From contig JAUNAM010000001.1 of NCBI GenBank assembly GCA_030527615.1, positions 25,244 through 89,243 of the forward strand: a stretch of 64,000 nucleotides of DNA, in the 5' to 3' direction. Both the position numbers and the translations under genes were made by a program. Of this stretch, positions 1-64,000 are shown piece by piece. The stretch comes from Clostridia bacterium. GTDB taxonomy: Bacteria; Bacillota; Clostridia; Oscillospirales; Acutalibacteraceae. Below the pieces are notes generated by a model. It saw only the letters and a program-made list of their open reading frames with translations. It was not told where the DNA came from and made no database searches. Each line of letters opens with the position of its first letter. Positions within the stretch are counted from its first letter, which is position 1.

Positions 1-1608
1 GTTAAAAGCTATGACCCTGCAACAGGTGCAGAGGCCACCGTTCTTGTCGGAACAAACGATAAGACCGGCAAGGTTATCTTTGACGATGTGCTGAGATTTA
101 ACAAGGTTGGCAATTATTTCTATAATGTGGTTGAAACATCACTTGACGAAAATGGCATTACCACTGACAAAAATGTTTATCGTGTGTCAGTTGCCGTTTC
201 TGATGTGGACGGCGTGCTTTCGGCAAAATATGATGTTGTAAATGATGAAGATGACTTTATTGAGTTTGTAAACACCTATACAGCACAGCCTAAGGACTAT
301 GCAATAGAAGGCACAAAAATACTAAAAAGCCTTTCGGGCACAACCGAAAGAAGTCTTGTAAATGATGAATTTATCTTTGTTATGACCGAGCTTGATGTCA
401 ACGGTCAAGAAACCGACATAAGCTACACTGCAAAAAATGCAGAAAACGGCGACATCATATTCCCGACCATTACCTATACCAAAGCAGGAACATACGCCTA
501 TTCGGTAAAAGAAAAGATAACCGAGGGCATATATGACATTGAGTTTGATTCGTCGCTGTTTACAGCAACCGTTGTTATAATCGACAACGGCTTGGGTGAG
601 TTAGTGCTTGGCCCCGTAAGCTACACCAAAAACGGTCAAGATGCTCCTGATGGCATAGTGTTTGAAAACACCTATAAATCAATCCCCGCAAATATAGAGA
701 TTTTAGGTGATAAGCTTTTAGAGGGTCGTGACCTAAACGCAGACGAGTTTGAGTTTGCACTCTTTGAGTCAGACCCAAGCTTTGCGGAGGGCAACCCGCT
801 TGGCACCGTTTCAAACGCGGCAGACGGCAGCTTTAAGTTTGAGCGTTCGTTTGACAAAATCGGCGATTATTACTTTATTATAAAAGAGGTAGTCGGCAAT
901 GTTGGCGGCGTAAGCTATGACCCGAATGTATACGGAGTATATGTTAACGTAACCGATAATCTTAAGGGACAGCTTATAGCAGAAACCCTTATAACCGATT
1001 CTAACGGCATACCGCAAGAAGCGGCTGTGTTTGTAAACCAATATGCGGCTTCCGGCAGCACAACGGTTCCGCTAAACGGCACAAAGACCTTAAAGAACGG
1101 CGAGCTAAAGGATAACGAGTTTGAGTTTAAGCTTTACAGCGCAGATGAAAACTTTAATGCATCTGAAAACGTTGTAGCAACCGTTAAAAACGTAAACAGT
1201 AAATTTAAGTTCGAACTTAATTTCACCGCAGACCAAATAGGTGAAACATACTACTATGTGGCAAAAGAAGTAAACGGCGGCGAAACTATTGACGAAGTTA
1301 AATATGACGACACGGTGTACAACATCACCGTAACGGTTGAAGACGACTTAGAGGGCGGAGTAAAGGCAAGCTATACCGTACAAAAGGGCGAAAAATACGT
1401 TGACAGCATAGACTTTGTAAATGAATATAACGAAGTCGTTGAGCCGCCGCAGCCTCCAACACAGCCATCTAATCCTCCAACCGGCGACAGTTCGCCAACC
1501 AGCCCCAAAACAGGACAACAGATAAACATCGGAGAGCTTTTTGCACTGTTGTTTATAAGTGGTGGTTTGTTTACGGCATCTATTCGCAAACTAAAAAAAG
1601 CTAAGTAA
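1..1608 (+). CDS. Cell-wall-anchored pilin/adhesin-like protein, 5'-truncated by the window edge; repeated isopeptide-pilin (Spy0128/FctA-type) domains and a C-terminal SPKTG sorting signal
   Basis: Frame 1 is open from nt 1, so the listed Met at 88 is internal. There are four repeats of about 120-150 aa, each ending in F(V/E)N(T/Q/E)Y and containing D/NxEFxFxL and YYYxxKE strings. The C-terminus has a Pro-rich stalk (PPQPPTQPSNPP), SPKTG, a hydrophobic segment and the basic tail RKLKKAK. Confidence 0.8.
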   Translation, partial: VKSYDPATGAEATVLVGTNDKTGKVIFDDVLRFNKVGNYFYNVVETSLDENGITTDKNVYRVSVAVSDVDGVLSAKYDVVNDEDDFIEFVNTYTAQPKDYAIEGTKILKSLSGTTERSLVNDEFIFVMTELDVNGQETDISYTAKNAENGDIIFPTITYTKAGTYAYSVKEKITEGIYDIEFDSSLFTATVVIIDNGLGELVLGPVSYTKNGQDAPDGIVFENTYKSIPANIEILGDKLLEGRDLNADEFEFALFESDPSFAEGNPLGTVSNAADGSFKFERSFDKIGDYYFIIKEVVGNVGGVSYDPNVYGVYVNVTDNLKGQLIAETLITDSNGIPQEAAVFVNQYAASGSTTVPLNGTKTLKNGELKDNEFEFKLYSADENFNASENVVATVKNVNSKFKFELNFTADQIGETYYYVAKEVNGGETIDEVKYDDTVYNITVTVEDDLEGGVKASYTVQKGEKYVDSIDFVNEYNEVVEPPQPPTQPSNPPTGDSSPTSPKTGQQINIGELFALLFISGGLFTASIRKLKKAK

Positions 1609-1663
1609 GCTTAAATTAAAATTTTCAACAAACTAAATTTAAAGCACCGTCTTTATAAATGAT

Positions 1664-1691
1664 TTGATTTTAAATATCTTTGTGATATAAT
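1664..1691 (+). promoter_or_regulatory. Putative sigma-A promoter for nadE-luxS (TTGATT, 16-nt spacer, TGaTATAAT extended -10)
   Basis: ttgatt at 1664-1669 and tgatataat at 1683-1691, in an AT-rich spacer about 25 nt upstream of the nadE RBS (aaaggcgg). Confidence 0.4.
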
Positions 1692-1714
1692 AATAACAAA
1701 TCAAAATAAAGGCG

Positions 1715-2458
1715 GTGCTACTTTTGTTTGATGCAGTAAAGATAAAAAATGAATGTGTAGCTTGGATTAAAGAATTTTTTGACAATAACGGTCGTGGCTG
1801 CAATGCGGTGCTGGGTATTTCGGGCGGCAAGGACAGCTCGGTCGCAGCGGCACTTTGTGTTGAGGCACTGGGTAAGGACCGTGTTATCGGCGTGCTTATG
1901 CCACAGGGCGAGCAGCACGATATAGATGCGGCATACAGCCTTGTAAACCATTTGGGTATAAAGCATTATGAAATTAATATAAAAGATGCGGTAGAGGGTG
2001 TGTTAAACTCTATGCCAAAGGATTTGGATGTTTCGGTGCAATCAAAGGTTAATTTGCCGCCCCGTATCAGAATGTCAATTCTTTATGCCGTGGGTCAGTC
2101 GCTTGACGGCAGGGTGGTTAACACCTGCAATCTGTCAGAGGATTGGGTTGGTTATTCTACCCGTTACGGCGATGCAGCAGGTGACTTTTCACCAATGGCA
2201 AATCTTACCGTGACCGAGGTTAAAGAGATTGGTCGTGTGCTGGGGCTACCTGACGATTTGGTAGACAAGGTGCCGATAGACGGTCTTTGCGGCAAAACCG
2301 ATGAGGAAAACTTGGGCTTTACCTATGCCGAGCTTGACCGCTATATCCGCACGGGCGAAATTGACGACCTCGATAAAAAGGCACTCATTGACCGCAAGCA
2401 TAAAATGAATTTGTTTAAGCTTCAATTAATGCCTGCATTTAAGCCCAGTGAGGTGTAA
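1715..2458 (+). CDS. nadE: NH3-dependent NAD+ synthetase
   Basis: N-type ATP pyrophosphatase signature GISGGKDSSV. About 245 aa, typical of short NadE. The start is ambiguous between GTG 1715 and in-frame TTG 1724. Confidence 0.85.
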   Translation: MLLLFDAVKIKNECVAWIKEFFDNNGRGCNAVLGISGGKDSSVAAALCVEALGKDRVIGVLMPQGEQHDIDAAYSLVNHLGIKHYEINIKDAVEGVLNSMPKDLDVSVQSKVNLPPRIRMSILYAVGQSLDGRVVNTCNLSEDWVGYSTRYGDAAGDFSPMANLTVTEVKEIGRVLGLPDDLVDKVPIDGLCGKTDEENLGFTYAELDRYIRTGEIDDLDKKALIDRKHKMNLFKLQLMPAFKPSEV

Positions 2459-2459
2459 T

Positions 2460-2924
2460 ATGGATAGAATAGAAAGCTTTAAAATAAATCACTTAACATT
2501 AGAGTCGGGGCTTTATGTGTCACGCCGAGACCAAAAAGACGGGGTTGTGCTTACCACCTTTGACCTGCGCATTACGGCACCCAACCGTGAGCCGGTAATA
2601 GACATACCTGCGCTTCACACAATAGAGCATTTGTGTGCTACATATTTACGAAACAGCGCACAAAAAGACGATGTTGTATATTTTGGTCCTATGGGCTGCC
2701 GTACCGGCTGTTACCTTGTTATGTTCGGTTATTTAAAATCAGATGATGTTTATGATTTGGTAATTGATATGTGCGATTTTGTGTGTGACTTTGAGGGCGA
2801 TATACCCGGTGCCACCGCGATTGAGTGCGGCAACTTTAGTGAGCAAAATCTCAATATGGCAAAATATTATATAAGCCGATATAAAAAAGATTTGCAAACA
2901 TATAAAAGGTTTGAATATAAATAA
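2460..2924 (+). CDS. luxS: S-ribosylhomocysteine lyase (autoinducer-2 synthase)
   Basis: MDRIESFKINHL N-terminus, metal-site HTIEHL, GCRTG, and about 155 aa. RBS gaggtg at 2450-2455. I chose ATG 2460 over the longer ORF start at 2448. Confidence 0.9.
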   Translation: MDRIESFKINHLTLESGLYVSRRDQKDGVVLTTFDLRITAPNREPVIDIPALHTIEHLCATYLRNSAQKDDVVYFGPMGCRTGCYLVMFGYLKSDDVYDLVIDMCDFVCDFEGDIPGATAIECGNFSEQNLNMAKYYISRYKKDLQTYKRFEYK

Positions 2925-2926
2925 AA

Positions 2927-2966
2927 ACACAAGTCTTTGCATTGTGCAGAGGCTTGTGTTTTGTTT
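2927..2966 (+). terminator. Rho-independent terminator after luxS
   Basis: 10-bp stem acacaagtct/aggcttgtgt (one G-U pair), a 13-nt loop, then tttgttt. Confidence 0.6.
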
Positions 2967-2998
2967 AATTGTGCATTGTGCATTGTGAATTATGCATT
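2967..2998. repeat. Heptamer microsatellite (ATTRTGC, about 4.5 copies), overlapping the engB stop codon
   Basis: aattgtgc attgtgc attgtga attatgc att. The same heptamer run recurs at 19011-19037, 19387-19417 and 19508-19538. Confidence 0.8.
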
Positions 2999-3580
2999 GG
3001 TTAATGCTTTTTCTATCGCTGTGCGGATATCGTTAGCGCCCGTACCTTTAAGTGCCGAAAAGGGAATGATGTCAATGCCTTCACCAAATTCGCCTAATTC
3101 CTCTCTTAAAGCGGTAAGGCGGTTGTTAAATTCGGTCTTGTTAAGCTTATCGCATTTGGTAAGTATTACCGCATACGGAATATCGTAATAGTCTAAAAAT
3201 TCAAGCATTGATATATCAAAATCGGTGGCGGGGTGGCGCATATCTATAAGCTGAAGGCACAACTTTATATTGCGGTCGGTGCGAAAATAACCTTCCATAA
3301 GCTCTGCCCAACGCTCGCGGTCTTTACCGCCTACCTTTGCATAGCCGTAACCCGGTAGGTCCACAAGACGAAACTCGTCTAATCGGTAAAAGTTTACCGT
3401 TACGGTTTTGCCGGGGGTAGAACTCACATGCGCAATCGATTTACGGTTAAGTATCTTGTTAATAAGCGACGATTTACCCACGTTTGACCGACCCGAAAAG
3501 CATATTTCGGGCGCATCAGAGGGGGTAAGCTGCTCAAGCGTGCCAAAGGCGGCTTCAAATTCTACCTTATTCCAATTCAT
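2990..3580 (-). CDS. engB: Ribosome-biogenesis GTPase EngB/YsxC (YihA)
   Basis: G1 motif GRSNVGKSSLIN, DLPGYG and TKCDK. It lies immediately downstream of lon, as in Bacillus lonA-ysxC. Confidence 0.9.
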   Translation of the reverse strand: MNWNKVEFEAAFGTLEQLTPSDAPEICFSGRSNVGKSSLINKILNRKSIAHVSSTPGKTVTVNFYRLDEFRLVDLPGYGYAKVGGKDRERWAELMEGYFRTDRNIKLCLQLIDMRHPATDFDISMLEFLDYYDIPYAVILTKCDKLNKTEFNNRLTALREELGEFGEGIDIIPFSALKGTGANDIRTAIEKALTNA

Positions 3581-3589
3581 AGCTATACC

Positions 3590-5989
3590 TCAGTTTCTTA
3601 TGGCTGTGTGCTTTGTGTTGTCGGCTGTGATATATTCAGGCTTTTGAGGATTCTTTTCCTCTATCGGCAATAGCGCACGGTCAACAATATCGGTTGCATA
3701 TTTTACGGGTATAAACTCAACCGCTTCACGCACGGTTTTGTCAACCTCGTCAAGGTCCGGCACATTGTCAAACGGTATAAAAATCTGCTTTACACCGCCG
3801 CGGTATGCCGCCATAGACTTTTCTTTAAGTCCGCCAATAGCAAGAACTCTGCCTCGTATAGATACTTCACCCGTCATGGCAATGTCACGGCGCACAGCAC
3901 GACCTGTAAGGGCAGAAATTAGTGCTGTGGTAATGGTAACACCTGCCGATGGGCCGTCTTTGGGAACGGCAGATTCGGTGGCGTGGATATGAATATCACG
4001 TGTTTTGTAAAAATCGGGGTCTATACCGTATTTTGAGGCGTTTGCACGCACAAAGGTGATGGCTGCCTGTGCCGATTCTTTCATAACATCGCCAAGGTTG
4101 CCCGTAAGCACGGTTTTGCCGCTGCCCTCTAAGACGGCTACCTCCATTTGCATAATTTCACCGCCGACAGCAGTCCAAGCAAGACCGTTTATTACACCGA
4201 TTTCGTCTGCAGGTAAAATTACCTCGGGGCGATATTTTTTATGACCCAACAATTTTTCAAGGTCGGCAGCCTTTAGGGTTACCTTTTGGCTGCTGCCTTC
4301 GGCAATTTGCTTTGCCGCCTTGCCGCAAAGCGAACCTATGGCACGTTGCAGCTTTCGCACGCCTGCTTCACGGGTATAAAAATCTATTATGCCGTAAATG
4401 GCATTGTCGGCAAATTTGCAGTTTTTGGTATTAAGTCCGTGAGATATAATTTCACGTGGTACAATATGGCGTTTTGCGATATTAAATTTTTCTTCACGGG
4501 TATAGCCGTCAAGTGATACAACCTCCATACGGTCAAGCAGCGGTGCCGGTATTGTATCAAGTGAATTTGCCGTTGTAATAAATACCGCACGGCTAAGGTC
4601 GTATGGCATTTCAAGGAAATTATCGGTAAAGTTTACATTTTGCTCGGGGTCAAGCACCTCAAGCAGCGCACTTGACGGATCGCCCTTATAATCAGAGCCT
4701 AATTTGTCAATTTCGTCAAGTAAGATAAGCGGGTTAGAGGTGCCTGCATTTTTTATAGCAGTCAAAATCTTGCCGGTCATAGCACCTATATATGTTTTAC
4801 GGTGACCTCGAATTTCCGCCTCGTCGTGCATACCGCCAAGCGATATACGTTGATAACGTCTTCCCATACATTCGGCAATCGTTTTGCCGATGGAGGTTTT
4901 ACCCACACCGGGCGGGCCATAAAGGCATAGAATATTGCCCTTTGATTCAGGGCTTAATGCATATACCGACAGCATTTCTAAAATGCGCTCTTTAACCTTG
5001 TTAAGACCGTAAAAGTCACGGTCAAGTATTTTTTGCGCCTTTTTGATATCAACAACGGCGTTATCTACCTTGTTCCAAGGAAGAGCAAGGCAGGTTTCGA
5101 TATAGTTTCTTGAAACGGTGCCCTCGTGCGCACCCTGCGGCATTTTTGAAAGCTTGTTAATTTCGGTGTGGATTTTTTCCTTGACCTCGTCAGGCGCATT
5201 AAGCGCTTCGGTAAGATTATGAAAATCGTCAATTTCGCCTAAAGAGTCGTCACCGTAAAGCTCGTCGCTTATCACCTTCATTTGTTCTTTAAGGTAATAA
5301 TCGCGCTGATTTTCGTCAATGCGAATGCGGGTTTTTTGGCTGATTTTGTTGTCAATCTCGGCTACCTCTCGCTCTTTGCTGAGCAATTCAATCAATACTT
5401 TAGCACGGGTTACAACATTTAATTGTTCAAGCACATACTGCTTGTCGTCATAGGGAGCCGGCATATTAAATGCTATAAAGTCACAAAGTGCACTTAAATT
5501 TTCGTTGGTTGCAACATTTAAAACAATATCATTGGGTAGATTTTGAATAGTATTTGCAAAACGGTCAAACTCGGTACGTATGCGGCGGATAAGACTTTCG
5601 ATATATACCTCGCGGTTGCGGATAGGCTTATCCTCACATTTTTCTATTGTGGCAACATAATGTGCGCCGGTATCGGCAAAGTTTATGTGGCGTGCGCGGT
5701 AAACGCCTTTTACAAGCACCTTTGCGTCTCCGTCGGGCATTTTAAGCACCTGTCGCACGCGACAAAGACAGCCTATATCATAAAGATCGGAGGCTTTTGG
5801 CTCCTCAACCAAAATATCCTTTTGAGCAACAAGATAAATGGGTGTGTTTTTATCCATCGCTGATTCAAGAGCCAATATTGATTTTTTTCGTCCGACATCT
5901 AATGTCAGCAGCATATTAGGGAAAGCGACCAATCCGCGCAAAGCAAGAGCGGGGAATGTGCCGCTTAAAAGTTTTTCGTTTAAAAGCAT
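3590..5989 (-). CDS. lon: ATP-dependent Lon protease
   Basis: 799 aa. It has a LON N-terminal domain, AAA+ Walker A GPPGVGKTS, and a protease domain with KDGPSAGVT (catalytic Ser). Confidence 0.95.
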   Translation of the reverse strand: MLLNEKLLSGTFPALALRGLVAFPNMLLTLDVGRKKSILALESAMDKNTPIYLVAQKDILVEEPKASDLYDIGCLCRVRQVLKMPDGDAKVLVKGVYRARHINFADTGAHYVATIEKCEDKPIRNREVYIESLIRRIRTEFDRFANTIQNLPNDIVLNVATNENLSALCDFIAFNMPAPYDDKQYVLEQLNVVTRAKVLIELLSKEREVAEIDNKISQKTRIRIDENQRDYYLKEQMKVISDELYGDDSLGEIDDFHNLTEALNAPDEVKEKIHTEINKLSKMPQGAHEGTVSRNYIETCLALPWNKVDNAVVDIKKAQKILDRDFYGLNKVKERILEMLSVYALSPESKGNILCLYGPPGVGKTSIGKTIAECMGRRYQRISLGGMHDEAEIRGHRKTYIGAMTGKILTAIKNAGTSNPLILLDEIDKLGSDYKGDPSSALLEVLDPEQNVNFTDNFLEMPYDLSRAVFITTANSLDTIPAPLLDRMEVVSLDGYTREEKFNIAKRHIVPREIISHGLNTKNCKFADNAIYGIIDFYTREAGVRKLQRAIGSLCGKAAKQIAEGSSQKVTLKAADLEKLLGHKKYRPEVILPADEIGVINGLAWTAVGGEIMQMEVAVLEGSGKTVLTGNLGDVMKESAQAAITFVRANASKYGIDPDFYKTRDIHIHATESAVPKDGPSAGVTITTALISALTGRAVRRDIAMTGEVSIRGRVLAIGGLKEKSMAAYRGGVKQIFIPFDNVPDLDEVDKTVREAVEFIPVKYATDIVDRALLPIEEKNPQKPEYITADNTKHTAIRN

Positions 5990-6017
5990 AAGGGGTTAGA
6001 GTCTCCTGAAAATAAAA

Positions 6018-6584
6018 TTAATATATAACGGTAGCGCTTAAGGCATGCTCGGCAAAAACAAACAATACAGCGGTGTCTTTGATTTTGTATTCTAACACAG
6101 TAAGCCCTACAGAACCGGGCAAAAAGAACAATTCGCCCTTTTCGGCATCACGTTCGGTGGCATCAAATCCTAAATCTGACATAGTGTCACGAACCTGTGT
6201 GGATATAGCACCTTGATAAAAACCGTAAGCGTCGCCGTATTTTACAATATGGGTAATGCCGTTATTCTTTTTATCGGTTTCATAGCAACAAGCCACGCTT
6301 CCGTCACTCATAACGGTATATTTGCCGGCAGGATATTCAGAAAAGCCGGCATGAACGTGTTCGCCTTCGGCGGCAGCCTCGGCTTTGGCATTATCGTCAG
6401 CTTCTAACGATTTTTTGGCATCGTCCACATCACCGCCCAAGGTGTAATCTACGTCGGCAATTTGACCGAGCTTTGCATAGTATTCAACATCAACGTCAAG
6501 CTCGCCTTCGCTTTTTTTATCGCCGCAAGCGGTAAAAGAAAATACAAATACAAGGCAGAGAACAATACTTAATAATTTTTTCAT
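6018..6584 (-). CDS. Hypothetical lipoprotein
   Basis: MKKLLSIVLCLVFVFSFTAC lipobox signal peptide. RBS aaaggagat. I chose ATG 6584 over the longer ORF because that extension overlaps the pncB 3' end. Confidence 0.6.
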   Translation of the reverse strand: MKKLLSIVLCLVFVFSFTACGDKKSEGELDVDVEYYAKLGQIADVDYTLGGDVDDAKKSLEADDNAKAEAAAEGEHVHAGFSEYPAGKYTVMSDGSVACCYETDKKNNGITHIVKYGDAYGFYQGAISTQVRDTMSDLGFDATERDAEKGELFFLPGSVGLTVLEYKIKDTAVLFVFAEHALSATVIY

Positions 6585-6586
6585 TT

Positions 6587-8041
6587 TTAAATCTCCTTTT
6601 TGTTGGCTTGGTTTAAAAGCTCGTTGCGCTGATTCCAAAGGTCCTCACTTAAATCAACATAATAGGTGTGCGGTTTTTCAAAACGCTTAACCTCGTCCCA
6701 TAAATTTTCAACCAATGTTGCACGCTTTGCGGCAATTTCGCTTACAGAAGGTGAGGTGTAAACCTGTTTGCCCTTTTCAAATATTTTAACCTGCAGCTTT
6801 TCGGCAATAAAATCGGTAACGGTTTTGCGCTTCCAGGTATATGTTGGGTCAAAAATTTCGTATGGCTTGCTGTCGTCAATTTTTTCATAGTTTAGTGTAA
6901 TAACATCTGCGATAGCCTTTTTGGTGGTCTTATCATAAAGGCGCCACGGAATTTTAACACCGGGTATGGTGATTTTTGCAATGTTTTCACTAATCTTGAT
7001 TTTTGGTGTGATAACGCCGTCCTGCTCGGTGGCAACCAGCTTGTATACACCGCCGAAAACCGCCTCGCTTGATGCGGTAATCAGTCGTTCACCAACGCCG
7101 TAGCTGTCAATTTTAGCGCCCTGAATATCCATATCGCGTATAAGATGTTCGTCAAGTGAGTTTGAAACACAAATTTTAGCATCAGGATAGCCTGCATCAT
7201 CAAGCATTTTGCGGGCACGTTTAGAAAGATAGGCAATATCACCGCTATCAATACGAATACCAAGCGGGCGACAGCCACGTGGCTTTAACACCTCGTCAAA
7301 AACCTTAATGGCATTTGGTATACCGGACTTCAGCACATTAAATGTGTCAACCAGCAGCATACAGCTGTCGGGGTAGGTCTCGGCATAGGTGCGGAAGGCG
7401 GTGTATTCGTCGGGGAACAGCTGTACCCAGCTGTGAGCCATGGTGCCGGATGCCTTGGTGCCAAAGTCCTTTGCGGTTTTTATATCAGATGTACCGGTGC
7501 AACCGCCGATAATTGCGGCACGTGCACCGTAGTAGGCGGCGTCAGCACCCTGTGCACGGCGTGCACCAAACTCCATAACGGGTCTACCCTTGGCGGCACG
7601 CACAATGCGGTTTGCCTTGGTGGCAATAAGCGACTGATGATTAATGGTAAGCAACACCATTGTTTCAATAAGCATAGCCTGAATTGCAGGACCACGCACC
7701 GTAACGATAGGCTCATTAGGGAATATGGGCGTACCCTCGGGCACTGCCCAAACATCACAGGTAAATTTAAAATCTCGAAGATAATCTATAAACTCGTCAC
7801 AAAACAGGTTGAGCGATTTTAAATATTCAATATCGCTGTCATCAAAATGCAGGTCGTTTAGATAATCGATAAGCTGCTCAATACCTGCCATAATGGCATA
7901 GCCGCCGTTGTCGGGTATACGGCGAAAGAACATATCAAAATATGTAATGGTATCGCACATATCACTTTGCATAATACCGTTTGCCATGGTCATTTCATAC
8001 AGGTCCATAAGCATTGTAAGATTGCGGTTGTCTTTTTTCAT
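6587..8041 (-). CDS. pncB: Nicotinate phosphoribosyltransferase
   Basis: 484 aa with the typical Firmicute PncB N-terminus (LTMLMDLYEMTMANG), FGARRAQG and HSWVQ. Confidence 0.85.
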   Translation of the reverse strand: MKKDNRNLTMLMDLYEMTMANGIMQSDMCDTITYFDMFFRRIPDNGGYAIMAGIEQLIDYLNDLHFDDSDIEYLKSLNLFCDEFIDYLRDFKFTCDVWAVPEGTPIFPNEPIVTVRGPAIQAMLIETMVLLTINHQSLIATKANRIVRAAKGRPVMEFGARRAQGADAAYYGARAAIIGGCTGTSDIKTAKDFGTKASGTMAHSWVQLFPDEYTAFRTYAETYPDSCMLLVDTFNVLKSGIPNAIKVFDEVLKPRGCRPLGIRIDSGDIAYLSKRARKMLDDAGYPDAKICVSNSLDEHLIRDMDIQGAKIDSYGVGERLITASSEAVFGGVYKLVATEQDGVITPKIKISENIAKITIPGVKIPWRLYDKTTKKAIADVITLNYEKIDDSKPYEIFDPTYTWKRKTVTDFIAEKLQVKIFEKGKQVYTSPSVSEIAAKRATLVENLWDEVKRFEKPHTYYVDLSEDLWNQRNELLNQANKKEI

Positions 8042-8072
8042 AGTTAAAACCTTCTTTCAATAAAAGCAAAAA

Positions 8073-9761
8073 TTACATCTTTTCGGGCGCATTGATTTTC
8101 AGCATATCAAGCACATTTTTAATTGCAATACCGGTAGCATAGCAAAGATTTAAGCGTGCTTGTGTCAGTGCCTCATCGTCGCCTTTTACACGGCAGGCAG
8201 CATAAAATTTGTGGAACTTTGTCGCAAGCTCGTTAACATAGTGGGTAAGACGAGCAGGGTCATAGCTTTTTGCCGATTGGATAATCTCATTCGTCATTTC
8301 TGAAAGGTGAATAATAAGCTCACGCTCTTCGGGTGCCGAAAGCAATGAAAGCTCATCCTCGGTGCAGTCGCGTTTTTCGGTGCCGCCTTCGGCAAGGTTG
8401 CGAAGCACGCTGCAAATACGTGCATAAGCGTACTGCACATAATAAACGGGGTTGCTGTTGCTTTCGCTAACTGCCAAGTCTAAATCAAAATCAAAGTGAG
8501 AGTTAGGCTCGCGCAGGTTAAAGAAAAATCTTGCGGCATCAATCGGAACTTCGTCCAAAAGTGTTACCAATGTAATTGCCTTGCCCGAGCGTTTAGATGC
8601 CTTAATAACCTCGCCGTCACGTACAAGGCGTACCATTTGCATAAGCACAACATCTAATCGGTTGGCATCTACACCCAAAGCGGTAAGAGCCGCTTTTAGA
8701 CGTGGCACATAGCCGTGGTGGTCGGCACCCAAAATATCGATAGCCTTGTCAAACTTACGGGTTTCAAGCTTGTTGTAGTGGTATGCAATATCGGGCACAA
8801 CGTATGTTGGCACTCCGTTGGCACGAACCAGCACAAAGTCTTTGTCACAACCAAAATCGGTAGCTTTAAACCAGAGGGCGTCTTCTTGTGTATATGTGTG
8901 ACCGCTTTGCTTTAGCAGCTCTATAATACGGGCGGCTTCGCCGTTATTATGAAGCGTGCTTTCTTTAAACCAAGTGTCATATTCAATGCGGTATTTGCGT
9001 AGGTCGGTCTGCAGACCCTCGATGTTTTTAGGCAGCGCAAACTCTACCAAAGCCTTGCGGCGGGTTTCCTCGTCAAGTGCCATAAATTTATCGCCGTTTA
9101 TTTCGGCAAAGGCTTTTGCATGGGCAACAATATCGTCACCGTGGTATGAGTCCTCGGGCATTTCTATGCCGTCAGCAAAAAGCTGTTGATAACGAAGGCT
9201 TAATGACAGACCAAACTTGTTTATCTGATTACCCGCATCATTTATATAAAATTCACGCTCGGTGTAGAAGCCGGCAGCCTCCATTACAGCCGCCAAGCAG
9301 TCACCCAATGCGCCGCCACGGGCATTGCCTATGTGCATGGGCCCTGTGGGGTTTGCCGATACAAATTCAACAAGCACACGTTTGCCTGCGCCATAGTTGC
9401 TTTTGCCGTAATCGGCACCCTTTGCCAAAACGTCGGCAACAATGCCGGCATAGTACTTGTCCGACAAAAACAGATTTATAAAGCCGGGGCCGGCAATTTC
9501 AAACTTTTCAATATATGTGCCTTCAAAATCGGCGTTAGCCATTAGTTTTTCTGCAATGGCGCGAGGTGCCGATTTAAAGCCGCGTGCCCAAACCATTGCT
9601 GCATTTACGGCATAATCGCCGTTTTTGCGGTCGGCAGGAACCTCTACCTTAAAGGGGGATAGCTCGCACTCGGGCAAATCACCCTTTTGCATAGCTTTGT
9701 TTGCCGCAGCTATCAGCAAATCTTCGATTTGTTTTTTTGTTTCTGCTACTAAAATTGACAT
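8073..9761 (-). CDS. argS: Arginine--tRNA ligase
   Basis: 562 aa. Class I HIGH-type motif PTGPMHIGNARG, an anticodon-binding C-terminal domain, and the conserved terminal M. Confidence 0.95.
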   Translation of the reverse strand: MSILVAETKKQIEDLLIAAANKAMQKGDLPECELSPFKVEVPADRKNGDYAVNAAMVWARGFKSAPRAIAEKLMANADFEGTYIEKFEIAGPGFINLFLSDKYYAGIVADVLAKGADYGKSNYGAGKRVLVEFVSANPTGPMHIGNARGGALGDCLAAVMEAAGFYTEREFYINDAGNQINKFGLSLSLRYQQLFADGIEMPEDSYHGDDIVAHAKAFAEINGDKFMALDEETRRKALVEFALPKNIEGLQTDLRKYRIEYDTWFKESTLHNNGEAARIIELLKQSGHTYTQEDALWFKATDFGCDKDFVLVRANGVPTYVVPDIAYHYNKLETRKFDKAIDILGADHHGYVPRLKAALTALGVDANRLDVVLMQMVRLVRDGEVIKASKRSGKAITLVTLLDEVPIDAARFFFNLREPNSHFDFDLDLAVSESNSNPVYYVQYAYARICSVLRNLAEGGTEKRDCTEDELSLLSAPEERELIIHLSEMTNEIIQSAKSYDPARLTHYVNELATKFHKFYAACRVKGDDEALTQARLNLCYATGIAIKNVLDMLKINAPEKM

Positions 9762-9763
9762 TG

Positions 9764-10183
9764 TTATCTTTCCTCCACTGTGATTTCAACAGTATTTTCA
9801 CTAAGCGGTTCTAAATTGGCATCTATTGCATAAGCCATTTTTAATCGACCGCCGCTTTCGTTTAAATTGCATTTAACCTCTTTGCCGTATATACCCAAAG
9901 TAAGTGAGCCTTGCGGTATGGCGTAAAGGCATTGATTACGCTCGCCCTCGGTAATGACAAGACGAGAATTAAGGTCGCCCCGTCGCTCTAAAATAACCGT
10001 TTTATCGCCTTTTACGGTGAGTTGTGTTTTGGTGTTAGAGCCTTCTACAGTTTGGTCGTCGCTGTAACTTAAAATATATTCGTCCTCAAACTGTCGCATA
10101 ACACCCTCGGTGGCAAGCTCTATAACCGCTTGCTCGTCATCTGCGCCTTGGGTGCCTTTGATTTTAATTAAAACCTTTTTCAT
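9764..10183 (-). CDS. DUF1934 (YwiB-like) beta-barrel protein
   Basis: 139 aa, located immediately upstream of argS as is usual for DUF1934 in Firmicutes. It overlaps the murI stop by 4 nt. Confidence 0.7.
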   Translation of the reverse strand: MKKVLIKIKGTQGADDEQAVIELATEGVMRQFEDEYILSYSDDQTVEGSNTKTQLTVKGDKTVILERRGDLNSRLVITEGERNQCLYAIPQGSLTLGIYGKEVKCNLNESGGRLKMAYAIDANLEPLSENTVEITVEER

Positions 10184-11007
10184 AATTTTTCAACATCTAC
10201 CTGTTCGATTTCTATATCCTTTTTACGTTCGCCCAAGAGCGCCCTAACCGTCTGTTTAAATGCGGCGGTTTTATCGCTGGCATAAAATTTATATTCGGCT
10301 ACTGTGCTGCCGTCGTTTAGGCTGTCAGAGCCTTCCAAAACATCCTTTACAACCTTAGCGGTGGATACACCCATATTAATAAGTGTAACCTTATCGCCCA
10401 AAATGTTTTTAATAGCGCCCGACAAAACGGGAAAATGTGTGCAGCCTAAAATCAGCGTGTCAACACCCTGCTCTATCATAGGCGCGAGATAACGTTTAAG
10501 CGTTTCTAACGCTATTATGTCGTTGTCACCTGTCCAACCCTCTTCTACAAGGGGGACAAGTAGTGTGCCGCTTGATTCTATAACGGTGGCATTAGGCAAA
10601 ACGTCAAGAATTTGCTTTTTGTGTGCGCCGCTGTTTATGGTGGCACTGGTGGCAAGTATACCGATTTTGCCGTTTTTGGTAGCACGGATTGCCGCCTTTA
10701 CCGAAGGGGATACCACCTCAACAAACGGAACGGGCAAAACCTTTGCGGTGTCATAGGCTACAGATGAAACGGTGCCGCAGGCGGCAACGATAAGCTTTAC
10801 ATCGTGACTTAACAAAAACTGTTCGTCCTGCAAAGCGTATTTTTTGATTGTATCGTGGCTTCGTGTGCCATAGGGCACGCGGCCTGTATCGCCAAAATAG
10901 ACAAGATTTTCGTTTGGTAAAAGTCTTTTGATTTCACGGGCAACGGTAAGACCGCCAAGTCCCGAATCAAAAATGCCGATAGCACGGTTATCAGACACCA
11001 AGCCCAC
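10180..11007 (-). CDS. murI: Glutamate racemase
   Basis: IGIFDSGLGGLTV, two catalytic Cys contexts (VAACGT and LGCTHFP), 275 aa. Confidence 0.95.
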   Translation of the reverse strand: MGLVSDNRAIGIFDSGLGGLTVAREIKRLLPNENLVYFGDTGRVPYGTRSHDTIKKYALQDEQFLLSHDVKLIVAACGTVSSVAYDTAKVLPVPFVEVVSPSVKAAIRATKNGKIGILATSATINSGAHKKQILDVLPNATVIESSGTLLVPLVEEGWTGDNDIIALETLKRYLAPMIEQGVDTLILGCTHFPVLSGAIKNILGDKVTLINMGVSTAKVVKDVLEGSDSLNDGSTVAEYKFYASDKTAAFKQTVRALLGERKKDIEIEQVDVEKL

Positions 11008-11120
11008 TCCTTTCGAGCGATTAATATATAAGTATTCATATTATATTATCATATATTATATATTTTATCAAGTAAAAAAGTGCGGTAATACCCGTTAAGG
11101 TAAAAAAACAAAATATTTTC

Positions 11121-11149
11121 TTGACAAAGGATGTTTGTTGTGATAGAAT
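11121..11149 (+). promoter_or_regulatory. Sigma-A promoter of the rplU-prp-rpmA operon
   Basis: TTGACA at 11121-11126, an exact 17-nt spacer, then TAGAAT at 11144-11149 preceded by tg. Confidence 0.65.
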
Positions 11150-11248
11150 AGTCGAGCCGCATAATGTGGGCTTTGTAAGTTGCGCTCAAAATTTTGATGT
11201 GCACGCCTAACTTTAGCGAGACTGTAAAATATCAGGCAGGTGTAAAAA
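11150..11248 (+). promoter_or_regulatory. 5' leader of rplU, possibly an L21-leader-type autoregulatory RNA
   Basis: An untranslated leader of about 95 nt lies between the predicted promoter and the rplU ATG. L21 leader RNAs are known in low-GC Gram-positives, but I did not verify the structure here. Confidence 0.35.
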
Positions 11249-11554
11249 ATGTACGCAATTATCGAAACAGGCGGTAAGCAATACCGTGTAGAAAACGGCG
11301 ACGTTATCTACGTTGAAAAGCTCGATGCCCAGGTTGACTCAGAGGTAACCTTCGACAAAGTAGTTGCTGTTTGCAACAGAACTTTAAAGGTTGGCAAGCC
11401 CTATGTAAAAGATGCTTTTGTAAAGGGCACCGTTGTTAAAAACGGCAAGGGCAAAAAGGTAACAGTATTTACCTACAAACCCAAAAAGAGCAGCTCACGC
11501 AAAATGGGTCACAGACAGCCTTACACAAAAGTACAGATTACCGAAATCGGCTAA
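11249..11554 (+). CDS. rplU: 50S ribosomal protein L21
   Basis: [14 protein letters not shown] is the canonical L21 N-terminus. Confidence 0.97.
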
Positions 11555-11560
11555 TTTGAT

Positions 11561-11875
11561 ATGACACGTGTAAAATTTCTGAAAGACGGAAGCATAGTCG
11601 GCTTTGAAATTTTCGGTCACAGCTCATGCGACGAAAATGACTTTGAGGGCAAAATCGTTTGCTCGGCAGTTTCAAGTGCTGCATATATGGCGGCAAACAC
11701 TATAATTGAGATAATCGGTGATAAGTGTTTTGCGACGATAGACGACGCAAAAATGCTTGTTACGGTAGATGCCCCTTGCAAAGAAACCGTGGCGGTGCTA
11801 AATGGCTTAAAACTTCATTTAACCGAGCTTTCAAAACAGTACAGTAAACGAATTAGGATTATTACGGAGGTGTAG
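11561..11875 (+). CDS. prp: Ribosomal-processing cysteine protease Prp (YsxB)
   Basis: 104 aa between rplU and rpmA, with a GHS...CSAVS catalytic His/Cys context. Confidence 0.85.
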   Translation: MTRVKFLKDGSIVGFEIFGHSSCDENDFEGKIVCSAVSSAAYMAANTIIEIIGDKCFATIDDAKMLVTVDAPCKETVAVLNGLKLHLTELSKQYSKRIRIITEV

Positions 11876-11878
11876 ATA

Positions 11879-12163
11879 ATGTTAAAAATTAACATTCAGT
11901 TGTTCGCTCATAAAAAAGGTATGGGTTCAACCAAGAACGGTCGCGACAGCGAAGCAAAGCGTCTTGGTGTAAAGCGTGCAGACGGTCAGTTCGTGCTCGC
12001 AGGTAACATACTAGTTCGCCAAAGAGGAACACACATCCACCCGGGCAACAATGTTGGCCGTGGTTCTGACGATACTTTATTCGCACTTATCGACGGTAAG
12101 GTTAAGTTTGAACGCGTAGGCAGAGACCGCAAGCAGGTTAGCATCTACGCTGTGGAACAATAA
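11879..12163 (+). CDS. rpmA: 50S ribosomal protein L27 with an N-terminal Prp-cleaved extension
   Basis: [24 protein letters not shown]. The extension ending in FA is the Firmicute Prp cleavage context. Confidence 0.97.
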
Positions 12164-12176
12164 TTAAAAATTAAAC

Positions 12177-12218
12177 CGAGCGGCGAACATTTTAAAATGT
12201 AGTCGCTCGATTTTTTTA
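12177..12218 (+). terminator. Terminator or attenuator after rpmA
   Basis: cgagcg...cgctcg stem followed by a T7 run. The next gene starts 23 nt later, so termination may be partial. Confidence 0.5.
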
Positions 12219-12240
12219 TTCTTTAAAGCAAGGTGATATT

Positions 12241-12666
12241 ATGAAAACATGTCATGTATGCGGTGTCGAGTGTGAAAACGATGCCGACATCTGTGCCGTT
12301 TGCGGTGCAGAGCTTAAAACCTTTGAAATGTATGAGCAGGAGCTACAGCAAAAGGCTGAAGTCGAGGCAAAAAAGGCAGCCGAAGAGGCACTTATCATTA
12401 AAAAGCCTGTAATTGCGGCAACGGTTGAAAATGTTGTAGCGGCAGAAATTTACAAGGATGTACTTCGTGACAACGGCATAAACTTTACCTGTGACGAAAG
12501 CGACGACAGTATGCAAATCGTATTTGGCGGCGGCTTTAGTGCGGTAGAAATTTATGTAAACGAAGATGACCTTGAAATCGCACAGCAGCTTTACGAAAAT
12601 GTTGTAAATGCGCCCATGGATTTTGAAGAAGATTTTGAAGAATTTGAGGATTTTGAGGAAGTATAA
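12241..12666 (+). CDS. Zinc-ribbon plus DUF2007-like (putative signal-transducing) protein with an acidic tail
   Basis: N-terminal CHVCG...CAVCG zinc ribbon, a Lys/Glu coiled segment, and a C-terminal domain resembling DUF2007 (AEIYKDVLRDNGI...VEIYVNEDDLEIAQQL). The tail is DFEEDFEEFEDFEEV. The stop abuts the obg ATG. Confidence 0.55.
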   Translation: MKTCHVCGVECENDADICAVCGAELKTFEMYEQELQQKAEVEAKKAAEEALIIKKPVIAATVENVVAAEIYKDVLRDNGINFTCDESDDSMQIVFGGGFSAVEIYVNEDDLEIAQQLYENVVNAPMDFEEDFEEFEDFEEV

Positions 12667-13941
12667 ATGTTTGTAGATATAGCAAATATACATTTAAAAG
12701 CAGGCGACGGCGGCAACGGTGCGGTATCCTTTCATCGTGAAAAATATGTAGCCGCAGGCGGACCTGACGGTGGTGACGGCGGCAGAGGCGGCGATATTGT
12801 TTTTCAGGTGGACGACAATCTTTCTACTTTGGCAGATTTTCGCTATAAGCGCAAGTATTTAGCCGAAAACGGCGAAAACGGCAAGACCGATCGCCGCACC
12901 GGCAAAACTGCACCAAAGCTGCTGATACGTGTGCCGCGCGGCACAATTGTAAAGGATAGTGAAACGGGCAGAATTATTGCTGACCTGTCAGACGACAAGC
13001 CGGTGGTAATAGCAAAAGGCGGCAACGGTGGTTGGGGCAACAATCATTTTGCAACCTCTACCCGTCAAATACCCCGTTTTGCCAAAAACGGCAACCCCGG
13101 CGAAGAGCTTGACGTAACGCTTGAGTTAAAGCTGCTTGCCGACGTTGGTCTTATCGGTTTTCCAAATGTGGGCAAATCCACATTTATATCGGTGGTAAGC
13201 GGTGCAAGACCTACAATTGCCAACTATCACTTTACCACTCTTACACCCGTTTTAGGTGTGGTAAGTATGGGTGAGGGCAGCTCGTTTGTAATGGCAGATA
13301 TCCCCGGTCTTATTGAGGGTGCGGGCGAGGGCATAGGTCTTGGTCACGAGTTTTTACGCCATGTTGAGCGTTGCCGAATGCTTATACATGTTATCGACGT
13401 TTCGGGTAGCGAGGGCCGCGACCCGATAGAGGATTTTGATAAGATTAATGCCGAGCTCGCCGTTTTCAGTGACGAGCTAAAGGACCGCCCACAGGTTGTT
13501 GTGGGCAACAAATGCGACCTCTGCGAAGAGGAAGATGTTGCACGCATAGCCAAATATTTTGAAGACAAGGGTTATAAATTTTTCCCCGTTATGGCGGCAA
13601 TTGCCGAGGGCACGCAGGATGTTATAAACTATGTTGCTGCCACCCTTGCAAAGCTACCCGCCATTAAGGTTTATGAGGCAGAGCCAAAGCCACAGCTTGA
13701 TTTAACCTCAAGCAAAAAGCGCACCTTTAACATTCGTGTTTGCGACGGGGTTTATTTTATCGAAGATGCACCGTGGATTATGGATGTTATGAACGATGTT
13801 AATCCTGACGATTATGAGTCGCTTCAATATTTTGAACGTGTGCTTCGCCAAACCGGCATTATAGATGCATTGCGCAAAGCCGGCGTGCAGGAAGGCGACA
13901 CCGTCAGCGTTTATGATGTTGAATTTGATTTTGTGGATTAA
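12667..13941 (+). CDS. obg: GTPase Obg/CgtA
   Basis: MFVD...GDGGNGAVSFHREKY Gly-rich Obg fold, G1 motif GFPNVGKST, and a C-terminal OCT domain. 424 aa. Confidence 0.97.
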   Translation: MFVDIANIHLKAGDGGNGAVSFHREKYVAAGGPDGGDGGRGGDIVFQVDDNLSTLADFRYKRKYLAENGENGKTDRRTGKTAPKLLIRVPRGTIVKDSETGRIIADLSDDKPVVIAKGGNGGWGNNHFATSTRQIPRFAKNGNPGEELDVTLELKLLADVGLIGFPNVGKSTFISVVSGARPTIANYHFTTLTPVLGVVSMGEGSSFVMADIPGLIEGAGEGIGLGHEFLRHVERCRMLIHVIDVSGSEGRDPIEDFDKINAELAVFSDELKDRPQVVVGNKCDLCEEEDVARIAKYFEDKGYKFFPVMAAIAEGTQDVINYVAATLAKLPAIKVYEAEPKPQLDLTSSKKRTFNIRVCDGVYFIEDAPWIMDVMNDVNPDDYESLQYFERVLRQTGIIDALRKAGVQEGDTVSVYDVEFDFVD

Positions 13942-14154
13942 GTCATTGGAGAGTCGAACCCGACAAGCCTGACAATGTAAATTTTACGCTGTCACATCGC
14001 CTTGTCACTTGATAGGCGCCGGCCTATCTGCGTTTCGTGTCTTCGTGACAACAAAAAATTTATCATTGGCAGGTCGTTCCGAGTTTTTATCGTCAAATTT
14101 TTATTTGACAAAAGGCGATATACAAAACCTTATCGTGCTCGGCTCTCCAATGAC
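13942..14154. repeat. Hairpin-rich intergenic block closed by a 12-bp long-range inverted repeat (GTCATTGGAGAG / CTCTCCAATGAC)
   Basis: The arms lie at 13942-13953 and 14143-14154. Inside are gataggc-gccg-gcctatc (about 14011-14028) and other short stems. The GTCATTG terminus is shared with the module family at 15.5 and 19 kb. Confidence 0.6.
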
Positions 14155-14165
14155 TGAGGTGCAAT

Positions 14166-14543
14166 ATGGATAATGTAAATTTATTAAGCCCGTCGGTGCT
14201 TGCTTTTGTCGGCGATGCGGTTTACGGACTATTGGTGCGCACGCGACTTGCCGAAATAAACCGTTCGTCGGGCGATTTGCACGCGCTTTCGGTAAAGTAT
14301 GTAAGCGCCACCGCACAGGCTGAGGCGTTTTCGCTGATAGAGGGCGAGCTTTCCGAAAAAGAGCTGTCGATTTTTCGTCGTGGTCGTAATTTTCATACCG
14401 GCAACACACCAAAAAGTGCAACGGGTGGGCAATACCACACGGCAACAGGGCTTGAGTGTCTGTTTGGCTTTTTTCATTTGTCGGGGCAGACCGACCGTGA
14501 AAAGCAGCTTTTTGAAATTATTTGGAAAAACCAAACCGTTTAA
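14166..14543 (+). CDS. mrnC: Mini-ribonuclease III
   Basis: LAFVGDAVYGLLVR RNase III-like signature, about 125 aa, no dsRBD. Confidence 0.85.
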   Translation: MDNVNLLSPSVLAFVGDAVYGLLVRTRLAEINRSSGDLHALSVKYVSATAQAEAFSLIEGELSEKELSIFRRGRNFHTGNTPKSATGGQYHTATGLECLFGFFHLSGQTDREKQLFEIIWKNQTV

Positions 14544-14596
14544 AAGAATATAAATTAAAGCCTCCGTACAAAATAACTGTATGGAGGTTTTTTGTA

Positions 14597-15445
14597 ATGC
14601 AAAAACGCTATAAATTTTTGGTTGATATACTTTATTTTATTGTGGGCACCGCCGTTTACTCTGCGGCGGTTAATATGTTTTTGTCACCAAACGGCATTTC
14701 GCCGGGCGGTTTTACGGGCATTGCCGTGGTGGTAAATCACCTAATCGGCATACCCACCGGCACGGCGCTTTTTGCCTTTAATATACCGGTGCTGATTATC
14801 GGCTACAAAAAAATGGGTAGCCGTTTTGTGGTAAAAACCGCCTTTGTGACAATACTGTTGTCAACCGTGCTTAATATTACCGAAAGGGCGCTGCCGCATT
14901 TTAAAATTGACGGCATATTGGCATCAATGTTTGGCGGCATACTTCTTGGTGTGGGTCTAAGCCTTATACTGCTACGGGGTGCGACCACCGGCGGCATAGA
15001 TATTGTGGCAAAGCTTATAAACCGAAAAATCAGACACCTTAGTGTCGGCAAAATTATACTAATGGCAGACGGCGTAGTCATTGCACTAAACGCTCTGGTT
15101 TACAAAAACGCCCAAAGTGCGCTCTATTCGGTTGTGGCAATGTACGCTGCCACCCGTATGATGGACACCCTGCTCTACGGCGCCGACAGGGGTAAGATAA
15201 TTTATGTGATTACCGCCCACCCCGACGTGATTTGTCAAAAAATAAACCGTGATATTGGTCGCGGTGTCACACGCCTTGCTGCCGTGGGCGGCTACACGGG
15301 CGAAAGCCGCACCATGCTTATGTGCACCGTGCGCGTGCACGAGGCGGCAACCGTGCACGATGTAATAAAAGAGTGCGATAATAGCGCCTTTATAGTGGTG
15401 ACCGATGCGGGTGAAATAATAGGTGAAGGCTTTAAGCGTGATTAG
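14597..15445 (+). CDS. YitT-family membrane protein (DUF2179 C-terminal domain)
   Basis: Five to six TM helices with the GGTTGG(I/M)D motif, and a C-terminal DUF2179-like domain. RBS ggagg at 14584-14588 favours ATG 14597 over the longer ORF. Confidence 0.8.
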   Translation: MQKRYKFLVDILYFIVGTAVYSAAVNMFLSPNGISPGGFTGIAVVVNHLIGIPTGTALFAFNIPVLIIGYKKMGSRFVVKTAFVTILLSTVLNITERALPHFKIDGILASMFGGILLGVGLSLILLRGATTGGIDIVAKLINRKIRHLSVGKIILMADGVVIALNALVYKNAQSALYSVVAMYAATRMMDTLLYGADRGKIIYVITAHPDVICQKINRDIGRGVTRLAAVGGYTGESRTMLMCTVRVHEAATVHDVIKECDNSAFIVVTDAGEIIGEGFKRD

Positions 15446-15481
15446 CCGTAGGCAAACCACGCAGCGATATTTGCCTACGGC
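15445..15481. other. 12-bp perfect stem-loop directly after the YitT stop, with no T-tract
   Basis: gccgtaggcaaa, a 13-nt loop, then tttgcctacggc. Not a canonical intrinsic terminator. Confidence 0.5.
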
Positions 15482-15550
15482 AACCTAAACGTAAGCACAG
15501 ATTGTATCGCATTTGCACAGCAAATATATCGCAATATTAAAAATGGGAAC

Positions 15551-15632
15551 GGATTGCCACAACGCTAACGCGTTTCGCAATGACAACATTACTCGTCAGT
15601 CATTACGAGCCACGATAGTGGCGTGGTAATCC
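15551..15632. repeat. 82-bp composite of two head-to-head 34-nt hairpin modules (REP/BIME-like), copy upstream of the LRR gene
   Basis: GGATTGCCAC-aacgc-taac-gcgtt-TCGCAATGAC, a 14-nt linker, then GTCATTACGA-gccac-gata-gtggc-GTGGTAATCC. Same architecture as 19043-19124 but in the opposite orientation. Confidence 0.8.
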
Positions 15633-15700
15633 GTATTATTTGATTTTCATCGCAATGCGCCACCGCAATTATTCATTAAAACAGTCAAAATATATAATCA

Positions 15701-15729
15701 TTGAAATTTAAAATAAAATAGTGTATACT
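15701..15729 (+). promoter_or_regulatory. Putative sigma-A promoter upstream of the LRR gene
   Basis: TTGAAA at 15701-15706, a 17-nt spacer, then TATACT at 15724-15729. Confidence 0.4.
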
Positions 15730-15751
15730 AAAATCGGAGTTTGCGTTTTTT

Positions 15752-15781
15752 GTGCGTTCACTTCGGTGGGTGCACTTTTTT
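15752..15781 (+). terminator. Terminator-like UUCG-tetraloop hairpin plus T6 inside the LRR gene leader
   Basis: gtgcgttcac-ttcg-gtgggtgcac (10 pairs including 3 G-U) followed by tttttt. It lies between the predicted promoter and the RBS aaggaggg. Confidence 0.4.
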
Positions 15782-15823
15782 AATTTATACCAATAGGTCA
15801 ACAACAAGGAGGGTTTTATTAAA

Positions 15824-18800
15824 ATGAAAACAAAAAAATTATTGGCAATAATTTTAGCATTGGCTATTATAATCTGCACGCTGCCAATAGGTGCACTAAC
15901 AGCAGGTGCCGAAACTGCAACAAGCTATACCGGCAGTTGTGGTGAAAATTTAACATATTCATTTGATGAAGCAACTGGTACATTAACCATTACCGGCAGC
16001 GGTGATATGGCTGATTATGATTGGCGTGATGCCCCATGGTATTCATACCGTAGTTTGATTAAAGCGGTTGTTATATCTAACGGTGTAACAAGTATAGGCG
16101 ATAGGGCATTTAACGATTGCGATAGCCTTAATTCGATCACAATCCCCGACAGCGTAACAAGTATAGGTGATTATGCGTTTTATAAATGCACAAGCCTTAC
16201 CGAAATCACAATCCCCGACAGCGTAACAAGTATAGGCAGTTATGCGTTTGATGATAGCACAAGCCTTGAAACCGTAAATATAACCGACCTATCAGCTTGG
16301 TGTAATATAGATTTTGATGGTTATAGTTCAAACCCAATGTGTTGTGCTGATGACCTTTGTTTAAACGGTCAACCGATAACCGATTTAGTTATACCTAATG
16401 GTGTTACACAAATAAATGACAATGCATTTAACAATTGCGATAGCCTTAATTCAATCACAATCCCCGACAGTGTAACAAGTATAGGTGAGAGTGCGTTTTC
16501 TGGTTGCGATAGCCTTGCCGAAGTTACAATCGGCAACGGTGTAACAAGTATAGGCAGTTATGCGTTTTCTGGTTGCTATAGCCTTACCGAAATCACAATC
16601 CCCGACAGTGTAACAATTATAGGTTGGTATGCGTTTTCCGATTGTGATAGCCTTACCTCAATTACGATCCCCGACAGTGTAACAAGTATAAGTAGTTATG
16701 CGTTTCACGGTTGCACAAGCCTTACCGAAATTACAATTCCCAATAGTGTAACAAGTATAGGTGAGCGTGCGTTTTCTGATTGCAGTGGTTTGGAAAGTAT
16801 CGTTGTGCAAAGTGGTAATACGGTATATCGTTCTGAAGGTAATTGCCTTATAGAAACGGCAACTAAAACACTTATTTTCGGTTGCAAAAACAGCACAATA
16901 CCAAGTGATGGCAGCGTAACAAGCATAGGTAGTTATGCATTTGAAGGTTGCACAAGCCTTACCGAAATCACAATCCCCGATGGTGTTACTAGTATAGGTA
17001 GTTGTGCGTTTTATGGTACAGCCTATTACAATGATAGCAACAATTGGCAAAATGATGTTTTATACATAGGCAATCATTTAATAGATGCAAAAACTACAAT
17101 AAGCGATAGTTATGCTATAAAAGACGGCACAAAAACGATTGCAGATGGTGCGTTTTACTATTGCAAAATACTTACCTCAATCACAATCCCCGACGGCGTA
17201 ACAAGCATAGGTCATTATGCATTTTATAATTGCACAAGCCTTACTGAAATCATAATCCCATACGGTGTGACAAGAATAGGTGAGAGTGCGTTTGAGTATT
17301 GCACAAGTCTTAACGAAATCACAATCCCCGACAGTGTAACAAGTATAGGCGTGCGCGCGTTTTATCTTTGCACAAGCCTTAACTCAATCACAATCCCAGA
17401 CGGCGTAACAAGTATAGGCGATTATGCATTTGAAGATTGCACAAGCCTTACCGAAATCACAATCCCCGACAGCGTAACAAGCATAGGTAGAGAGGCGTTT
17501 TACGATTGCACAAGCCTTACCGAAATCACAATCCCTGACAGCGTAACAAGTATAGGTGAGTTTGCGTTTCGGAGTTGCACAAGCCTTACCGAAATCACAA
17601 TTCCTGACAGCGTAACAAGCATAGATGGTTATGCATTTTATAATACAGCATATTATAATGACGATAACAATTGGCAAAATGATATTTTATATATAAACAA
17701 TCATTTAATAGGTGCAAAAACTACAATAAGCGGCAATTATAGCATTAAAGACGGCACAAAAACGATTGCAAATTTTGCGTTTTACGATTGCACAAGCCTT
17801 GCCAAAGTTACAATCCCCGACAGCGCAACAAGCATAGGTATCGGTGCTTTTGGCAGTTGCACAAGCCTTACCTCAATCACAATCCCCGACAGTGTAACAA
17901 GCATAGGTGGCAGTGCGTTTCGGAGTTGCACAAGCCTTGCTGAGATCACAATCCCCGACAGTGTAACAACTATAGGTGAATGGGCGTTTTGCTATTGCAC
18001 AAGCCTCACCAAAATCACAATCCCCGATAGTGTAACAAGTATAGGCTACGATGCGTTTTCTTATTGCAATAACCTAACTCTTTGTGTTTACAAAGACTCT
18101 TACGCTCATCAATATGCCATAGAAAACGAAATACCATATACATTAATCGAAAAAATAACCGGCGAGTGGAAAAAACAAAACGACAGATGGTGGTACAGCT
18201 ACTCTGACGGCAGTTATGCCGTGGGTTGGCTTGAAATGGATGGCAAGCGCTACTGCTTTGATGATGCCGGTTGGATGCTTACCGGCTGGCAACAGCTTGG
18301 CGGCAAGTGGTATTATTTTAACGCTGACGGTGTAATGCAAAAGAATTGGCAAAAGATATCTAAAGTATGGTATTATCTTGATGATGACGGCACAATGAAA
18401 ACCGGTTGGCAAGAGATTGACGGTAGTTGGTATTACTTTAATGCAAGCGGCGCTATGCAAACAAATTGGGAAAAGGTCGGCAAAGTGTGGTACTATTTTG
18501 AGCCAAGCGGCGAAATGACCACCGATTGGCAAAAGATAAGCGGTACTTGGTACTATTTTAACCAAAACGGTGCTATGCAGACCGGCTGGGAGCAAATAGA
18601 AGAGATTTGGTATTACTTTGATAATAGCGGTGCTATGAAAACCGGTTGGTTAAAGACCGGCGGCAAATGGTATTACTTTAAATCAAGCGGTGCTATGAAA
18701 ACCGGTTGGTTAAAATCAGGCGGCGTATGGTACTACTTTGATAATAGCGGTAAAATGCTGGCTAACACATCAAAAACAATAGGTAATAAGGTATACCGTT

Positions 18801-18832
18801 TTAATGCAAGCGGTGCGTGCCTTAATCCGTAG
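15824..18832 (+). CDS. Secreted BspA-type leucine-rich-repeat protein with C-terminal cell-wall-binding (choline-binding-type) repeats
   Basis: Signal peptide MKTKKLLAIILALAIIICTLPIGALTAGA. More than 20 repeats of about 23 aa of the form ITIPDSVTSIGxxAFxxCTSLTE. About 11 repeats of the GWxxxxGxWYYFxxSGAMxT type at the C-terminus. Confidence 0.9.
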   Translation: MKTKKLLAIILALAIIICTLPIGALTAGAETATSYTGSCGENLTYSFDEATGTLTITGSGDMADYDWRDAPWYSYRSLIKAVVISNGVTSIGDRAFNDCDSLNSITIPDSVTSIGDYAFYKCTSLTEITIPDSVTSIGSYAFDDSTSLETVNITDLSAWCNIDFDGYSSNPMCCADDLCLNGQPITDLVIPNGVTQINDNAFNNCDSLNSITIPDSVTSIGESAFSGCDSLAEVTIGNGVTSIGSYAFSGCYSLTEITIPDSVTIIGWYAFSDCDSLTSITIPDSVTSISSYAFHGCTSLTEITIPNSVTSIGERAFSDCSGLESIVVQSGNTVYRSEGNCLIETATKTLIFGCKNSTIPSDGSVTSIGSYAFEGCTSLTEITIPDGVTSIGSCAFYGTAYYNDSNNWQNDVLYIGNHLIDAKTTISDSYAIKDGTKTIADGAFYYCKILTSITIPDGVTSIGHYAFYNCTSLTEIIIPYGVTRIGESAFEYCTSLNEITIPDSVTSIGVRAFYLCTSLNSITIPDGVTSIGDYAFEDCTSLTEITIPDSVTSIGREAFYDCTSLTEITIPDSVTSIGEFAFRSCTSLTEITIPDSVTSIDGYAFYNTAYYNDDNNWQNDILYINNHLIGAKTTISGNYSIKDGTKTIANFAFYDCTSLAKVTIPDSATSIGIGAFGSCTSLTSITIPDSVTSIGGSAFRSCTSLAEITIPDSVTTIGEWAFCYCTSLTKITIPDSVTSIGYDAFSYCNNLTLCVYKDSYAHQYAIENEIPYTLIEKITGEWKKQNDRWWYSYSDGSYAVGWLEMDGKRYCFDDAGWMLTGWQQLGGKWYYFNADGVMQKNWQKISKVWYYLDDDGTMKTGWQEIDGSWYYFNASGAMQTNWEKVGKVWYYFEPSGEMTTDWQKISGTWYYFNQNGAMQTGWEQIEEIWYYFDNSGAMKTGWLKTGGKWYYFKSSGAMKTGWLKSGGVWYYFDNSGKMLANTSKTIGNKVYRFNASGACLNP

Positions 18833-18834
18833 CA

Positions 18835-18866
18835 AAAAGTGGAGTTCGATTAGAACTCCACTTTTT
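18835..18866 (+). terminator. Rho-independent terminator of the LRR gene
   Basis: gtggagttc-gatta-gaactccac flanked by an A-run and a T5 run. Confidence 0.85.
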
Positions 18867-18867
18867 G

Positions 18868-18957
18868 AGTGATATTGCCTTACGGCAGTGATATTTGACT
18901 GACGTCAAGTGATATTGTGCTATCGCACAGTGATATTTTAAAGGCTTATGCCTTTAA
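18868..18957. repeat. Four AGTGATATT 9-mers alternating with four different short hairpins
   Basis: The 9-mers are at 18868, 18887, 18908 and 18929. The intervening palindromes are gcc-ttac-ggc, tgac-tgac-gtca, gtgc-tatc-gcac and ttaaaggc-ttat-gcctttaa. Confidence 0.85.
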
Positions 18958-18990
18958 AGTTTCGGTGTCGCGTTGCGACGGATATATAAA

Positions 18991-19011
18991 GTCGGCTTTG
19001 CCGACACATTA
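18991..19011. repeat. 21-bp direct repeat GTCGGCTTTGCCGACACATTA (left copy; right copy at 19646-19666)
   Basis: Two exact 21-bp copies bracket the 634-bp repeat-rich block. Each contains the hairpin gtcgg-ctttg-ccgac. Confidence 0.85.
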
Positions 19012-19132
19012 ATTATGCATTATGCATTGTGCATTAAAGAACGGATTACCACGAGGCAGCCGCCTCTCGTAATGACTGACGAAAAGTATTGTCATTGCGA
19101 AACACGATAGTGTTGTGGCAATCCGCCTCTTT
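19011..19132. repeat. About 120-bp repeat unit 1: heptamer run plus an 82-bp two-module composite (19043-19124) plus a GCCTCTT tail
   Basis: aattatgc attatgc attgtgc att, then GGATTACCAC-gaggc-agcc-gcctc-TCGTAATGAC, a 14-nt linker, then GTCATTGCGA-aacac-gata-gtgtt-GTGGCAATCC. Confidence 0.85.
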
Positions 19133-19194
19133 AATCTGTTATCTGCAAGCGTAGCGGTCTGATATCTGATTTGGTGTCGCGTTGCGACAGATGT

Positions 19195-19362
19195 AGGGTC
19201 TCTCTTTCCGTTAAAGCCGTTGGCTTTGCCACCTTTCTCGTCAGAGAAAGGCTGCCTCCCTCTGACGAGGGTGACTCCCCACAGTGTGGGGAGATGTCCG
19301 TAGGACAGAGGGGACGCGCTCCTGTCAGGAGGTGTCAGCGTTAGCTGACGGAGGGAGAGAGT
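19195..19362. other. Closed multi-hairpin domain: seven or eight consecutive short stem-loops enclosed by a purine/pyrimidine closing helix. Candidate structured RNA or DNA element
   Basis: Hairpins: aaagcc-gtt-ggcttt (19213-19227), cctttctc-gtca-gagaaagg (19232-19251), ccctc-tgac-gaggg (19258-19271), ctccccac-agt-gtggggag (19275-19293), tgtcc-gta-ggaca (19295-19307), ctcct-gtc-aggag (19319-19331) and gtcagc-gtta-gctgac (19334-19349). The flanks tctctctttcc (about 19199-19209) and ggagggagagag (19350-19361) can pair if G-U pairs are allowed. Confidence 0.45.
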
Positions 19363-19386
19363 TATTTAATGTGCAATCCGCCCCTT

Positions 19387-19630
19387 AATTATGCATTGTG
19401 CATTGTGAATTGTGCATTAAAGAACGGATTACTTCGTCACTACCGCTCCTCGTAATGACGATATAAAACGTCAGTCATTGCGAGCGAAGCGTGGCAATCC
19501 GCCTCTTAATTATGCATTGTGCATTGTGAATTGTGCATTAAAGAACGGATTACTTCGTCACTACCGTTCCTCGTAATGACGATATAAAACGTCAGTCACA
19601 GCACACCGCAGGCGTGGCAATCCGCCTCTT
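19387..19630. repeat. Two tandem repeat units of about 121-123 bp (units 2 and 3: 19387-19507 and 19508-19630)
   Basis: The copies are near-identical except in the second module. Unit 2 has GTCATTGCGA-gcgaagc-GTGGCAATCC and unit 3 has the degenerate GTCACAGCA-caccgcaggc-GTGGCAATCC. Each starts with aattatgcattgtgcattgtgaattgtgcatt. Confidence 0.9.
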
Positions 19631-19831
19631 GGTTTATTAATGTTCGTCGGCTTTGCCGACACATTATCTCAACTCTAAACTCTCAACTCTACTATCTAAA
19701 TCACAACATCTTGTGTGGTTGACATAATACTTTGCACAAGATAAATATTTTGCAAAAATTATTTGGTGCTATTGCACAAATTTAATTTTAAAACTTTGTG
19801 AAAATTATAAGAAATTTTTTTAAAAAAATGC

Positions 19832-19860
19832 TTGCATTTGTGGGACAGTTGTGTTATTAT
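19832..19860 (+). promoter_or_regulatory. Sigma-A promoter of the S10 ribosomal operon
   Basis: TTGCAT at 19832-19837, a 17-nt spacer, then TATTAT at 19855-19860 preceded by tgt, downstream of an A/T-rich UP-like tract. Confidence 0.55.
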
Positions 19861-20145
19861 CTTTAGGCACGCTGCGAAAATGCGGCGTAAATACATGCGT
19901 TGATGCAGGAGGTGGCTCGCTTTAAGCGAGGAAATTTCTGCGGAGTATGTCCGATTTTAAACCGGGCGAAAGAACTTGGAGACACTATTGGTTACTTGCG
20001 AAACCGACGGTGTCGCGACGATGCGAGTCGTTGCTCCGGAATTGCGTTAACCCCAGCAATTGCCGGTTTTATGTTGTGCTAAGTGGAAACACACGGCACG
20101 GTGTAAGTTTTGCCCGCCAACTAATTCAAGGAGGCGAAAGTTCAC
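19861..20145 (+). promoter_or_regulatory. Long GC-rich structured 5' leader of rpsJ, a probable S10-operon regulatory leader
   Basis: About 280 nt between the promoter and the rpsJ RBS (aaggaggcg), with many local stems such as gctcgc-tttaa-gcgagg and ccggcaattgc/gcaattgccgg. The small ORFs here lack an RBS. Confidence 0.45.
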
Positions 20146-20457
20146 ATGGCAGTGAAAGAAAAAATCCGAATTCGTATTAAAGGTTACGACCACGCACTTG
20201 TAGACCAGTCCGCTGAAAAGATAGTGGAAACCGCTAAACGTACAGGCGCTAGGGTTTCAGGTCCCGTACCGCTACCCACCGAAAAGGAAATCGTAACAAT
20301 TCTACGTGCTGTTCACAAATACAAGGACAGCCGTGAGCAATTCGAGATGAGAACCCACAAAAGGCTTATCGACGTAATCAGACCTTCAAACAAAACTGTT
20401 GAGGCTCTGACCGGTCTTGAGCTCCCCGCCGGTGTTGAAATCGAAATCAAGCTTTAA
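20146..20457 (+). CDS. rpsJ: 30S ribosomal protein S10
   Basis: [17 protein letters not shown]...THKRLIDV is canonical S10. Confidence 0.98.
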
Positions 20458-20556
20458 TATATATTATATATGTATATTAAGTGCAGTTTCAAATAATTAA
20501 ACACCGCACGGTCATGTCAACCTATGTTGACCAATAACCAAAATGGAGGAAAAGTT

Positions 20557-21186
20557 ATGAAAAAGGCTATCATTGGCAAAAAGCTTGGTATGACCCAGCT
20601 TTTTGATGCAAATGGTAATGTTGTTCCGGTTACAGTTATTGAAGCAGGTCCCTGCGCAGTAGCTCAAAAGAAAACAATCGAGAACGACGGTTACGAAGCT
20701 GTACAAATCGGCTACGGCGATTTAAAGGCTTCTAAGGTAAACAAACCCCAAAAGGGTCACTTTGCCAAAGGCGATGTTGCTCCTAAAAAAGTTCTTCGTG
20801 AATTCCGTTTTGAAGACACAAGCGCTTATAATGTAGGCGACATCATTAAAGCAGACGCTTTCGCAGAAGGCGATGCTGTTGACGTAAGAGGTACATCTAA
20901 AGGTAAGGGCTATGCCGGCGTAATCAAGCGTTGGAACTTCAGCCGTCTTAAAGAGTCACACGGTACAGGTCCTGTTCACCGTCACGGCGGTTCTTTGGGT
21001 GTTATCGACCCTGCAAGAGTTTTCAAGGGTAAGAAAATGGCAGGTCACTTAGGTCACGAAAGAGTAACAGTTCAAAACCTTAGCGTTGTTAAGGTTGACG
21101 CAGAAAAGAACATCATCGCTGTTAAGGGCGCGGTTCCCGGTCCTAAGGGCGGCATCGTGGTTCTTTTTGACAGCGTAAAAGCTTAA
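20557..21186 (+). CDS. rplC: 50S ribosomal protein L3
   Basis: [19 protein letters not shown] ggagga at 20545-20550 favours ATG 20557. Confidence 0.97.
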
Positions 21187-21205
21187 GGGAAGGAGTGTTT
21201 GAACT

Positions 21206-21829
21206 ATGCCAAATATTCAAGTTGTTGATATGACAGGTAAAAAGGTTGGTACAATCGACCTTAGCGATGCAATCTTTGGTATCGCACCAAATGCAGTAGT
21301 TATGCACGCAGCAGTTGTTAACTACCTTGCAAATCAGCGTCAGGGCACACAGTCCACTCTGACTCGTACAGAAGTTTCCGGCGGCGGTAAAAAGCCTTGG
21401 AGACAAAAGGGTACAGGCCATGCTCGTCAAGGCTCTACAAGAGCTCCACAATGGCGTCACGGCGGTATCGTACACGCACCGAAGCCAAGAGATTATTCAT
21501 ACTCTCTTAACAAGAAGGTTCGTCGTCTTGCACTTAAGTCTGCACTTTCTGACAAAGCTCTCGGTGGAAACATCATCGTTCTTGATGAATTTAAAATGGA
21601 CGAATACAAAACCAAGACTGCAGCTGCTTGCCTTAATGCAATCGGCGCAGGCAAGAAAACATTGGTTGTACTTGACAGCAACAACACTTTCGCTGTAAAG
21701 AGTATTGCAAACATCAAGGGTGCAAAGGCTGCTCAGGTTAACACAATCAACACCTACGACATCATTAATGCTGACACACTTGTTATCGTTAAGGGTGCTG
21801 TAGCACAAATTGAGGAGGTGTACGCATAA
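21206..21829 (+). CDS. rplD: 50S ribosomal protein L4
   Basis: GGGKKPWRQKGTGHARQGS motif and S10-operon order. Confidence 0.97.
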   Translation: MPNIQVVDMTGKKVGTIDLSDAIFGIAPNAVVMHAAVVNYLANQRQGTQSTLTRTEVSGGGKKPWRQKGTGHARQGSTRAPQWRHGGIVHAPKPRDYSYSLNKKVRRLALKSALSDKALGGNIIVLDEFKMDEYKTKTAAACLNAIGAGKKTLVVLDSNNTFAVKSIANIKGAKAAQVNTINTYDIINADTLVIVKGAVAQIEEVYA

Positions 21830-22122
21830 TGAAAGCTCCACAGGACATCATTATTGCTCCGGTAATTACCGAAAAGAGTATGTCAGGCATTGCCGACAAA
21901 AAATACACCTTCAAGGTCGCTAAGGACGCTAATAAGCTTGAAATTGCTGACGCAGTTGAAAAGCTGTTCAAGGTAGACGTTGCCAAGGTAAACACCATTA
22001 GTGTGCGTGGCCAAAAGAGAAGAATGGGCCGTTACGAAGGCTACACCGCTTCTTGGAAGAAAGCAATCGTTACACTAAAGCCCAACTCAAAGACAATCGA
22101 GTTCTTTGACGGTCTAATGTAA
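21829..22122 (+). CDS. rplW: 50S ribosomal protein L23
   Basis: IIIAPVITEKS...YTFKV. The ATG overlaps the rplD stop (TAATG). Confidence 0.97.
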   Translation: MKAPQDIIIAPVITEKSMSGIADKKYTFKVAKDANKLEIADAVEKLFKVDVAKVNTISVRGQKRRMGRYEGYTASWKKAIVTLKPNSKTIEFFDGLM

Positions 22123-22213
22123 TTTAAAAGCACACAGTACAGGAAATTCGATTTCCGGTGATGTATGAAGTGGAAAATCCACTTCGCTAAGCCAAAATAG
22201 GAGAGTGAAACAA

Positions 22214-23041
22214 ATGGCAATAAAGCATTATAAGCCGACTACTAACGGTCGCCGTAATATGACAAGCATGGATTATTCTGAGCTTTCAAAGGTAGCGCCC
22301 GAGAGAAGTTTGCTTGCCCCACTTAAAAAGAATGCAGGCCGTAACAGCTATGGCCGTATAACCGTACGCCACAGAGGCGGCGGCAACCGCAGAAAGTACA
22401 GAATCATCGATTTCAAGAGAGAGCGTTTTGGTATTCCCGCTACTGTTCTTACACTTGAATACGATCCTAACCGTTCTGCATTTATCGCCCTCGTTCAATA
22501 TGAAGACGGCGAAAAGAGATACATCATCGCTCCTCAAGACCTTAAGGTTGGCGATGTTGTAGTAAGCGGTCCTGATGCCGATATCAAACCCGGCAACGCA
22601 TTACCGCTAATAAACATCCCTGTAGGTACATTCCTTCACAATATTGAGCTTTATCCCGGTAAGGGTGCACAGCTTGCCCGCAGTGCCGGCAATATGGCTC
22701 AGCTTATGGCTAAAGAAAACGGTATGGCACTACTTCGTTTGCCTTCAGGCGAGCTTCGTAACGTACCTGAAAAGTGCATGGCTACTGTTGGCACAGTTTC
22801 AAATCCGGAACACGCTAACATTAACTATGGTAAAGCAGGCCGTAAGCGTCACATGGGTTGGAGACCTACCGTTCGCGGTTCGGTAATGAACCCCTGCGAT
22901 CACCCCCACGGTGGTGGTGAAGGTAAATCACCTATCGGTCGTCCGGGCCCTGTTACCCCTTGGGGTAAACCCACATTGGGCTATAAGACCCGTAAGAAGA
23001 ATAAGGCTAGCGATAAGTATATCGTAAAACGCCGTAAGTAA
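22214..23041 (+). CDS. rplB: 50S ribosomal protein L2
   Basis: [14 protein letters not shown]...[11 protein letters not shown] aggagag lies upstream of ATG 22214. Confidence 0.98.
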
Positions 23042-23063
23042 TGCGACGAAAGGAGAATTCATA

Positions 23064-23339
23064 ATGGGAAGAAGCATTAAAAAAGGACCTTATGTGCAAC
23101 CTGTTTTGCTAAAGAGAGTCCTCGAAATGAATGAAGCCGGTGAAAAGCGCGTGCTTAAAACCTGGAGCCGTTCATCAACCATATTCCCCGATTTCGTCGG
23201 TCACACTTTTGCAGTACATGACGGTCGCAAGCATGTGCCCGTATATGTAACAGAAGATATGGTTGGTCACAAGCTCGGTGAGTTTGCACCCACAAGAACA
23301 TACAGAGGTCACGCCGGTTCTAAAACTACCGGTAAGTAA
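23064..23339 (+). CDS. rpsS: 30S ribosomal protein S19
   Basis: [11 protein letters not shown]...[11 protein letters not shown]. Confidence 0.98.
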
Positions 23340-23357
23340 GCGGAAGGAGAGTTAACT

Positions 23358-23693
23358 ATGGAAGCAAGGGCAATACACAAATACGCCCGTATTTCACCCC
23401 GCAAGGTGAAAATAGTTATGGATTTAATCCGTAACCAAGATGCTGAAAAAGCTATGGCTATACTCAAATTCACTCCTAAGTCCGCTTGTGAGTATTTAGA
23501 GAAGCTACTTCATTCAGCAATGGCAAATGCCGAAATGAAAAATATGGATATGGCAAGACTTTACGTTGCAGAGTGCTTAGTGTGCCCCGGTCCGATTCTT
23601 AAGAGAATCCGTCCAAAGGATCACGGTCGTGCACACCGCATCTTAAAGAGAACAAGCCATATGACAATCGTTCTTAAAGAACGTGAGATTTAA
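23358..23693 (+). CDS. rplV: 50S ribosomal protein L22
   Basis: [16 protein letters not shown]; operon order. Confidence 0.97.
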
Positions 23694-23710
23694 GAAAGGG
23701 AGGTTTAATT

Positions 23711-24379
23711 ATGGGTCAGAAGGTTAATCCACACGGTTATCGTGTAGGCGTTATCAAAAACTGGGACTCACGTTGGTTTGCCAATGACAGCACCTTTGGT
23801 GATACATTGGTTGAGGACTATAACCTCCGTAAATACCTCAAGAAAACACTTTTCTCTGCAGGTATTGCTAAAATCGAAATCGAACGTGATGACAAGCGTG
23901 TAAGACTGCACATTCACTGCGCAAAGCCCGGTATGGTTATCGGACGTAACGGTTCTGAAATCGAGAAGCTTAAGGCTACATGCCAAAAGATGCTCGGCAA
24001 GCCCGTTATCGTAAACATTGTTGAGATTAAAAGCCCAGATGCTAATGCTCAACTTGTTGCAGAAAACATTGCAGCTCAGCTTGAAAAGCGTGTATCTTTC
24101 CGCCGTGCAATGAAGCTCTCAATCGGCAGAGCAATGCGCCTTGGCGTTAAAGGTATCAAAACACAGGTTTCAGGTCGTCTTGGCGGCGCTGAAATCGCAA
24201 GAAGTGAACAGTACCACGAAGGTACTATTCCGCTACAAACCCTCCGTGCCGATATCGACTACGGTTTTGCAGAAGCAAACACAACCTACGGTATCATCGG
24301 TGTTAAGGTTTGGGTTTACAAGGGTGAGGTTCTTAATGAAAATCGCCGCACAAATAGAAGACAAGGAGGTTCACGCTAA
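23711..24379 (+). CDS. rpsC: 30S ribosomal protein S3
   Basis: [24 protein letters not shown]. Confidence 0.98.
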
Positions 24380-24801
24380 TGTTAATGCCTAAGCGTGTTA
24401 AATACCGTCGTGTTCAGCGCGGTCGTTTGACCGGTGCTGCATCTCGCGGTACAACCGTAAGCCATGGTGATTTCGGTCTTCAGGCAACAGAGCCTGCGTG
24501 GATCACCTCTAACCAAATCGAAGCTGCCCGTATTGCTATGACACGTTATATCAAGCGTGGCGGTAAGGTTTGGATCAAAATTTTCCCTGATAAGCCAATA
24601 ACTGAAAAGCCTGCTGAAACTCGAATGGGTTCAGGTAAAGGTTCACCCGAATACTGGGTAGCAGTTGTTAAGCCCGGTCGCGTAATGTTCGAAATCGGCG
24701 GCGTATCTGAGGAGCTTGCTCGCGAGGCTATGCGTCTTGCAGCAAACAAACTTCCTATTAAATGTAAGTTTGTAACCAAAGAGATGGGTGGTGAGCAGTA
24801 A
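24379..24801 (+). CDS. rplP: 50S ribosomal protein L16
   Basis: [16 protein letters not shown]. Confidence 0.98.
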
Positions 24802-25004
24802 TGAATGCAAAGGAAATCAGAGAATTATCAGTAACCGAGCTTAATGAAAAGCTTGCTGATTTGAAAGATGAGCTTTATAAGCTACGTTTCCAGCACGCCA
24901 TTAACCAGCTCGACAACCCCATGCGCATATCAGCTGTTAAAAAAGACATTGCTCGCGTACAAACTGTAATTCGCGAAGCAGAGCTTAACAGCGCTAACGC
25001 TTAA
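24801..25004 (+). CDS. rpmC: 50S ribosomal protein L29
   Basis: 67 aa, [27 protein letters not shown]. Confidence 0.96.
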
Positions 25005-25019
25005 GGGAGGTAAACTGGA

Positions 25020-25277
25020 ATGAGCGAAAGAAACCTTCGTAAAACAAGAGTAGGTAAGGTTGTAAGCGACAAAATGGACAAAACCGTTGTAGTTGCTATC
25101 GAAGACAACGTAAAGCACCCACTCTACAAGAAGATTATCAAAAACACAATCAGATTAAAGGCTCATGATGAGAACAACTCTTGTGGCGTTGGCGACAGAG
25201 TACTCATTATGGAAACAAGACCTCTCTCAAAAGATAAGAGATGGCGCGTTGCCGAAATAATCGAAAAGGCTAAGTAG
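25020..25277 (+). CDS. rpsQ: 30S ribosomal protein S17
   Basis: [19 protein letters not shown]...HDENN. Confidence 0.97.
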
Positions 25278-25294
25278 TCAAGGAGGAAACAACT

Positions 25295-25663
25295 GTGATA
25301 CAACAACAGAGTTACCTCAAGGTTGCCGACAATACCGGTGCTAAAGAAATTATGTGCATCCGTGTTCTTGGAGGCTCCAAAAGGAGGTATGCCAACATCG
25401 GTGATGTTATCGTTGCTTCTGTTAAAAAGGCTGCACCCGGCGGTACAGTTAAGAAGGGCGACGTTGTTAAGGCTGTTGTAGTTCGTTCTGCAAAAGGTCT
25501 TCGCCGTAATGATGGCACATACATTAGATTTGATGAAAATGCGGCTGTTATCATCCGTGATGATAAAAACCCCAGAGGTACCCGTATTTTTGGACCGGTA
25601 GCCCGTGAGCTTCGTGAAAAGGATTATACAAAAATCCTTTCTCTCGCTCCGGAAGTACTTTAA
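25295..25663 (+). CDS. rplN: 50S ribosomal protein L14
   Basis: GTG start with RBS aaggagga. [17 protein letters not shown]. Confidence 0.98.
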
Positions 25664-25680
25664 TGGGAGGTAAATTGAAT

Positions 25681-26004
25681 ATGAGTAAGCTTCACATTAA
25701 AACCGGTGATACTGTAGTTCTCCTTACAGGAGATGCTCAGGACCGCAAGAAAACCGGTAAGGTTCTTGAGGTTAGCCCCAGTGAAGGCAAGGTTATTGTT
25801 GAAGGCATTAACAAGGTTAAAAAGCACGTTAAGCCCCGCAAAGCCGGCGATCCTTCGGGCATAATCGAAACAGAGAGCGCTATCCTTGCTTGCAAAGTAC
25901 AGATAGTTTGCCCCAAATGTAACAAGCCCACTCGCGTTGGTATGGTTATCAACGAGGATGGTTCAAAAAATCGCGTTTGCAAAAAATGCGGCGCAACTTT
26001 ATAA
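25681..26004 (+). CDS. rplX: 50S ribosomal protein L24 carrying a C-terminal CxxC...CxxC motif
   Basis: MSKLHIKTGDTVVLLTGD KOW region. RBS gggagg at 25665-25670. Cys77/80 (CPKC, 25909-25920) and Cys100/103 (CKKC, 25978-25989). Confidence 0.95.
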   Translation: MSKLHIKTGDTVVLLTGDAQDRKKTGKVLEVSPSEGKVIVEGINKVKKHVKPRKAGDPSGIIETESAILACKVQIVCPKCNKPTRVGMVINEDGSKNRVCKKCGATL

Positions 26005-26025
26005 GAGATAAGGAGGACATGACTA

Positions 26026-26565
26026 ATGTCAACGCTGAGAGAAGAATATAAAAATTCAGTAGCTCCTGCATTGATGACCAAATTTGGCTATAAGAGCGTC
26101 ATGCAGATTCCGAAGCTCGATAAGGTTGTCATTAATGTAGGCTGCGGCGAAGCAAAGGATAACTCAAAGGTTATCGATGCTGCTATCGCAGACTTAGGAC
26201 TCATCACAGGTCAGAAGGCTGTTCCTTGCCGTGCAAAGAAGTCTGTTGCTAACTTCAAACTTCGTGCAGGTATGCCAATCGGCGTAAAGGTAACACTTCG
26301 TGGTGAAAAAATGTATGAATTTGTTGAAAGACTCTTTAACGCAGCACTTCCACGTGTGCGTGACTTCAGAGGTATCAACCCCAACTCTTTTGACGGCCGC
26401 GGCAACTATGCTATGGGCGTAAAAGAACAGTTGATTTTCCCTGAAATTGAGTACGACAAAATCGACAAGGTACGTGGTATGGACATTATGTTCGTAACTA
26501 CTGCTAAGACAGATGAAGAGGCTCGTGAGCTATTAACACTTATGGGCGCTCCGTTTGCGAAATAA
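26026..26565 (+). CDS. rplE: 50S ribosomal protein L5
   Basis: [34 protein letters not shown]. Confidence 0.98.
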
Positions 26566-26578
26566 GGAGTAAGGAATT

Positions 26579-26764
26579 ATGGCTAAAACATCTATGAAAG
26601 TAAAGCAGGCTCGTCCCGCTAAGTTTTCAACAAGAGAATACAACAGATGCAAAATCTGTGGTCGCCCCCACGCTTATCTTCGCAAGTATGGTATCTGCCG
26701 TATATGCTTCAGAGAGCTCGCTTACAAAGGCGAGATCCCCGGAGTAAAGAAGGCAAGCTGGTAA
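26579..26764 (+). CDS. rpsZ: 30S ribosomal protein S14 type Z (zinc-binding, 61 aa)
   Basis: [21 protein letters not shown] Cys4 motif, 61 aa. Confidence 0.97.
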
Positions 26765-26777
26765 GGAGGTTTACGGT

Positions 26778-27176
26778 ATGCAAATCACCGATACAATAGC
26801 TGATATGCTTACGAGAATTCGTAACGCATCTGCAGCAAAACACGATTCGGTTGATGTTCCCGCTTCTAAAGTAAAGAAGGCAATTGCTCAAATCTTGCTT
26901 GACGAGGGTTACATCAATGGCTTCACCGTAGAAGAAGACGGTAAGCAAGGCATGATTCATATTTCACTTAAATATGGTGCCAACAAAGCGCAGACCATCA
27001 CCGGTATTCGCCGTGTGTCAAAACCAGGTCTACGTATCTACACAAATGTAGAGGATATGCCTAAGGTTATGAAAGGCCTTGGTATTGCAATCCTTTCCAC
27101 CTCTAAAGGAATTATGACAGACAAGGCAGCACGCAAAGCCAACGTTGGCGGCGAAGTGCTAGCTTATGTTTGGTAA
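26778..27176 (+). CDS. rpsH: 30S ribosomal protein S8
   Basis: [14 protein letters not shown]. Confidence 0.98.
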
Positions 27177-27190
27177 GGAGGTGCAGGGAT

Positions 27191-27739
27191 ATGTCACGTA
27201 TAGGTAAAAAGCCTATCACAATACCTGCAGGTGTTGAGGTTAAGCTTGACGGTAACACCGTTACCGTTAAGGGCGCAAAGGGTACACTAAGCTATACCCA
27301 CAACGCTGACATCACCGTTGCAGTTGAGGGTAACGAAATCAACGTTACTCGCCCCAGCGACAACAAAGAGCACCGTTCTTTACACGGTCTTACACGTACA
27401 CTTATCGCTAATATGGTTGTCGGTGTTTCTGAAGGCTATTCAAAAACACTTGAAATCAACGGCGTAGGTTACCGTGCTCAAAAGCAAGGCAATAACCTTG
27501 TTATGAACCTGGGTTATTCACATCAGGTAATCGTTCCTGAAGTTGAAGGTATTAGTATTGAAGTACCGTCTGCTAACCAAATCGTTATCAGCGGTGCAGA
27601 TAAGCAGTTGGTTGGCCAATTCGCAGCCGATGTTCGCAAGAAGAGACCTCCCGAACCCTACAAGGGCAAAGGTATCAAGTACTCTGACGAGCACATCCGC
27701 CGCAAAGAAGGTAAGGCCGCTAAGGGCTCTAAGAAATAA
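27191..27739 (+). CDS. rplF: 50S ribosomal protein L6
   Basis: [20 protein letters not shown] aaggaggtg at 27175-27183. Confidence 0.97.
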
Positions 27740-27757
27740 AGAAGGAGTGTATGAAAA

Positions 27758-28117
27758 ATGGTTAGCAAACCTAATAGTAATCAGGCAAGAATCAAGCGCC
27801 ATCTCCGCGTTCGTTCAAAAGTCAGCGGTACAGCAGCTTGCCCTCGTCTCGATGTATTCCGCTCCAACAGCAATATATATGCCCAGCTTATCGATGATGT
27901 AAACGGTGTGACTCTTGCAGCTGCATCTTCAAACGAAAAAGATTTCGATTTGAACGGTGGCAACTGTGAAGGTGCACACAAGGTTGGACAGTTAATCGCT
28001 GAACGCGCTGCCGCTAAAGGTATCACAGAGGTTGTTTTCGACCGCGGTGGTTACATTTATCACGGCCGTGTCAAGGAGCTTGCCGAAGGTGCCCGTGAGG
28101 GCGGCCTCAAGTTCTAA
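27758..28117 (+). CDS. rplR: 50S ribosomal protein L18
   Basis: [27 protein letters not shown]...[16 protein letters not shown]. Confidence 0.97.
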
Positions 28118-28140
28118 GTAAGAAGAAGGAGGAAACACTT

Positions 28141-28644
28141 TTGGCTACAAATATTGACGCATCAACATTAGATTTACAGGAACGTGTAGTTGCTATAAAT
28201 CGTGTATCCAAAACCGTTAAGGGCGGACGTATTATGAAATTCTCTGCTCTTGTTGTTGTTGGCGACGGAAACGGCATCGTAGGCTACGGCCTAGGTAAAG
28301 CCGGTGAAGTTCCGGATGCTATCCGCAAAGGTATTGAGGATGCAAAGAAAAACCTAATTAAGGTTTCACTTAAGGGTACAACAATCCCTCACGAAATTAT
28401 TGGTGAATTTGGCGCAGGTCGCGTGCTTCTTAAGCCTGCTGCAACCGGTACCGGTGTTATTGCCGGCGGTGCAGTGCGTGCCGTTGTTGAAATGGTAGGT
28501 ATTAAGGATATTCGTACAAAGGCTCTTCGCTCCAATAATCCGTGCAACGTAGTTCGTGCAACAGTTGCAGGCCTTGCAGCTCTTCGTGATGCTAATCAGG
28601 TTGCTGCAGTTCGTGGCAAAGACGTTAAAGAAATTATAGGTTAA
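28141..28644 (+). CDS. rpsE: 30S ribosomal protein S5
   Basis: TTG start after RBS aaggagga. [16 protein letters not shown]. Confidence 0.96.
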
Positions 28645-28658
28645 GGAGGAGCAGCACT

Positions 28659-28856
28659 ATGGCAACAAAGAAAAAGGCTGCCGGCCTTACTGTAAAACTC
28701 GTAAAGAGCACAATCGGTTCTAAAAAGGACCAAATCGCAACCGTAGAATCATTAGGTCTTAAAAAGCTCGGCGATGTTAAGGTTCAGCCTGACAACGCAC
28801 AAACAAGAGGCAAAATCAACAAGGTATCACACCTTGTAAAGATTATTGAAGGCTAA
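28659..28856 (+). CDS. rpmD: 50S ribosomal protein L30
   Basis: 65 aa, LTVKLVKSTIGSKKDQIATVESLGL. Confidence 0.95.
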   Translation: MATKKKAAGLTVKLVKSTIGSKKDQIATVESLGLKKLGDVKVQPDNAQTRGKINKVSHLVKIIEG

Positions 28857-28908
28857 TAGATTTTACACGGCGGTATAAAACCGCCAATTACGCAAGGAGG
28901 TGCGAACA

Positions 28909-29349
28909 ATGAAATTGCATGAATTATCTCCCGCAGCAGGCTCAACAAAAGAGTCAAAGCGTATAGGCAGAGGTCATGGTTCCGGCAATGGTAAAACTGC
29001 CGGAAAGGGTCACAAGGGTCAAAAGGCTCGTGCCGGTCACGGTATGAGAATTGGCTTTGAAGGCGGTCAGATGCCACTTCAAAGACGTGTACCAAAGCGT
29101 GGCTTTAATAACATTTTTGCTGAAGAATGGATTGCAATCAACGTAGCTGCTCTCGAAGTATTTGAAGATGGCGCTACTGTTACTGCTGAAGCTTTGGCAG
29201 AAAAGAATATCATCAAAAAGGCTGACAAGCCTGTTAAGGTTTTGGGCAACGGCAAGCTTACCAAAAAGCTTACTGTTAACCTAAATGCATTCTCTGCATC
29301 TGCTGCAGAAAAAATTAACGCTGCAGGCGGAAAGGCAGAGGTGATCTGA
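28909..29349 (+). CDS. rplO: 50S ribosomal protein L15
   Basis: [33 protein letters not shown] aaggagg at 28894-28900. Confidence 0.97.
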
Positions 29350-29351
29350 GA

Positions 29352-30623
29352 ATGTTGGAAACACTAAAAAACGCATGGAAGGTTAAAGAGCTTCGCAATA
29401 AAATTCTTTACACACTTCTTATAATCGTAATTTTCCGCATTGGCTCAGTTATTCCTGTTCCTTATATTGATCCATCAACAATTGCAAATGCAACAGCAGG
29501 TAATGAATTTTTCAGCTACTTGTCAATTCTTACCGGTGGTGGTCTTGAGTATGGTGCTATCTTTGCTATGTCAATTACACCGTACATCAATGCTTCAATT
29601 ATCATTCAGCTGTTGTGCGTAGCAATTCCTTACCTCGAAAGACTTTCTAAAGAAGGTGAAGAGGGTCAAAAGAAATTGGCTACCATCACACGTTATACAA
29701 CCGTTATTTTGGCGCTTATTCAAGGTATCGCTTATTTCTTCTATCTGGATGCAAGCGGTTGCTTAAGCGTAACAAAGGGCGTTTGGTTTGCGGCAATTGT
29801 TATTATATTAACATTTACAGCCGGCTCTGCCATAGTAATGTGGCTGGGCGAGCAGATCGATGTTAAGGGTATAGGAAACGGTATTTCAATAATACTTTTT
29901 GCAGGTATTTTGTCACGTGGTCCACAAGCTTTTGCAGCACTGGTGAACTACTGGCAAGGTGAACAATACTTTGCAGTAATCGGTATAGTTATCGCATTTT
30001 TGATAATCATTGCATTTATCGTATGGATGACAAATGCCGAACGCCGCATACCTGTTCAATATGCTAAACGTGTTGTTGGCAATAAGATGTACGGCGGTCA
30101 AAACACCCATATCCCGATTAAGGTTAATATGTCAGGTGTTATGCCTGTAATCTTTGCATCATCTATCTTGATGCTACCTACAATGATACTAAGCTTTATG
30201 AGCGACAGCAGCCGCACAGGCTCTTTTGCTAAATTCTTAGGTCTGTTTAGCACACAGGGTATTTTCTACGCAGTGATTTACTTTGTAATGATTATTGCAT
30301 TTGCATATTTTTATGCAACCATTCAATTTAATCCCGTAGAAATGGCAAATAATCTTCGTAAAAACGGCGGTGCTATCCCCGGTATTCGTCCGGGCAAGCC
30401 CACATCCGATTTTATTTCTAAAATTTTGTCAAGAATAACCTTGATGGGTGCACTTTTCTTAAGTGTAATCGCAATTCTTCCCATAATTATCAGCAATGTT
30501 GGTAAGCTTAACATTTCTCTTGGCGGTACCTCTGTACTGATTATGGTTGGTGTTGCACTTGACACAGTTCAAAATCTTGAGTCTCAAATGATGATGCGTC
30601 ATTATAAAGGCTTTTTAGATTAA
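29352..30623 (+). CDS. secY: Preprotein translocase subunit SecY
   Basis: 423 aa, 10 TM segments, canonical position after rplO. Confidence 0.97.
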   Translation: MLETLKNAWKVKELRNKILYTLLIIVIFRIGSVIPVPYIDPSTIANATAGNEFFSYLSILTGGGLEYGAIFAMSITPYINASIIIQLLCVAIPYLERLSKEGEEGQKKLATITRYTTVILALIQGIAYFFYLDASGCLSVTKGVWFAAIVIILTFTAGSAIVMWLGEQIDVKGIGNGISIILFAGILSRGPQAFAALVNYWQGEQYFAVIGIVIAFLIIIAFIVWMTNAERRIPVQYAKRVVGNKMYGGQNTHIPIKVNMSGVMPVIFASSILMLPTMILSFMSDSSRTGSFAKFLGLFSTQGIFYAVIYFVMIIAFAYFYATIQFNPVEMANNLRKNGGAIPGIRPGKPTSDFISKILSRITLMGALFLSVIAILPIIISNVGKLNISLGGTSVLIMVGVALDTVQNLESQMMMRHYKGFLD

Positions 30624-30646
30624 GAATATCAAAAAGGAGTATTGTA

Positions 30647-31282
30647 ATGAAGCTCATACTTTTAGGGGCCCCTGGTGCAGGAAAAGGTACGCAGGCAGAG
30701 ATAATCTCTGAAAAATATGATATTCCCACCATCTCGACCGGCAACATTATTCGTGCTGCCCTTAAAAACGGTACCGAGATGGGTCTTAAGGCAAAGGCTT
30801 ATATCGACAGCGGTCGCTTGGTTCCTGATGATGTCGTAATCGGCATTATTAAGGAACGTTTAAGCGACACCGACTGTCAAAACGGTTTTATACTTGATGG
30901 ATTTCCGCGAACAATTCCACAGGCGGAAGCACTTGACAATATGGGCGTAAATGTCGATGCGGCGCTTTCAATAGAGGTTGACGACCGTGAGATAGTAAAA
31001 CGTATGTCAGGCAGACGCGTTTGTGAAAAATGCGGTGCCAGCTATCATACCGAGTTTAAAAAACCGGCAAATGATGGTGTGTGCGATGCTTGTGGCGGAA
31101 AACTTGTTATTCGCAAGGATGATGAGCCGGACACTGTTCATGATAGATTGGATATTTATCACAAACAGACCGAGCCGCTAAAAAGCTATTATAAAACCCA
31201 AGATAAGCTTATTATAGTAGAGGGTCAGGACAAGGTTTCTGATACCACCGAATTAGTGCTTAAAGCACTTTCGGAGATATAA
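30647..31282 (+). CDS. adk: Adenylate kinase (Cys4 zinc lid)
   Basis: GAPGAGKGTQ P-loop. Lid motifs CEKCG...CDACGG. Confidence 0.97.
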   Translation: MKLILLGAPGAGKGTQAEIISEKYDIPTISTGNIIRAALKNGTEMGLKAKAYIDSGRLVPDDVVIGIIKERLSDTDCQNGFILDGFPRTIPQAEALDNMGVNVDAALSIEVDDREIVKRMSGRRVCEKCGASYHTEFKKPANDGVCDACGGKLVIRKDDEPDTVHDRLDIYHKQTEPLKSYYKTQDKLIIVEGQDKVSDTTELVLKALSEI

Positions 31283-31285
31283 ACT

Positions 31286-32035
31286 ATGATAGTCCTTAAA
31301 ACCGGCCGCGAGCTTAAAGTTATGCGAGAAGCTTGCAGAATATCGGCCGAAGCATTAAAATTAGCAGGCGATGCGGTGCAGCCGGGTGTAACTACAGCCG
31401 AGCTTGACAGAATAGCCGAAAAGTACATTTTAAGTCAAGGTGCTAAGCCTAACTTTAAAAATTACAACGGCTATCCTGCAACCGCATGTATATCAATCAA
31501 CAACGAGGTAATTCACGGCATACCTTCAAAAAAGCGCGTTATTAAAGCAGGCGACATTGTGTCAATTGATTTGGGCGCGGTATACGAAGGATATCACGGT
31601 GACAATGCCGCAACTTTTGCCTGCGGAGACATTTCCGCAGAGGCGAAGCGGCTGATGGATGCCACGCACGAAAGCCTTTACAAAGGCATCGCGGCAGCGG
31701 TATCGGGCGGCAGGTTAGGTGATATAGGTGCTGCTATTCAGCAGTATGTCGAACAGCAGGGATTTTCGGTGGTGCGTCAGTTTGTCGGTCACGGCATAGG
31801 TACGGCACTTCACGAAGCCCCCGAAGTACCTAATTTTGGCACTCAAGGGCGAGGAATTCGTCTAATGCCCGGTATGACCCTTGCAATAGAGCCCATGGTA
31901 AACACAGGGCACTTTGATGTAAAGGTTATGCCAGATGGCTGGACAGTGCTGACACGTGACGGTTCTTTATCTGCTCACTTTGAGCATACTATAGTAATCA
32001 CACCCGACGGACCTCAAATTTTAACCAAGGCTTGA
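31286..32035 (+). CDS. map: Methionine aminopeptidase type I
   Basis: 249 aa, with metal ligands in the D..D..H..E..E contexts (IDLGAVYEGYHGD, HGIG, EPM, EHT). Confidence 0.96.
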   Translation: MIVLKTGRELKVMREACRISAEALKLAGDAVQPGVTTAELDRIAEKYILSQGAKPNFKNYNGYPATACISINNEVIHGIPSKKRVIKAGDIVSIDLGAVYEGYHGDNAATFACGDISAEAKRLMDATHESLYKGIAAAVSGGRLGDIGAAIQQYVEQQGFSVVRQFVGHGIGTALHEAPEVPNFGTQGRGIRLMPGMTLAIEPMVNTGHFDVKVMPDGWTVLTRDGSLSAHFEHTIVITPDGPQILTKA

Positions 32036-32043
32036 GGTGCGAT

Positions 32044-32286
32044 ATGGTAGGTACTGTAGTAATATCAAAAGCAGGCAGAGATAAAGACAAAGTAATGGTA
32101 ATAGTTAAAGAGACCGAAAACCATCTGTTAGTGTGTGACGGAAAGGAGCGGCCGGTCGAGCGCCCAAAGCGCAAGAACCCGAAGCATCTAAAACTTACCA
32201 ATACCCGTCTTACAGCAGACCGGCTTGAAACAAACCCCCGTTTACGCAAAGCGTTAAAATCGGCGGTTTATGAGGAGGAAATGTAA
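32044..32286 (+). CDS. Small KOW-domain protein (L14E-like) between map and infA
   Basis: [21 protein letters not shown] is a KOW-like motif. RBS tgaggtg. 80 aa, basic. Confidence 0.6.
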
Positions 32287-32504
32287 TGTCAAAATTAGAT
32301 ATGATTGAACTTGAAGGCACCGTTGTTGAAGCAATGCCTAACGCAATGTTCAAGGTAGAAATCCAAGGTGGACATCAAATTTTAGCTCATATTTCGGGCA
32401 AATTGCGTATGAACTTTATACGTATTCTCCCCGGAGATAAGGTTACAGTTGAGATGTCGCCGTACGACCTGTCAAAAGGACGCATTACATGGCGTTCAAA
32501 ATAA
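32286..32504 (+). CDS. infA: Translation initiation factor IF-1
   Basis: 72 aa, [17 protein letters not shown]...[16 protein letters not shown]. Confidence 0.98.
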
Positions 32505-32572
32505 TTTGACAGAAAAATAGTGTGATGCCTTGTGTGCATCATACCCCTAAATTTTAAGGAGGTAAAATCCAA

Positions 32573-32686
32573 ATGAAAGTCAGACCTTCTGTAAAAAAGA
32601 TTTGCGAAAAATGCAAAATCATTAAGCGCAAGGGTAAAATCATGGTTATCTGTGAAAACCCCAAGCACAAGCAGCGTCAGGGTTAA
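32573..32686 (+). CDS. rpmJ: 50S ribosomal protein L36 (zinc-ribbon form)
   Basis: This ORF is not in the supplied track because it is under 60 aa. I translated it by hand as [37 protein letters not shown] (37 aa). RBS aaggagg at 32557-32563. Confidence 0.95.
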
Positions 32687-32733
32687 TAAAGTCTCTGACT
32701 GTCGCAACAACAAATATGGAGGTGCTTTGATAA

Positions 32734-33102
32734 ATGGCACGTATTGCTGGTGTTGATCTGCCAAATAATAAGCGAGTTGAAATCGGACTTACTTATATTT
32801 ATGGTATTGGTCTTACAACATCTAAACAAATTCTTGCAGACACAGGCGTAAATCCTGATGTACGCGTTAAGGATTTGACAGAAGAAGATATTTCCAAATT
32901 GCGTGAGTATATCGACCACAACCTTCAAGTAGAGGGTGACCGTCGTCGTACCGTAGCATTGGATATTAAACGACTTATTGAAATTGGAAGCTATCGTGGT
33001 CTTCGTCACCGCAAAGGTTTGCCCGTAAGAGGTCAGCGTTCAAAAACCAACGCTCGTACTCGTAAGGGTCCGAAGAGAACCGTAGCAAACAAAAAGAAAT
33101 AA
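32734..33102 (+). CDS. rpsM: 30S ribosomal protein S13
   Basis: [26 protein letters not shown]. Confidence 0.98.
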
Positions 33103-33119
33103 GTAGGAGGTAAACTTTA

Positions 33120-33515
33120 ATGGCTACTGCTAAAAGAGCGACCACACGTCGTCGTCGCGAAAAGAAAAATATTGAACGTGGTGCAGCCCATATCCAGTCG
33201 ACCTTCAACAACACAATAGTTACAATTACCGATACACAGGGTAATGCTCTTTCATGGGCATCAGCCGGTGAGCTTGGTTTCCGTGGCTCTAAAAAGTCTA
33301 CTCCCTTCGCAGCACAAAGCGCTGCTGAAAAGGCTGCAAAGGCTGCTATGGAGCACGGTCTTAAAACTGTTGAGGTTTATGTTAAAGGACCGGGTGCAGG
33401 TCGTGAAGCTGCTATCCGCGCATTGCAGTCTGTAGGTCTTGAGGTTTCTATGATTAAAGACGTAACCCCAATCCCCCATAACGGCTGCCGTCCTCCCAAG
33501 AGAAGACGCGTATAA
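33120..33515 (+). CDS. rpsK: 30S ribosomal protein S11
   Basis: [18 protein letters not shown]...[13 protein letters not shown]. Confidence 0.98.
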
Positions 33516-33571
33516 TTTTTAAAAACCTATCTGCAGTACAATTACTGCGAAATAATTTGGAGGTGTACTGA

Positions 33572-34198
33572 ATGGCTAGATATACCGGTGCAGTTTGCAG
33601 ACTTTGCCGCCGCGAGGGTCAAAAATTGTTCCTTAAGGGCGAACGCTGCTATTCTGAAAAATGTTCTATCGGCATCCGCGGTTATGCACCCGGACAGCAC
33701 GGACAGGGTAGAAAGAAGTCATCCGAATACGGTTTGCAGCTTCGTGCAAAGCAGACCGCAAGACGTTTTTATGGCGTTCAAGAGGGTCAATTCCGCCATT
33801 ATTTTGAGGTTGCTGAACGCAAACAAGGCGTTACAGGTGACAACCTATTAAGAATTCTTGAAAGCCGTCTTGACAATGTAGTTTACAGAGTAGGCTTTGC
33901 TGCTTCTCGTGCAGAAGCACGTCAACTTGTAGGCCACGGTCATTTTGAAGTTAACGGTAAGCGCGTTGATATCGCATCATACCTTCTTAAAGCAGGCGAT
34001 GAAATCGCTATCTGCGAAAAAGCTAAGGGCAGCGATAAAATCAAGGCAGTTGTTGAAGCAAACAGCGCAAGACCTACTCCCGAGTGGATTAGTGTTGACC
34101 GCGAAAAGCTAACAGCCAAGATTATCAATCTCCCCAACCGTGAGCAAATTGAGGCTCCTGTTGAGGAACAACTTATCGTAGAATTCTACTCAAGATAA
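33572..34198 (+). CDS. rpsD: 30S ribosomal protein S4
   Basis: [26 protein letters not shown], followed by an S4 RNA-binding domain. Confidence 0.97.
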
Positions 34199-34286
34199 TA
34201 ATTTATATTGTTGTCTTGTGTTCTGTCCGCCGCATTGGGCAGAATTTAACTTAAAATTTATTTATGCGGAGAAACGGAGCTTTTAA

Positions 34287-35237
34287 ATGATAGAGATTGA
34301 AAAGCCCAGAATTGAAACACTCGAACTTTCAGAGGACGGAAAGTACGGAAAGTTTTGTATGGAACCGCTCGAGCGTGGTTACGCTATAACACTTGGCAAC
34401 AGCATTAGACGTGTTCTTTTGTCAACCTTGCCCGGTGCTGCAATAACCGATGTTAAAATCGACGGTGTTGTACATGAGTTTTCTACTATTCCCGGCGTTA
34501 AGGAAGACGTTACTGAAATTGTATTAAACCTTAAAGGTTTAATTGCAAAGCTTAACGTAGACGCTACCAAAAAGATATATATTGAGGCAGAGGGTCCCTG
34601 CGTGGTTACCGCTGCTGATATTGTGAAGGATTCAGAGGTTGAAATTCTTAACGAAGATATGTATATCGCTACACTTGATGAGGGCGCAAAGCTTGTTATG
34701 GAAATGACACTCAACAAGGGTAGAGGTTACGTTGAAGCAAAGCACAATAAGCCGGCACAGAATGTTATCGGTGTTATTCCGATCGATTCTATCTACACTC
34801 CGGTTTTGAAGGCTAACTTTAGTGTTGACAATACTCGTGTAGGCGATGTTGTTGACAAAAACAAGCTTACTCTCGACGTTAGAACAAATGGCTCTATCAA
34901 GGCTGATGAAGCAGTTTCTATGGCTGCTAAAATCCTTATCGAGCATTTTGAATTGTTCCTTAACCTTGCTGAGGGTATTAGCGAAACACAAAGCATTATG
35001 GCAGAAAAGAGCGAAAACGCAAAAGAAAAGGTTCTTGATCTTACAATTGATGAACTTGACCTTTCAGTGCGTAGCTTTAACTGCTTAAAACGTGCAGGCA
35101 TTAATACCGTTGAAGATCTTATTGGAAAATCTGAAATGGATATGATGAAGGTTAGAAACTTGGGTCGTAAGTCACTTGAAGAGGTTATTGCTAAGCTTTC
35201 TTCATTTGGTTTTGCACTCAAGAAAGACGACGAATAA
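34287..35237 (+). CDS. rpoA: DNA-directed RNA polymerase alpha subunit
   Basis: 316 aa. [21 protein letters not shown], and C-terminal domain [16 protein letters not shown]. Confidence 0.98.
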
Positions 35238-35251
35238 AGGAGTGAATATCA

Positions 35252-35593
35252 ATGCCGGGTACTCGTAAACTTGGAAGAGCCAGCGACCACAGAACAGCTA
35301 TGCTTCGTGCAATGGTTACTTTTTTACTCGAAAACGGTAAGATAGAGACAACCGTTACACGCGCTAAAGAGGTTCGCTCAATGGCAGAGAAGTATATTAC
35401 ACTCGCTAAGACAAATACACTTCACAGCAAACGTCAGGCAATGGCATTCATTACTAAGGAAGATGTAGTTGCAAAGCTTTACAACGAAATCGCTCCTAAG
35501 TATGCAGATGTAAACGGCGGTTACTGCCGTATTACAAAAACCGGCCCTCGCCGTGGCGATGCTGCTGAAATGGCAATTATCGAGTTAATCTAA
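35252..35593 (+). CDS. rplQ: 50S ribosomal protein L17
   Basis: [17 protein letters not shown]...GGYCRI. Confidence 0.97.
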
Positions 35594-35735
35594 TTCTCAT
35601 AAAGCTGACTAAAGTCAGCATGGGTTTAGTAGTCACATTTTCGCAAAAATGACGGACATTTTATCCCCGTCAGACCCGCCGAAAAGCAGAAATATTTGCC
35701 ACTTCGGGATGATGTGGGTACTAAAGCAATTGTTA

Positions 35736-35772
35736 AAAAGCCTATACCGCTTTGGTGTAGGCTTTATTTTTT
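35736..35772 (+). terminator. Rho-independent terminator ending the alpha operon
   Basis: agcctatacc-gcttt-ggtgtaggct followed by ttatttttt. It lies about 140 nt after the rplQ stop. Confidence 0.8.
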
Positions 35773-35954
35773 GTATAAAAATAAAATTTTAACACAACAT
35801 ATTGTGCAAACAAAAAATATAACAAAATATAATAAAAAATAATAAAAAACTGTTGAAATTTTATGTGATTTATATTATAATCTAATTGTAAAAATGTAAA
35901 TATGGGTTATTGTCTTTACGTGACCTATAATTTTATGAAAGGATTGTTTTTTAA

Positions 35955-38744
35955 ATGACAAAACTATTTAAAAACGGCAAGCAGATACTTGGTTTTGTAC
36001 TGGTATTTGCTGTATTGGCAGTATCATTGTTTACGGGTGCTGTTGTGACGGCATCTGCAGCTAACAGCGTTCTTTATTGGGACGGCACATATACGGTGCC
36101 TACCGACACTAACGCCGACGGCATCTATGACATTGATTCAGCGTCAGACATAGCATATCTTGCAAGCAAAACAGAATCAGAAACCTATGATTCTAAGGGC
36201 AAGACCTATAAGGTTGTAGATGGTGTTAAGGCTATCGTAATGCAACCCGAGTCACTTGCCGCAATTAAAGATAAGACAAGTGCAGCAGAGGTTAAGGCAT
36301 TCTTTGATGAAAATGCTGCTTCTGCAAAGGTTTGGCAGGTAGTAGGTTACAACGGTAAATATCCATTCCAAGGTACATTTGACGGTAACGGTGCCACTGT
36401 TTACGGTATGTATAATGACTGGGATCAATACACCGCTAGCGCCGATTGGCGTAAAGACCTTTACGGCGGTCTGTTTGGCCTTGTAGATAACAGTGCTGTA
36501 ATTAAAAACGTTGCAGTTAAAAACTCTCATTTTACAACCAATACCGGCTTTATAGGCCCCATCTTTGCAAACAGTGCAAGTGACGGCTGGAACGCTATAA
36601 CAGCAAACAAGGGCACTGGCAACGTTACAGTAGAAAACTGTGTTTCTGCTAACAACTATATTCGTATTACCTCAGGTGGTCACAAGGCAAATGCAGGTAC
36701 ACTGTTCGGTTCATCTAACCAAGACTATGCTAAGGTTAACAACTGCTTAGTATATGGTAACGATGCTAAAAACACTGCCTTTACCAAACCCGATACCACT
36801 GTTGGTTTGGATTTACCGCTATGCAACCTAAAGAATGAGATTGATAAAAATGATGTTACAAATGTAATAGCACTTGGCACAACACCCTATCATCAATATG
36901 ACTTTGGTTGGGCGCTTTTTGTGCAAGATACAGGCGGCACAGGCAGCGTATTCAAAAATGTTTATACCGACCAAGCTATCGGCGACTTTATGATGTATAG
37001 CGGTGCGACCGAGTATAATTCTTTTGAAGCGGCTAATATGGGCGGTCTTGTTAAGGTTACTGATAGTGGCGTAAAGGGCGAGGGTGCTAAAACCGCAGCA
37101 GCCGCTCTTGATTGGGATACAGTTTGGTTTGCAGGCGCAAATGGTCCTGAGCTTCGTGTTTTCCACAATATTAGCACTACAATTTATGCCGATGACGCAA
37201 AGCAACATTATTATAAGTGTCTTGATGACGGCTGTAATGTTACAAGCGAAAAAGAAAATCATACATACGAAAAAATAGGCGTAGATTATATCTGTACAGT
37301 TTGTACACACAAATGTCTACATGATGCTGCTCACGGTATGGTAGCAACAGAGTCTGACGGCGACTGTGTAACATCTGCCGGTTCATACGTAGACTGTCCT
37401 TGCGGATATGCACCATACGTTCCGGCAACAGGTGCAACACCACCCGTAGGTCACAGTTTGGTACATCACGATGCCGATTGCGGCCACTGTCAAAAAAATG
37501 CAAAAAAAGAGCATTGGATTTGTGAGACTTGCGGTAAGATATTCCTTACCGACGATATATGGGCAAAAATGGATACAGCCGTAGACGAGAGCGATCTTGT
37601 TCTTGATCTTGGCTCACACAAGCCGGGTATTGACACCGAAGGCAAAATTGTTATATATGATGACGAAACAGGCCATTGGTATATATGCTCTGTTTGCGAT
37701 GGCAAGCTTGATACCGATAGTAATGTAATTCCAGATGATTCGGCAGAAGCTCACGATTACGACCAAGGCGTATGTGAAGTGTGCGGTTATGAGTGCAAAC
37801 ACGATTTTGAGCCGACCGGTAAGATTGCCGTTGTCGGTGATTGCAATACCGACGAGTTATCTGAGGAAAAATGTAAAATTTGCGGCTTGGTAGGTACTAC
37901 TGTGACCAGAAAAGCCGGACACGAAATGAAATTAATTGCGCAGGTTGATCCAACCGAAAAAATGGAAGGTACAAAGGCGCATTATGAATGTGAACTCTGT
38001 AAAAAGGTTTATACCGATAAATCGGCTAAAACACCGGCTAAAACAGCTGAGTTGGTAATACCCAAGCTTGTACCTGAAAATATTGATTCATTGATGGCTA
38101 CAGTTAAAGCAAATAATTCGGGCAAGCCGGCGGATACAGATTCAAGCAGTCAATCAAGCAATCAGCAAAGCAGCACAACCTATAATTCAACAAGCACTCC
38201 TACCGTTTCAGAAGATGGACTTGTGACCATTGCAAGAACCAGCAATGTCACTCTTGAATCAGAGGGCAAGGTATTTCCTGACGATGCTGAAGTTAAGGTA
38301 GAAAGAATTAACGATATTAAAACCTTAGAGGAAATAAAGGGTTCGGTTAAGAGCGTTGCCAAAAAGTTTGCGGCATACGAAATAACCGCACAAAGCCAAA
38401 ACGCTCCGGTACAGCCTACCGGTAAAGTTATGGCAACCTTCAATATTCCGGACGGTTATAATCTTGACAGAGTAGCGGTTCTTTATGTTGATGATAACGG
38501 CAAGGCTGAAAAATTAAATTCTACGGTTGATAAGGCAACCAAGACCGTTTTAGTAGAGCTTAATCATTTCAGCAAATACGTTATAGTAGAAACAAAGGCT
38601 AAAAGTGCCAATGCAAGCAATGCAGAGGAAAGCACCATTAACTGGACAATAGTTTGGATAATAGTTGCTGTAGTAGCAGTGCTTGTTATTGCGGGCGGTA
38701 TAGTGCTTCTATTCTTATTGCTTGCAAAAAAGAAAAGAGCATAA
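35955..38744 (+). CDS. Large membrane-anchored surface protein: signal peptide, GLUG/beta-helix-like N-terminal region, Cys/His-rich CxxC module array, Ser-rich linker, C-terminal TM anchor
   Basis: The N-terminal region contains FQGTFDGNGATVYGM...GGLFG (a GLUG-type motif). At about aa 415-680 there are 6-7 modules of the H-x-Y/W...CxxC type. SSSQSSNQQSST linker. C-terminal WTIVWIIVAVVAVLVIAGGIVLLFLLLAKKKRA. Confidence 0.75.
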   Translation: MTKLFKNGKQILGFVLVFAVLAVSLFTGAVVTASAANSVLYWDGTYTVPTDTNADGIYDIDSASDIAYLASKTESETYDSKGKTYKVVDGVKAIVMQPESLAAIKDKTSAAEVKAFFDENAASAKVWQVVGYNGKYPFQGTFDGNGATVYGMYNDWDQYTASADWRKDLYGGLFGLVDNSAVIKNVAVKNSHFTTNTGFIGPIFANSASDGWNAITANKGTGNVTVENCVSANNYIRITSGGHKANAGTLFGSSNQDYAKVNNCLVYGNDAKNTAFTKPDTTVGLDLPLCNLKNEIDKNDVTNVIALGTTPYHQYDFGWALFVQDTGGTGSVFKNVYTDQAIGDFMMYSGATEYNSFEAANMGGLVKVTDSGVKGEGAKTAAAALDWDTVWFAGANGPELRVFHNISTTIYADDAKQHYYKCLDDGCNVTSEKENHTYEKIGVDYICTVCTHKCLHDAAHGMVATESDGDCVTSAGSYVDCPCGYAPYVPATGATPPVGHSLVHHDADCGHCQKNAKKEHWICETCGKIFLTDDIWAKMDTAVDESDLVLDLGSHKPGIDTEGKIVIYDDETGHWYICSVCDGKLDTDSNVIPDDSAEAHDYDQGVCEVCGYECKHDFEPTGKIAVVGDCNTDELSEEKCKICGLVGTTVTRKAGHEMKLIAQVDPTEKMEGTKAHYECELCKKVYTDKSAKTPAKTAELVIPKLVPENIDSLMATVKANNSGKPADTDSSSQSSNQQSSTTYNSTSTPTVSEDGLVTIARTSNVTLESEGKVFPDDAEVKVERINDIKTLEEIKGSVKSVAKKFAAYEITAQSQNAPVQPTGKVMATFNIPDGYNLDRVAVLYVDDNGKAEKLNSTVDKATKTVLVELNHFSKYVIVETKAKSANASNAEESTINWTIVWIIVAVVAVLVIAGGIVLLFLLLAKKKRA

Positions 38745-38772
38745 AAACTAAACAATAAAAATATTTGAAATG

Positions 38773-38805
38773 AAAATCACCCAAGCAACGCTTGGGTGAT
38801 TTTTT
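38773..38805. terminator. Bidirectional terminator between the surface protein gene and chrA
   Basis: atcacccaag-caacg-cttgggtgat flanked by an A4 run and a T5 run. Confidence 0.8.
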
Positions 38806-38818
38806 ATGAATTGTTATT

Positions 38819-39418
38819 TTATTTTAATTTAAAAATTATACCGATTAGTGCAGAAAAAGCGATAAATACAATGGGATGCAATGCTTTGGTTTTTTTAATC
38901 AAATTGCTGAACAACCAAATTACAACCGCTAAAATTAAGCCCTTCCAATTCAAACAAAAGGTGTTAAATGCCAGTCCGCTGACATTTATAAGCGTTGATG
39001 CGATAACACTTATACCTGCCGCCGCAATAAGACCTGTAGAGGCGGGGCGTAAACCGTAAAAGGCATTGTTTACATATTTGTTATCCTTAAAGTTTTTAAG
39101 TATGGCAGATATAATTAAAATAATTATAATAGAGGGTGTAATAAGACCAAGTGTGGCAACAATTGCGCCGAGAACAGAACCCAAAACACCGTAATCGCTA
39201 CCGGTTATAAAACCGACATAGGTTGCCATATTAACACCTATGGGTCCCGGAGTTGATTCACCGACGGCAATCATATTAGATAGGTCGGTCTGTGTAAACC
39301 AATCGGGGTATTTGTTTGCCATATCGCTTAAAAAGGGTATGGTTGCCATACCGCCGCCCACAGCAAAAAGTCCCGTTTTAAAAAATTCATAAAACAATTT
39401 AAGATAGAGAGATAGCAT
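38819..39418 (-). CDS. chrA: Chromate transporter (CHR) family protein, second half-size subunit
   Basis: MLSLYLKLFYEFFKTGLFAVGGGMATIPFL. ATG 39418 overlaps the upstream stop (TAATG). I rejected the longer ORF extension. Confidence 0.8.
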   Translation of the reverse strand: MLSLYLKLFYEFFKTGLFAVGGGMATIPFLSDMANKYPDWFTQTDLSNMIAVGESTPGPIGVNMATYVGFITGSDYGVLGSVLGAIVATLGLITPSIIIILIISAILKNFKDNKYVNNAFYGLRPASTGLIAAAGISVIASTLINVSGLAFNTFCLNWKGLILAVVIWLFSNLIKKTKALHPIVFIAFSALIGIIFKLK

Positions 39419-39963
39419 TATTTTTTGCCTCCCTCTATTGCTTTTATTGCTATACCCAAAGCGGCTGCAATTAAAACAAATATAATGGGGCTGATATTTG
39501 CAAACACGGTACTGCATACGGTTACTGCAATAAATATTATAAGCGTTGCAGGGTCAACAACAGCTTTTTTAAGCAGCTTTACAACGGCGTTTAAAATAAG
39601 CACACAAACACAAACCCTAATACCGCCAAATGCGTACTGCACAAGCTCTATTTCTTTAAAAGCCTCAATAACGCCGGCAAGCAAAGAGATTATTATAAGT
39701 GAAGGAAATACAACACCAAGGGTTGCTAAAATTCCGCCTAAGATGCCCTTGCACTTTTGACCTATAAAGGTTGCGGTGTTTACCGCAATAACGCCGGGTG
39801 TGCATTGTCCTATTGCGAAATAGTCCATTAGCTCCTCTTCGGTTGCCCAGTGCTTTTTTTCCACAACCTCACGCTGCAGTATAGGCAGCATGGCGTATCC
39901 GCCGCCAAAGGTCATAACCCCAACCTTGGCAAAGGTAAAAAACAAAGATATTAGTTCTTTCAT
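39418..39963 (-). CDS. chrA: Chromate transporter (CHR) family protein, first half-size subunit
   Basis: FTFAKVGVMTFGGGYAMLPILQREVVEKKHW is the CHR signature. 181 aa. Confidence 0.8.
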   Translation of the reverse strand: MKELISLFFTFAKVGVMTFGGGYAMLPILQREVVEKKHWATEEELMDYFAIGQCTPGVIAVNTATFIGQKCKGILGGILATLGVVFPSLIIISLLAGVIEAFKEIELVQYAFGGIRVCVCVLILNAVVKLLKKAVVDPATLIIFIAVTVCSTVFANISPIIFVLIAAALGIAIKAIEGGKK

Positions 39964-42693
39964 TTAATCCTCGTCCTTGCCACAGCAACGCTTGTATTTT
40001 TTGCCGCTGCCACAGGGGCAGGGTGCGTTTTTGCTTACAACACCCTTGCCGCGCACGGTAAGGGGCTTGTTATCACCGGTGCCGGTTTCTTCGGCTACCT
40101 TTTCGCGTTTAACCTCTTCGTTTTTGCGAACACGTACAGAAAGGGCAAGCTTGGCGGTCTGCTCACGGATAGCATCGGTCATAGCCGAGAACATATCATA
40201 GCTTTCGTTGCGATATTCAACAACGGGGTTGTGTTGACCGTAACCACGCAGACCAATACCTTGACGTAGCTGGTCCATAGCATCAATATGGTCCATCCAA
40301 TTGCTGTCTACCGAACGAAGCAGTACAACACGCTCAATTTCGCGCATAACGCTGTCACCAAATTCTGCCTCACGTTCTTCATATTTATTATGTGCAGAGT
40401 CTTTAAGCAGTTCGGCAATTTGCTCGGGTTCATAAGAGTTTAACTTTTCGGTAGTAAAAGTAGTGTCATCTTTATCGATAATCCAACCGCCAAAATATTC
40501 GCGAAGTCCTGAAATATCCCATTCTGCTCGGTCTTCGGCGCCTACATAAATTTCGGCATAAACATCTATGGTATCGTCAATCATCTTGATTACGGTATCT
40601 TTTATACTTTCACCGTCAAGCACACGGTTACGTTGGTTGTAAATAAGCTCACGTTGCTTGTTCATAACATCGTCGTATTCAAGTACGTTTTTACGAGAAG
40701 CAAAGTTTATACCCTCTTTACGCTTTTGGGCGCTTTCAATCGTTTTAGAAAGCATACCGCTCTCAAGCGGCATATTTTCGTCAAGATTCATAGTGTCCAT
40801 AAGACCGGCAATACGTTCACCGCCATAAAGACGCATAAGGTCATCTTCAAGCGATATATAAAACTTGGTGTCACCGGGGTCGCCCTGACGGCCTGCACGG
40901 CCACGAAGCTGATTATCGATACGGCGAGAATCGTGGCGTTCGGTGCCTATGATGCATAGACCGCCGTTTTGGCGTGCCTCCTCAGCAAAGGGAGCGATTT
41001 CAGCCTTGTATTTATCGTAATATTCTTTATATTTTTCACGGGCAGCAATAATATCGGGGTTTTGGGTTTCACCAAAACCGGTAGCCTCAAGTATCATTTC
41101 TTCACTAAGTCCGTCGTGGCGAAGTGCCGCTTTTGCCAAATATTCGGCATTGCCACCAAGCATAATATCGGTACCGCGACCTGCCATATTGGTGGCTATG
41201 GTAACGGCGCCTGGTACACCTGCTTGGGCGATAATTTCAGCCTCTTTTTCGTGGTGCTTGGCATTTAATACATTGTGCTTTACACCACGTTTTTTAAGCA
41301 TTGATGATAAAAGCTCTGACTTTTCGATGGTTACGGTGCCCACAAGCACGGGTTGATTTTTGGCGTGACAGGCAAGTATATGCTCAATAACAGCGTTGTA
41401 TTTTGCCCTTTCGGTTTTATAAATGGCGTCATTTTGGTCTTCACGTGCTATAGGCTTGTTGGTGGGTATTTCAACAACATCAAGCTTATAAATTTCGTTA
41501 AATTCGGCCTCTTCTGTAAGGGCAGTACCGGTCATACCCGAAAGCTTGTTATAAAGTCGGAAGAAATTTTGGAAGGTAATGGTAGCAAGTGTTTTAGACT
41601 CGTGCGCAACCTTAACGCCCTCTTTTGCTTCAATTGCTTGATGCAGACCCTCGTTATAGCGTCTGCCGTACATAAGGCGTCCTGTAAATTCGTCAACGAT
41701 TATAACCTCGCCGTCTTTTACAACATAGTCAACATCACGCTTCATTATACCGTGTGCGCGAATGGCTTGATTTATGTGGTGGGCAACCTCTATATTTTCG
41801 CTGTCATTAAGGTTTTCAATGGCAAAATATTGCTCTGCCTTTTTTACACCGTCGGGGGTAAGTATTGCGGTGTTTGCCTTTTCGTCAACGACATAATCAC
41901 CGTTATAGTCGGCAACCTCATCGCTCGCCTTGTCATCCATTTCCTTAACCTTGACCATTTTAAGGGTGCGTGCAAAGGAGTTGGCTTTGGTGTAAAGGTC
42001 GGTTGATTTGCTACCTTGACCCGAAATAATAAGCGGAGTACGTGCTTCATCAATAAGGATAGAGTCAACCTCGTCAACAATGGCAAAATTATGCTCACGT
42101 TGCACCTTTTGCTCTTTATAGGTCACCATATTATCGCGCAGGTAATCAAAGCCCAGCTCATTGTTGGTGCAATAGGTTATATCGGCATCATAAGAAGCCT
42201 TTTTGTCGTCGTGGGTCATACCGTGAATGATAAGACCTACCGAAAGACCTAAAAATCGGTACAGCTTGCCCATCCACTCGCTATCACGCTTTGCAAGATA
42301 GTCGTTGACGGTAACTATATGAACACCCTTGCCGGTAAGCGCATTAAGGTATGCCGGCAATGTGGCAACCAAGGTTTTGCCTTCGCCGGTCTTCATTTCG
42401 CTGATACGGCCTTGGTGCAGTATTATACCACCCAAAATTTGCACGGGGAAGTGGCGCATACCGAGAACTCGGTCGCCGGCTTCTCGGCAAACGGCAAATG
42501 CTTCGGGCAGAATGTCGTCAAGTGTTTCGGTAAGCCCAAGTCGCTCTTTAAATTCATCTGTTTTGTTGCGCAGTTCTTGGTCGGTTAGCTTGCGGTATTC
42601 GTCCTCATAAGATAATACTTTATCCAGGATTGGACGAATGCGCTTTATTTCTTTTTCGCTATAGTTGCCAAAAATGGCTGTAAGTAGTCCCAT
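39964..42693 (-). CDS. secA: Preprotein translocase ATPase SecA
   Basis: 909 aa. MKTGEGKTL Walker [20 protein letters not shown], and the C-terminal zinc motif [14 protein letters not shown]. Confidence 0.98.
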
Positions 42694-42767
42694 AATTTAC
42701 CTCTTGTATAAAAAAGTGTATTTAACTTATTATATAATATAATTGTCAATAAATAAAGTATAAAAAA

Positions 42768-43724
42768 TTATTTTAACACAAAAATACCGTCTTGTTTTGT
42801 CAAACCGTCGGTGTAATGGAGATTGTTTTCATCATCAACAAAAATTGCCTCGGTGTTTTTTGTGTTTTCGATAAGTGTTTTGGCGCCGTCAAGACCTAAA
42901 AGCATACATATCGTAGATAGTGCATCACAGTCTATAGAACTGTCGCCTATTATGGTTGCCGAATATAAATCGGTGTCACAGGCATAACCGGTTTTTGGGT
43001 CTAAGATGTGGTGATAAAGCTTGCCGTCTTGTTTTATATATCGCTCATACACACCCGATGTCACAACCGATTTGTTTTTAAGACCTACCGTGGCAATAAT
43101 TTCACCCTCGCTAAAGGGCTTTTTAACACCTAAGGTATAGTCTTGATTGCCCCAAACTATAAGATTGCCGCCTAAATCAATAATACCGCTATTTACATTG
43201 TTTTGCTTAAAATGCTCTAAAACACGGTCGGCAATATAGCCTTTGGCAATTCCGCCAAGGTCGATCTGTCTGCCTGCAGCGTTAACGGTATTGCCGTCAA
43301 GGGCAATGCTCTGATAATCGACATTTTTAAGCGCTTCGGCGATTTCGTTGCGAGATGGTACAATATCGCTTGAAAAGTCCCAAAGCGAGCTTACGGGATA
43401 TATGGTTATATCAAATTTGCCGTTTGATAAATCACCGTAATAAATGGCTTTTTTTAATATTTTTGCTGTATCATCTGACACCCTGCACTCGCCTGATGCA
43501 TGGTTGATTTTATAAACATCGCTGTCCTTTATATTGCGGCTAAGCAAATATTCGTAATTTCGGCATAGCGAAAAGGCTGACTCCAACGTTTTATCGTCGC
43601 AGTCGGCGGTAAGGGTTACCACAGTATCAAACAAAAACTGTGTATCGCTATTTTCATACGTTTCGGTGCAACCACACGACAAACATATGACAAGTGCTGA
43701 AAGTGTTACAAAAATCTTTTTCAT
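42768..43724 (-). CDS. apbE: FAD:protein FMN transferase (ApbE family) lipoprotein
   Basis: Lipobox LSCGC. FLFDTVVTLT, DLGGIAKGYIADR and HHILDPKTG. Confidence 0.85.
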   Translation of the reverse strand: MKKIFVTLSALVICLSCGCTETYENSDTQFLFDTVVTLTADCDDKTLESAFSLCRNYEYLLSRNIKDSDVYKINHASGECRVSDDTAKILKKAIYYGDLSNGKFDITIYPVSSLWDFSSDIVPSRNEIAEALKNVDYQSIALDGNTVNAAGRQIDLGGIAKGYIADRVLEHFKQNNVNSGIIDLGGNLIVWGNQDYTLGVKKPFSEGEIIATVGLKNKSVVTSGVYERYIKQDGKLYHHILDPKTGYACDTDLYSATIIGDSSIDCDALSTICMLLGLDGAKTLIENTKNTEAIFVDDENNLHYTDGLTKQDGIFVLK

Positions 43725-43803
43725 AAAGAATATTATACAACTTCTTCACTTTTTTGTAAAGATATGTTAAAATAGATATAATTATAAATTTGGTGGTGAT
43801 GTT

Positions 43804-44118
43804 TTGAAAAAAGGTGATATTGTTATAATCGTGTCAGTTGCACTTGCTTTTGTGGCTTCAATAGTGTTGCTTGTTTCTTTTTCAAAACAGGGCAATCGTG
43901 TTGTAATAAAGCAAGATAATAAAATTATCTATGACGACGGTATTGTTATTAATAACACCGTTAAAACCGAACACAACACCATAACAATTAAAAACGGTAA
44001 GGTTTATATGAGCCATTCGGATTGCAAAAACCAAATTTGTGTGGGTAGCGGCAAAATAGAAAAAAAGGGTGAAAGCATAGTATGTTTGCCAAACAAGGTA
44101 ACGGTAGAAATAAAATAA
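43804..44118 (+). CDS. NusG domain II-containing membrane-anchored protein
   Basis: TTG start, N-terminal TM helix, CKNQICV...IVCLPNKVTVEI motif. Confidence 0.65.
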   Translation: MKKGDIVIIVSVALAFVASIVLLVSFSKQGNRVVIKQDNKIIYDDGIVINNTVKTEHNTITIKNGKVYMSHSDCKNQICVGSGKIEKKGESIVCLPNKVTVEIK

Positions 44119-44603
44119 GTATTAAGCAATTAACCCAATATGCATTGTTTGTGGCGGTATGTTTAATAGCCGGTTATTTAGAAAATCTGTTTATAGTGCC
44201 GGTTATTCCGGGTGTTAAGATAGGCGTTTCAAACGCTATAGCCCTTATGCTTATATACCGTGGGGATAAAAAGGGCGCGTGGGCGGTAAATATTACACGT
44301 ATTTGTTTATCGTCCTTGCTTTTTGGTTCGCCTATGTCATTTTTGTTTTCGCTTAGCGGCGGTGTTGCTTCTACGGCAGCAGCCTGTCTTATCAGCAAAA
44401 CAAAAAATGTAAGCTGTGTGGGCATAAGCATTGCAAGCGGCACGGTGCATAATATATTTCAGCTTATAGCGGCAGCCTTTTTTATTGGGGTAGGCATAAT
44501 ATATTATTTGCCGATACTTATATTGCTGGGTGCTGTTTGTGGCGCAATTTGCGGATTTTTAGCAGGTTGCTTTACCAAGTTTAAAATAGATAAAATTTAC
44601 TAA
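44082..44603 (+). CDS. Gx transporter family protein (often annotated heptaprenyl diphosphate synthase component I)
   Basis: About 170 aa, 5 TM helices, GYLEN motif, the usual partner of NusG_II genes. The start is uncertain because it overlaps the upstream gene by 37 nt. Confidence 0.6.
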   Translation: MFAKQGNGRNKISIKQLTQYALFVAVCLIAGYLENLFIVPVIPGVKIGVSNAIALMLIYRGDKKGAWAVNITRICLSSLLFGSPMSFLFSLSGGVASTAAACLISKTKNVSCVGISIASGTVHNIFQLIAAAFFIGVGIIYYLPILILLGAVCGAICGFLAGCFTKFKIDKIY

Positions 44604-44617
44604 AGGAGAAATTATTT

Positions 44618-46450
44618 ATGTGTGGATTTGTAGGTTTTACAAATTATATAAAGGATGACGGCACGGTGCTGCAGGCTATGGCAAACGCTATAGCGCATAG
44701 AGGTCCCGATTCAAGCGGGGGATATGTTAACGGTGATATTGCGCTTGGATTTCGTCGTCTTAGTATAATTGACCTTGCCGGTGGCGACCAACCGATGTTT
44801 AACGAGGACAAAACATTGGTGATGGTATTTAACGGTGAAATTTATAATTACAAGGACCTGCGCGACGAGCTTTTAAGCGAGGGGCACACCTTTAATACCA
44901 ATGCTGACAGTGAGGTAATACTTCACGGTTTTGAGCAGTGGGGCGAGTCCTTGCTATCTCGACTTCGCGGAATGTTTGCCTTTGCCATTTTTAACCGATT
45001 AGACGGCACAATTTTTGGTGCACGTGATATGTTTGGTATAAAGCCATTTTATTACACCTTGACCGAAAACAGCTTTATATTCGGCTCTGAAATTAAGGCT
45101 TTTTTGCACCACCCCGAATTTAATAAGCAATTAAACGAACAGGCATTGGCGCATTATTTATCCTTTCAATATTCACCCACCGAGGAAACCTTTTTTAAAG
45201 GCGTATTTAAGCTGCCGCCGGCACATTATTTTACCTTTAAAGATGGCGTTTTGACCAAAACAAGATATTTTAGACCCGAATTTAAGGAAGAACCGGGAGT
45301 GTTAAGCTTTTATGCAGACGAGGTGGATGCCGCCGTTCGTGAATCGGTAGAGGCTCATAAGATTGCCGATGTAGAGGTCGGGGCGTTTTTGTCAAGCGGT
45401 ATAGACTCAAGCTATATTGCCGAAGCAGCCCATGTGGATAAAACCTTTACCGTGGGTTTTGCAAGTGACGACGGCGACCGTTATAATGAAATAGCTTTTG
45501 CAAAGAAATTTGCCGATACTATAGGGGTAGAAAACATTTCAAAGGTTATAACACCTGAGGAATATTGGGGCACATTTCCTAAAATACAATATCATATGGA
45601 TGAGCCGCTTGCTGACCCTGCGGCAATTGCGCTTTATTTTGTAAGTGAGCTTGCCGGCAAGTATGTTAAGGTTGTTATGTCGGGCGAGGGCGCAGACGAG
45701 CTTTTTGGCGGATATAGAATTTATCAAGAGCCACTGACCCTTACCCTTTATGATAAGCTACCCTTTGGTATCAGACGGATAATTTCAAAGCTTTGTGAGC
45801 ATCTGCCGCAAAAACACGGTATAAATTATCTTGTGCGTCGTGGAAAAACAATTGAAGAGCGTTTTATTGGTAATGCAAGCATCTTTTCTAAAAAAGAACG
45901 TGACGGCATTTTAAAAAGCGAGATTGCAAAATCGGCACCAAAACCAAAGGTGCTGTGTGATAAATTTTATGATGAGGTCGCAGGTAGCGACGATGTCACA
46001 AAAATGCAGTATCTTGATATAAATATGTGGCTTATGGGCGATATACTGCTTAAGGCAGATAAAACAAGTATGGCAAATTCACTTGAGCTACGTGTGCCGT
46101 TTTTAGACAAAAAAGTTATGGCATTGGCAGAAGTCTTGCCACTTGATTGCCGTGTAAATACCGCTACAACAAAATTGGCACTGCGTGAGGCGGCACAAAA
46201 AACGCTGCCACCCCTTACAGCACAAAAGGACAAGCTGGGTTTTCCTGTGCCGATACGTGAATGGTTGCGTCAAGACAGGTATTACAATATGGTTAAAGAA
46301 AGCTTTATGAGCGACACAGCCGAAAAATATTTTGACACAACAAAGCTTTTAGCGTTGCTTGATAAGCACAAGCTTGGCAAGGTAGATAACAGCCGAAAAA
46401 TATGGACGGTTTACACCTTTCTTGTTTGGTATAATCAATATTTTAGATAG
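44618..46450 (+). CDS. asnB: Asparagine synthase (glutamine-hydrolysing)
   Basis: MCGFVGF Ntn-Cys2 start, SGGIDSS PP-loop, 610 aa. Confidence 0.93.
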   Translation: MCGFVGFTNYIKDDGTVLQAMANAIAHRGPDSSGGYVNGDIALGFRRLSIIDLAGGDQPMFNEDKTLVMVFNGEIYNYKDLRDELLSEGHTFNTNADSEVILHGFEQWGESLLSRLRGMFAFAIFNRLDGTIFGARDMFGIKPFYYTLTENSFIFGSEIKAFLHHPEFNKQLNEQALAHYLSFQYSPTEETFFKGVFKLPPAHYFTFKDGVLTKTRYFRPEFKEEPGVLSFYADEVDAAVRESVEAHKIADVEVGAFLSSGIDSSYIAEAAHVDKTFTVGFASDDGDRYNEIAFAKKFADTIGVENISKVITPEEYWGTFPKIQYHMDEPLADPAAIALYFVSELAGKYVKVVMSGEGADELFGGYRIYQEPLTLTLYDKLPFGIRRIISKLCEHLPQKHGINYLVRRGKTIEERFIGNASIFSKKERDGILKSEIAKSAPKPKVLCDKFYDEVAGSDDVTKMQYLDINMWLMGDILLKADKTSMANSLELRVPFLDKKVMALAEVLPLDCRVNTATTKLALREAAQKTLPPLTAQKDKLGFPVPIREWLRQDRYYNMVKESFMSDTAEKYFDTTKLLALLDKHKLGKVDNSRKIWTVYTFLVWYNQYFR

Positions 46451-46458
46451 GTGATTTT

Positions 46459-47109
46459 ATGGAAATTAAGGGTTTAAAAATCAATTTTTTGGGTGATAGT
46501 ATTACCTATGGTGCGGGGGCAAGCACCCTTGATAACAATTATGTAAATCTTATTGCGCGTGAGGGTGCAATATGCCAAAATTATGGCATTGGCGGTACAC
46601 GAATCGCAATTCAAAAAGACAAAAAAGAAGATCACGATTATAATGATTTTAACTCTCGCCTTGATAAGATGGACACGCAAGCAGACGTGGTTTTTGTTTT
46701 TGGCGGCACAAACGATTACGGTCACGGTGATGCACCGATAGGTGATTTTGCCGACCGCACACCCGATACCTTTTACGGTGCGTTGCACAGCCTTTACACC
46801 GGTCTTTTAACAAAATACGTAAATTCTAAAATAGTAATTATAACACCGCTTCACCGACGTGACGAGCAGGTTGTTCGCACCGATGCTTATGGCAGAGAGT
46901 ATACCCATACATTAAAACCCTTTGTTGATGCCATACGTGAGGTGGCAGAGTATTATTCACTACCGGTTTTAGATTTGTATGCAAATTCGGGTATTAATCC
47001 GGTGGTAGATGCCGTAAATCAAAAATATTTTGCAGACGGCTTGCACCCTAACGATAACGGCTACCGTGTGATAGCAGATAAGATAATAAGCTTTATAAAA
47101 AATATGTAA
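46459..47109 (+). CDS. SGNH/GDSL-family hydrolase
   Basis: FLGDSITYG (block I Ser), GTND, and DGLHPN (block V). Confidence 0.8.
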   Translation: MEIKGLKINFLGDSITYGAGASTLDNNYVNLIAREGAICQNYGIGGTRIAIQKDKKEDHDYNDFNSRLDKMDTQADVVFVFGGTNDYGHGDAPIGDFADRTPDTFYGALHSLYTGLLTKYVNSKIVIITPLHRRDEQVVRTDAYGREYTHTLKPFVDAIREVAEYYSLPVLDLYANSGINPVVDAVNQKYFADGLHPNDNGYRVIADKIISFIKNM

Positions 47110-47139
47110 AAAATCCTCGATTTTCATCGAGGATTTTTT
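47109..47139. terminator. Bidirectional terminator between the SGNH hydrolase gene and the ABC exporter gene
   Basis: aaaatcctcga-ttttca-tcgaggatttt flanked by A and T runs. Confidence 0.85.
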
Positions 47140-47144
47140 GCTGT

Positions 47145-48962
47145 TTATGACTGTATTTCTTTAAAAGCGTAAAATTCGCCTTTTTTGGCTATTAACTCAT
47201 CATAGGTGCCTACTTCTACACATTTACCGTCCTTGATAACAGCGATTTTATCGGCGTTTTTAATGGTAGACAGGCGATGTGCCACAATAAATGTTGACCG
47301 TTCTCGGGTAAGATTGTCAATTGCGGCTTGAATTTCGCGCTCGGTAACGCTGTCAAGTGCGCTGGTTGCCTCGTCAAAAATTATAACCTGTGGGTTTCGT
47401 ATAATAGCACGTGCTATGGTAATGCGTTGCCTTTGTCCGCCCGAAAGTTTGGCGCCGTGTTCACCTACGCTGGTGTCAAGACCGTGTGGCAGATTTGCGA
47501 CCACATCATCAAGCTGTGCTGCGTGTACTGCCGCGGCGATTTGCTCGTCTGTGTAATCGGCACCGTATGTAATATTTTCACGAACAGAGCCGGAAAACAG
47601 TATGGCGTTTTGCGGCACTACCGAAATGTTTTTACGATAAGAGCGCAGGTCAAAATCCTTTATGTTCTTGCCGTCTACAAGAAGTTCACCGCTTTCGGCT
47701 AGGTTAAAGCCTACAACAAGATTTATGATTGTGCTTTTACCGCTACCTGATTCGCCGACAAGTGCCACCGTTTCGCCTTGGTTTACCGTAAGGTCAAGAC
47801 CGTTTAGCACGTGGGTTTCGCGGTCGTAGTTAAAGACGATGTTTTTAAATTCATATTTGCCGTGAAGAGCGGGCAGCTTTGGCTTGCCGTGATTTTTTTC
47901 AATATCGTATGCTGATAAAATTTCACCTATAGAGCGTATGGAATCGGTGCCGCGTGTGATAGAGGGCAGCAGATTGATGATACTCATAACATTCGCTGAA
48001 AGCGATGTAAAATAGGTTTGATAAAGTGCCACTTCACCAACGGTTATAATCTTTTTATACGCCATAATCGCCGTGACAATAAGACACACCACCTGAAAGA
48101 GCGTTACCATCGCCCAACAAATAGCACCAAAAAAGCTAAAGGTAGAGTCGGTTTTATAGCCGCTTTCGGCAATTTTTGTTATGTTGCCGGTCAGCTTTTT
48201 AACCTCGGCGTTTTCAAGTGAATGTGCACGTGTTACGGGGATAAGCTCCTCCATATCGTAAACGGCGGCAGAGGTGCTTTCAAGTTCGGTACGAAAGTTT
48301 TTAATCTCTGAACGCATTTTGTTTCTAAACGCTTTTTGCAAAATAACCGTTGCAGGAATGAGTGCTAAAAACATAAGAAAAACGATAAAATTGTTTGATA
48401 TTATGACCGCAAGTGTTATGCACATATTGAAAATGGTGCCAAGTATTGTTCGCATAATGTGTGACGCCAACTCGGTTATAACCTCAACATCACGCATAAC
48501 CTTTGACTGAATTTTACCCGATTGAGTATCCTTGTGAAAGCTGATGGAAAGCTGCTGTAGCTTTCGCACCATAGCACCCCTAAGACCCGCCTCTACATTT
48601 CGGTTTGCTTTTGACAATATCTTTACATACAGCGTGTGAAAGGGAATGTTAAGCATCAAAATAACAAAGGCTATAACGGCATCTATGCCCAAACGCCATA
48701 AAACATTGTCGGGCGGATTTGTGACAAGGTTTATAACATCGGCTGTAAGCAGCGGCAATATCCATGTAGGACAATCCTTGATTATATAAATAAAGGACCC
48801 TAAAAACAACCTAAAATAATGGCCTTTATAAAGCTTAAAAAGAAGCCTGAGTGCACGTATTTTATCAGGTTTTTCTGCCATATAGGCTTCAATAAAGCGG
48901 TCTTCGGCTTTTATTATTTCATCTTCAAAAAAGTGTTGCTTTTTATCGGAAGATTTAGACAT
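47145..48962 (-). CDS. ABC exporter, fused permease/ATPase (MsbA/MdlB-like)
   Basis: 605 aa, 6 TM helices, Walker A GESGSGKST, signature LSGGQRQR, Walker B IIFDEATSALD. Confidence 0.9.
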   Translation of the reverse strand: MSKSSDKKQHFFEDEIIKAEDRFIEAYMAEKPDKIRALRLLFKLYKGHYFRLFLGSFIYIIKDCPTWILPLLTADVINLVTNPPDNVLWRLGIDAVIAFVILMLNIPFHTLYVKILSKANRNVEAGLRGAMVRKLQQLSISFHKDTQSGKIQSKVMRDVEVITELASHIMRTILGTIFNMCITLAVIISNNFIVFLMFLALIPATVILQKAFRNKMRSEIKNFRTELESTSAAVYDMEELIPVTRAHSLENAEVKKLTGNITKIAESGYKTDSTFSFFGAICWAMVTLFQVVCLIVTAIMAYKKIITVGEVALYQTYFTSLSANVMSIINLLPSITRGTDSIRSIGEILSAYDIEKNHGKPKLPALHGKYEFKNIVFNYDRETHVLNGLDLTVNQGETVALVGESGSGKSTIINLVVGFNLAESGELLVDGKNIKDFDLRSYRKNISVVPQNAILFSGSVRENITYGADYTDEQIAAAVHAAQLDDVVANLPHGLDTSVGEHGAKLSGGQRQRITIARAIIRNPQVIIFDEATSALDSVTEREIQAAIDNLTRERSTFIVAHRLSTIKNADKIAVIKDGKCVEVGTYDELIAKKGEFYAFKEIQS

Positions 48963-48963
48963 A

Positions 48964-49023
48964 AAAACACCTCAAATCTGTGGAATTTATATGTTAATAA
49001 ATTACCACAGCAAGAGGTGTTTT
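48964..49023 (-). terminator. spoIIE terminator hairpin whose 3' arm contains the ABC exporter Shine-Dalgarno sequence
   Basis: On the minus strand: aaaacacctc..ctgtgg, loop, ccacag..gaggtgttttt, then ATG. The GAGGTG lies 5 nt before the ABC ATG. Confidence 0.5.
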
Positions 49024-49052
49024 GTCAACAAAATAATAGCAAATATTAACTG

Positions 49053-51362
49053 TTAGGCGGATTTTTCTATTATTGCTGCCATAACGGTTATATCATCGGG
49101 TCTGCCTATAATACATCGTCTGCGTGCACACCCGCATATATGCTCGGCAAGGTCTTGGGCACTGCCGTCTCGCCATTGCTCTAATTCATTACGTATCCAT
49201 TCGGTGCCGTCAAAGGTTACTCCGTCTGATATAAGCAAAAGTATATCACCCTGTCGCAGTTTAATACCGGCGCGGTCAAACGACACATCATTTAAGATAC
49301 CGATGGGCAGACTGTGACTTTCGGCTCGACCCGAACGACCGCTTCGGCGAACAAGGGTTGGTGCAGCACCTGCCTTGTAAAGCTCGGTGTTGCCTGTAAA
49401 AAGGTCAATGCTTGCAATATCCATAGTGGCAAGTGATTCGTCGCTTGATTTAAAAAGCATAGATGAATTAAGAATTTTAAGTGAGCAATTGTAGCCAAAT
49501 CCGGCTTTTATCAGTCGCGACATAAGCCCCGATGCCATGGCTCCGTCAACGGCGGCACGACCTCCCGTACCCATACCGTCACTCAACACCATAACAAAAT
49601 GACCCTTGCCGTCGTTAAAAAATTTATATGAATCGCCGCAAATGCTACCCGCTACGGCACAGCTTTGTTCTATACCCATATCTACCCTAAGCTTGGCGTG
49701 TTCGTTTACGGTAATTATGGCGGTATCGCCCGTTTTTGAAATGTTGGGCACATCAAAATCGCGTTCACAAGCAAGAGATAGCATTTTCATAATTTGCAAA
49801 CGGTTTAAAATCAAATCATCATTAAGTTTAATTTTGCTTTCTATAGACATACGACCAAATTTATCGATTTTGGCAGTAGCCTCTAAAGTGTGAATGCCAA
49901 GGTCATTTAATGCTTGCGTCACAGCCTCGGCGGCGTGCAAATCAAACTGTTCTTCGTTATAAAAATCCATCGCCAGCTCGCTTAACATATTTGATATGCC
50001 TTCAAATTGCTCACTTACTACCTGACGCACCTCTTCTATGCGGTTTTCGGCGGCAATAAGCGATGCATACTGCGAATATCGGTTTTTTACCGTGTCCTCC
50101 ATCTTTTTGACCCGTAAACACATACCGCGAAACTCGGACAGTGCTTGCTCATTTTGTGATGTGTCGGCACCCTTGATGATATTTATCATACACATAATTG
50201 ACTCTATTGTGGAAGCGTTTTTGGATTCCCAACAATGCATACGTAGCTTGCACCCCGCACAGGCGTCCTGTTCGATATGAGAAATAACATTTTTAAAATC
50301 AGGAGCATTAATTTTGCCAAGCTCTTCTGATACCTGTGCTACAGTGCTTGAAACATCCAGCAGAGCATTAGAGGCAAGATTTAATCTCATATTAAGCGCA
50401 CGCCCCAAGGCGCTGTCGCGTCTAAGCAGAGGTTGACGGTAAAAAATTTTGCTGACACCAATGCCAAACGATCTGGGAATCAGAATAAAAAACAAGGCAG
50501 CTATAAAAATTTCGGTTAAAAAAACGCCGGAACCAACCTTAAATTCCATAAAAGCAAGTCCGATTATACCCGAAGCTATGGCAGAGAGAGCCTGTGCATA
50601 TTTGCTAAGACTGCCAAAAACTCCCGCCGCGAGACCTAAAACGGCATATATACCAAAACCGCCTTCAAAAGAACGGGTAACAGCCGAAGCAAAGGTCATT
50701 GCTATACCGCATATACTGCCGACGCTGGTGCCTCCGTACTTTGTTGCAATAAGTATTAAAAACACGGCAAATGTGCGACCTACCGATATACCTAATATGT
50801 AAAATTTTGATATTCCGATTATTATAATTGTGGCACTGCCCAACATACAGGCAAGCTCCTCTACCGAAAAACCGGCTTTTTTATGCAAAACGGCAGTAAA
50901 AGCACGTCTTACAACAAACACACCGCCTAAAATAATAATGCTTTCTGAGGAAAGCTTTAGCAGGTCAAGTGTGATGCCGCTATAGCTTATAATTCCGGTT
51001 GATAGATTTGCGATTAGGGTTATGACACTTAAAAAAATAGGGTTTTCAGATAATTTTTTATAGTTTGAAAGCAATAATCGCAAAGCAATTATTGCAAGCA
51101 ATGCCGACATATATCTAAACCCGCCGCTGCCGGTTGCAGGAATGAAATAACCGATAAATGCTCCTACAGCAACGCCCGGCAAAAAAACTGTATTACAGCC
51201 GCCGACAAATACTAAACCAAACGGCATAAGGGTTTCAAATATTACAGCTCTTGCCGAAATAAATCCCAAAACAGCCGTTAATATATGTAATCCCAACGCC
51301 GACACAAATCCACCATTGCTTGAAATTTCCCTGTCTTGTGTTGTTTTAACCAAATCCCTCAT
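49053..51362 (-). CDS. spoIIE: Stage II sporulation protein E (PP2C phosphatase)
   Basis: 769 aa. About 10 N-terminal TM helices, a central domain, and a C-terminal PP2C domain with VLSDGMGTGGRAA and LLISDGV. Confidence 0.9.
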   Translation of the reverse strand: MRDLVKTTQDREISSNGGFVSALGLHILTAVLGFISARAVIFETLMPFGLVFVGGCNTVFLPGVAVGAFIGYFIPATGSGGFRYMSALLAIIALRLLLSNYKKLSENPIFLSVITLIANLSTGIISYSGITLDLLKLSSESIIILGGVFVVRRAFTAVLHKKAGFSVEELACMLGSATIIIIGISKFYILGISVGRTFAVFLILIATKYGGTSVGSICGIAMTFASAVTRSFEGGFGIYAVLGLAAGVFGSLSKYAQALSAIASGIIGLAFMEFKVGSGVFLTEIFIAALFFILIPRSFGIGVSKIFYRQPLLRRDSALGRALNMRLNLASNALLDVSSTVAQVSEELGKINAPDFKNVISHIEQDACAGCKLRMHCWESKNASTIESIMCMINIIKGADTSQNEQALSEFRGMCLRVKKMEDTVKNRYSQYASLIAAENRIEEVRQVVSEQFEGISNMLSELAMDFYNEEQFDLHAAEAVTQALNDLGIHTLEATAKIDKFGRMSIESKIKLNDDLILNRLQIMKMLSLACERDFDVPNISKTGDTAIITVNEHAKLRVDMGIEQSCAVAGSICGDSYKFFNDGKGHFVMVLSDGMGTGGRAAVDGAMASGLMSRLIKAGFGYNCSLKILNSSMLFKSSDESLATMDIASIDLFTGNTELYKAGAAPTLVRRSGRSGRAESHSLPIGILNDVSFDRAGIKLRQGDILLLISDGVTFDGTEWIRNELEQWRDGSAQDLAEHICGCARRRCIIGRPDDITVMAAIIEKSA

Positions 51363-51537
51363 TTTTTAACATCGCTCCTTACATAATAAATATGGGGACA
51401 AACTCTCAAATTTATTATATAGACAAAGATGCAAACATTTTGTCAAAGACGGGGCGAATAAAAAATCTTTTTTTGTCACGAATAATAAAAAACATATTTT
51501 GATAAAATTTGGAAACACTGTTTTTGGGAGGGATTTT

Positions 51538-52179
51538 ATGCAAAATAAGCCTTTAAAAGTTTTTATAATAGCTTTTTTGATTTTTTGTATGCTTTGTATA
51601 ACGGCGGGTGCTTTATCAAAAATGGGGTCTACCGGCAAAGAGGTTAGTGATATTCAATCGGTGCTTAAAGAGTGGGGATATTATAGCGGCAGTGTTGACG
51701 GTATATACGGTACAGCGACCAAGAATGCGGTTATAGCTTTTCAAAAAAAGAACGGTCTTGCGGCAGACGGTATAGTGGGTAAAAAAACGTTAGAGGCTAT
51801 GGGGCTTGGCGGCTCACAGTCATTTGTATCTGCCGACTATGAGCTGCTTGCACGTATAATATCCGCCGAAGCACGAGGTGAGAGCTACTTAGGTCAGGTG
51901 GCAGTGGGGGCAGTAGTGCTAAACCGCGTAGAGCACCCGTCTTTTCCCGATACGGTGTCGGGCGTGGTGTATCAAAACGGGGCGTTTTCTTGCCTTTATG
52001 ACGGACAGTTTTATGAAAAAATTGCCGACAGCGCATATCGCGCAGCACGCGATGCACTAAACGGCATTGACCCGTCAGGCGGCGCAATCTATTATTATAA
52101 TCCGAAAAAAGCCACCAGCAAGTGGATATTTTCACGACCGGTAATTACAACCATAGGCGAACATGTATTTTGCAATTAA
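51538..52179 (+). CDS. sleB: SleB-like spore cortex-lytic / cell-wall hydrolase (PG_binding_1 plus Hydrolase_2)
   Basis: Signal peptide, GSTGKEVSDIQSVLKEWGYY...DGIYG...AVIAFQ, then LLARIISAEARGE...VLNRV. RBS gggaggg at 51526-51532. Confidence 0.8.
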   Translation: MQNKPLKVFIIAFLIFCMLCITAGALSKMGSTGKEVSDIQSVLKEWGYYSGSVDGIYGTATKNAVIAFQKKNGLAADGIVGKKTLEAMGLGGSQSFVSADYELLARIISAEARGESYLGQVAVGAVVLNRVEHPSFPDTVSGVVYQNGAFSCLYDGQFYEKIADSAYRAARDALNGIDPSGGAIYYYNPKKATSKWIFSRPVITTIGEHVFCN

Positions 52180-52215
52180 AAATCTCTGCATTAAATTTAA
52201 ATGCAGAGATTTTTA
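52179..52215. terminator. Bidirectional terminator between sleB-like and galT
   Basis: aaaatctctgcat, a 9-nt loop, then atgcagagatttt. Confidence 0.85.
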
Positions 52216-52236
52216 GTGAAATATCGCCCTATGGCT

Positions 52237-53733
52237 TTACACTTCGTTTACATAATTTATAAACTTCATAAATGCGGCTTGACCTTGGCTATCACGTTTA
52301 TAGACGCCGGCGTCTTCAAGCACGTGACCAAATACTATGGCAATTTCGTCTTTTAGTATTTTGTCAATATTGCCTTCATTTATGTCGTCATATTTTGCCT
52401 TAATTTCATCAGCCCAATCGGCATGCTTTTCAATGCTTTCAATAGCACGAATATCGCTGCCTTCAAGCATAGCCTTTGATAGTGTTGCCATTTCGTCTTT
52501 AAGACGGGCAGGCAGCACGGCAAGACCCATAACCTCGATAAGACCGATGTTTTCTTTCTTTATATGGTGCCACTGTGCGTGGGGGTGATAAACACCCAAA
52601 GGATGCTCTTCGGTGGTGATATTGTTGCGAAGCACCAAATCCATTTCATACTTACCGTCACGCATACGTGCAATGGGTGTTGCGGCGTTGTGTGGCTCAC
52701 CGTCGGTTTCGGCAAATATAAATACGCTTTCATCGGTGTAGCCCTGCCATGCGGTAAAGATTTTATCGGCACAGTCAATAACACGCTCGGCGCTGTCGGC
52801 ACTAAGACGGATAACCGACATTGGCCATTTTACAAGACCTGCTTTAACATCCTCAAAGCCTTTAAACACTATATCTTTTTCAATAGGTGCCTTTTCCATA
52901 GCAAAGGTGTAACGACCGCCTTGAAAATGGTCGTGGCTTAAAATTGAACCGCCAACTATGGGTAAACCTGCATTAGAGCCGATAAAATAATGCGGGAACA
53001 TCTTTACAAAATCAAACAATTTAGTAAATGCTTTGCGATTAACAAGCATAGGTGTGTGATTGCCGTTAAGCAGTATACAATGCTCATTATAATAAACATA
53101 GGGTGAATACTGCATAAACCAATCTTCGTCGGTAAGACGTACGGGGATAAGACGGTGGTTTTGCCTTGCGGGGAAATTAAGTCTGCCGGCATAACCCTCG
53201 CACTCTTTGCAAAGCAGGCATTTCGGATAACCCGATTGCGGTGCGTTTTTGGCTGCCATAATTTCTTTAAGGCTTTTTTCCGGTTTGGAAAGGTTTATTG
53301 TAATGTCAAGGTCGCCGTATTCAGTAGGTGATACCCATTTTACATCCTTGGCGATACGGTAGGTGCGGATATAGTCGCTATCTCTTGACAGATTGTGATA
53401 GTAGTCGGTAGCGGTCTCGGGTGATACTTTATAAAGTTCAAAAAACCTTGCTTCAACCTCAGAAGGCCGTGGCATCATAAGCCCCATAAGCTTGGTGTCA
53501 AAAAGGTCACGCTCGGTAATATTGTCTTCAATAATGCCTTTTTGCACGGCATAATCAAGGATAGCAGACAGCGTGGACTCTAAATCAACATTTGCATAAG
53601 CTTCTTCACAGTCAAACTCGTCAAGACCCAAAGCGGATATTAAAGCGTTGGTGATATATAATTCATCACGCTTGGTAAAAAGGTTGCGCTCAAGTCCGTA
53701 ACAAATAAGTTTTTTAATTTCGGATTGTATCAT
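52237..53733 (-). CDS. galT: Galactose-1-phosphate uridylyltransferase, family 2
   Basis: 498 aa, the Gram-positive GalT length. Conserved CLLC...EGYAG and SILSHDHFQGG motifs. Confidence 0.85.
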   Translation of the reverse strand: MIQSEIKKLICYGLERNLFTKRDELYITNALISALGLDEFDCEEAYANVDLESTLSAILDYAVQKGIIEDNITERDLFDTKLMGLMMPRPSEVEARFFELYKVSPETATDYYHNLSRDSDYIRTYRIAKDVKWVSPTEYGDLDITINLSKPEKSLKEIMAAKNAPQSGYPKCLLCKECEGYAGRLNFPARQNHRLIPVRLTDEDWFMQYSPYVYYNEHCILLNGNHTPMLVNRKAFTKLFDFVKMFPHYFIGSNAGLPIVGGSILSHDHFQGGRYTFAMEKAPIEKDIVFKGFEDVKAGLVKWPMSVIRLSADSAERVIDCADKIFTAWQGYTDESVFIFAETDGEPHNAATPIARMRDGKYEMDLVLRNNITTEEHPLGVYHPHAQWHHIKKENIGLIEVMGLAVLPARLKDEMATLSKAMLEGSDIRAIESIEKHADWADEIKAKYDDINEGNIDKILKDEIAIVFGHVLEDAGVYKRDSQGQAAFMKFINYVNEV

Positions 53734-53745
53734 AAAAGTTATCCT

Positions 53746-54774
53746 TTATTGAAATGTGGTGTTGCTGGTCGCACTGTTAGGAATACATACCCAAGAATTG
53801 CCTGCACTTATTTGAAGCTCGGCACCGTTTGTGTCGGTAAATTTGATAGGAGCGTTAGCGCCGCCCTTAGACCATTTGATAGCCTTTGCGGTACCGTTTG
53901 TAAAATAGAAACCATCACCGCCTGAAAGCTCAACCTTGCGGTGTTTGCCGTCGGGATAATTTGTTATAGAGGTCATAAGAACAAATACGTTTTTAACGGT
54001 AGTTGTTTCTTGTGTGTAGTAGTCGGTAAGCTGATTGCCGTCAGAAAGACGGGTATAAAGACCGGTTGTAGCATCGTATGTAAAGTTGGTGTCTTTTTGC
54101 GGAAAATCAACATTTATGGTTGTTGCGGCACCGCCGTCAAGTGTTACGGGGTCGGTGCTGAAGCTTGCCCAAGGAGTGGGATTGGTATTGTTTACATCAA
54201 ATGTAGCGCTGATATTTTCCCATAAATCGCCGGCAACAGCATAAAGAGTGTGTTCGCTTGGCAGTCCGTTTGCAATTCTTTGAGCACCCTTTGATTTGGT
54301 ATCAATGCTTAGGTGATTAATGTCCTTAAGATGTGGTGCGCAATAGGTTGGGTCTTGACCGCAATGAATATAAATTGCATTGTGACCAAGTGCTAAATCA
54401 ACATAAGGATAACGGGCTGAACGCACGGTGCCGATTTTATCAAGACCGGTAATATCTTGGTAAACTGCCATAAGACGGGTGATGCCGCCCTCAACCTCGG
54501 TTTCGTATATTATGTCAGCCTTTGAAAGACCGGTTTGTACCTTTTGTGCAACGCCGACATTGTTTACCATAATGGCAACGGGACGACGGTTGGCAACCGA
54601 TGCATCAGAAAGGTCTGCTACACCGGTAAGCGGATTAACAGCCAATACAGGTGCATCTGCTATTGATACATCGCTTTCATAATCAGAAAGGTCATCGTAC
54701 ACGGTGGTGTTTTGGCAGCCTGCTGCAAATATTAAGCACAGGCAAAAAAGTAGTGATAAAATTCTTTTAAACAT
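53746..54774 (-). CDS. DUF3048 (YerB-like) lipoprotein
   Basis: MFKRILSLLFCLCLIFAAGC lipobox. RPVAIMVNN, GITRLMAVY and RSARPY motifs. RBS ggggga. Confidence 0.75.
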   Translation of the reverse strand: MFKRILSLLFCLCLIFAAGCQNTTVYDDLSDYESDVSIADAPVLAVNPLTGVADLSDASVANRRPVAIMVNNVGVAQKVQTGLSKADIIYETEVEGGITRLMAVYQDITGLDKIGTVRSARYPYVDLALGHNAIYIHCGQDPTYCAPHLKDINHLSIDTKSKGAQRIANGLPSEHTLYAVAGDLWENISATFDVNNTNPTPWASFSTDPVTLDGGAATTINVDFPQKDTNFTYDATTGLYTRLSDGNQLTDYYTQETTTVKNVFVLMTSITNYPDGKHRKVELSGGDGFYFTNGTAKAIKWSKGGANAPIKFTDTNGAELQISAGNSWVCIPNSATSNTTFQ

Positions 54775-54879
54775 AAAAAAATCCCCCAAATAAATTCTTA
54801 TAAAACATTATAATATTTTGCGGCAGCTATTGCAAGGGTTTACATAAAAATTTTTTATAAAAAATTCGCACATTTAGTA

Positions 54880-54908
54880 TTGTTAATTTCGTCAATATAC
54901 TGTATAAT
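54880..54908 (+). promoter_or_regulatory. Putative sigma-A promoter of nifZ-thiI
   Basis: TTGTTA at 54880-54885, a 17-nt spacer, then TATAAT at 54903-54908. Confidence 0.45.
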
Positions 54909-54955
54909 GATATAGAATATATAATATGCATAATAAATTTGGGGCGAAAGTTTGC

Positions 54956-56095
54956 TTGAAAAAATTGATTTATTTAGACAATAGTGCAACAACAAAACCT
55001 TGTGAAAAAGCAATAAAAAATATCAATCTTGCGTTAAATGACAGTTGGGCTAATCCGTCAAGTCTTTACGATTTGGGGTTTCATGCGCAAATGCTTGTAG
55101 ACGATACAAGAAAAGCCGTGGCAAATGTGCTTCGTTGCCGTGAGGATGAAATTTATTTTACATCGGGCGGTACCGAAAGCAACAATACCGCAATTTTAGG
55201 TGCAGTATATGCACGAAAAAAGCGCGGCAACCGAATTGTTACCACGGCTATAGAGCACCCCTCGGTTTTAGAGACGGTAAGACGGCTTGAAAATGAAGGA
55301 TTTGAGGTTGTATATCTTAAACCGCAAGCCGACGGCTGTGTTAGTGAATCCGATATAAAATCGGCAATAAACCAAAAGACAATACTTGTAAGCATTATGC
55401 TTGTAAATAACGAAACGGGCGCAATTCAACCCGTAAAGGCGGCAAGTGAGGCTATAAAGTCTGCCGGTGCACCGGCGCTGCTTCATTGTGACGGCGTTCA
55501 AGCATTTGGTAAGATGCCGATAAATTTAAGTGCGCTTGGTGTTGATTTGTTTTCTTTAAGCGCTCATAAAATACACGGGCCAAAAGGTGTGGGTGCGCTT
55601 TATATAAAAAAAGGTGTCACCGTAAAGTCTTTGCTTACCGGCGGCGGTCAAGAAAAAAATCTGCGTTCGGGTACCGAGTCGGTACCGCTTATATACGGTT
55701 TAAAGGGCGCAGTTGACAGTATAGGTAATATAAATAAAAATCTTGAAGAACAAAATCTGCTTTGGGATTATGCAAAAAACAGCTTGCTTGATACAGGTCT
55801 TGTAAAAATTAATTCACCCCAAACTGCTCTGCCTTATATACTTAACATTTCGGTAGAGGGTTATCGTTCTGAAACAATGCTTCATTTTCTTGAAGCACAG
55901 GGTGTTTATGTGTCAAGCGGCAGTGCCTGTGCTAAAGGCGAGGGCAGTTATGTGCTGCGGGAAATGGGCTATTCGCAAAAGGCGGTAGACAGCGCTTTGC
56001 GTATAAGCTTTTCGCGCTTTAACACAAAAGACGACATTGATGCATTAAAGGGTGCGATATGTTCGGCAACACAAAAATTAAGAAGGGCAAATTAA
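54956..56095 (+). CDS. nifZ: Cysteine desulfurase (NifS/NifZ-type, ThiI partner)
   Basis: (M)KKLIYLDNSATTKP, SAHKIHGPKG (PLP Lys) and SSGSAC (catalytic Cys). I preferred TTG 54956 because the predicted promoter leaves ATG 54926 nearly leaderless. The start is uncertain. Confidence 0.85.
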   Translation: MKKLIYLDNSATTKPCEKAIKNINLALNDSWANPSSLYDLGFHAQMLVDDTRKAVANVLRCREDEIYFTSGGTESNNTAILGAVYARKKRGNRIVTTAIEHPSVLETVRRLENEGFEVVYLKPQADGCVSESDIKSAINQKTILVSIMLVNNETGAIQPVKAASEAIKSAGAPALLHCDGVQAFGKMPINLSALGVDLFSLSAHKIHGPKGVGALYIKKGVTVKSLLTGGGQEKNLRSGTESVPLIYGLKGAVDSIGNINKNLEEQNLLWDYAKNSLLDTGLVKINSPQTALPYILNISVEGYRSETMLHFLEAQGVYVSSGSACAKGEGSYVLREMGYSQKAVDSALRISFSRFNTKDDIDALKGAICSATQKLRRAN

Positions 56096-57270
56096 TGAAA
56101 GAAATTATACTTATAAAAGACGGCGAGCTATCGCTAAAAGGGCTTAACCGTCGCAGCTTTGAGGATAAAATGGTGGCGACAATTCGCCGTCGTCTGAAAA
56201 GTCTTGGCAAGCTTACGGTTGAGCGTGCACAGTCTACCATATATATAATACCCCGTGAGGACGAATTTGATTTTGACGAGGCACTTGACCGTATGGGCCG
56301 TATATTTGGCATAGCGGCATTTAGTCGTGCTTGCGTTTGTGAAAAAACGATAGAGGATATTTTAAGCAAAGCACCCGAATATTTAAGGGATACTATGTGC
56401 GGCATTAAAACCTTTAAGGTTGAAGCCAAGCGTGCAGATAAGGCATTTCCGCTAAAATCGCCCGAAATTTGCCGAGAGGTCGGTGCTGCGCTTCTTCGTG
56501 CATATCCGCATTTGCGTGTTGATGTTCACAATCCTGATGAGATAATCACTGTAGAGGTGCGTGACACGGCTGCATATATAAGGGCGGGTCAAATCAAGGG
56601 TGCGGGCGGTCTGCCGGTAGGCACCGCAGGTCGTGCACAGGTGTTAATTTCGGGTGGTATTGACAGCCCGGTTGCCGCATACACAATGGCAAAGCGCGGT
56701 CTTGTGCTTAATGCCATTCACTTTGCCTCACCCCCATATACAAGTATTCGTGCCGAGCAAAAGGTGCGCGACTTGCTTGGTAAGGTAGCCCGCTACAGCG
56801 GTGTTATAAAGCTGGCGGTAGTGCCCTTTACCGAAATCCAAGAGGAAATAGGCAAATGCTGTCCCGAAGATTTTTTCACCCTTATAATGCGACGTATGAT
56901 GATGCGCATAGCCTGTCGTGTTAGCGAAACCGACGGATGCGAAGCACTTATAACAGGTGAAAGCTTAGGTCAGGTTGCAAGTCAAACCTTGCCCGCAATC
57001 GCCTCTACCGACGAGGTGTGCGATATGCCGGTATTTCGCCCGCTAATAGGTATGGATAAGGAAGAAATAATAGCAATATCCAAAAAAATAGATGCTTTTG
57101 AAACCTCAATTTTGCCTTATGAGGATTGTTGTACGGTGTTTACACCAAAGCATCCGCATACAAAGCCTAAAAAAGGGCAGTGTGCCGAGGCTGAAAAAAA
57201 TCTTGATATTGAGCCGCTTATTGAGCGTGCTATAGCAGGTATTGAATATTCATATATTGAAGTAGAATAA
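56095..57270 (+). CDS. thiI: tRNA 4-thiouridine synthase ThiI (no rhodanese domain)
   Basis: MKEIILIKDGELSLKG, THUMP domain, and PP-loop SGGIDSPVA. The ATG overlaps the nifZ stop (TAATG). Confidence 0.92.
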   Translation: MKEIILIKDGELSLKGLNRRSFEDKMVATIRRRLKSLGKLTVERAQSTIYIIPREDEFDFDEALDRMGRIFGIAAFSRACVCEKTIEDILSKAPEYLRDTMCGIKTFKVEAKRADKAFPLKSPEICREVGAALLRAYPHLRVDVHNPDEIITVEVRDTAAYIRAGQIKGAGGLPVGTAGRAQVLISGGIDSPVAAYTMAKRGLVLNAIHFASPPYTSIRAEQKVRDLLGKVARYSGVIKLAVVPFTEIQEEIGKCCPEDFFTLIMRRMMMRIACRVSETDGCEALITGESLGQVASQTLPAIASTDEVCDMPVFRPLIGMDKEEIIAISKKIDAFETSILPYEDCCTVFTPKHPHTKPKKGQCAEAEKNLDIEPLIERAIAGIEYSYIEVE

Positions 57271-57288
57271 AATTAAAGCAGGATAAAT

Positions 57289-58200
57289 ATGGCAGGTAAA
57301 CATTCAAAATCTTTTTTAGAATCATTAAGAGAAAACCACACAAAATCAACACGCACTCCAAAAGCAAAAAAATACAAAATGGCGTGGCCGTTTAAGGTGT
57401 TGATAGCCTTGTTTTTGGTGGTTTTGGTGGCGTCGTCAAGTTTAATAGCGGCATTTTTTGTTGAAGGTAAAATGAATCAAAATGTGCTGGACGAATCGGC
57501 GAGGTTGTTTAAGTTTAACGGCAGTGAAGATGCGCTTGAAACGTTGGCAAATCAAAACAACGATATAAAAGGTTGGCTTAAAATTTCGGGCACTGATGTT
57601 AATAATGCGGTTTGTCAAAGCGACGATAATATTTATTATACAAATCATAACCAAAACAATCAAAAAAGTCGTTACGGTGCGCTGTTTTTATCGCATAATG
57701 ATAAATTTAACCGTAAGGACGACCAAAACATTGTAATTTACGGCAATAATATGCGTGACGGCTCAATGTTTGGTTCTTTAAAAAAATACCGCAATATCAA
57801 TTTTTATAAAAAAAATCCGATAATTGAACTTTACTATGGCAAAGAAAGCGAAAATTATATTATCTTTTCGGTTATGCTTATTTCAAACGTTAAGGATGAT
57901 AAGGGCGTATTTAGTCCGTCAAAAAGTTTTTTTGCAAATGAAGAGCATTTTAAAAAATGGTATAACGAGGCTTGCCACAGAAGTCTTATAACTGCAAACA
58001 TCGAAGCAGATTATAAGGATGATTTTTTAACACTTGTTACTACGGCTGACGATTTTGAAGGTGCAAGATTTATAGTTATGGCTAAAAAAATCGACAATGA
58101 TAAAGTGGACGAAATTGACACATCGTCGGCAGTGGTTAATTCGGATATTAAATATCCGAAAATATGGTATGACACAAAAGGACTTAAATATCCTTATTAA
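57289..58200 (+). CDS. Class B sortase-like protein lacking the catalytic His and Cys (predicted inactive)
   Basis: N-terminal TM helix. DIKGWLKISGTDVNNAV and NIVIYGNNMRDGSMFGSL align to S. aureus SrtB DIVGWIKLSGTSLNYPV and TILYGHHVGDNTMF. FLTLVTTAD aligns to MTLSTCED. The Arg is retained (GARFIVMAK versus KRIVVVAK). Confidence 0.75.
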   Translation: MAGKHSKSFLESLRENHTKSTRTPKAKKYKMAWPFKVLIALFLVVLVASSSLIAAFFVEGKMNQNVLDESARLFKFNGSEDALETLANQNNDIKGWLKISGTDVNNAVCQSDDNIYYTNHNQNNQKSRYGALFLSHNDKFNRKDDQNIVIYGNNMRDGSMFGSLKKYRNINFYKKNPIIELYYGKESENYIIFSVMLISNVKDDKGVFSPSKSFFANEEHFKKWYNEACHRSLITANIEADYKDDFLTLVTTADDFEGARFIVMAKKIDNDKVDEIDTSSAVVNSDIKYPKIWYDTKGLKYPY

Positions 58201-58224
58201 TAATCGTTTAGAGAGGGAATGAAA

Positions 58225-59244
58225 ATGGCAGAAAATTTAAGGGTAGATTTAATTTATCATAGAATGGCATCAGATTTTGAAATGGAGTTTAATCTTGGCG
58301 GTTGTTGTCGAATGAGATTATTAAACGACAAAACAACCGATGCTAAAGGTTTTATTAAAGCATTGGCTCGCGGTGTAGAGCGAAGCCGTGTGATAATAGG
58401 ATGCGGTCCGTTATTTGGCACGGATAGTATCATAAAACTTGTAGGTGCGGCAATCGGCTGCGGCACAACCGTTTGTGACAATAAAACTTACGGTATAAAC
58501 GGCGACGATGAAATAAAGATTATAAAGGGTTCAACACCGCTTGTTACACCCGACGGTTATTTTGGCGGTTGTATAATAGAAAGCGGACCCCAAACTATGA
58601 TTTTGCTTACCGAAAATAAAGCATTTAGAAAATCCATAATGCAAACACTTATTCATCCTTATATGGAGGAAATAAGCTACATACCAACCAAAAAGATTTT
58701 TGCGGATGTTCCTACTGTACAGGAACCAACCGTTTCAGAACCCCTGCCCGAGGTTGCTTTAGCGGACGAAGGATATCTAACAGAGCCTGATGAAAACTAT
58801 GAACTTGAACTCAGTGAGGATATGTTTGATACCCCTGCACCCTCAACACAAGAGCATAATATTGACTTTGTAATGGATTCACCTGAAGAACCTCAGGCAG
58901 AAATTCAACCCGAACACGAGCTTATGCTTGATGATATTTATAAAATGTATACCGAGGTTGAAACACCTGAAGAGATTGAAGAGCGTTACAAAAACCCATA
59001 CACCCCCTCCGAAAGCGATAATATGTATCTTGCAGATCCCGATTATGATGATTATGACGATGAATATGAAAAGAATTCTCGTTCGTTTGGCATTACAATC
59101 ATAGTTTTAATAGTGCTGATTTTGTTAATGAGCTTGGCAATAATTTATTTGTTGTTCATTAAACCTATGTCAATGGGAATCAGCACCGGCGATTATTTAA
59201 AGCAGATGTTTGGTATGGTGTCTGCCGTGCGGTATTTGTTATAA
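58225..59244 (+). CDS. Hypothetical tail-anchored membrane protein with an acidic linker
   Basis: The N-terminal globular domain of about 160 aa resembles CinA/MoCF-type folds only weakly. The Asp/Glu/Pro-rich linker includes DPDYDDYDDEYE. C-terminal TM segment ITIIVLIVLILLMSLAIIYLLFI. RBS gagaggg favours ATG 58225. Confidence 0.55.
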   Translation: MAENLRVDLIYHRMASDFEMEFNLGGCCRMRLLNDKTTDAKGFIKALARGVERSRVIIGCGPLFGTDSIIKLVGAAIGCGTTVCDNKTYGINGDDEIKIIKGSTPLVTPDGYFGGCIIESGPQTMILLTENKAFRKSIMQTLIHPYMEEISYIPTKKIFADVPTVQEPTVSEPLPEVALADEGYLTEPDENYELELSEDMFDTPAPSTQEHNIDFVMDSPEEPQAEIQPEHELMLDDIYKMYTEVETPEEIEERYKNPYTPSESDNMYLADPDYDDYDDEYEKNSRSFGITIIVLIVLILLMSLAIIYLLFIKPMSMGISTGDYLKQMFGMVSAVRYLL

Positions 59245-59354
59245 TAAATTAAATTTTAAACCGAGTCTTAACAAAAGGCTCGGTTTTTTATTATATTTAT
59301 ACTGTGTATATCATAAAATATAATAATACAACTTTTTTAAAGGGTGATGTTATT

Positions 59355-59882
59355 GTGAAAAAAACTGCGCAGGATTATGCCGATGAGCTGCTTAAGCTGT
59401 ATAGAGAAAAGGGAAGCAAGCAAGAAGCGGTACAACAACCGCAAACCAAGGCTGTGCCCACCGTGGCACCTGCCGAGATGCCTCCTGAGGTTTTAGACGG
59501 CAGCGGCGGACTGCTTGTAAACGTGACAACACTTCGTGGGCTTTACCCTGTAGAGGGTGCGTTAGTGACGGTCTTTACGGGTACGCGTGACAATATGCAG
59601 ATTGTTGAGATAGACACCACAGACCAAAGCGGCAAGAGCAAAACTTTTGCGTTTTCAGCGCCTCCCCGTGCCGAATCACAGCAAGAAAGCAGCAATAAAA
59701 CGCCCTATTCAAGCTATAATGTTTCGGTGCGGTCTGACGGATTTATAGAGCAGGTCGCTATGAATGTGCCGATTTTTTCGGGTGTTGTGTCAATGCAAAG
59801 CATTGATTTGGTAAAAAACACCGTTGCAGGAAAAAACACCGAGCCGCAAATTATTGAGGGCGGCACAAACTATAATTTATAA
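59355..59882 (+). CDS. SleC N-terminal (pre/pro-region)-like protein encoded as a separate ORF
   Basis: GTG 59355 after RBS aaagggtga. LLVNVTTLRGLYPVEGALVTVF...TTDQSGKSKTF...TPYSSYNVSVRSDGF resembles the N-terminal domain of clostridial SleC as I recall it. Confidence 0.55.
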   Translation: MKKTAQDYADELLKLYREKGSKQEAVQQPQTKAVPTVAPAEMPPEVLDGSGGLLVNVTTLRGLYPVEGALVTVFTGTRDNMQIVEIDTTDQSGKSKTFAFSAPPRAESQQESSNKTPYSSYNVSVRSDGFIEQVAMNVPIFSGVVSMQSIDLVKNTVAGKNTEPQIIEGGTNYNL

Positions 59883-59892
59883 GGGGGGATTT

Positions 59893-61260
59893 GTGGTGGC
59901 TGAAGCCTTGCTTCCCGTAATTCCGCAAAACATAACGGTGCATTTGGGCGCACCGTCGCAAGGGGCAGAGAATGTTACGGTAAACTTTGTAGACTATATA
60001 AAAAATGTCGCTTCAAGTGAGATTTATCCCACTTGGCCCGAGGCGGCACTGCGTGCCAATATTTACGCTATTATAAGCTATGCTTTAAACCGCATTTATA
60101 CCGAATGGTACCCCTCACGTGGCTATAATTTTGATATTACCAACTCAACCGCCGTTGATCAAGCCTTTGTGCCTGACCGAGAAATATATGAAAACATAAG
60201 CCTCATAGTTGATGATATTTTTAATGATTACGTCGTACGGCAAGGTGAGGTGCAACCGCTGTTTACACAGTTTTGCAACGGCACCACCTCGACCTGTGCG
60301 GGGTTATCTCAATGGGGCACGGTGGGGCTTGCCAATGACGGATTTACCCCCTATCAAATACTTCAAAATTATTACGGGGAGAATATCGGCATTGTTGAAA
60401 ACGCCCCTGTTGCCGATGTTGAAAACTCTTACCCCGGTGTGCCGCTCAAGATAGGCGATGCGGGTAATAATGTCAAGATAATTCAAACACAACTAAACCG
60501 CATATCCGACAATTACCCCGCCATACCCAAAATTGACGAGCTAAACGGTGTTTTTGGTGTTGATACCGAAAATGCGGTACGCAAATTTCAGCAAATATTT
60601 GACCTGCAGCCTACGGGTGAGGTGGATAAATCCACTTGGTATAAAATTAAGCAGTATTATGTTGGTGTAAAACAATTGTCCGATTTGGTGGGGGAGGGTA
60701 TTACCCTCTCGGAAGTGCAGGTTCCCTTTTCAAATCGACTGCAAGAGGGCAATCAGGGTGTTGGGGTTAAAACCGTGCAGTATTACCTTAATATTCTTGC
60801 CTATTTTAATCCGGCACTTATGATGGTGCCGCTAAACGGAATTTTCGGGGCAGAAACCACGGCGGCTGTGCGCACCTTTCAAGCCTTTTACGGCCTGCCG
60901 GTGACGGGCATAGTGGGCATAAACACCTGGAATACTATGAACAGAATTTATACCGAAACGGTAGAAAATTTACGTGAAGGCTATTCGGGTAATCGCGGCA
61001 AGCTGTACCCCGGTTATTTTTTAAGTGAGGGTATGTCAGGGCAAGCGGTGAGAGATTTGCAGACATATTTATCACTAATAGGCAAAAATTATAATGATAT
61101 ACCCACAATACCCGTAACGGGTTATTTTGGCGAGCAAACCCGTGCTGCGGTTATCGCCTTTCAAAACGCCTTTGGCCTTGACCCCAGCGGCACGGTGGGA
61201 CCTATTACTTGGAACACCATAGTGCAGCAGTATGATTTTTTAATTGGTGAACAGAATTGA
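59893..61260 (+). CDS. sleC: SleC-like spore cortex-lytic enzyme core with three PG_binding_1 repeats
   Basis: FVDYIKNVASSEIYPTWPEAALRANIYAIISYALNRIYTEWY closely matches the SleC catalytic region as I recall it. Three repeats of the G..V..(I/L)Q..LN...Y...P...G.FG..T..AV..FQ type. GTG 59893 follows RBS aagggggga. Confidence 0.7.
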   Translation: MVAEALLPVIPQNITVHLGAPSQGAENVTVNFVDYIKNVASSEIYPTWPEAALRANIYAIISYALNRIYTEWYPSRGYNFDITNSTAVDQAFVPDREIYENISLIVDDIFNDYVVRQGEVQPLFTQFCNGTTSTCAGLSQWGTVGLANDGFTPYQILQNYYGENIGIVENAPVADVENSYPGVPLKIGDAGNNVKIIQTQLNRISDNYPAIPKIDELNGVFGVDTENAVRKFQQIFDLQPTGEVDKSTWYKIKQYYVGVKQLSDLVGEGITLSEVQVPFSNRLQEGNQGVGVKTVQYYLNILAYFNPALMMVPLNGIFGAETTAAVRTFQAFYGLPVTGIVGINTWNTMNRIYTETVENLREGYSGNRGKLYPGYFLSEGMSGQAVRDLQTYLSLIGKNYNDIPTIPVTGYFGEQTRAAVIAFQNAFGLDPSGTVGPITWNTIVQQYDFLIGEQN

Positions 61261-61320
61261 TTAAATGAAGTGTCCCCAGGCACATCGCGGAACGCTTCGC
61301 TTAATTTATAAATCAAAAAA

Positions 61321-61351
61321 AGCAAGGAACAATTTTATGTCGTTCCTTGCT
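61321..61351. terminator. Bidirectional terminator shared by the convergent sleC-like and fic genes
   Basis: agcaaggaac, an 11-nt loop, then gttccttgct, flanked by an A7 run and T-rich sequence. The fic stop codon lies in the loop. Confidence 0.65.
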
Positions 61352-61934
61352 TTATATTTTCTTTAAATATCTGTTTTAACATATCGGTCACACCGTTAGC
61401 TGAATTTATGGTTGCTATCATAAGCTCATCAAGGTCAATTTCGGAAAAATCAATGTCGTAACCACAATATCTTATAAGCTGTATTATAAAAATTCTTTGT
61501 GTTCTGCCGTTGCCTTCACGAAATGGGTGCAGCATATTTGTTGTGCAGTAAAAATCAACGATGCTTTCTATAAAATCATTAAACTCAAGCTCTTTGAAAT
61601 AGTTTTCGTTTTTCAGTCGGCCAAAGCACATATTTGCAATCTTTTCAATCTCTGAACAATCAACAAAGCCTGTGCCTTTCTTTGAAATATTTACAGTTCT
61701 TATTTTTCCTGCCCAATCATACAAGTCGGAAAATAAATATTCGTGAATTGCTTTATAATGGTTAAAATCAAAATTCCCGTTGATAGGATTTGCTTCTAGT
61801 TGAGATGCTTTGGCAAAGGTTATGTCCGCTTCAATTTGCGCAAGTGTGTTTTCGTCGGTAATTCCAAGCTTATTTATAAGGCAGGTCGTACCATTGTAGC
61901 AATCACTTGTCGTAGAATTTATACTATAGCCCAT
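61335..61934 (-). CDS. fic: Fic-domain toxin (class I, FicT/VbhT-like AMP transferase)
   Basis: Canonical Fic motif HPFREGNGRTQR. 199 aa. The start overlaps the antitoxin stop (TAATG). Confidence 0.88.
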   Translation of the reverse strand: MGYSINSTTSDCYNGTTCLINKLGITDENTLAQIEADITFAKASQLEANPINGNFDFNHYKAIHEYLFSDLYDWAGKIRTVNISKKGTGFVDCSEIEKIANMCFGRLKNENYFKELEFNDFIESIVDFYCTTNMLHPFREGNGRTQRIFIIQLIRYCGYDIDFSEIDLDELMIATINSANGVTDMLKQIFKENIKQGTT

Positions 61935-62107
61935 TATGCGCTAACTCCGGCTTTTTGTTTTGCAAGGTCAATATACTCTTGCATAGTAATTTCACCGTTT
62001 AACAGCTTGCGGCACCAAGCTTTTGCTTGTTCATCAATGGAATAACCTTCAATTTTTAAAGAAGCGGAGGCGTTTTTTATTGATTTTTCAATTGTTTTTT
62101 CGCTCAT
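61934..62107 (-). CDS. VbhA/FicA-type antitoxin
   Basis: 57 aa from ATG 62107 (RBS gggagg). Contains the inhibitory (S/T)xxxE(G/N) motif as SLKIEG. Translationally coupled to fic. Confidence 0.8.
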   Translation of the reverse strand: MSEKTIEKSIKNASASLKIEGYSIDEQAKAWCRKLLNGEITMQEYIDLAKQKAGVSA

Positions 62108-62425
62108 ATTAAAACCTCCCATGATTTCTTAAGTGTATTTTATCATAATTTTTTATAAATATCAATCTAAATGTTCAAACAGTGATTTATAGTATTACAC
62201 ATAATACAAAATAGTACACCGCACTTGATGTAACAGTCAAGTACGGTGTTATTGTAATCGGCGTTAGCGTTTCTTAATATGCCGAAAAGCATGCTTCATT
62301 AGCCGAAGGCGTATTCATAACGAAGCGACTTAAAGTTTGCGCAATCGAACACTTAATTTTACAATAACACATAAAATCACCTTTGTCGTCAATAATAAAT
62401 CCGATAAACAAAATAGGGTGATTAT

Positions 62426-63910
62426 ATGAGTGGCAGTGTAACCGATTACAGCAATGTTTATTTAAGCAAGGATTTAGATAAAAATGTTGCACTTTTAAAG
62501 GGAATTTTAAGTCGCGATGCAATTCTTCGTGTGCGAGAGGTATATGTAGGCGGCAGCAATATACGATGTGTACTGTTTTATATGGACGGCATGGTAAATT
62601 CACACCAAATTGGTGAAACGGTGGTTCAGTCGATAGTAAAGTGCAATGCTGCAAGTGATGCCCAAATAACCCCTGACTATATTGAAAAAAACATTTTGTT
62701 TGCTGACGATGTCGGTCAAAAGCAAACGGTAAGCGATATACTGCGTGCAATACTTTACGGCGATACTGTAATACTTACCCAAAACAGCACTACGGCACTT
62801 GTTGTTAACACAAAGGGTTGGAAAACACGGGGAATCAGCGAGCCCGAGGGCGAGCGTGTACTGCAAGGGCCTCGCGAAGGCTTTGCCGAGTCGGCTATGA
62901 CCAATGTATCGCTGCTTCGCCGCAAGCTTGTCACCCCCGACCTTTGTGTAGAAATGCTAAACATCGGCCGCCGCACCGATACAAAGGTGTTTGTGTGCTA
63001 TCTTGGTACACTTGCCGACTCAAAAACGGTAAACAATCTGAAAAAACAACTTAAAAAAATAGATATAGACGGAATACTTGACAGCAACTATATTGCCGAA
63101 AGCATACGCGGCAGCCGTTTAGGCGTGCTTAAAACCATCGGCTCGACCGAGCGCCCCGATGTTGTGGCGGCACGCCTGCTTGAAGGTCGCATTGCTGTGA
63201 TAGTAGACGGCACACCGGCGGTGCTTACCTTGCCTTATTTATTTTCCGAAAATTTTCAGTCAGATGAAGATTATTATATTAATTTTTGGGTAGCGTCTTT
63301 GGGGCGTGCGCTTCGATGGCTTAGTTTTTTTATATCGGTCAGCGTACCGGGGGTTTTTGTGGCACTTACCACACATCATTTCGAGCTTTTGCCCACGCAT
63401 TTTGCACTTACGGTATCTCGCCTTCGAGAGGGCGTGCCGATTGCCACCGTGGCAGAGTGCATGGCGCTTATTTTTGCCTTTGAAATACTAAAAGAGGCAG
63501 GGCTTCGCAGTCCTGAAAATTTAGGGCACGCATTAAATGTGGTGGGTGCCTTGGTTGTGGGACAAGCCGCCGTAGAGGCGGGTATTATAAGCGCACCAAT
63601 GCTGATTGCGGTAGCCTTCAGTGCCATTGCGGGTCTTATGGTGCCGCGACTTTCGGCGGCAGTTTTTTATCTGCGAATTATAAATGTTATTGTCTGTGCT
63701 GCGTTTGGACTTTACGGATATTTTATAGTATCGTCGCTCTTTGTGCTGAGGGTGTTTAGCATAAAATCGTTTGGCGTTGACTATACCACATCTTTTGCAA
63801 AGCCTGATTTTTGGCATTTAAAGGATAGCTTTATACGCGCCGGCTGGAATTTTATGAAAACCCGACCTGACTTTAACTTTAATCTTATAAGAAGAAGGGA
63901 TAAAAAATGA
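62426..63910 (+). CDS. gerKA: Spore germinant receptor A subunit (GerA/GerKA family)
   Basis: 494 aa. Soluble N-terminal domain (RVREVYVGG...VLFYMDGMV, GPREGFAES) followed by 5 C-terminal TM helices. Confidence 0.88.
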   Translation: MSGSVTDYSNVYLSKDLDKNVALLKGILSRDAILRVREVYVGGSNIRCVLFYMDGMVNSHQIGETVVQSIVKCNAASDAQITPDYIEKNILFADDVGQKQTVSDILRAILYGDTVILTQNSTTALVVNTKGWKTRGISEPEGERVLQGPREGFAESAMTNVSLLRRKLVTPDLCVEMLNIGRRTDTKVFVCYLGTLADSKTVNNLKKQLKKIDIDGILDSNYIAESIRGSRLGVLKTIGSTERPDVVAARLLEGRIAVIVDGTPAVLTLPYLFSENFQSDEDYYINFWVASLGRALRWLSFFISVSVPGVFVALTTHHFELLPTHFALTVSRLREGVPIATVAECMALIFAFEILKEAGLRSPENLGHALNVVGALVVGQAAVEAGIISAPMLIAVAFSAIAGLMVPRLSAAVFYLRIINVIVCAAFGLYGYFIVSSLFVLRVFSIKSFGVDYTTSFAKPDFWHLKDSFIRAGWNFMKTRPDFNFNLIRRRDKK

Positions 63911-64000
63911 AAAAAATAATATTATCCCTTGTTTGTGTCGGCTTGCTTTGCGGTTGTTCGGGCTACAAGGAAATAAACAACGGCTTTTTGGTAACATCGG
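63907..64000 (+). CDS. gerKC: Spore germinant receptor C subunit lipoprotein (GerAC/GerKC family), 3'-truncated by the window edge
   Basis: MKKIILSLVCVGLLCGCSGYKEINN has a lipobox and the typical GerAC start. ATGA overlap with the A-subunit stop. Confidence 0.7.
   Translation, partial: MKKIILSLVCVGLLCGCSGYKEINNGFLVTS

Follow-up and report, generated by a model that had tools for sequence, protein, structure and literature searches.

The interval between a YitT-family membrane protein gene and the S10 operon in this Clostridia genome raises the question of whether two repeat elements that bracket its single BspA-type LRR gene are the ends of a mobile cassette, or lie there for other reasons. 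The genome under study (G000) is 1.5 Mb in size, and all coordinates are positions in the window, that is, the whole 64,000-nt stretch of DNA that was analyzed. The flanking elements of the original prediction are real: a repeat search of the window found an inverted repeat (I1) whose two 85-nt arms, 81% complementary and 3406 nt apart, are composites 1 and 2 of Table 1 and extend 1–3 nt past the 82-bp coordinates given earlier at each end. As had also been described, they enclose one LRR ORF between the YitT-family gene and the S10 operon, the leader and rpsJ of which lie downstream.

Table 1. Features of the YitT-S10 interval and its flanks (positions in the window).
Feature	Position	Strand	Evidence and remarks
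YitT-family membrane protein gene (core, left flank)	14522..15445	+	PF02588, E 3.4e-58, and DUF2179
Spacer with small hairpins	15446..15549	.	Common to the closest relatives L029 and L030, not to LRR-less relatives
Composite 1	15550..15634	+	Head-to-head dimer: 15550-15584 reversed G type, 15599-15633 forward A type; 14-nt linker
Promoter and leader of the LRR gene (predicted)	15635..15823	+	-35/-10 at 15701-15729; terminator-like UUCG hairpin within conserved 5′ element 15733-15786
BspA-type LRR surface protein gene	15824..18832	+	1002 aa; signal peptide; LRR_5, E 5.6e-195; C-terminal choline-binding repeats
Perfect 15-bp hairpin, likely terminator	18833..18867	+	Inverted repeat I11, 100% complementary, after the LRR stop codon
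Array of a constant 9-mer alternating with differing small hairpins	18868..18957	+	95.7% identical copy on contig C80
21-nt hairpin repeat, first copy	18991..19011	+	Family D17, 100% identical
Composite 2	19041..19125	-	Modules 19042-19076 A type reversed, 19091-19125 G type forward
GC-rich cluster of short hairpins	19195..19362	.	Repeated on other contigs: matches to C41 and C67
Two tandem 121-nt units	19373..19630	-	Each a heptamer-rich motif plus a composite; hold composites 3 and 4
S10 operon promoter and leader	19663..20145	+	Conserved in relatives, 84-94%
rpsJ (S10), first S10 operon gene (core, right flank)	20146..20457	+	PF00338, E 4.9e-37

The relation between the two composites is less clear-cut than their bracketing position suggests. 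Their linkers do match at 10 of 14 positions after reverse complementing, as was originally read from the sequence. Over the full length, composite 1 aligns with composite 2 at 69 of 85 positions in inverted and at 61 of 85 in direct orientation, and it matches its own reverse complement at 60 of 85, so that the inverted orientation, ahead by 8 positions, is a thin call and the caution attached to it from the start was justified. Moreover, the picture of a single pair holds only in part: the pair is present, but the right side carries three composites, and such composites are not unique to this place in the genome. Composites 3 (19424–19502) and 4 (19545–19626), overlooked earlier, have the orientation of composite 2 and are, on sequence comparison, local tandem duplicates: their units (family D4) are 98% identical over 105 nt at a spacing of 121, and 93.4% over 137 nt. 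On contig C67, the flanks of the tandem units are present without the units and are joined at a short direct repeat. Stretches of 45–55 nt of composite 2 (19077–19131 and 19087–19131) recur with 100% identity at the end of contig C11 and on C26, running 6 nt beyond the end of the composite. The predicted RNA fold of composite 1, an outer stem with three hairpins, has −41.1 kcal/mol (z −7.1), and that of composite 2 −40.4 kcal/mol (z −6.8). Composite 1 starts 105 nt past the YitT stop codon, and a U-rich run comes after it.

The composites are built from a module of about 35 nt, which consists of a GTC head (invariant by construction of the search pattern), a lower stem of ATTRC/GYAAT, a variable inner stem and a CCG tail mostly followed by T. 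G000 contains 18 exact modules, all intergenic, seven of which are at the YitT-S10 locus; the family is also present at some 15 further intergenic sites in G000, with full composites on contigs C41 (two), C76 and C80. In a scan of the genus, modules were found in 21 of 101 genomes (G000 counted) at 0–128 copies per genome, as compared with 0–1 for a reversed-pattern control. The stem is two-tiered, with a 5-bp lower stem, an internal loop, an inner stem of 5–9 bp and loops of 3–6 nt. The lower stem pairs in all 121 modules, its variable pair being G-C in 115, A-T in six and mixed in none. Inner sequences are mostly distinct (93 of 103) yet self-complementary, and their best perfect stem averages 5.2 bp vs. 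2.9 bp in shuffles. In the 103 modules from other genomes, GTC is preceded by T in 71, by C in 27, by G in three and by A in two (98 with T or C); in the G000 modules, it is preceded by A in nine, by T in seven and by C in two. Dimers in G000 are head-to-head in four cases (three at the YitT-S10 locus, with a 14-nt spacer) and tail-to-tail in one, while tail-to-tail dimers predominate in the sample from other genomes. In a larger collection, the module hits listed come mostly from gut and rumen Clostridia MAGs; the many single hits outside this group, in other phyla, may be accidental, since about 330 chance matches are expected at the size of that collection.

The LRR gene is accessory, inserted where core genes adjoin in relatives. 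Five relatives keep the Obg/mini-RNase III/YitT synteny followed by the S10 promoter, and YitT orthologs in relatives are 70–93% identical in amino acids with conserved upstream synteny (the database call of the YitT gene in the window begins later, giving 282 aa). In three of the five, YitT is directly followed by the S10 promoter with no gene between, the arrangement that the original prediction had asked about for LRR-less genomes, at distances of 459 nt (G008), 630 nt (L031) and 421 nt (L032). The other two, G018 and G003, have a different small HTH cassette at this spot, and the gene upstream of the S10 promoter varies widely between lineages. The comparison genomes are all other species, the nearest being ~89% identical in core DNA, and recent events are therefore not readable.

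The ends of this presence/absence difference were expected at the composites, and they are elsewhere. Homology to the empty sites stops at 15435–15436 (L031, L032) and resumes at 19663 in L031 and at 19735–19755 in L032, G008, G003 and G018. The empty sites of L031, L032 and G008 miss the DNA from 15446 to 19662–19734, not 15550–19125, and the breakpoints lie ~105 nt to the left of composite 1 and 538–630 nt to the right of composite 2. A second copy of the 21-nt hairpin (19646–19666), a repeat with eight copies on seven contigs at up to 2 mismatches, ends where L031 homology resumes. L031, which is LRR-less, has a solo module in its empty site. In the closest relatives, L029 and L030, the DNA corresponding to 15480–15565 is 89.5–90% identical and the junction of composite 1 with the leader is kept at 93.5%, with a 157-aa ORF behind it; L030 also has a 606-aa LRR gene, 51% identical, while flanking proteins are 91–97% identical. 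The presence/absence of the 157-aa ORF between the window and L030 is bounded by two copies of a promoter segment (15691–15729 in the window). The 10-nt outer flanks of composites 1 and 2 share no direct repeat, i.e., no target-site duplication was found, and G000 holds no second copy of the composite-LRR-composite unit.

The gene itself belongs to a multi-copy family, with matches at no fewer than 10 other loci of G000. Its GC content, which was to be compared with the flanking genes, gives no foreign signal: at 41.0%, it ranks in the 36th percentile of long ORFs, and the unusually GC-rich genes are instead the core genes on either side. The 120 top-scoring database proteins that were listed share ≤51% identity with the LRR protein and include no close copy, although one may still exist because the ranking by bit score favors long repeat proteins. 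The upstream DNA at 15634–15786 is 95% identical to that of an LRR paralog on contig C1, which has no composite; this homology begins right after composite 1, within 3 nt of its right edge. The leader core element is conserved in 46 of the 101 genus genomes searched (G000 counted). Downstream, a match to the Gut-1 RNA (RF01706) at 18848–18920 is sub-threshold (37.4 bits, the gathering score being 50), the match to contig C80 picks up again 3 nt past the right edge of composite 2, and the S10-Clostridia leader (RF03136) lies at 19892–19969 (45.1 bits).

The module family has no RAYT link. The transposase screen covered the Y1/RAYT families. The RAYT-like gene of G000 (C85:791–1537, NF047646, 81.9 bits) is flanked by a different REP/palindrome family, and no modules were found within about 1.5 kb of Y1 transposase genes at the 14 loci fetched from six genomes (two in G000 and twelve of 18 matches in five module-rich genomes). 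Across the 101 genomes, RAYT presence does not track modules: 14 of the 21 genomes with modules and 45 of the 80 without them have RAYT matches, and the module-richest genome (128 modules) has none. Furthermore, the stretch from Obg to the S10 operon contains no recombinase ORF, and no recombinase, attachment-site repeat or phage/conjugation gene lies between YitT and S10 in the window.

The modules are not placed at random. In G000, 12 intergenic intervals bear modules, and six of these adjoin an ORF of ≥680 aa, vs. 175 of 1422 overall; the corresponding numbers in G074, another species, are seven of 15 vs. 20 of 129. Binomial estimates are ~0.002 and ~0.004, respectively, with the proviso that the two intervals next to a single gene do not count as independent. 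Modules stand on both sides of three genes: the LRR gene of the window, one on C41 that encodes a 1153-aa secreted protein and, in G074, an LRR-cohesin-dockerin gene, around which the modules lie in direct, not inverted, orientation. Modules also adjoin housekeeping genes.

Probably, the composites are head-to-head dimers of a REP-like module, of the REP/BIME/REPIN kind, and are incidental inhabitants of a variable gap rather than ends of a transposable unit. They would be dispersed non-coding repeats whose amplification is patchy, with the CGTC-tagged REP superfamily as their nearest known kin, and the gap between YitT and the S10 promoter would be a variable spot in a small clade. In the G000 lineage, this gap may have taken up one member of the multi-copy LRR family together with the conserved promoter-leader and terminator of the family, as well as a mosaic of short palindromic repeats of five or more kinds; the four composites are among them, and two of these would have arisen by local tandem duplication. 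The composites would bracket the LRR gene because modules settle, or are tolerated, in spacers beside large secreted-protein genes, and the opposite orientation of composites 1 and 2 would be incidental. The modules may be spread by some enzyme acting in trans or by recombination. Once in place, they are predicted to fold into stable DNA or RNA hairpins, putatively serving as transcript 3′-end or insulator structures.

The cassette originally proposed, a MITE-like or composite-transposon unit with composites 1 and 2 as its ends, moved as a whole by a transposase in trans, is extremely improbable, even though an 81% inverted repeat does enclose exactly one gene with its promoter and terminator and the gene is missing at this site in several relatives. 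The empty-site breakpoints at 105 nt and ≥538 nt outside the composites, the missing target-site duplication and second copy, the two further composites past the supposed right end, the thin orientation call and the lack of a linked transposase in the Y1/RAYT screen all argue against it, as do, for terminal inverted repeats in particular, the solo module of L031, the other genes behind the composite in L029/L030 and the direct orientation in G074. The list of 120 proteins, with its bias toward long repeat proteins, also points this way. Another possibility is that the DNA entered through a site-specific recombinase and is the mostly decayed remnant of an integrated mobile element, the hairpins being unrelated later settlers. 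In L030, the DNA behind the LRR gene is the 3′ end of a DUF4368 gene (E 8e-22), cut off by the contig end, and DUF4368 is a C-terminal domain typical of large serine recombinases; the HTH cassettes of G018 and G003 and the changing gene upstream of the S10 promoter fit as well. With no recombinase or other mobility feature between YitT and S10 in the window, a GC content typical of the genome and a leader common to chromosomal paralogs, this remnant is very unlikely.

More can be said for recombination in which modules act as short homologies or hairpin-prone break sites, not as transposon ends, so that leader-equipped surface-protein genes enter, leave or swap in spacers and the bracketing is a footprint of arrival. 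The non-random placement in two species and the three bracketed genes leave room for a role of the repeats in the gain, loss and exchange of such genes, and several boundaries fall close to modules: the C1 homology begins ≤3 nt from composite 1, the C80 match resumes 3 nt after composite 2, a short direct repeat, single on C67, bounds the tandem units, and L031 keeps a solo module in its empty site. However, no indel among the relatives has both ends at modules, the one readable rearrangement (the 157-aa ORF) runs between promoter-segment copies instead of composites, and the L031 solo module cannot be derived from the window by one crossover between like-oriented modules; the enrichment may only mirror long permissive spacers by accessory genes. 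We regard such recombination as unlikely. Quite unlikely, too, is the broader conjecture that the modules are a transposase-orphan CGTC-like REP lineage, perhaps extending beyond Clostridia, that marks leader-equipped surface-protein genes (LRR_5 and other large secreted proteins) and helps shuffle them, the bracketing reflecting REP-guided exchange rather than passive accumulation.

The locus thus shows no new mobile cassette. It is a variable spacer in which an accessory surface-protein gene lies among repeats of the REP/BIME type; in two species, such repeats occur beside large secreted-protein genes above expectation. In gut MAGs, repeats like these interrupt assemblies and give rise to spurious small ORFs. 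BspA-type LRR proteins are candidate host-interaction proteins, and if the repeats join in their turnover, this would bear on surface variation of gut commensals.

Among known systems, integron cassettes with attC sites are alike in having, beside single accessory genes, imperfect palindromes that are conserved at the ends and variable in the middle; unlike them, the locus has no integrase gene at or near it, and its elements occur on either side of the gene as well as next to core genes. The arrangement also resembles MITE- or IS-flanked composite transposons in its short repeat with two copies, inverted by the thin orientation call above, around one accessory gene, and differs in having extra composites beyond the supposed right end and no target-site duplication, matching empty site, second unit copy or transposase of the Y1/RAYT families screened. 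BIMEs of E. coli and REPINs of Pseudomonas similarly consist of two inverted REP units with a short spacer (PMC2817692, PMC3116915, PMC3337134) and share the intergenic dispersal, clusters, tandem arrays and hairpin potential; the modules have a head of GTC followed by ATT in place of GTAG, and no RAYT gene is flanked by the same modules (the gene on C85 has another palindrome).

The closest known kind appears to be the dimers of CGTC-tagged REPs, a superfamily that takes in dRS3 of Neisseria and RPE-4/-6 of Rickettsia (Di Nocera, De Gregorio and Rocco, 2013; PMC3733652). These have an unpaired (C/T)GTC head (CGTC or TGTC/CCTC), a stem that starts with AT, is 8–9 bp long and has loops of 4–5 nt, and a 3-nt tail with the consensus CCA; they form mostly head-to-head dimers, have no transposase, and their hosts fall in five phyla, none of them the Clostridia (Bacillota) (PMC3733652). 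The modules differ in their host genus, in a two-tiered stem outside these stem and loop sizes, in the tail CCG and, in G000, in a base before GTC that is more often A or T than C. The unpaired (C/T)GTC head is matched in part: GTC is fixed by the search pattern, and T or C precedes it in 98 of 103 external modules but less regularly in G000. The modules agree in being short palindromes with a stem beginning with A-T pairs and a 3-nt tail beginning with CC; in head-to-head pairing (in G000) into heterodimers foldable into one larger structure, away from Y1 transposase genes; and in lying between same-direction or convergent genes with very uneven copy number among related species. A CGTC-like REP family is thereby documented in gut Clostridia, a group absent from the paper that defined the superfamily (PMC3733652), and the inner stems of this family vary between copies yet remain paired.

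Paired repeat elements do bracket the LRR gene between the YitT-family gene and the S10 operon, as the original prediction had claimed: a repeat search of the window recovered an 85-nt inverted repeat, 81% complementary, whose arms are composites 1 and 2, and the pair is real and well above what chance would give. Two modules of ~35 nt, in inverted order, make up each arm, with their heads opposed across a 14-nt linker. Every module has a head (GTC), a lower stem of 5 bp in which ATTRC pairs with GYAAT, an inner stem-loop that varies and a tail (CCG). Composites 1 and 2 are predicted to fold into an outer stem with three hairpins (-41.1 and -40.4 kcal/mol; z -7.1 and -6.8, respectively). The inverted orientation is a thin call, as had been warned from the start: in global alignments, composites 1 and 2 match at 69 of 85 positions inverted and at 61 of 85 direct, and composite 1 alone, set against its own reverse complement, agrees at 60 of 85. 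Composites 3 and 4, oriented like composite 2, lie inside two tandem 121-nt units that are 93-98% identical. No Rfam match was found at the composites at a permissive threshold, and a full-text literature search for the 11-mer of the module returned only unrelated primer lists.

Features of the YitT-S10 locus (window coordinates)
Feature	Position	Strand	Remarks
125-aa ORF	14166-14543		between Obg and YitT genes
YitT-family gene	14522-15445	+	left of LRR gene
Composite 1	15550-15634
Leader element	15733-15786
LRR gene (1002-aa ORF)	15824-18832	+	BspA-type LRR_5 repeats (E 5.6e-195); C-terminal choline-binding repeats
Heptamer-rich motif	19012-19040, 19385-19425, 19506-19546		dispersed repeat in its own right
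Composite 2	19041-19125
Composite 3	19424-19502
Composite 4	19545-19626
S10-Clostridia leader	19892-19969	+	RF03136
rpsJ, then remaining S10 operon		+	right of S10 leader

The YitT gene is preceded by DUF2007, Obg and a small RNase III-family gene. The last, the 125-aa ORF, is assigned to the Ribonuclease_3 family (mini-RNase III type) by a precomputed Pfam match on its orthologues, and the order Obg/125-aa ORF/YitT is kept in all close relatives. On the other side, ~400 nt 5' of rpsJ (19735-20145) are 84-85% identical in species whose YitT proteins are only 70-74% identical; the conserved S10 leader/promoter region is thus much longer than the curated model, RF03136, which spans just 78 nt of it.

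Relatives were collected by homology search. An exact look-up of the YitT protein gave no match, and a metagenome scan with it gave a single one (71% identical, on a 1.1-kb contig), so that the comparisons rest on other species. Where the LRR gene is missing, the S10 promoter was expected directly behind YitT, and this arrangement was found in genome G008 and at the relatives' loci L031 and L032, at distances of 459, 630 and 421 nt (YitT 70, 85 and 81% identical in amino acids, respectively). Genomes G018 and G003 (YitT 74 and 70%) have a different small cassette with an HTH_3 gene behind YitT. This makes the LRR gene accessory at this site. The breakpoints, which had been proposed to coincide with the composites, do not: homology to the empty sites stops at 15435-15436, ~105 nt left of composite 1, and restarts at 19663 (L031) or 19735-19755 (L032, G008, G003 and G018), 538-630 nt right of composite 2. 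In L031, one solo module and another small hairpin occupy the empty site. A look-up of the S10 protein returned ten distant lineages with other upstream genes, which shows only that the upstream junction of S10 varies.

The closest relatives, L029 and L030 (YitT 93 and 91%; core DNA ~89%), retain window positions 15480-15565 and 15579-15733, that is, most of composite 1 and the leader junction, at 90-93.5% identity, with an extra 343 nt of repeats within the left module of composite 1. Behind the leader they have a 157-aa lipoprotein-like ORF without a homologue in the window's own genome, and L030 continues with a further, incomplete copy of the promoter segment and an LRR gene of 606 aa, which is only 51% identical to that of the window while the flanking proteins are 91-97% identical. 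In this arrangement, the sole readable rearrangement is flanked by promoter copies rather than by composites.

All of the non-coding sequence at the locus forms a repeat mosaic. The LRR gene family has its own promoter-leader, which accounts for the 190 nt before the ATG; 15634-15786 shares 95% identity with the upstream region of a paralogue on contig C1 of the same genome, which has no composite, and this homology starts within 3 nt of the right edge of composite 1. Contig C80 matches 18858-18927 (about 18858-18930 in the alignment) and 19128-19160 with just ~55 unrelated nt between them, so this stretch is without composite 2 and its neighbours. On contig C67 (1-123), 19324-19372 is joined to 19633-19697 through one copy of a short direct repeat without composite units, and the same repeat bounds both tandem 121-nt units in the window (19373-19630). 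C67 and the window make up a within-genome empty/filled pair, consistent with slippage or unequal crossing-over. Part of composite 2 recurs on C11 and C26 with 100% identity over 45-55 nt, a 21-nt hairpin has eight copies in the genome, and the heptamer-rich motif (GCATTGT-like runs) has 20 copies on 15 contigs with up to two mismatches. This motif is often near modules, and is also found just 3' of the YitT stop codon in G018 and G003, which lack modules. At window positions 18848-18957, Gut-1 RNA (RF01706) scored below threshold (37.4 bits; gathering score 50; E 8e-5), and the match overlaps an array in which one constant 9-mer alternates with small hairpins that differ from each other; a copy of this array on C80 is 95.7% identical.

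The ~50-nt leader element follows the -10 box of the LRR gene directly and comprises an invariant 5' part, then a hairpin (10 bp, UUCG loop) and a T run. At 81-95% nucleotide identity it recurs in 46 of the 101 genomes searched within the genus, the window's own included (1-8 matches each), in which core proteins are just 50-75% identical, and its hairpin arms carry compensatory changes. Among eight loci in other genomes, seven have a downstream ORF: five of these begin 14-35 nt after the element and encode a signal peptide or lipobox, and the other two begin at 0 and 113 nt and have no clear signal peptide. The element, which had no match in an Rfam search, is a candidate genus-wide leader or attenuator of secreted-protein genes.

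Modules are dispersed well beyond this locus. The window's own genome (1.52 Mb, 107 contigs, 40.4% GC) has 18 exact-pattern modules, seven of them at the YitT-S10 locus, and a profile built from the four composites detected further full composites on C41 (two), C76 and C80 and partial ones on C11 (at the contig end), C26, C30, C40, C15 and others. All copies are intergenic, and their neighbours include genes for RNase J, a GFO/IDH/MocA-family (Gfo/Idh) oxidoreductase, a U32 peptidase, fucose isomerase, a second LRR/choline-binding protein (C40) and several very large proteins without a Pfam match. Modules occur in 21 of the 101 genomes searched within the genus, the window's own included, with 0 to 128 copies per genome; a reversed-pattern control gave 0-1 matches. 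In a wider scan of one genome per species, which gave at least 120 stretches, most of the matches listed came from gut and rumen MAGs of Oscillospiraceae and other Clostridia, and some from other phyla, where single matches in distant phyla need care because ~330 chance matches are expected for a collection of this size by our estimate. Inner stems are nevertheless perfect in many of the listed stretches, and four copies lie inside 0.85 kb of one Acidobacteriaceae MAG. The inner sequences are distinct in 93 of 103 external modules, with a mean best perfect inner stem of 5.2 bp against 2.9 bp in shuffled sequences, and the lower stem is paired in every module (115 G-C, 6 A-T, 0 mixed).

Modules are also enriched beside large genes. 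In the window's genome, an ORF of at least 680 aa adjoins 6 of the 12 intervals that bear modules, against 175 of 1422 intervals overall (about four times), and in the fetched regions of genome G074 it adjoins 7 of 15, against 20 of 129 (about three times); the binomial estimates are ~0.002 and ~0.004, respectively, with intervals flanking one gene not independent. Modules lie on both sides of three genes: the window's LRR gene, that of a 1153-aa secreted protein on C41 and an LRR_5-cohesin-dockerin gene in G074. Two of the large module-adjoining ORFs of G074 (loci L188-L198) encode LRR_5-dockerin proteins, one of them bracketed. Bracketing is thus recurrent and the inverted orientation is not, because the G074 gene is flanked by ~125-nt repeats, one module in each, in direct orientation. 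To this extent the cassette idea is partly alive. The enrichment may reflect nothing more than long, permissive spacers next to accessory genes; that modules have a recombination role in gene turnover is rather improbable, though it is the foremost of the alternatives to the account below.

Hairpin dimers of the REP/BIME type would have accumulated in the variable YitT-S10 spacer, with local duplication, and the same spacer would also have taken up one member of the leader-equipped LRR gene family. This is the likeliest account, and we hold it with fair confidence. The observation of the original prediction is confirmed and the accessory status of the LRR gene is supported; its mechanism, a MITE-like cassette with the composites as terminal inverted repeats, finds no support. 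True transposition of a unit bounded by the composites is very improbable: the 10-nt outer flanks of composites 1 and 2 share no direct repeat, the genome has no second copy of the unit, and database proteins are at most 51% identical to the LRR protein (34-51%, best 120 listed), in a bit-score ranking where longer repeat proteins predominate and which therefore neither shows nor excludes a closer or near-identical copy. The base composition of the LRR gene (41.0% GC, 36th percentile among long ORFs; YitT and Obg at the 98th-99th) gives no foreign signal either, and its codon-usage distance (0.091 against a mean of 0.037), though high, is uninformative, since a high value is expected for a repeat protein. 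A decayed integrated element at the site is also improbable, though less so, and a DUF4368 recombinase fragment does adjoin the LRR gene in L030. This ORF (L030:14922-15305, opposite strand, right after the LRR gene; E 8e-22) encodes DUF4368, which forms the C terminus of large serine recombinases; the ORF is cut off by the contig end, and a mobile element may occupy this spot in L030. An invertible segment between composites 1 and 2 was rejected, with the L030 gene in the same orientation and no invertase present.

A mobilising enzyme was sought among REP-associated Y1-type transposases (RAYTs). The genome has an IS200-type gene and one RAYT-like gene (C85:791-1537, 248 aa; NF047646, 81.9 bits against a cut-off of 80), which is flanked on both sides (C85:700-1740) by its own palindromic repeat, unrelated to the modules; the same palindrome flanks RAYT-like genes of G074 and G073. 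None of 14 Y1 transposase loci fetched from six genomes (two in the window's genome and 12 of 18 matches in five module-rich genomes) has a module. Of the 21 module-positive genomes of the genus, 14 have RAYT-family matches, as do 45 of the 80 module-negative ones; the genome richest in modules (128) is without a match. A link between RAYT and modules was thus rejected.

The result is in line with what has been published on CGTC-tagged REPs, namely that they “apparently lack a dedicated transposase” (PMC3733652). Those repeats have an unpaired CGTC, often TGTC, head, stems of 8-9 bp opening with A-T pairs, loops of 4-5 nt and a 3-nt tail near CCA; they form mostly head-to-head dimers, often heterodimers possibly folding as one structure, and their copy numbers are uneven among relatives in hosts from five phyla, Bacillota not among them (PMC3733652). 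The modules resemble them in the GTC head, in stems that open with A-T pairs, in a tail beginning with CC, in head-to-head dimers at the locus and in the lack of a transposase link. Of 103 external modules, 98 have T or C before GTC, whereas in the window's genome this base is mostly A or T. Unlike CGTC REPs, the modules have a two-tier stem and a hypervariable inner hairpin, and they are likened to these repeats rather than counted as strict members, as their stem and loop sizes do not match. The modules are classed as working like CGTC REP dimers, to which they are probably related.

Follow-up and report, generated by a model that had tools for sequence, protein, structure and literature searches.

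The hairpin repeats of the window (the whole 64,000-nucleotide stretch of DNA analyzed here) are elements of a known kind that here occur in a new host and with a slightly new shape. Probably, they are members of the superfamily described as CGTC-tagged REPs in 2013 (Di Nocera, De Gregorio, and Rocco, 2013, PMC3733652) and as Ssn-related motifs (SRMs, similar to the Neisseria Transformation Sequence, NTS) in 2025 (Chenal et al., 2025, PMC11893778), because modules of the same type bracket GIY-YIG genes elsewhere and one protein encoded there is 48% identical to a Neisseria SsnA homologue. Under these two names the repeat family has already been described. The initial annotation of this DNA had presented the repeats as REP/BIME-like, which agrees with their organization as oriented hairpin repeats of alternating orientation in intergenic mosaics. 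The implied dependence on a RAYT and the proteobacterial framing are not supported: the tag is (Y/A)GTC rather than GTAG, the gene bracketed in other genomes encodes a GIY-YIG protein rather than a Y1 transposase, and the motif extends beyond this genome and Proteobacteria to more than 15 phyla among the matches listed.

Modules of the Window

The pattern GTCATTRCGA-N7-17-GTGGYAATCC has five exact matches in the window, at 15551-15584 (−), 15599-15632 (+), 19043-19076 (−), 19091-19124 (+), and 19474-19500 (+), compared with none in 100 shuffles (0 expected by chance). Eight modules had initially been fitted to it; of the remaining three, modules 5 (19426-19459) and 7 (19547-19580) carry GAA where the pattern has GTG, and module 8 is degenerate. 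A covariance model, as suggested in the initial annotation, was built and recognizes seven modules of the window with E values from 1e-12 to 5e-7, six of these seven having already been included in its training alignment; the next-best candidate in 64 kb is no better than E = 0.08.

Dimers A and B consist of exact matches. In dimer A, the left half is module 1 (15551-15584, −), with the lower stem ATTGC/GCAAT, the upper stem AACGC-GTTA-GCGTT, a covariance score of 49.3 bits, and a DNA fold of −8.0 kcal/mol. It is joined head-to-head by the 14-nt linker AACATTACTCGTCA (15585-15598), in whose sequence CGTCA abuts the ATTAC-type module, to module 2 (15599-15632, +; ATTAC/GTAAT; upper stem GCCAC-GATA-GTGGC), supported by the exact match, DNA folding, and the covariance model. 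In dimer B, module 3 (19043-19076, −; ATTAC/GTAAT; upper stem GAGGC-GGCT-GCCTC) is the left half and is supported in the same three ways; the 14-nt linker TGACGAAAAGTATT (19077-19090), read from the sequence, leads to module 4 (19091-19124, +; ATTGC/GCAAT; upper stem AACAC-GATA-GTGTT), identified by the exact match and the covariance model. Relative to module 1, module 4 has a compensatory change from G-C to A-T. The complementarity claimed earlier for the upper stems is correct for these four modules, but the arms of modules 5 and 7 (GGAGC/GTGAC and GGAAC/GTGAC) are not Watson-Crick complementary. The latter modules are members of a common GA-rich subtype, which accounts for 150 of the 588 unique modules in the collected set.

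The other four modules lie in two tandem units of 121 nt (19373-19614, +; 19373-19493 and 19494-19614) that are 98% identical, each composed of an AT-rich spacer (TTAATTATGCATTGTGCATTGTGAATTGTGCATTAAAGAAC), a reverse module, a linker, and a forward module. An orphan 3′ half-module, GTGCAATCC (19371-19379, +), opens the first unit. Module 5 (19426-19459, −; ATTAC/GTAAT; CGTC tag; 48.2 bits; supported also by DNA folding) shows the two-tier GA-rich form GA-G-GA-GC..GT-GA-C-GAA and is followed by the 14-nt linker GATATAAAACGTCA (19460-19473) and by module 6 (19474-19500, +; exact match; 32.1 bits), a short form with the GCGAAGC mini-hairpin apex at 19484-19490 that had been pointed out before. 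Repeat comparison and the covariance model identify module 7 (19547-19580, −) as the tandem-duplicate copy of module 5, and the next 14-nt linker (19581-19594) is the duplicate of 19460-19473. Because of this 121-nt tandem duplication, modules 5 and 7, as well as 6 and 8, are non-independent copies. Module 8 (19595-19623, +) consists of GTCA, 15 unrelated nucleotides, and GTGGCAATCC; its similarity to module 6 stops directly after GTCA, and the covariance model does not find it.

All four pairs of the window have a linker of exactly 14 nt and the tail CCG, and each combines an ATTAC-type with an ATTGC-type module. The composite size of 82 nt given in the initial annotation applies to two pairs, but the other two measure 75 and 77 nt. 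The tags of the seven intact modules are CGTC (two), TGTC (two), and AGTC (three), and all seven have GTC and the 3′ C.

Without an ssn gene of their own, the modules occupy two mosaic intergenic regions, one on each side of a gene for a BspA-type LRR surface protein with choline-binding repeats (15824-18832, +; Pfam LRR_5, 5.6e-195; Choline_bind_3, 8e-55), which itself is outside the repeat. Dimers A and B are inverted counterparts, with 85-nt arms that are 81% complementary, and the LRR gene lies between them. Besides the modules, the mosaics contain AT-rich spacers, two further hairpin repeats, and one GC-rich block. A perfect terminator hairpin, separate from the modules, is located 3′ of the LRR gene (18833-18867), and the whole cluster at 19012-19645 is bracketed by a 21-nt direct repeat that is also a hairpin repeat. 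A check for target-site duplications, which together with terminal inverted repeats characterize MITEs, found no consistent duplication in the dimer flanks; the flanking AC...GT merely prolongs the palindrome.

Folding and Covariation of the Hairpins

Both stems change in a strongly compensatory manner, which supports the earlier proposal that pairing of the hairpin is under selection. In DNA folding, the four clean modules reach −6.4 to −8.0 kcal/mol (z from −1.8 to −2.5) and the two 86-nt dimers −25.4 and −23.3 kcal/mol (z of −6.6 and −6.8), and module 8 has no fold (z = +0.56). The architecture is a 5-bp stem starting with ATT/AAT, a 2×3 internal loop, and a second stem that varies; the interiors range from 7 to more than 40 nt. 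In the window, the lower stem of intact copies is either ATTGC/GCAAT or ATTAC/GTAAT, and mixed combinations are absent, as was originally stated. The following covariation counts are inflated by relatedness among copies: in the 120 loci listed, from many phyla, ATTGC-GCAAT occurs 186 and ATTAC-GTAAT 101 times, compared with 27 for ATTAC-GCAAT and 4 for ATTGC-GTAAT (Fisher p = 1e-51 for R/Y covariation); 50 modules have 84 double-change cells versus 23.6 in shuffles, the observed value being reached by 0 of 500 shuffles; 89.8% of the cells in these modules are paired, versus 73% in shuffles and 21-58% in slid registers; and their upper stem covaries at all five pairs.

An interior Watson-Crick stem of at least 4 bp is present in 26% of 578 modules, compared with 0.4% when shuffled, and is built from 116 distinct arms. 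Among the 132 apices of seven nucleotides, 85 are GCGNAGC and 15 are ACGNAGT, a compensatory change of the closing pair. According to Hirao and co-workers, d(GCGAAGC)/d(GCGNAGC) is reportedly a hyperstable DNA mini-hairpin. That mini-hairpin is a structural motif and no genetic element; here, the same heptamer caps a longer recognition hairpin, in module 6 as in the 85 short modules just mentioned. With flanks left unconstrained, the tag bases G, T, and C are found in 191, 196, and 194 of 202 modules, respectively, and C directly 3′ of the stem in 198; TGTC is the tag in 93 of them and CGTC in 78.

Distribution in Other Bacteria

The initial annotation had also suggested looking for the motif in other genomes, including relatives, and it is present there. 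Scans of viral and genome contigs gave at least 120 loci in each, and GTC-ATTRC-GA-[variable hairpin]-GNN-GYAAT-C is not lineage-specific, with more than 15 bacterial phyla among the matches listed and unrelated neighboring genes across them. The related Clostridia, represented by MAGs of Ruminococcus, Faecousia, and Acutalibacteraceae, carry the same ATTAC/ATTGC arrays, clean and with AATCCG tails. The head-to-head arrangement with 14-nt spacing, initially taken as constant, is found in all four window pairs but is a local habit: elsewhere the arrangement varies, and a set chosen on single modules only contains 35 tail-to-tail, 21 tandem, and 2 head-to-head pairs. A literature search by sequence words such as GTCATTGCGAG returned primers only.

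Presence/absence polymorphism, a sign of recent mobility, was not found among the contigs compared. These include two same-strain contigs of 6 kb and 1.6 kb; an identical YitT protein leads to one with an identical dimer, and an identical Obg protein to a short one that ends before the repeat. Neither the long YitT ORF nor the LRR protein gave a record in exact-protein look-up. Ten contigs with an identical S10 protein belong to other species; they are homologous to the window from 19801 onward only, with unrelated genes upstream and no modules.

The Bracketed GIY-YIG Gene

A GIY-YIG ORF is present in 14 of the 120 module-selected genome loci among the matches listed. In most of the 16 module-selected GIY-YIG loci the modules are within about 60 nt of the ORF, and in about half an inverted pair lies within 60 nt of both ORF ends. 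The association is also observed in 80 metagenome loci picked by the protein alone: 60 of 77 have a GTC-tagged hairpin in the 200 nt upstream and 62 of 74 in the 200 nt downstream, and among the 71 loci whose flanks are both present, 50 have one on each side. Hairpin density in the protein-selected loci is 7.3 per kb near the gene versus 0.96 per kb beyond 500 nt, and the lower stem near their GIY-YIG genes is ATTGC in 143 of approximately 220 cases.

The bracketed proteins have 92-98 amino acids and match Pfam GIY-YIG with 1.9e-15 to 2.8e-18. In tblastn, one of them is 48% identical over 91% of the query (E = 5e-20) to an ORF of Neisseria gonorrhoeae, the SsnA homologue, which is embedded among canonical NTS/dRS3 repeats. 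The residue spacing Y-11-Y-47-E is that of Y6, Y17, and E64 in the 94-aa SsnA (PMC11893778). Judged by its sequence, the bracketed protein is an Ssn-family nuclease. No NCBIfam model matches these proteins, a PDB sequence search gave only a weak UPF0213 match (3.5e-4), and the literature under YhbQ/UPF0213/COG2827 contained nothing useful on them.

Ssn enzymes are specific to single-stranded DNA (ssDNA), and their genes are flanked by hairpin repeats of 20-50 nt (Chenal et al., 2025, PMC11893778). The characterized enzymes bind the hairpins as ssDNA only and on one strand only, with the stem and the 3′ C needed, and cleave a few nucleotides 5′ of the motif, depending on the three bases that precede the stem (PMC11893778). 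The GTC tag and the 3′ C conserved in the modules correspond to the positions reported there as critical for cleavage and for binding, respectively. The 64-kb window itself contains neither a GIY-YIG gene nor a remnant of one; modules 4 and 5 are separated by 301 nt, the size of an ssn gene, and a check of this gap for a decayed ssn was negative. An Ssn homologue is likewise absent from all ten Clostridia loci of 2-8 kb that were compared.

Alternative Explanations

Intergenic hairpin repeats of alternating orientation with a BIME-like organization could be classical REP/BIME elements mobilized by a RAYT (Y1 HUH) transposase encoded elsewhere. This explanation is largely refuted and extremely improbable, given the GTC tag in place of GTAG, the GIY-YIG gene bracketed in both the 16 module-selected and the 80 protein-selected loci, the absence of a RAYT beside CGTC-type REPs (Di Nocera et al., 2013, PMC3733652), and the lack of any match to a Y1 transposase family among the 18 window ORFs scanned against Pfam, the initial annotation having already noted no such gene in the window. 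The hairpins would fold as RNA too, and the modules sit between convergently readable genes. E. coli REPs have secondary RNA-level effects, which speaks for a role of the modules as terminators, mRNA stabilizers, or structured noncoding RNA for adjoining genes. We consider such a role very unlikely: no T-tract follows the modules, the LRR gene already has its separate terminator hairpin, and what is conserved are the unpaired, strand-specific flanks and GCGNAGC apices of the kind known from DNA mini-hairpins. Because the modules pair on opposite strands, a transcript would carry one sense and one antisense copy. The same motif stands beside unrelated genes in the phyla listed, Rfam contains no family over the modules, either at the gathering threshold or at E ≤ 10, and SsnA binds no RNA (PMC11893778).

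The inverted arrangement of dimers A and B (81% over 85 nt) around a 3-kb LRR gene, together with the quite different, module-free gene content upstream of the S10 operon in species with the identical S10 protein, suggests another scenario, in which the dimers are mainly recombination or inversion sites that allow the surface-protein gene to move or invert as a cassette; clusters of NTS repeats are found around surface and virulence genes in Neisseria (PMC11893778). It is quite unlikely as the main explanation, as neither an alternative orientation nor an empty site was seen, the other contigs of the same strain are identical, and the cassette would be a consequence of the repeats, not another identity for them. 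Finally, the modules may belong to the same family and be inert: decaying remnants of an earlier invasion, or of DNA gained by horizontal transfer, that serve no present function in a genome from which the cognate Ssn is gone. Consistent with this are the absence of ssn from 64 kb, the degenerate module and the orphan half, the few, clustered copies with two pairs resulting from plain tandem duplication, and the observation that no homologue is present in 19% of the genomes that have over 200 SRMs (PMC11893778). Nevertheless, four modules retain perfect two-tier stems, including the compensatory change between modules 1 and 4, and related Clostridia MAGs keep clean arrays; inert relics are possible, but on balance doubtful.

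Several other identities were discarded. CRISPR was rejected, as the spacers are identical or the arrays tandem, with units of 37-54 nt; integron attC, dif sites, and k-turn RNA were rejected on inspection because their consensus sequences do not fit.

Proposed Mechanism and Implications

Membership in the Ssn-related superfamily suggests how the modules may act. Each is an oriented element that folds as ssDNA into a hairpin. Its 5′ tag, (Y/A)GTC, stays unpaired; the lower stem ATTRC/GYAAT of 5 bp is followed by an internal loop rich in purines, where GA faces GTG or GAA, and by an upper hairpin of freely variable sequence, frequently d(GCGNAGC); and the unpaired C directly 3′ of the stem is invariant. 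Elsewhere, this module type brackets the gene for a single-domain GIY-YIG nuclease of about 95 aa from the Ssn family, and the window holds gene-less copies as head-to-head ATTAC/ATTGC heterodimers. We infer a cognate Ssn that is present and active in the organism of the window. While the DNA is single-stranded, as in replication, repair, uptake, or transfer, one hairpin per strand of a dimer would be open to this Ssn, encoded elsewhere, and nicking would occur within or beside the 14-nt linker. The sites could thereby become hot spots of breakage, recombination, and ssDNA restriction, and probably of their own spread and duplication. In the genome of the window, the flanks of the LRR surface-protein gene are likely hot spots of this kind.

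A puzzling repeat of a gut Firmicute is now placed in the recently characterized system of Ssn ssDNA nucleases and hairpin motifs. The published SRM pattern HGTCWYN(0-2)YYVSBRHN(0-5)WNVSBRGN(0-2)RNCYNB matches the canonical Neisseria locus, but has no match in the window, nor does it occur within 900 nt of any of the first 16 GIY-YIG genes identified. This search passes over a large class of motifs spread across phyla, and because the two-tier class is missed, the counts of SRMs and of genomes "without" SRMs are underestimates. The two-tier design, with fixed tag, lower stem, and 3′ C and a free apex, provides a ready specification for testing new Ssn specificity, and Ssn enzymes attract interest because they cut ssDNA in a sequence-specific manner. 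More speculative, and rather unlikely, is a scenario in which two-tier GTCATTRCGA...GYAATC is a major pan-bacterial Ssn substrate overlooked by the published pattern and the modules are true non-autonomous mobile elements copied via Ssn-made ssDNA nicks, similar to REPIN/RAYT, run by a GIY-YIG enzyme, and reaching Gram-positive gut bacteria. If so, it is nick-and-repair or the copying process itself that would write the apex, hypervariable yet always self-complementary.

Comparison with Known Systems

The modules resemble REP/BIME and REPIN elements with RAYT (TnpA-REP) in forming ssDNA hairpins with an unpaired tag, in alternating-orientation arrays, and in the bracketing of a single small nuclease gene by repeats. 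However, the RAYT systems have a GTAG tag and an HUH/Y1 enzyme of the IS200/IS605 family, whereas the window type has a GTC tag and a GIY-YIG gene; REP sequences are largely lineage-specific, whereas the core of the window type is the same across phyla. With Neisseria intergenic mosaic elements (NIMEs), the modules share the intergenic mosaics and the tagged hairpins (dRS3 in NIMEs) that separate other repeat units, but the repeat units and the host differ, NIMEs being known only from Neisseria.

The CGTC-tagged REPs comprise families CGTC-1 to -4, including Neisseria dRS3 and Rickettsia RPE-4 and RPE-6; they have AT-initiated stems and short C-rich tails, mostly form head-to-head dimers, and have no transposase or RAYT found alongside (PMC3733652). 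The window modules share the CGTC/TGTC tag, the AT-initiated stem, the short C-rich tail, the intergenic location, the lack of an adjacent transposase, and the head-to-head dimers, often heterodimers (ATTAC + ATTGC in 4/4 window pairs). They differ in stem structure, as CGTC-REP stems have 8-9 bp with 4-5 nt loops and the modules have 5 bp plus a second stem; in tags, as CGTC-REPs tolerate CGTC, TGTC, and CCTC and three window tags are AGTC; and in host, as CGTC-REPs were reported from Proteobacteria, Chlorobi, Bacteroidetes, Spirochaetes, and Thermotogae, not Firmicutes (PMC3733652).

SRM/NTS repeats have one 8-bp stem, whereas the window type has 5 bp, a GA/GNN internal loop, and a variable upper hairpin. 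Ssn homologues are mostly found in Gram-negative bacteria (PMC11893778), whereas the host of the window is a spore-forming Firmicute, the window lacks an ssn gene, and the Ssn biochemistry comes from other sub-clades. At the same time, both types are oriented hairpins with an (H)GTC tag, an AT-starting stem, and C directly after the stem, and both (the module type in other genomes) lie on either side of small GIY-YIG genes with a single domain; the protein associated with the module type shares 48% identity with its Neisseria homologue, and the copies cluster around a surface-protein gene.

Two-tier hairpin modules and selection for pairing

The pattern GTCATTRCGA-N7-17-GTGGYAATCC matches the window five times and its shuffled versions never. 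On reading the sequence, all four module pairs are arranged head-to-head with a 14-nt linker, at 15551-15632 (dimer A), 19043-19124 (dimer B), 19426-19500, and 19547-19623, as the initial annotation had stated. Its description of eight two-tier hairpins was over-generalized: the modules are real and, by the same reading, four are clean copies, but the other four deviate. In the modules at 19426-19459 and 19547-19580, GAA replaces GTG and the upper tier is GA-rich, without Watson-Crick complementarity; module 19474-19500 is a short form with the apex GCGAAGC, and module 19595-19623 retains GTCA and the 3' half, nothing more. In DNA folding, clean modules yield -6.4 to -8.0 kcal/mol and the 86-nt dimers -25.4 and -23.3 kcal/mol (z about -6.7); the folded dimers are branched, each with both apical hairpins retained.

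Covariation was assessed in a genome scan that constrained only the module 5' halves, so that the 3' halves form an unbiased sample. The lower stems among the matches listed are ATTGC-GCAAT (186), ATTAC-GTAAT (101), ATTAC-GCAAT (27), and ATTGC-GTAAT (4). When 50 distinct 34-nt modules were scored against the named structure, 89.8% of cells were paired, whereas shuffles reached 73% and slid registers 21-58%; double-sided changes affected 84 cells versus 23.6 in shuffles (0 of 500 as high). Compensatory changes occur at all five upper-stem pairs; at two upper-stem positions the 20-22 unpaired cells represent a recurrent G.A/A.G tandem, the GGAGC...GCGAC subtype. Among 578 unique modules, with 116 distinct arm sequences, an interior stem of at least 4 bp, paired from the outside in, is present in 26%, versus 0.4% after shuffling. 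Seven-nucleotide interiors are often GCGNAGC (85/132), the hyperstable DNA mini-hairpin, or ACGNAGT (15/132), in which the closing pair of that hairpin has undergone a compensatory change. The p-values overstate independence because the counts come from related copies; nevertheless, phyla and sub-types together show an unambiguous pattern. Both stems covary and module pairing is under selection, in agreement with the earlier proposal.

Occurrence in other genomes

The motif, sought beyond this genome as the initial annotation had suggested, is found with a slightly relaxed pattern in at least 120 loci of viral contigs. In genomes (one per species), a scan with the head-to-head core TCGTAATGAC-N8-24-GTCATTRCGA alone likewise gave at least 120 loci, from many bacterial groups. 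The genome matches listed cover Alpha-, Beta-, Gamma-, and Deltaproteobacteria, Helicobacter, Bacteroidia, Flavobacteriia, Ignavibacteria, Cyanobacteria, Melainabacteria, Brachyspira, Deferribacteres, Elusimicrobia, Planctomycetes, Verrucomicrobia, Chloroflexi, WOR-3, Hydrogenedentota, Cloacimonadota, and several Clostridia. The ATTAC/ATTGC alternation of the window recurs in arrays of Clostridia MAGs (Ruminococcus, Faecousia, Acutalibacteraceae, and others), and the Ruminococcus array has the AATCCG tail in common with the window.

The head-to-head arrangement with a 14-nt linker proved to be local rather than a rule. In a set picked on single modules, pairs elsewhere are tail-to-tail (35) or tandem (21) versus two head-to-head, and head-to-head linkers outside the window span 8-24 nt. 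Long same-orientation tandem arrays, with 17 modules in 13 kb, were observed in three contigs, L033 (2670-12783), L053, and L008, with pyrimidine-rich linkers of 10-23 nt; this arrangement is very unlike the window dimers.

Association with Ssn-family genes

At module-selected genome loci, small ORFs with a GIY...YIG signature adjoin the modules. Among the 120 genome loci listed, a profile built from six such ORFs detected a GIY-YIG gene in 14. The module-to-ORF distance is about 60 nt or less in most of 16 loci, about half of which have an inverted module pair within 60 nt of both ORF ends. Module tails face the gene in loci L173, L151, L222, and L185, and heads face it in L198, L149, and L184.

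The association also holds in reverse. In 80 metagenome loci picked solely by similarity to these GIY-YIG proteins, we searched for perfect-stem hairpins with a GTC tag. Such hairpins lie within 200 nt upstream of the gene in 60/77 loci, within 200 nt downstream in 62/74, and on both sides in 50/71; close to the gene they number 7.3 per kb, versus 0.96 per kb at more than 500 nt. Of ~220 hairpins from these loci, 143 have ATTGC as their lower stem; covarying variants are ATTCT, ATTCC, ACTGC, ATCCC, ATCGC, and ATGTT. With flanks unconstrained, the unpaired 5' tag is G, T, and C in 191, 196, and 194 of 202 modules, and C directly follows the stem in 198 of 202.

The GIY-YIG proteins are single-domain (PF01541) and 92-98 aa long. 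One is 48% identical (E = 5e-20) to a Neisseria gonorrhoeae ORF that is surrounded by canonical copies of the Neisseria Transformation Sequence (NTS) and whose Y, Y, and E residues coincide in position with the published ones (6, 17, and 64). Because of this identity and these residues, the proteins bracketed by window-type modules are assigned by sequence to the Ssn family of small GIY-YIG ssDNA nucleases. Binding by SsnA of N. meningitidis (94 aa, GIY-YIG cd10448) depends critically on the C that follows the palindrome, and cleavage on the three bases that precede it (Chenal et al., 2025; PMC11893778). The conserved unpaired module positions are thus those experimentally shown to be important.

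The N. gonorrhoeae locus (L357, NZ_CP119142.1) is a 2.17-Mb PLSDB 'plasmid' that looks like a misfiled chromosome, and the start of its ssnA homologue is apparently frameshifted, with the ATG and the GIY-YIG body in separate frames. Other tagged hairpins bracket Ssn-family genes in L135 (650-1350), L084 (10350-11100), L255, L279, and L281, namely GTCATTCTGA...AGAATC, GTCATGTTGA...AACATC, GTCATCCTGG...AGGATC, and GC-rich CGTC-GCCCCGGA types. The published pattern for Ssn-related motifs (SRMs) matches none of the hairpins in these five loci; the diversity of Ssn motifs exceeds that pattern.

Module loci and neighboring repeats in the window

The host is a spore-forming Firmicute of the Clostridia type, since the window contains an S10-Clostridia leader (19892-19969), a gene for a SleB-like cortex hydrolase, and a gene for a 1002-aa BspA-LRR and choline-binding surface protein (15824-18832). 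Window scans place modules in just two intergenic regions, one on each side of this LRR gene. A weak candidate inside a DUF1934 gene (9933-9958, minus strand; GTCATTACCGAGGGCGAGCGTAATC; 14.1 bits, E = 0.08 with the covariance model) may be a chance match or an intragenic relic.

Segments 19373-19493 and 19494-19614 are a tandem duplication with 98% identity, so the last two module pairs represent one event. The 121-nt units match through the GTCA of the forward module, the next 13-15 nt are wholly different, and then GTGGCAATCC appears again; since identity ends after GTCA, the breakpoint (19477/19478 versus 19598/19599) falls at the tag/lower-stem boundary.

At least five kinds of repeat form a mosaic in the 18.83-19.8 kb spacer. 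Species whose S10 protein is identical lack a counterpart of this spacer; their homology to the window begins only at 19801. Directly after the LRR gene, 18848-18920 (plus strand) matches Gut-1 RNA over its full length, though below threshold (RF01706; 37.4 bits against 50 for gathering, local E = 4e-6), with short hairpins each followed by GTGATATT in a series extending to about 18945. The hairpin repeat GGTGTCGCGTTGCGACrGATrTA has two copies (18961-18986 and 19170-19195), and a 21-nt exact direct hairpin repeat, GTCGGCTTTGCCGACACATTA (18991-19011 and 19646-19666), brackets the entire module cluster.

A GC-rich block of ~170 nt (19197-19366, core 19266-19331) lies between modules 4 and 5 and is predicted to fold with high stability on either strand, at -90.6 kcal/mol (z -5.7) on the plus strand and -82.6 kcal/mol (z -8.1) on the minus strand. 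Copies of its 63-nt core of three hairpins (GGTGACTCCCCACAGTGTGGGGAGATGTCCGTAGGACAGAGGGGACGCGCTCCTGTCAGGAG) with 88-98% identity are present in 24 IMG/VR contigs (L332-L355), in at least three contexts and with compensatory changes in hairpins 2 and 3. Block and core have no Rfam matches; the block may be a mobile or structured element in its own right. The 63-nt element occupies a holin/amidase (endolysin) gene junction in the phage-like contig L351 (4758-4820). In L349 (12735-12787) it lies within a C-5 cytosine methylase gene that has its N-terminal part in one frame and its C-terminal part in another, which suggests an insertion or intervening sequence.

Discussion

Our own observations comprise the motif with its oriented flanks, covariation of both stems, the two-way association with Ssn genes, and the Neisseria homology; the Ssn biochemistry and the effect on transformation are carried over from literature on other systems. 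SsnA binds and cuts NTS (CGTCATTCCCGCGMAVGCGGGAATCYRG) as ssDNA only and on one strand only, and reduces transformation by NTS-bearing DNA (Chenal et al., 2025; PMC11893778). By analogy, an Ssn encoded in this genome outside the window would use the window modules as substrates and would nick each dimer within or next to its 14-nt linker whenever the DNA is single-stranded. Such nicking could explain why the local sequence is duplicated and mosaic and why the dimers on the two sides of the LRR gene are inverted.

The principal alternative for the action of the modules in this organism is that the window copies are inert relics. The 64-kb window lacks a GIY-YIG gene and any remnant of one, also in the 301-nt gap that separates modules 4 and 5 tail-to-tail and has the size of an ssn gene. 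Dimers A and B are mutually inverted copies with 85-nt arms, 81% complementary, and module 1 (15551-15584) differs from module 4 (19091-19124) by a compensatory G-C to A-T change. An RNA-level role of the modules is poorly supported, as is dependence on a RAYT transposase, which the initial annotation had linked to its REP/BIME-like reading. That label is fair for the organization of the modules; the family itself is CGTC/SRM, with a GIY-YIG partner.

Di Nocera et al. (2013; PMC3733652) defined CGTC-tagged REPs by a CGTC/TGTC tag, an AT-initiated stem, and a short tail near CCA. These form head-to-head dimers in most cases, often heterodimers, occur in five phyla, include Neisseria dRS3 and Rickettsia RPE-4 and RPE-6, and apparently lack a dedicated transposase (PMC3733652). 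Chenal et al. (2025; PMC11893778) supplied the missing protein partner, with SRMs flanking ssn genes across phyla and an IS-like NTS-ssnA-NTS arrangement. The window modules belong to this CGTC/SRM family with its GIY-YIG partner. The published SRM search pattern matches no window module and, around the 16 GIY-YIG genes identified first, nothing up to a distance of 900 nt; it does not capture the window-type stem architecture. In the window type, the lower stem has 5 bp and a GA/GNN internal loop separates it from a free upper hairpin, whereas CGTC-REPs and SRMs have one stem of 8-9 bp, and the host of the window type is a Firmicute, whereas Ssn homologues are mostly from Gram-negative bacteria (PMC11893778).
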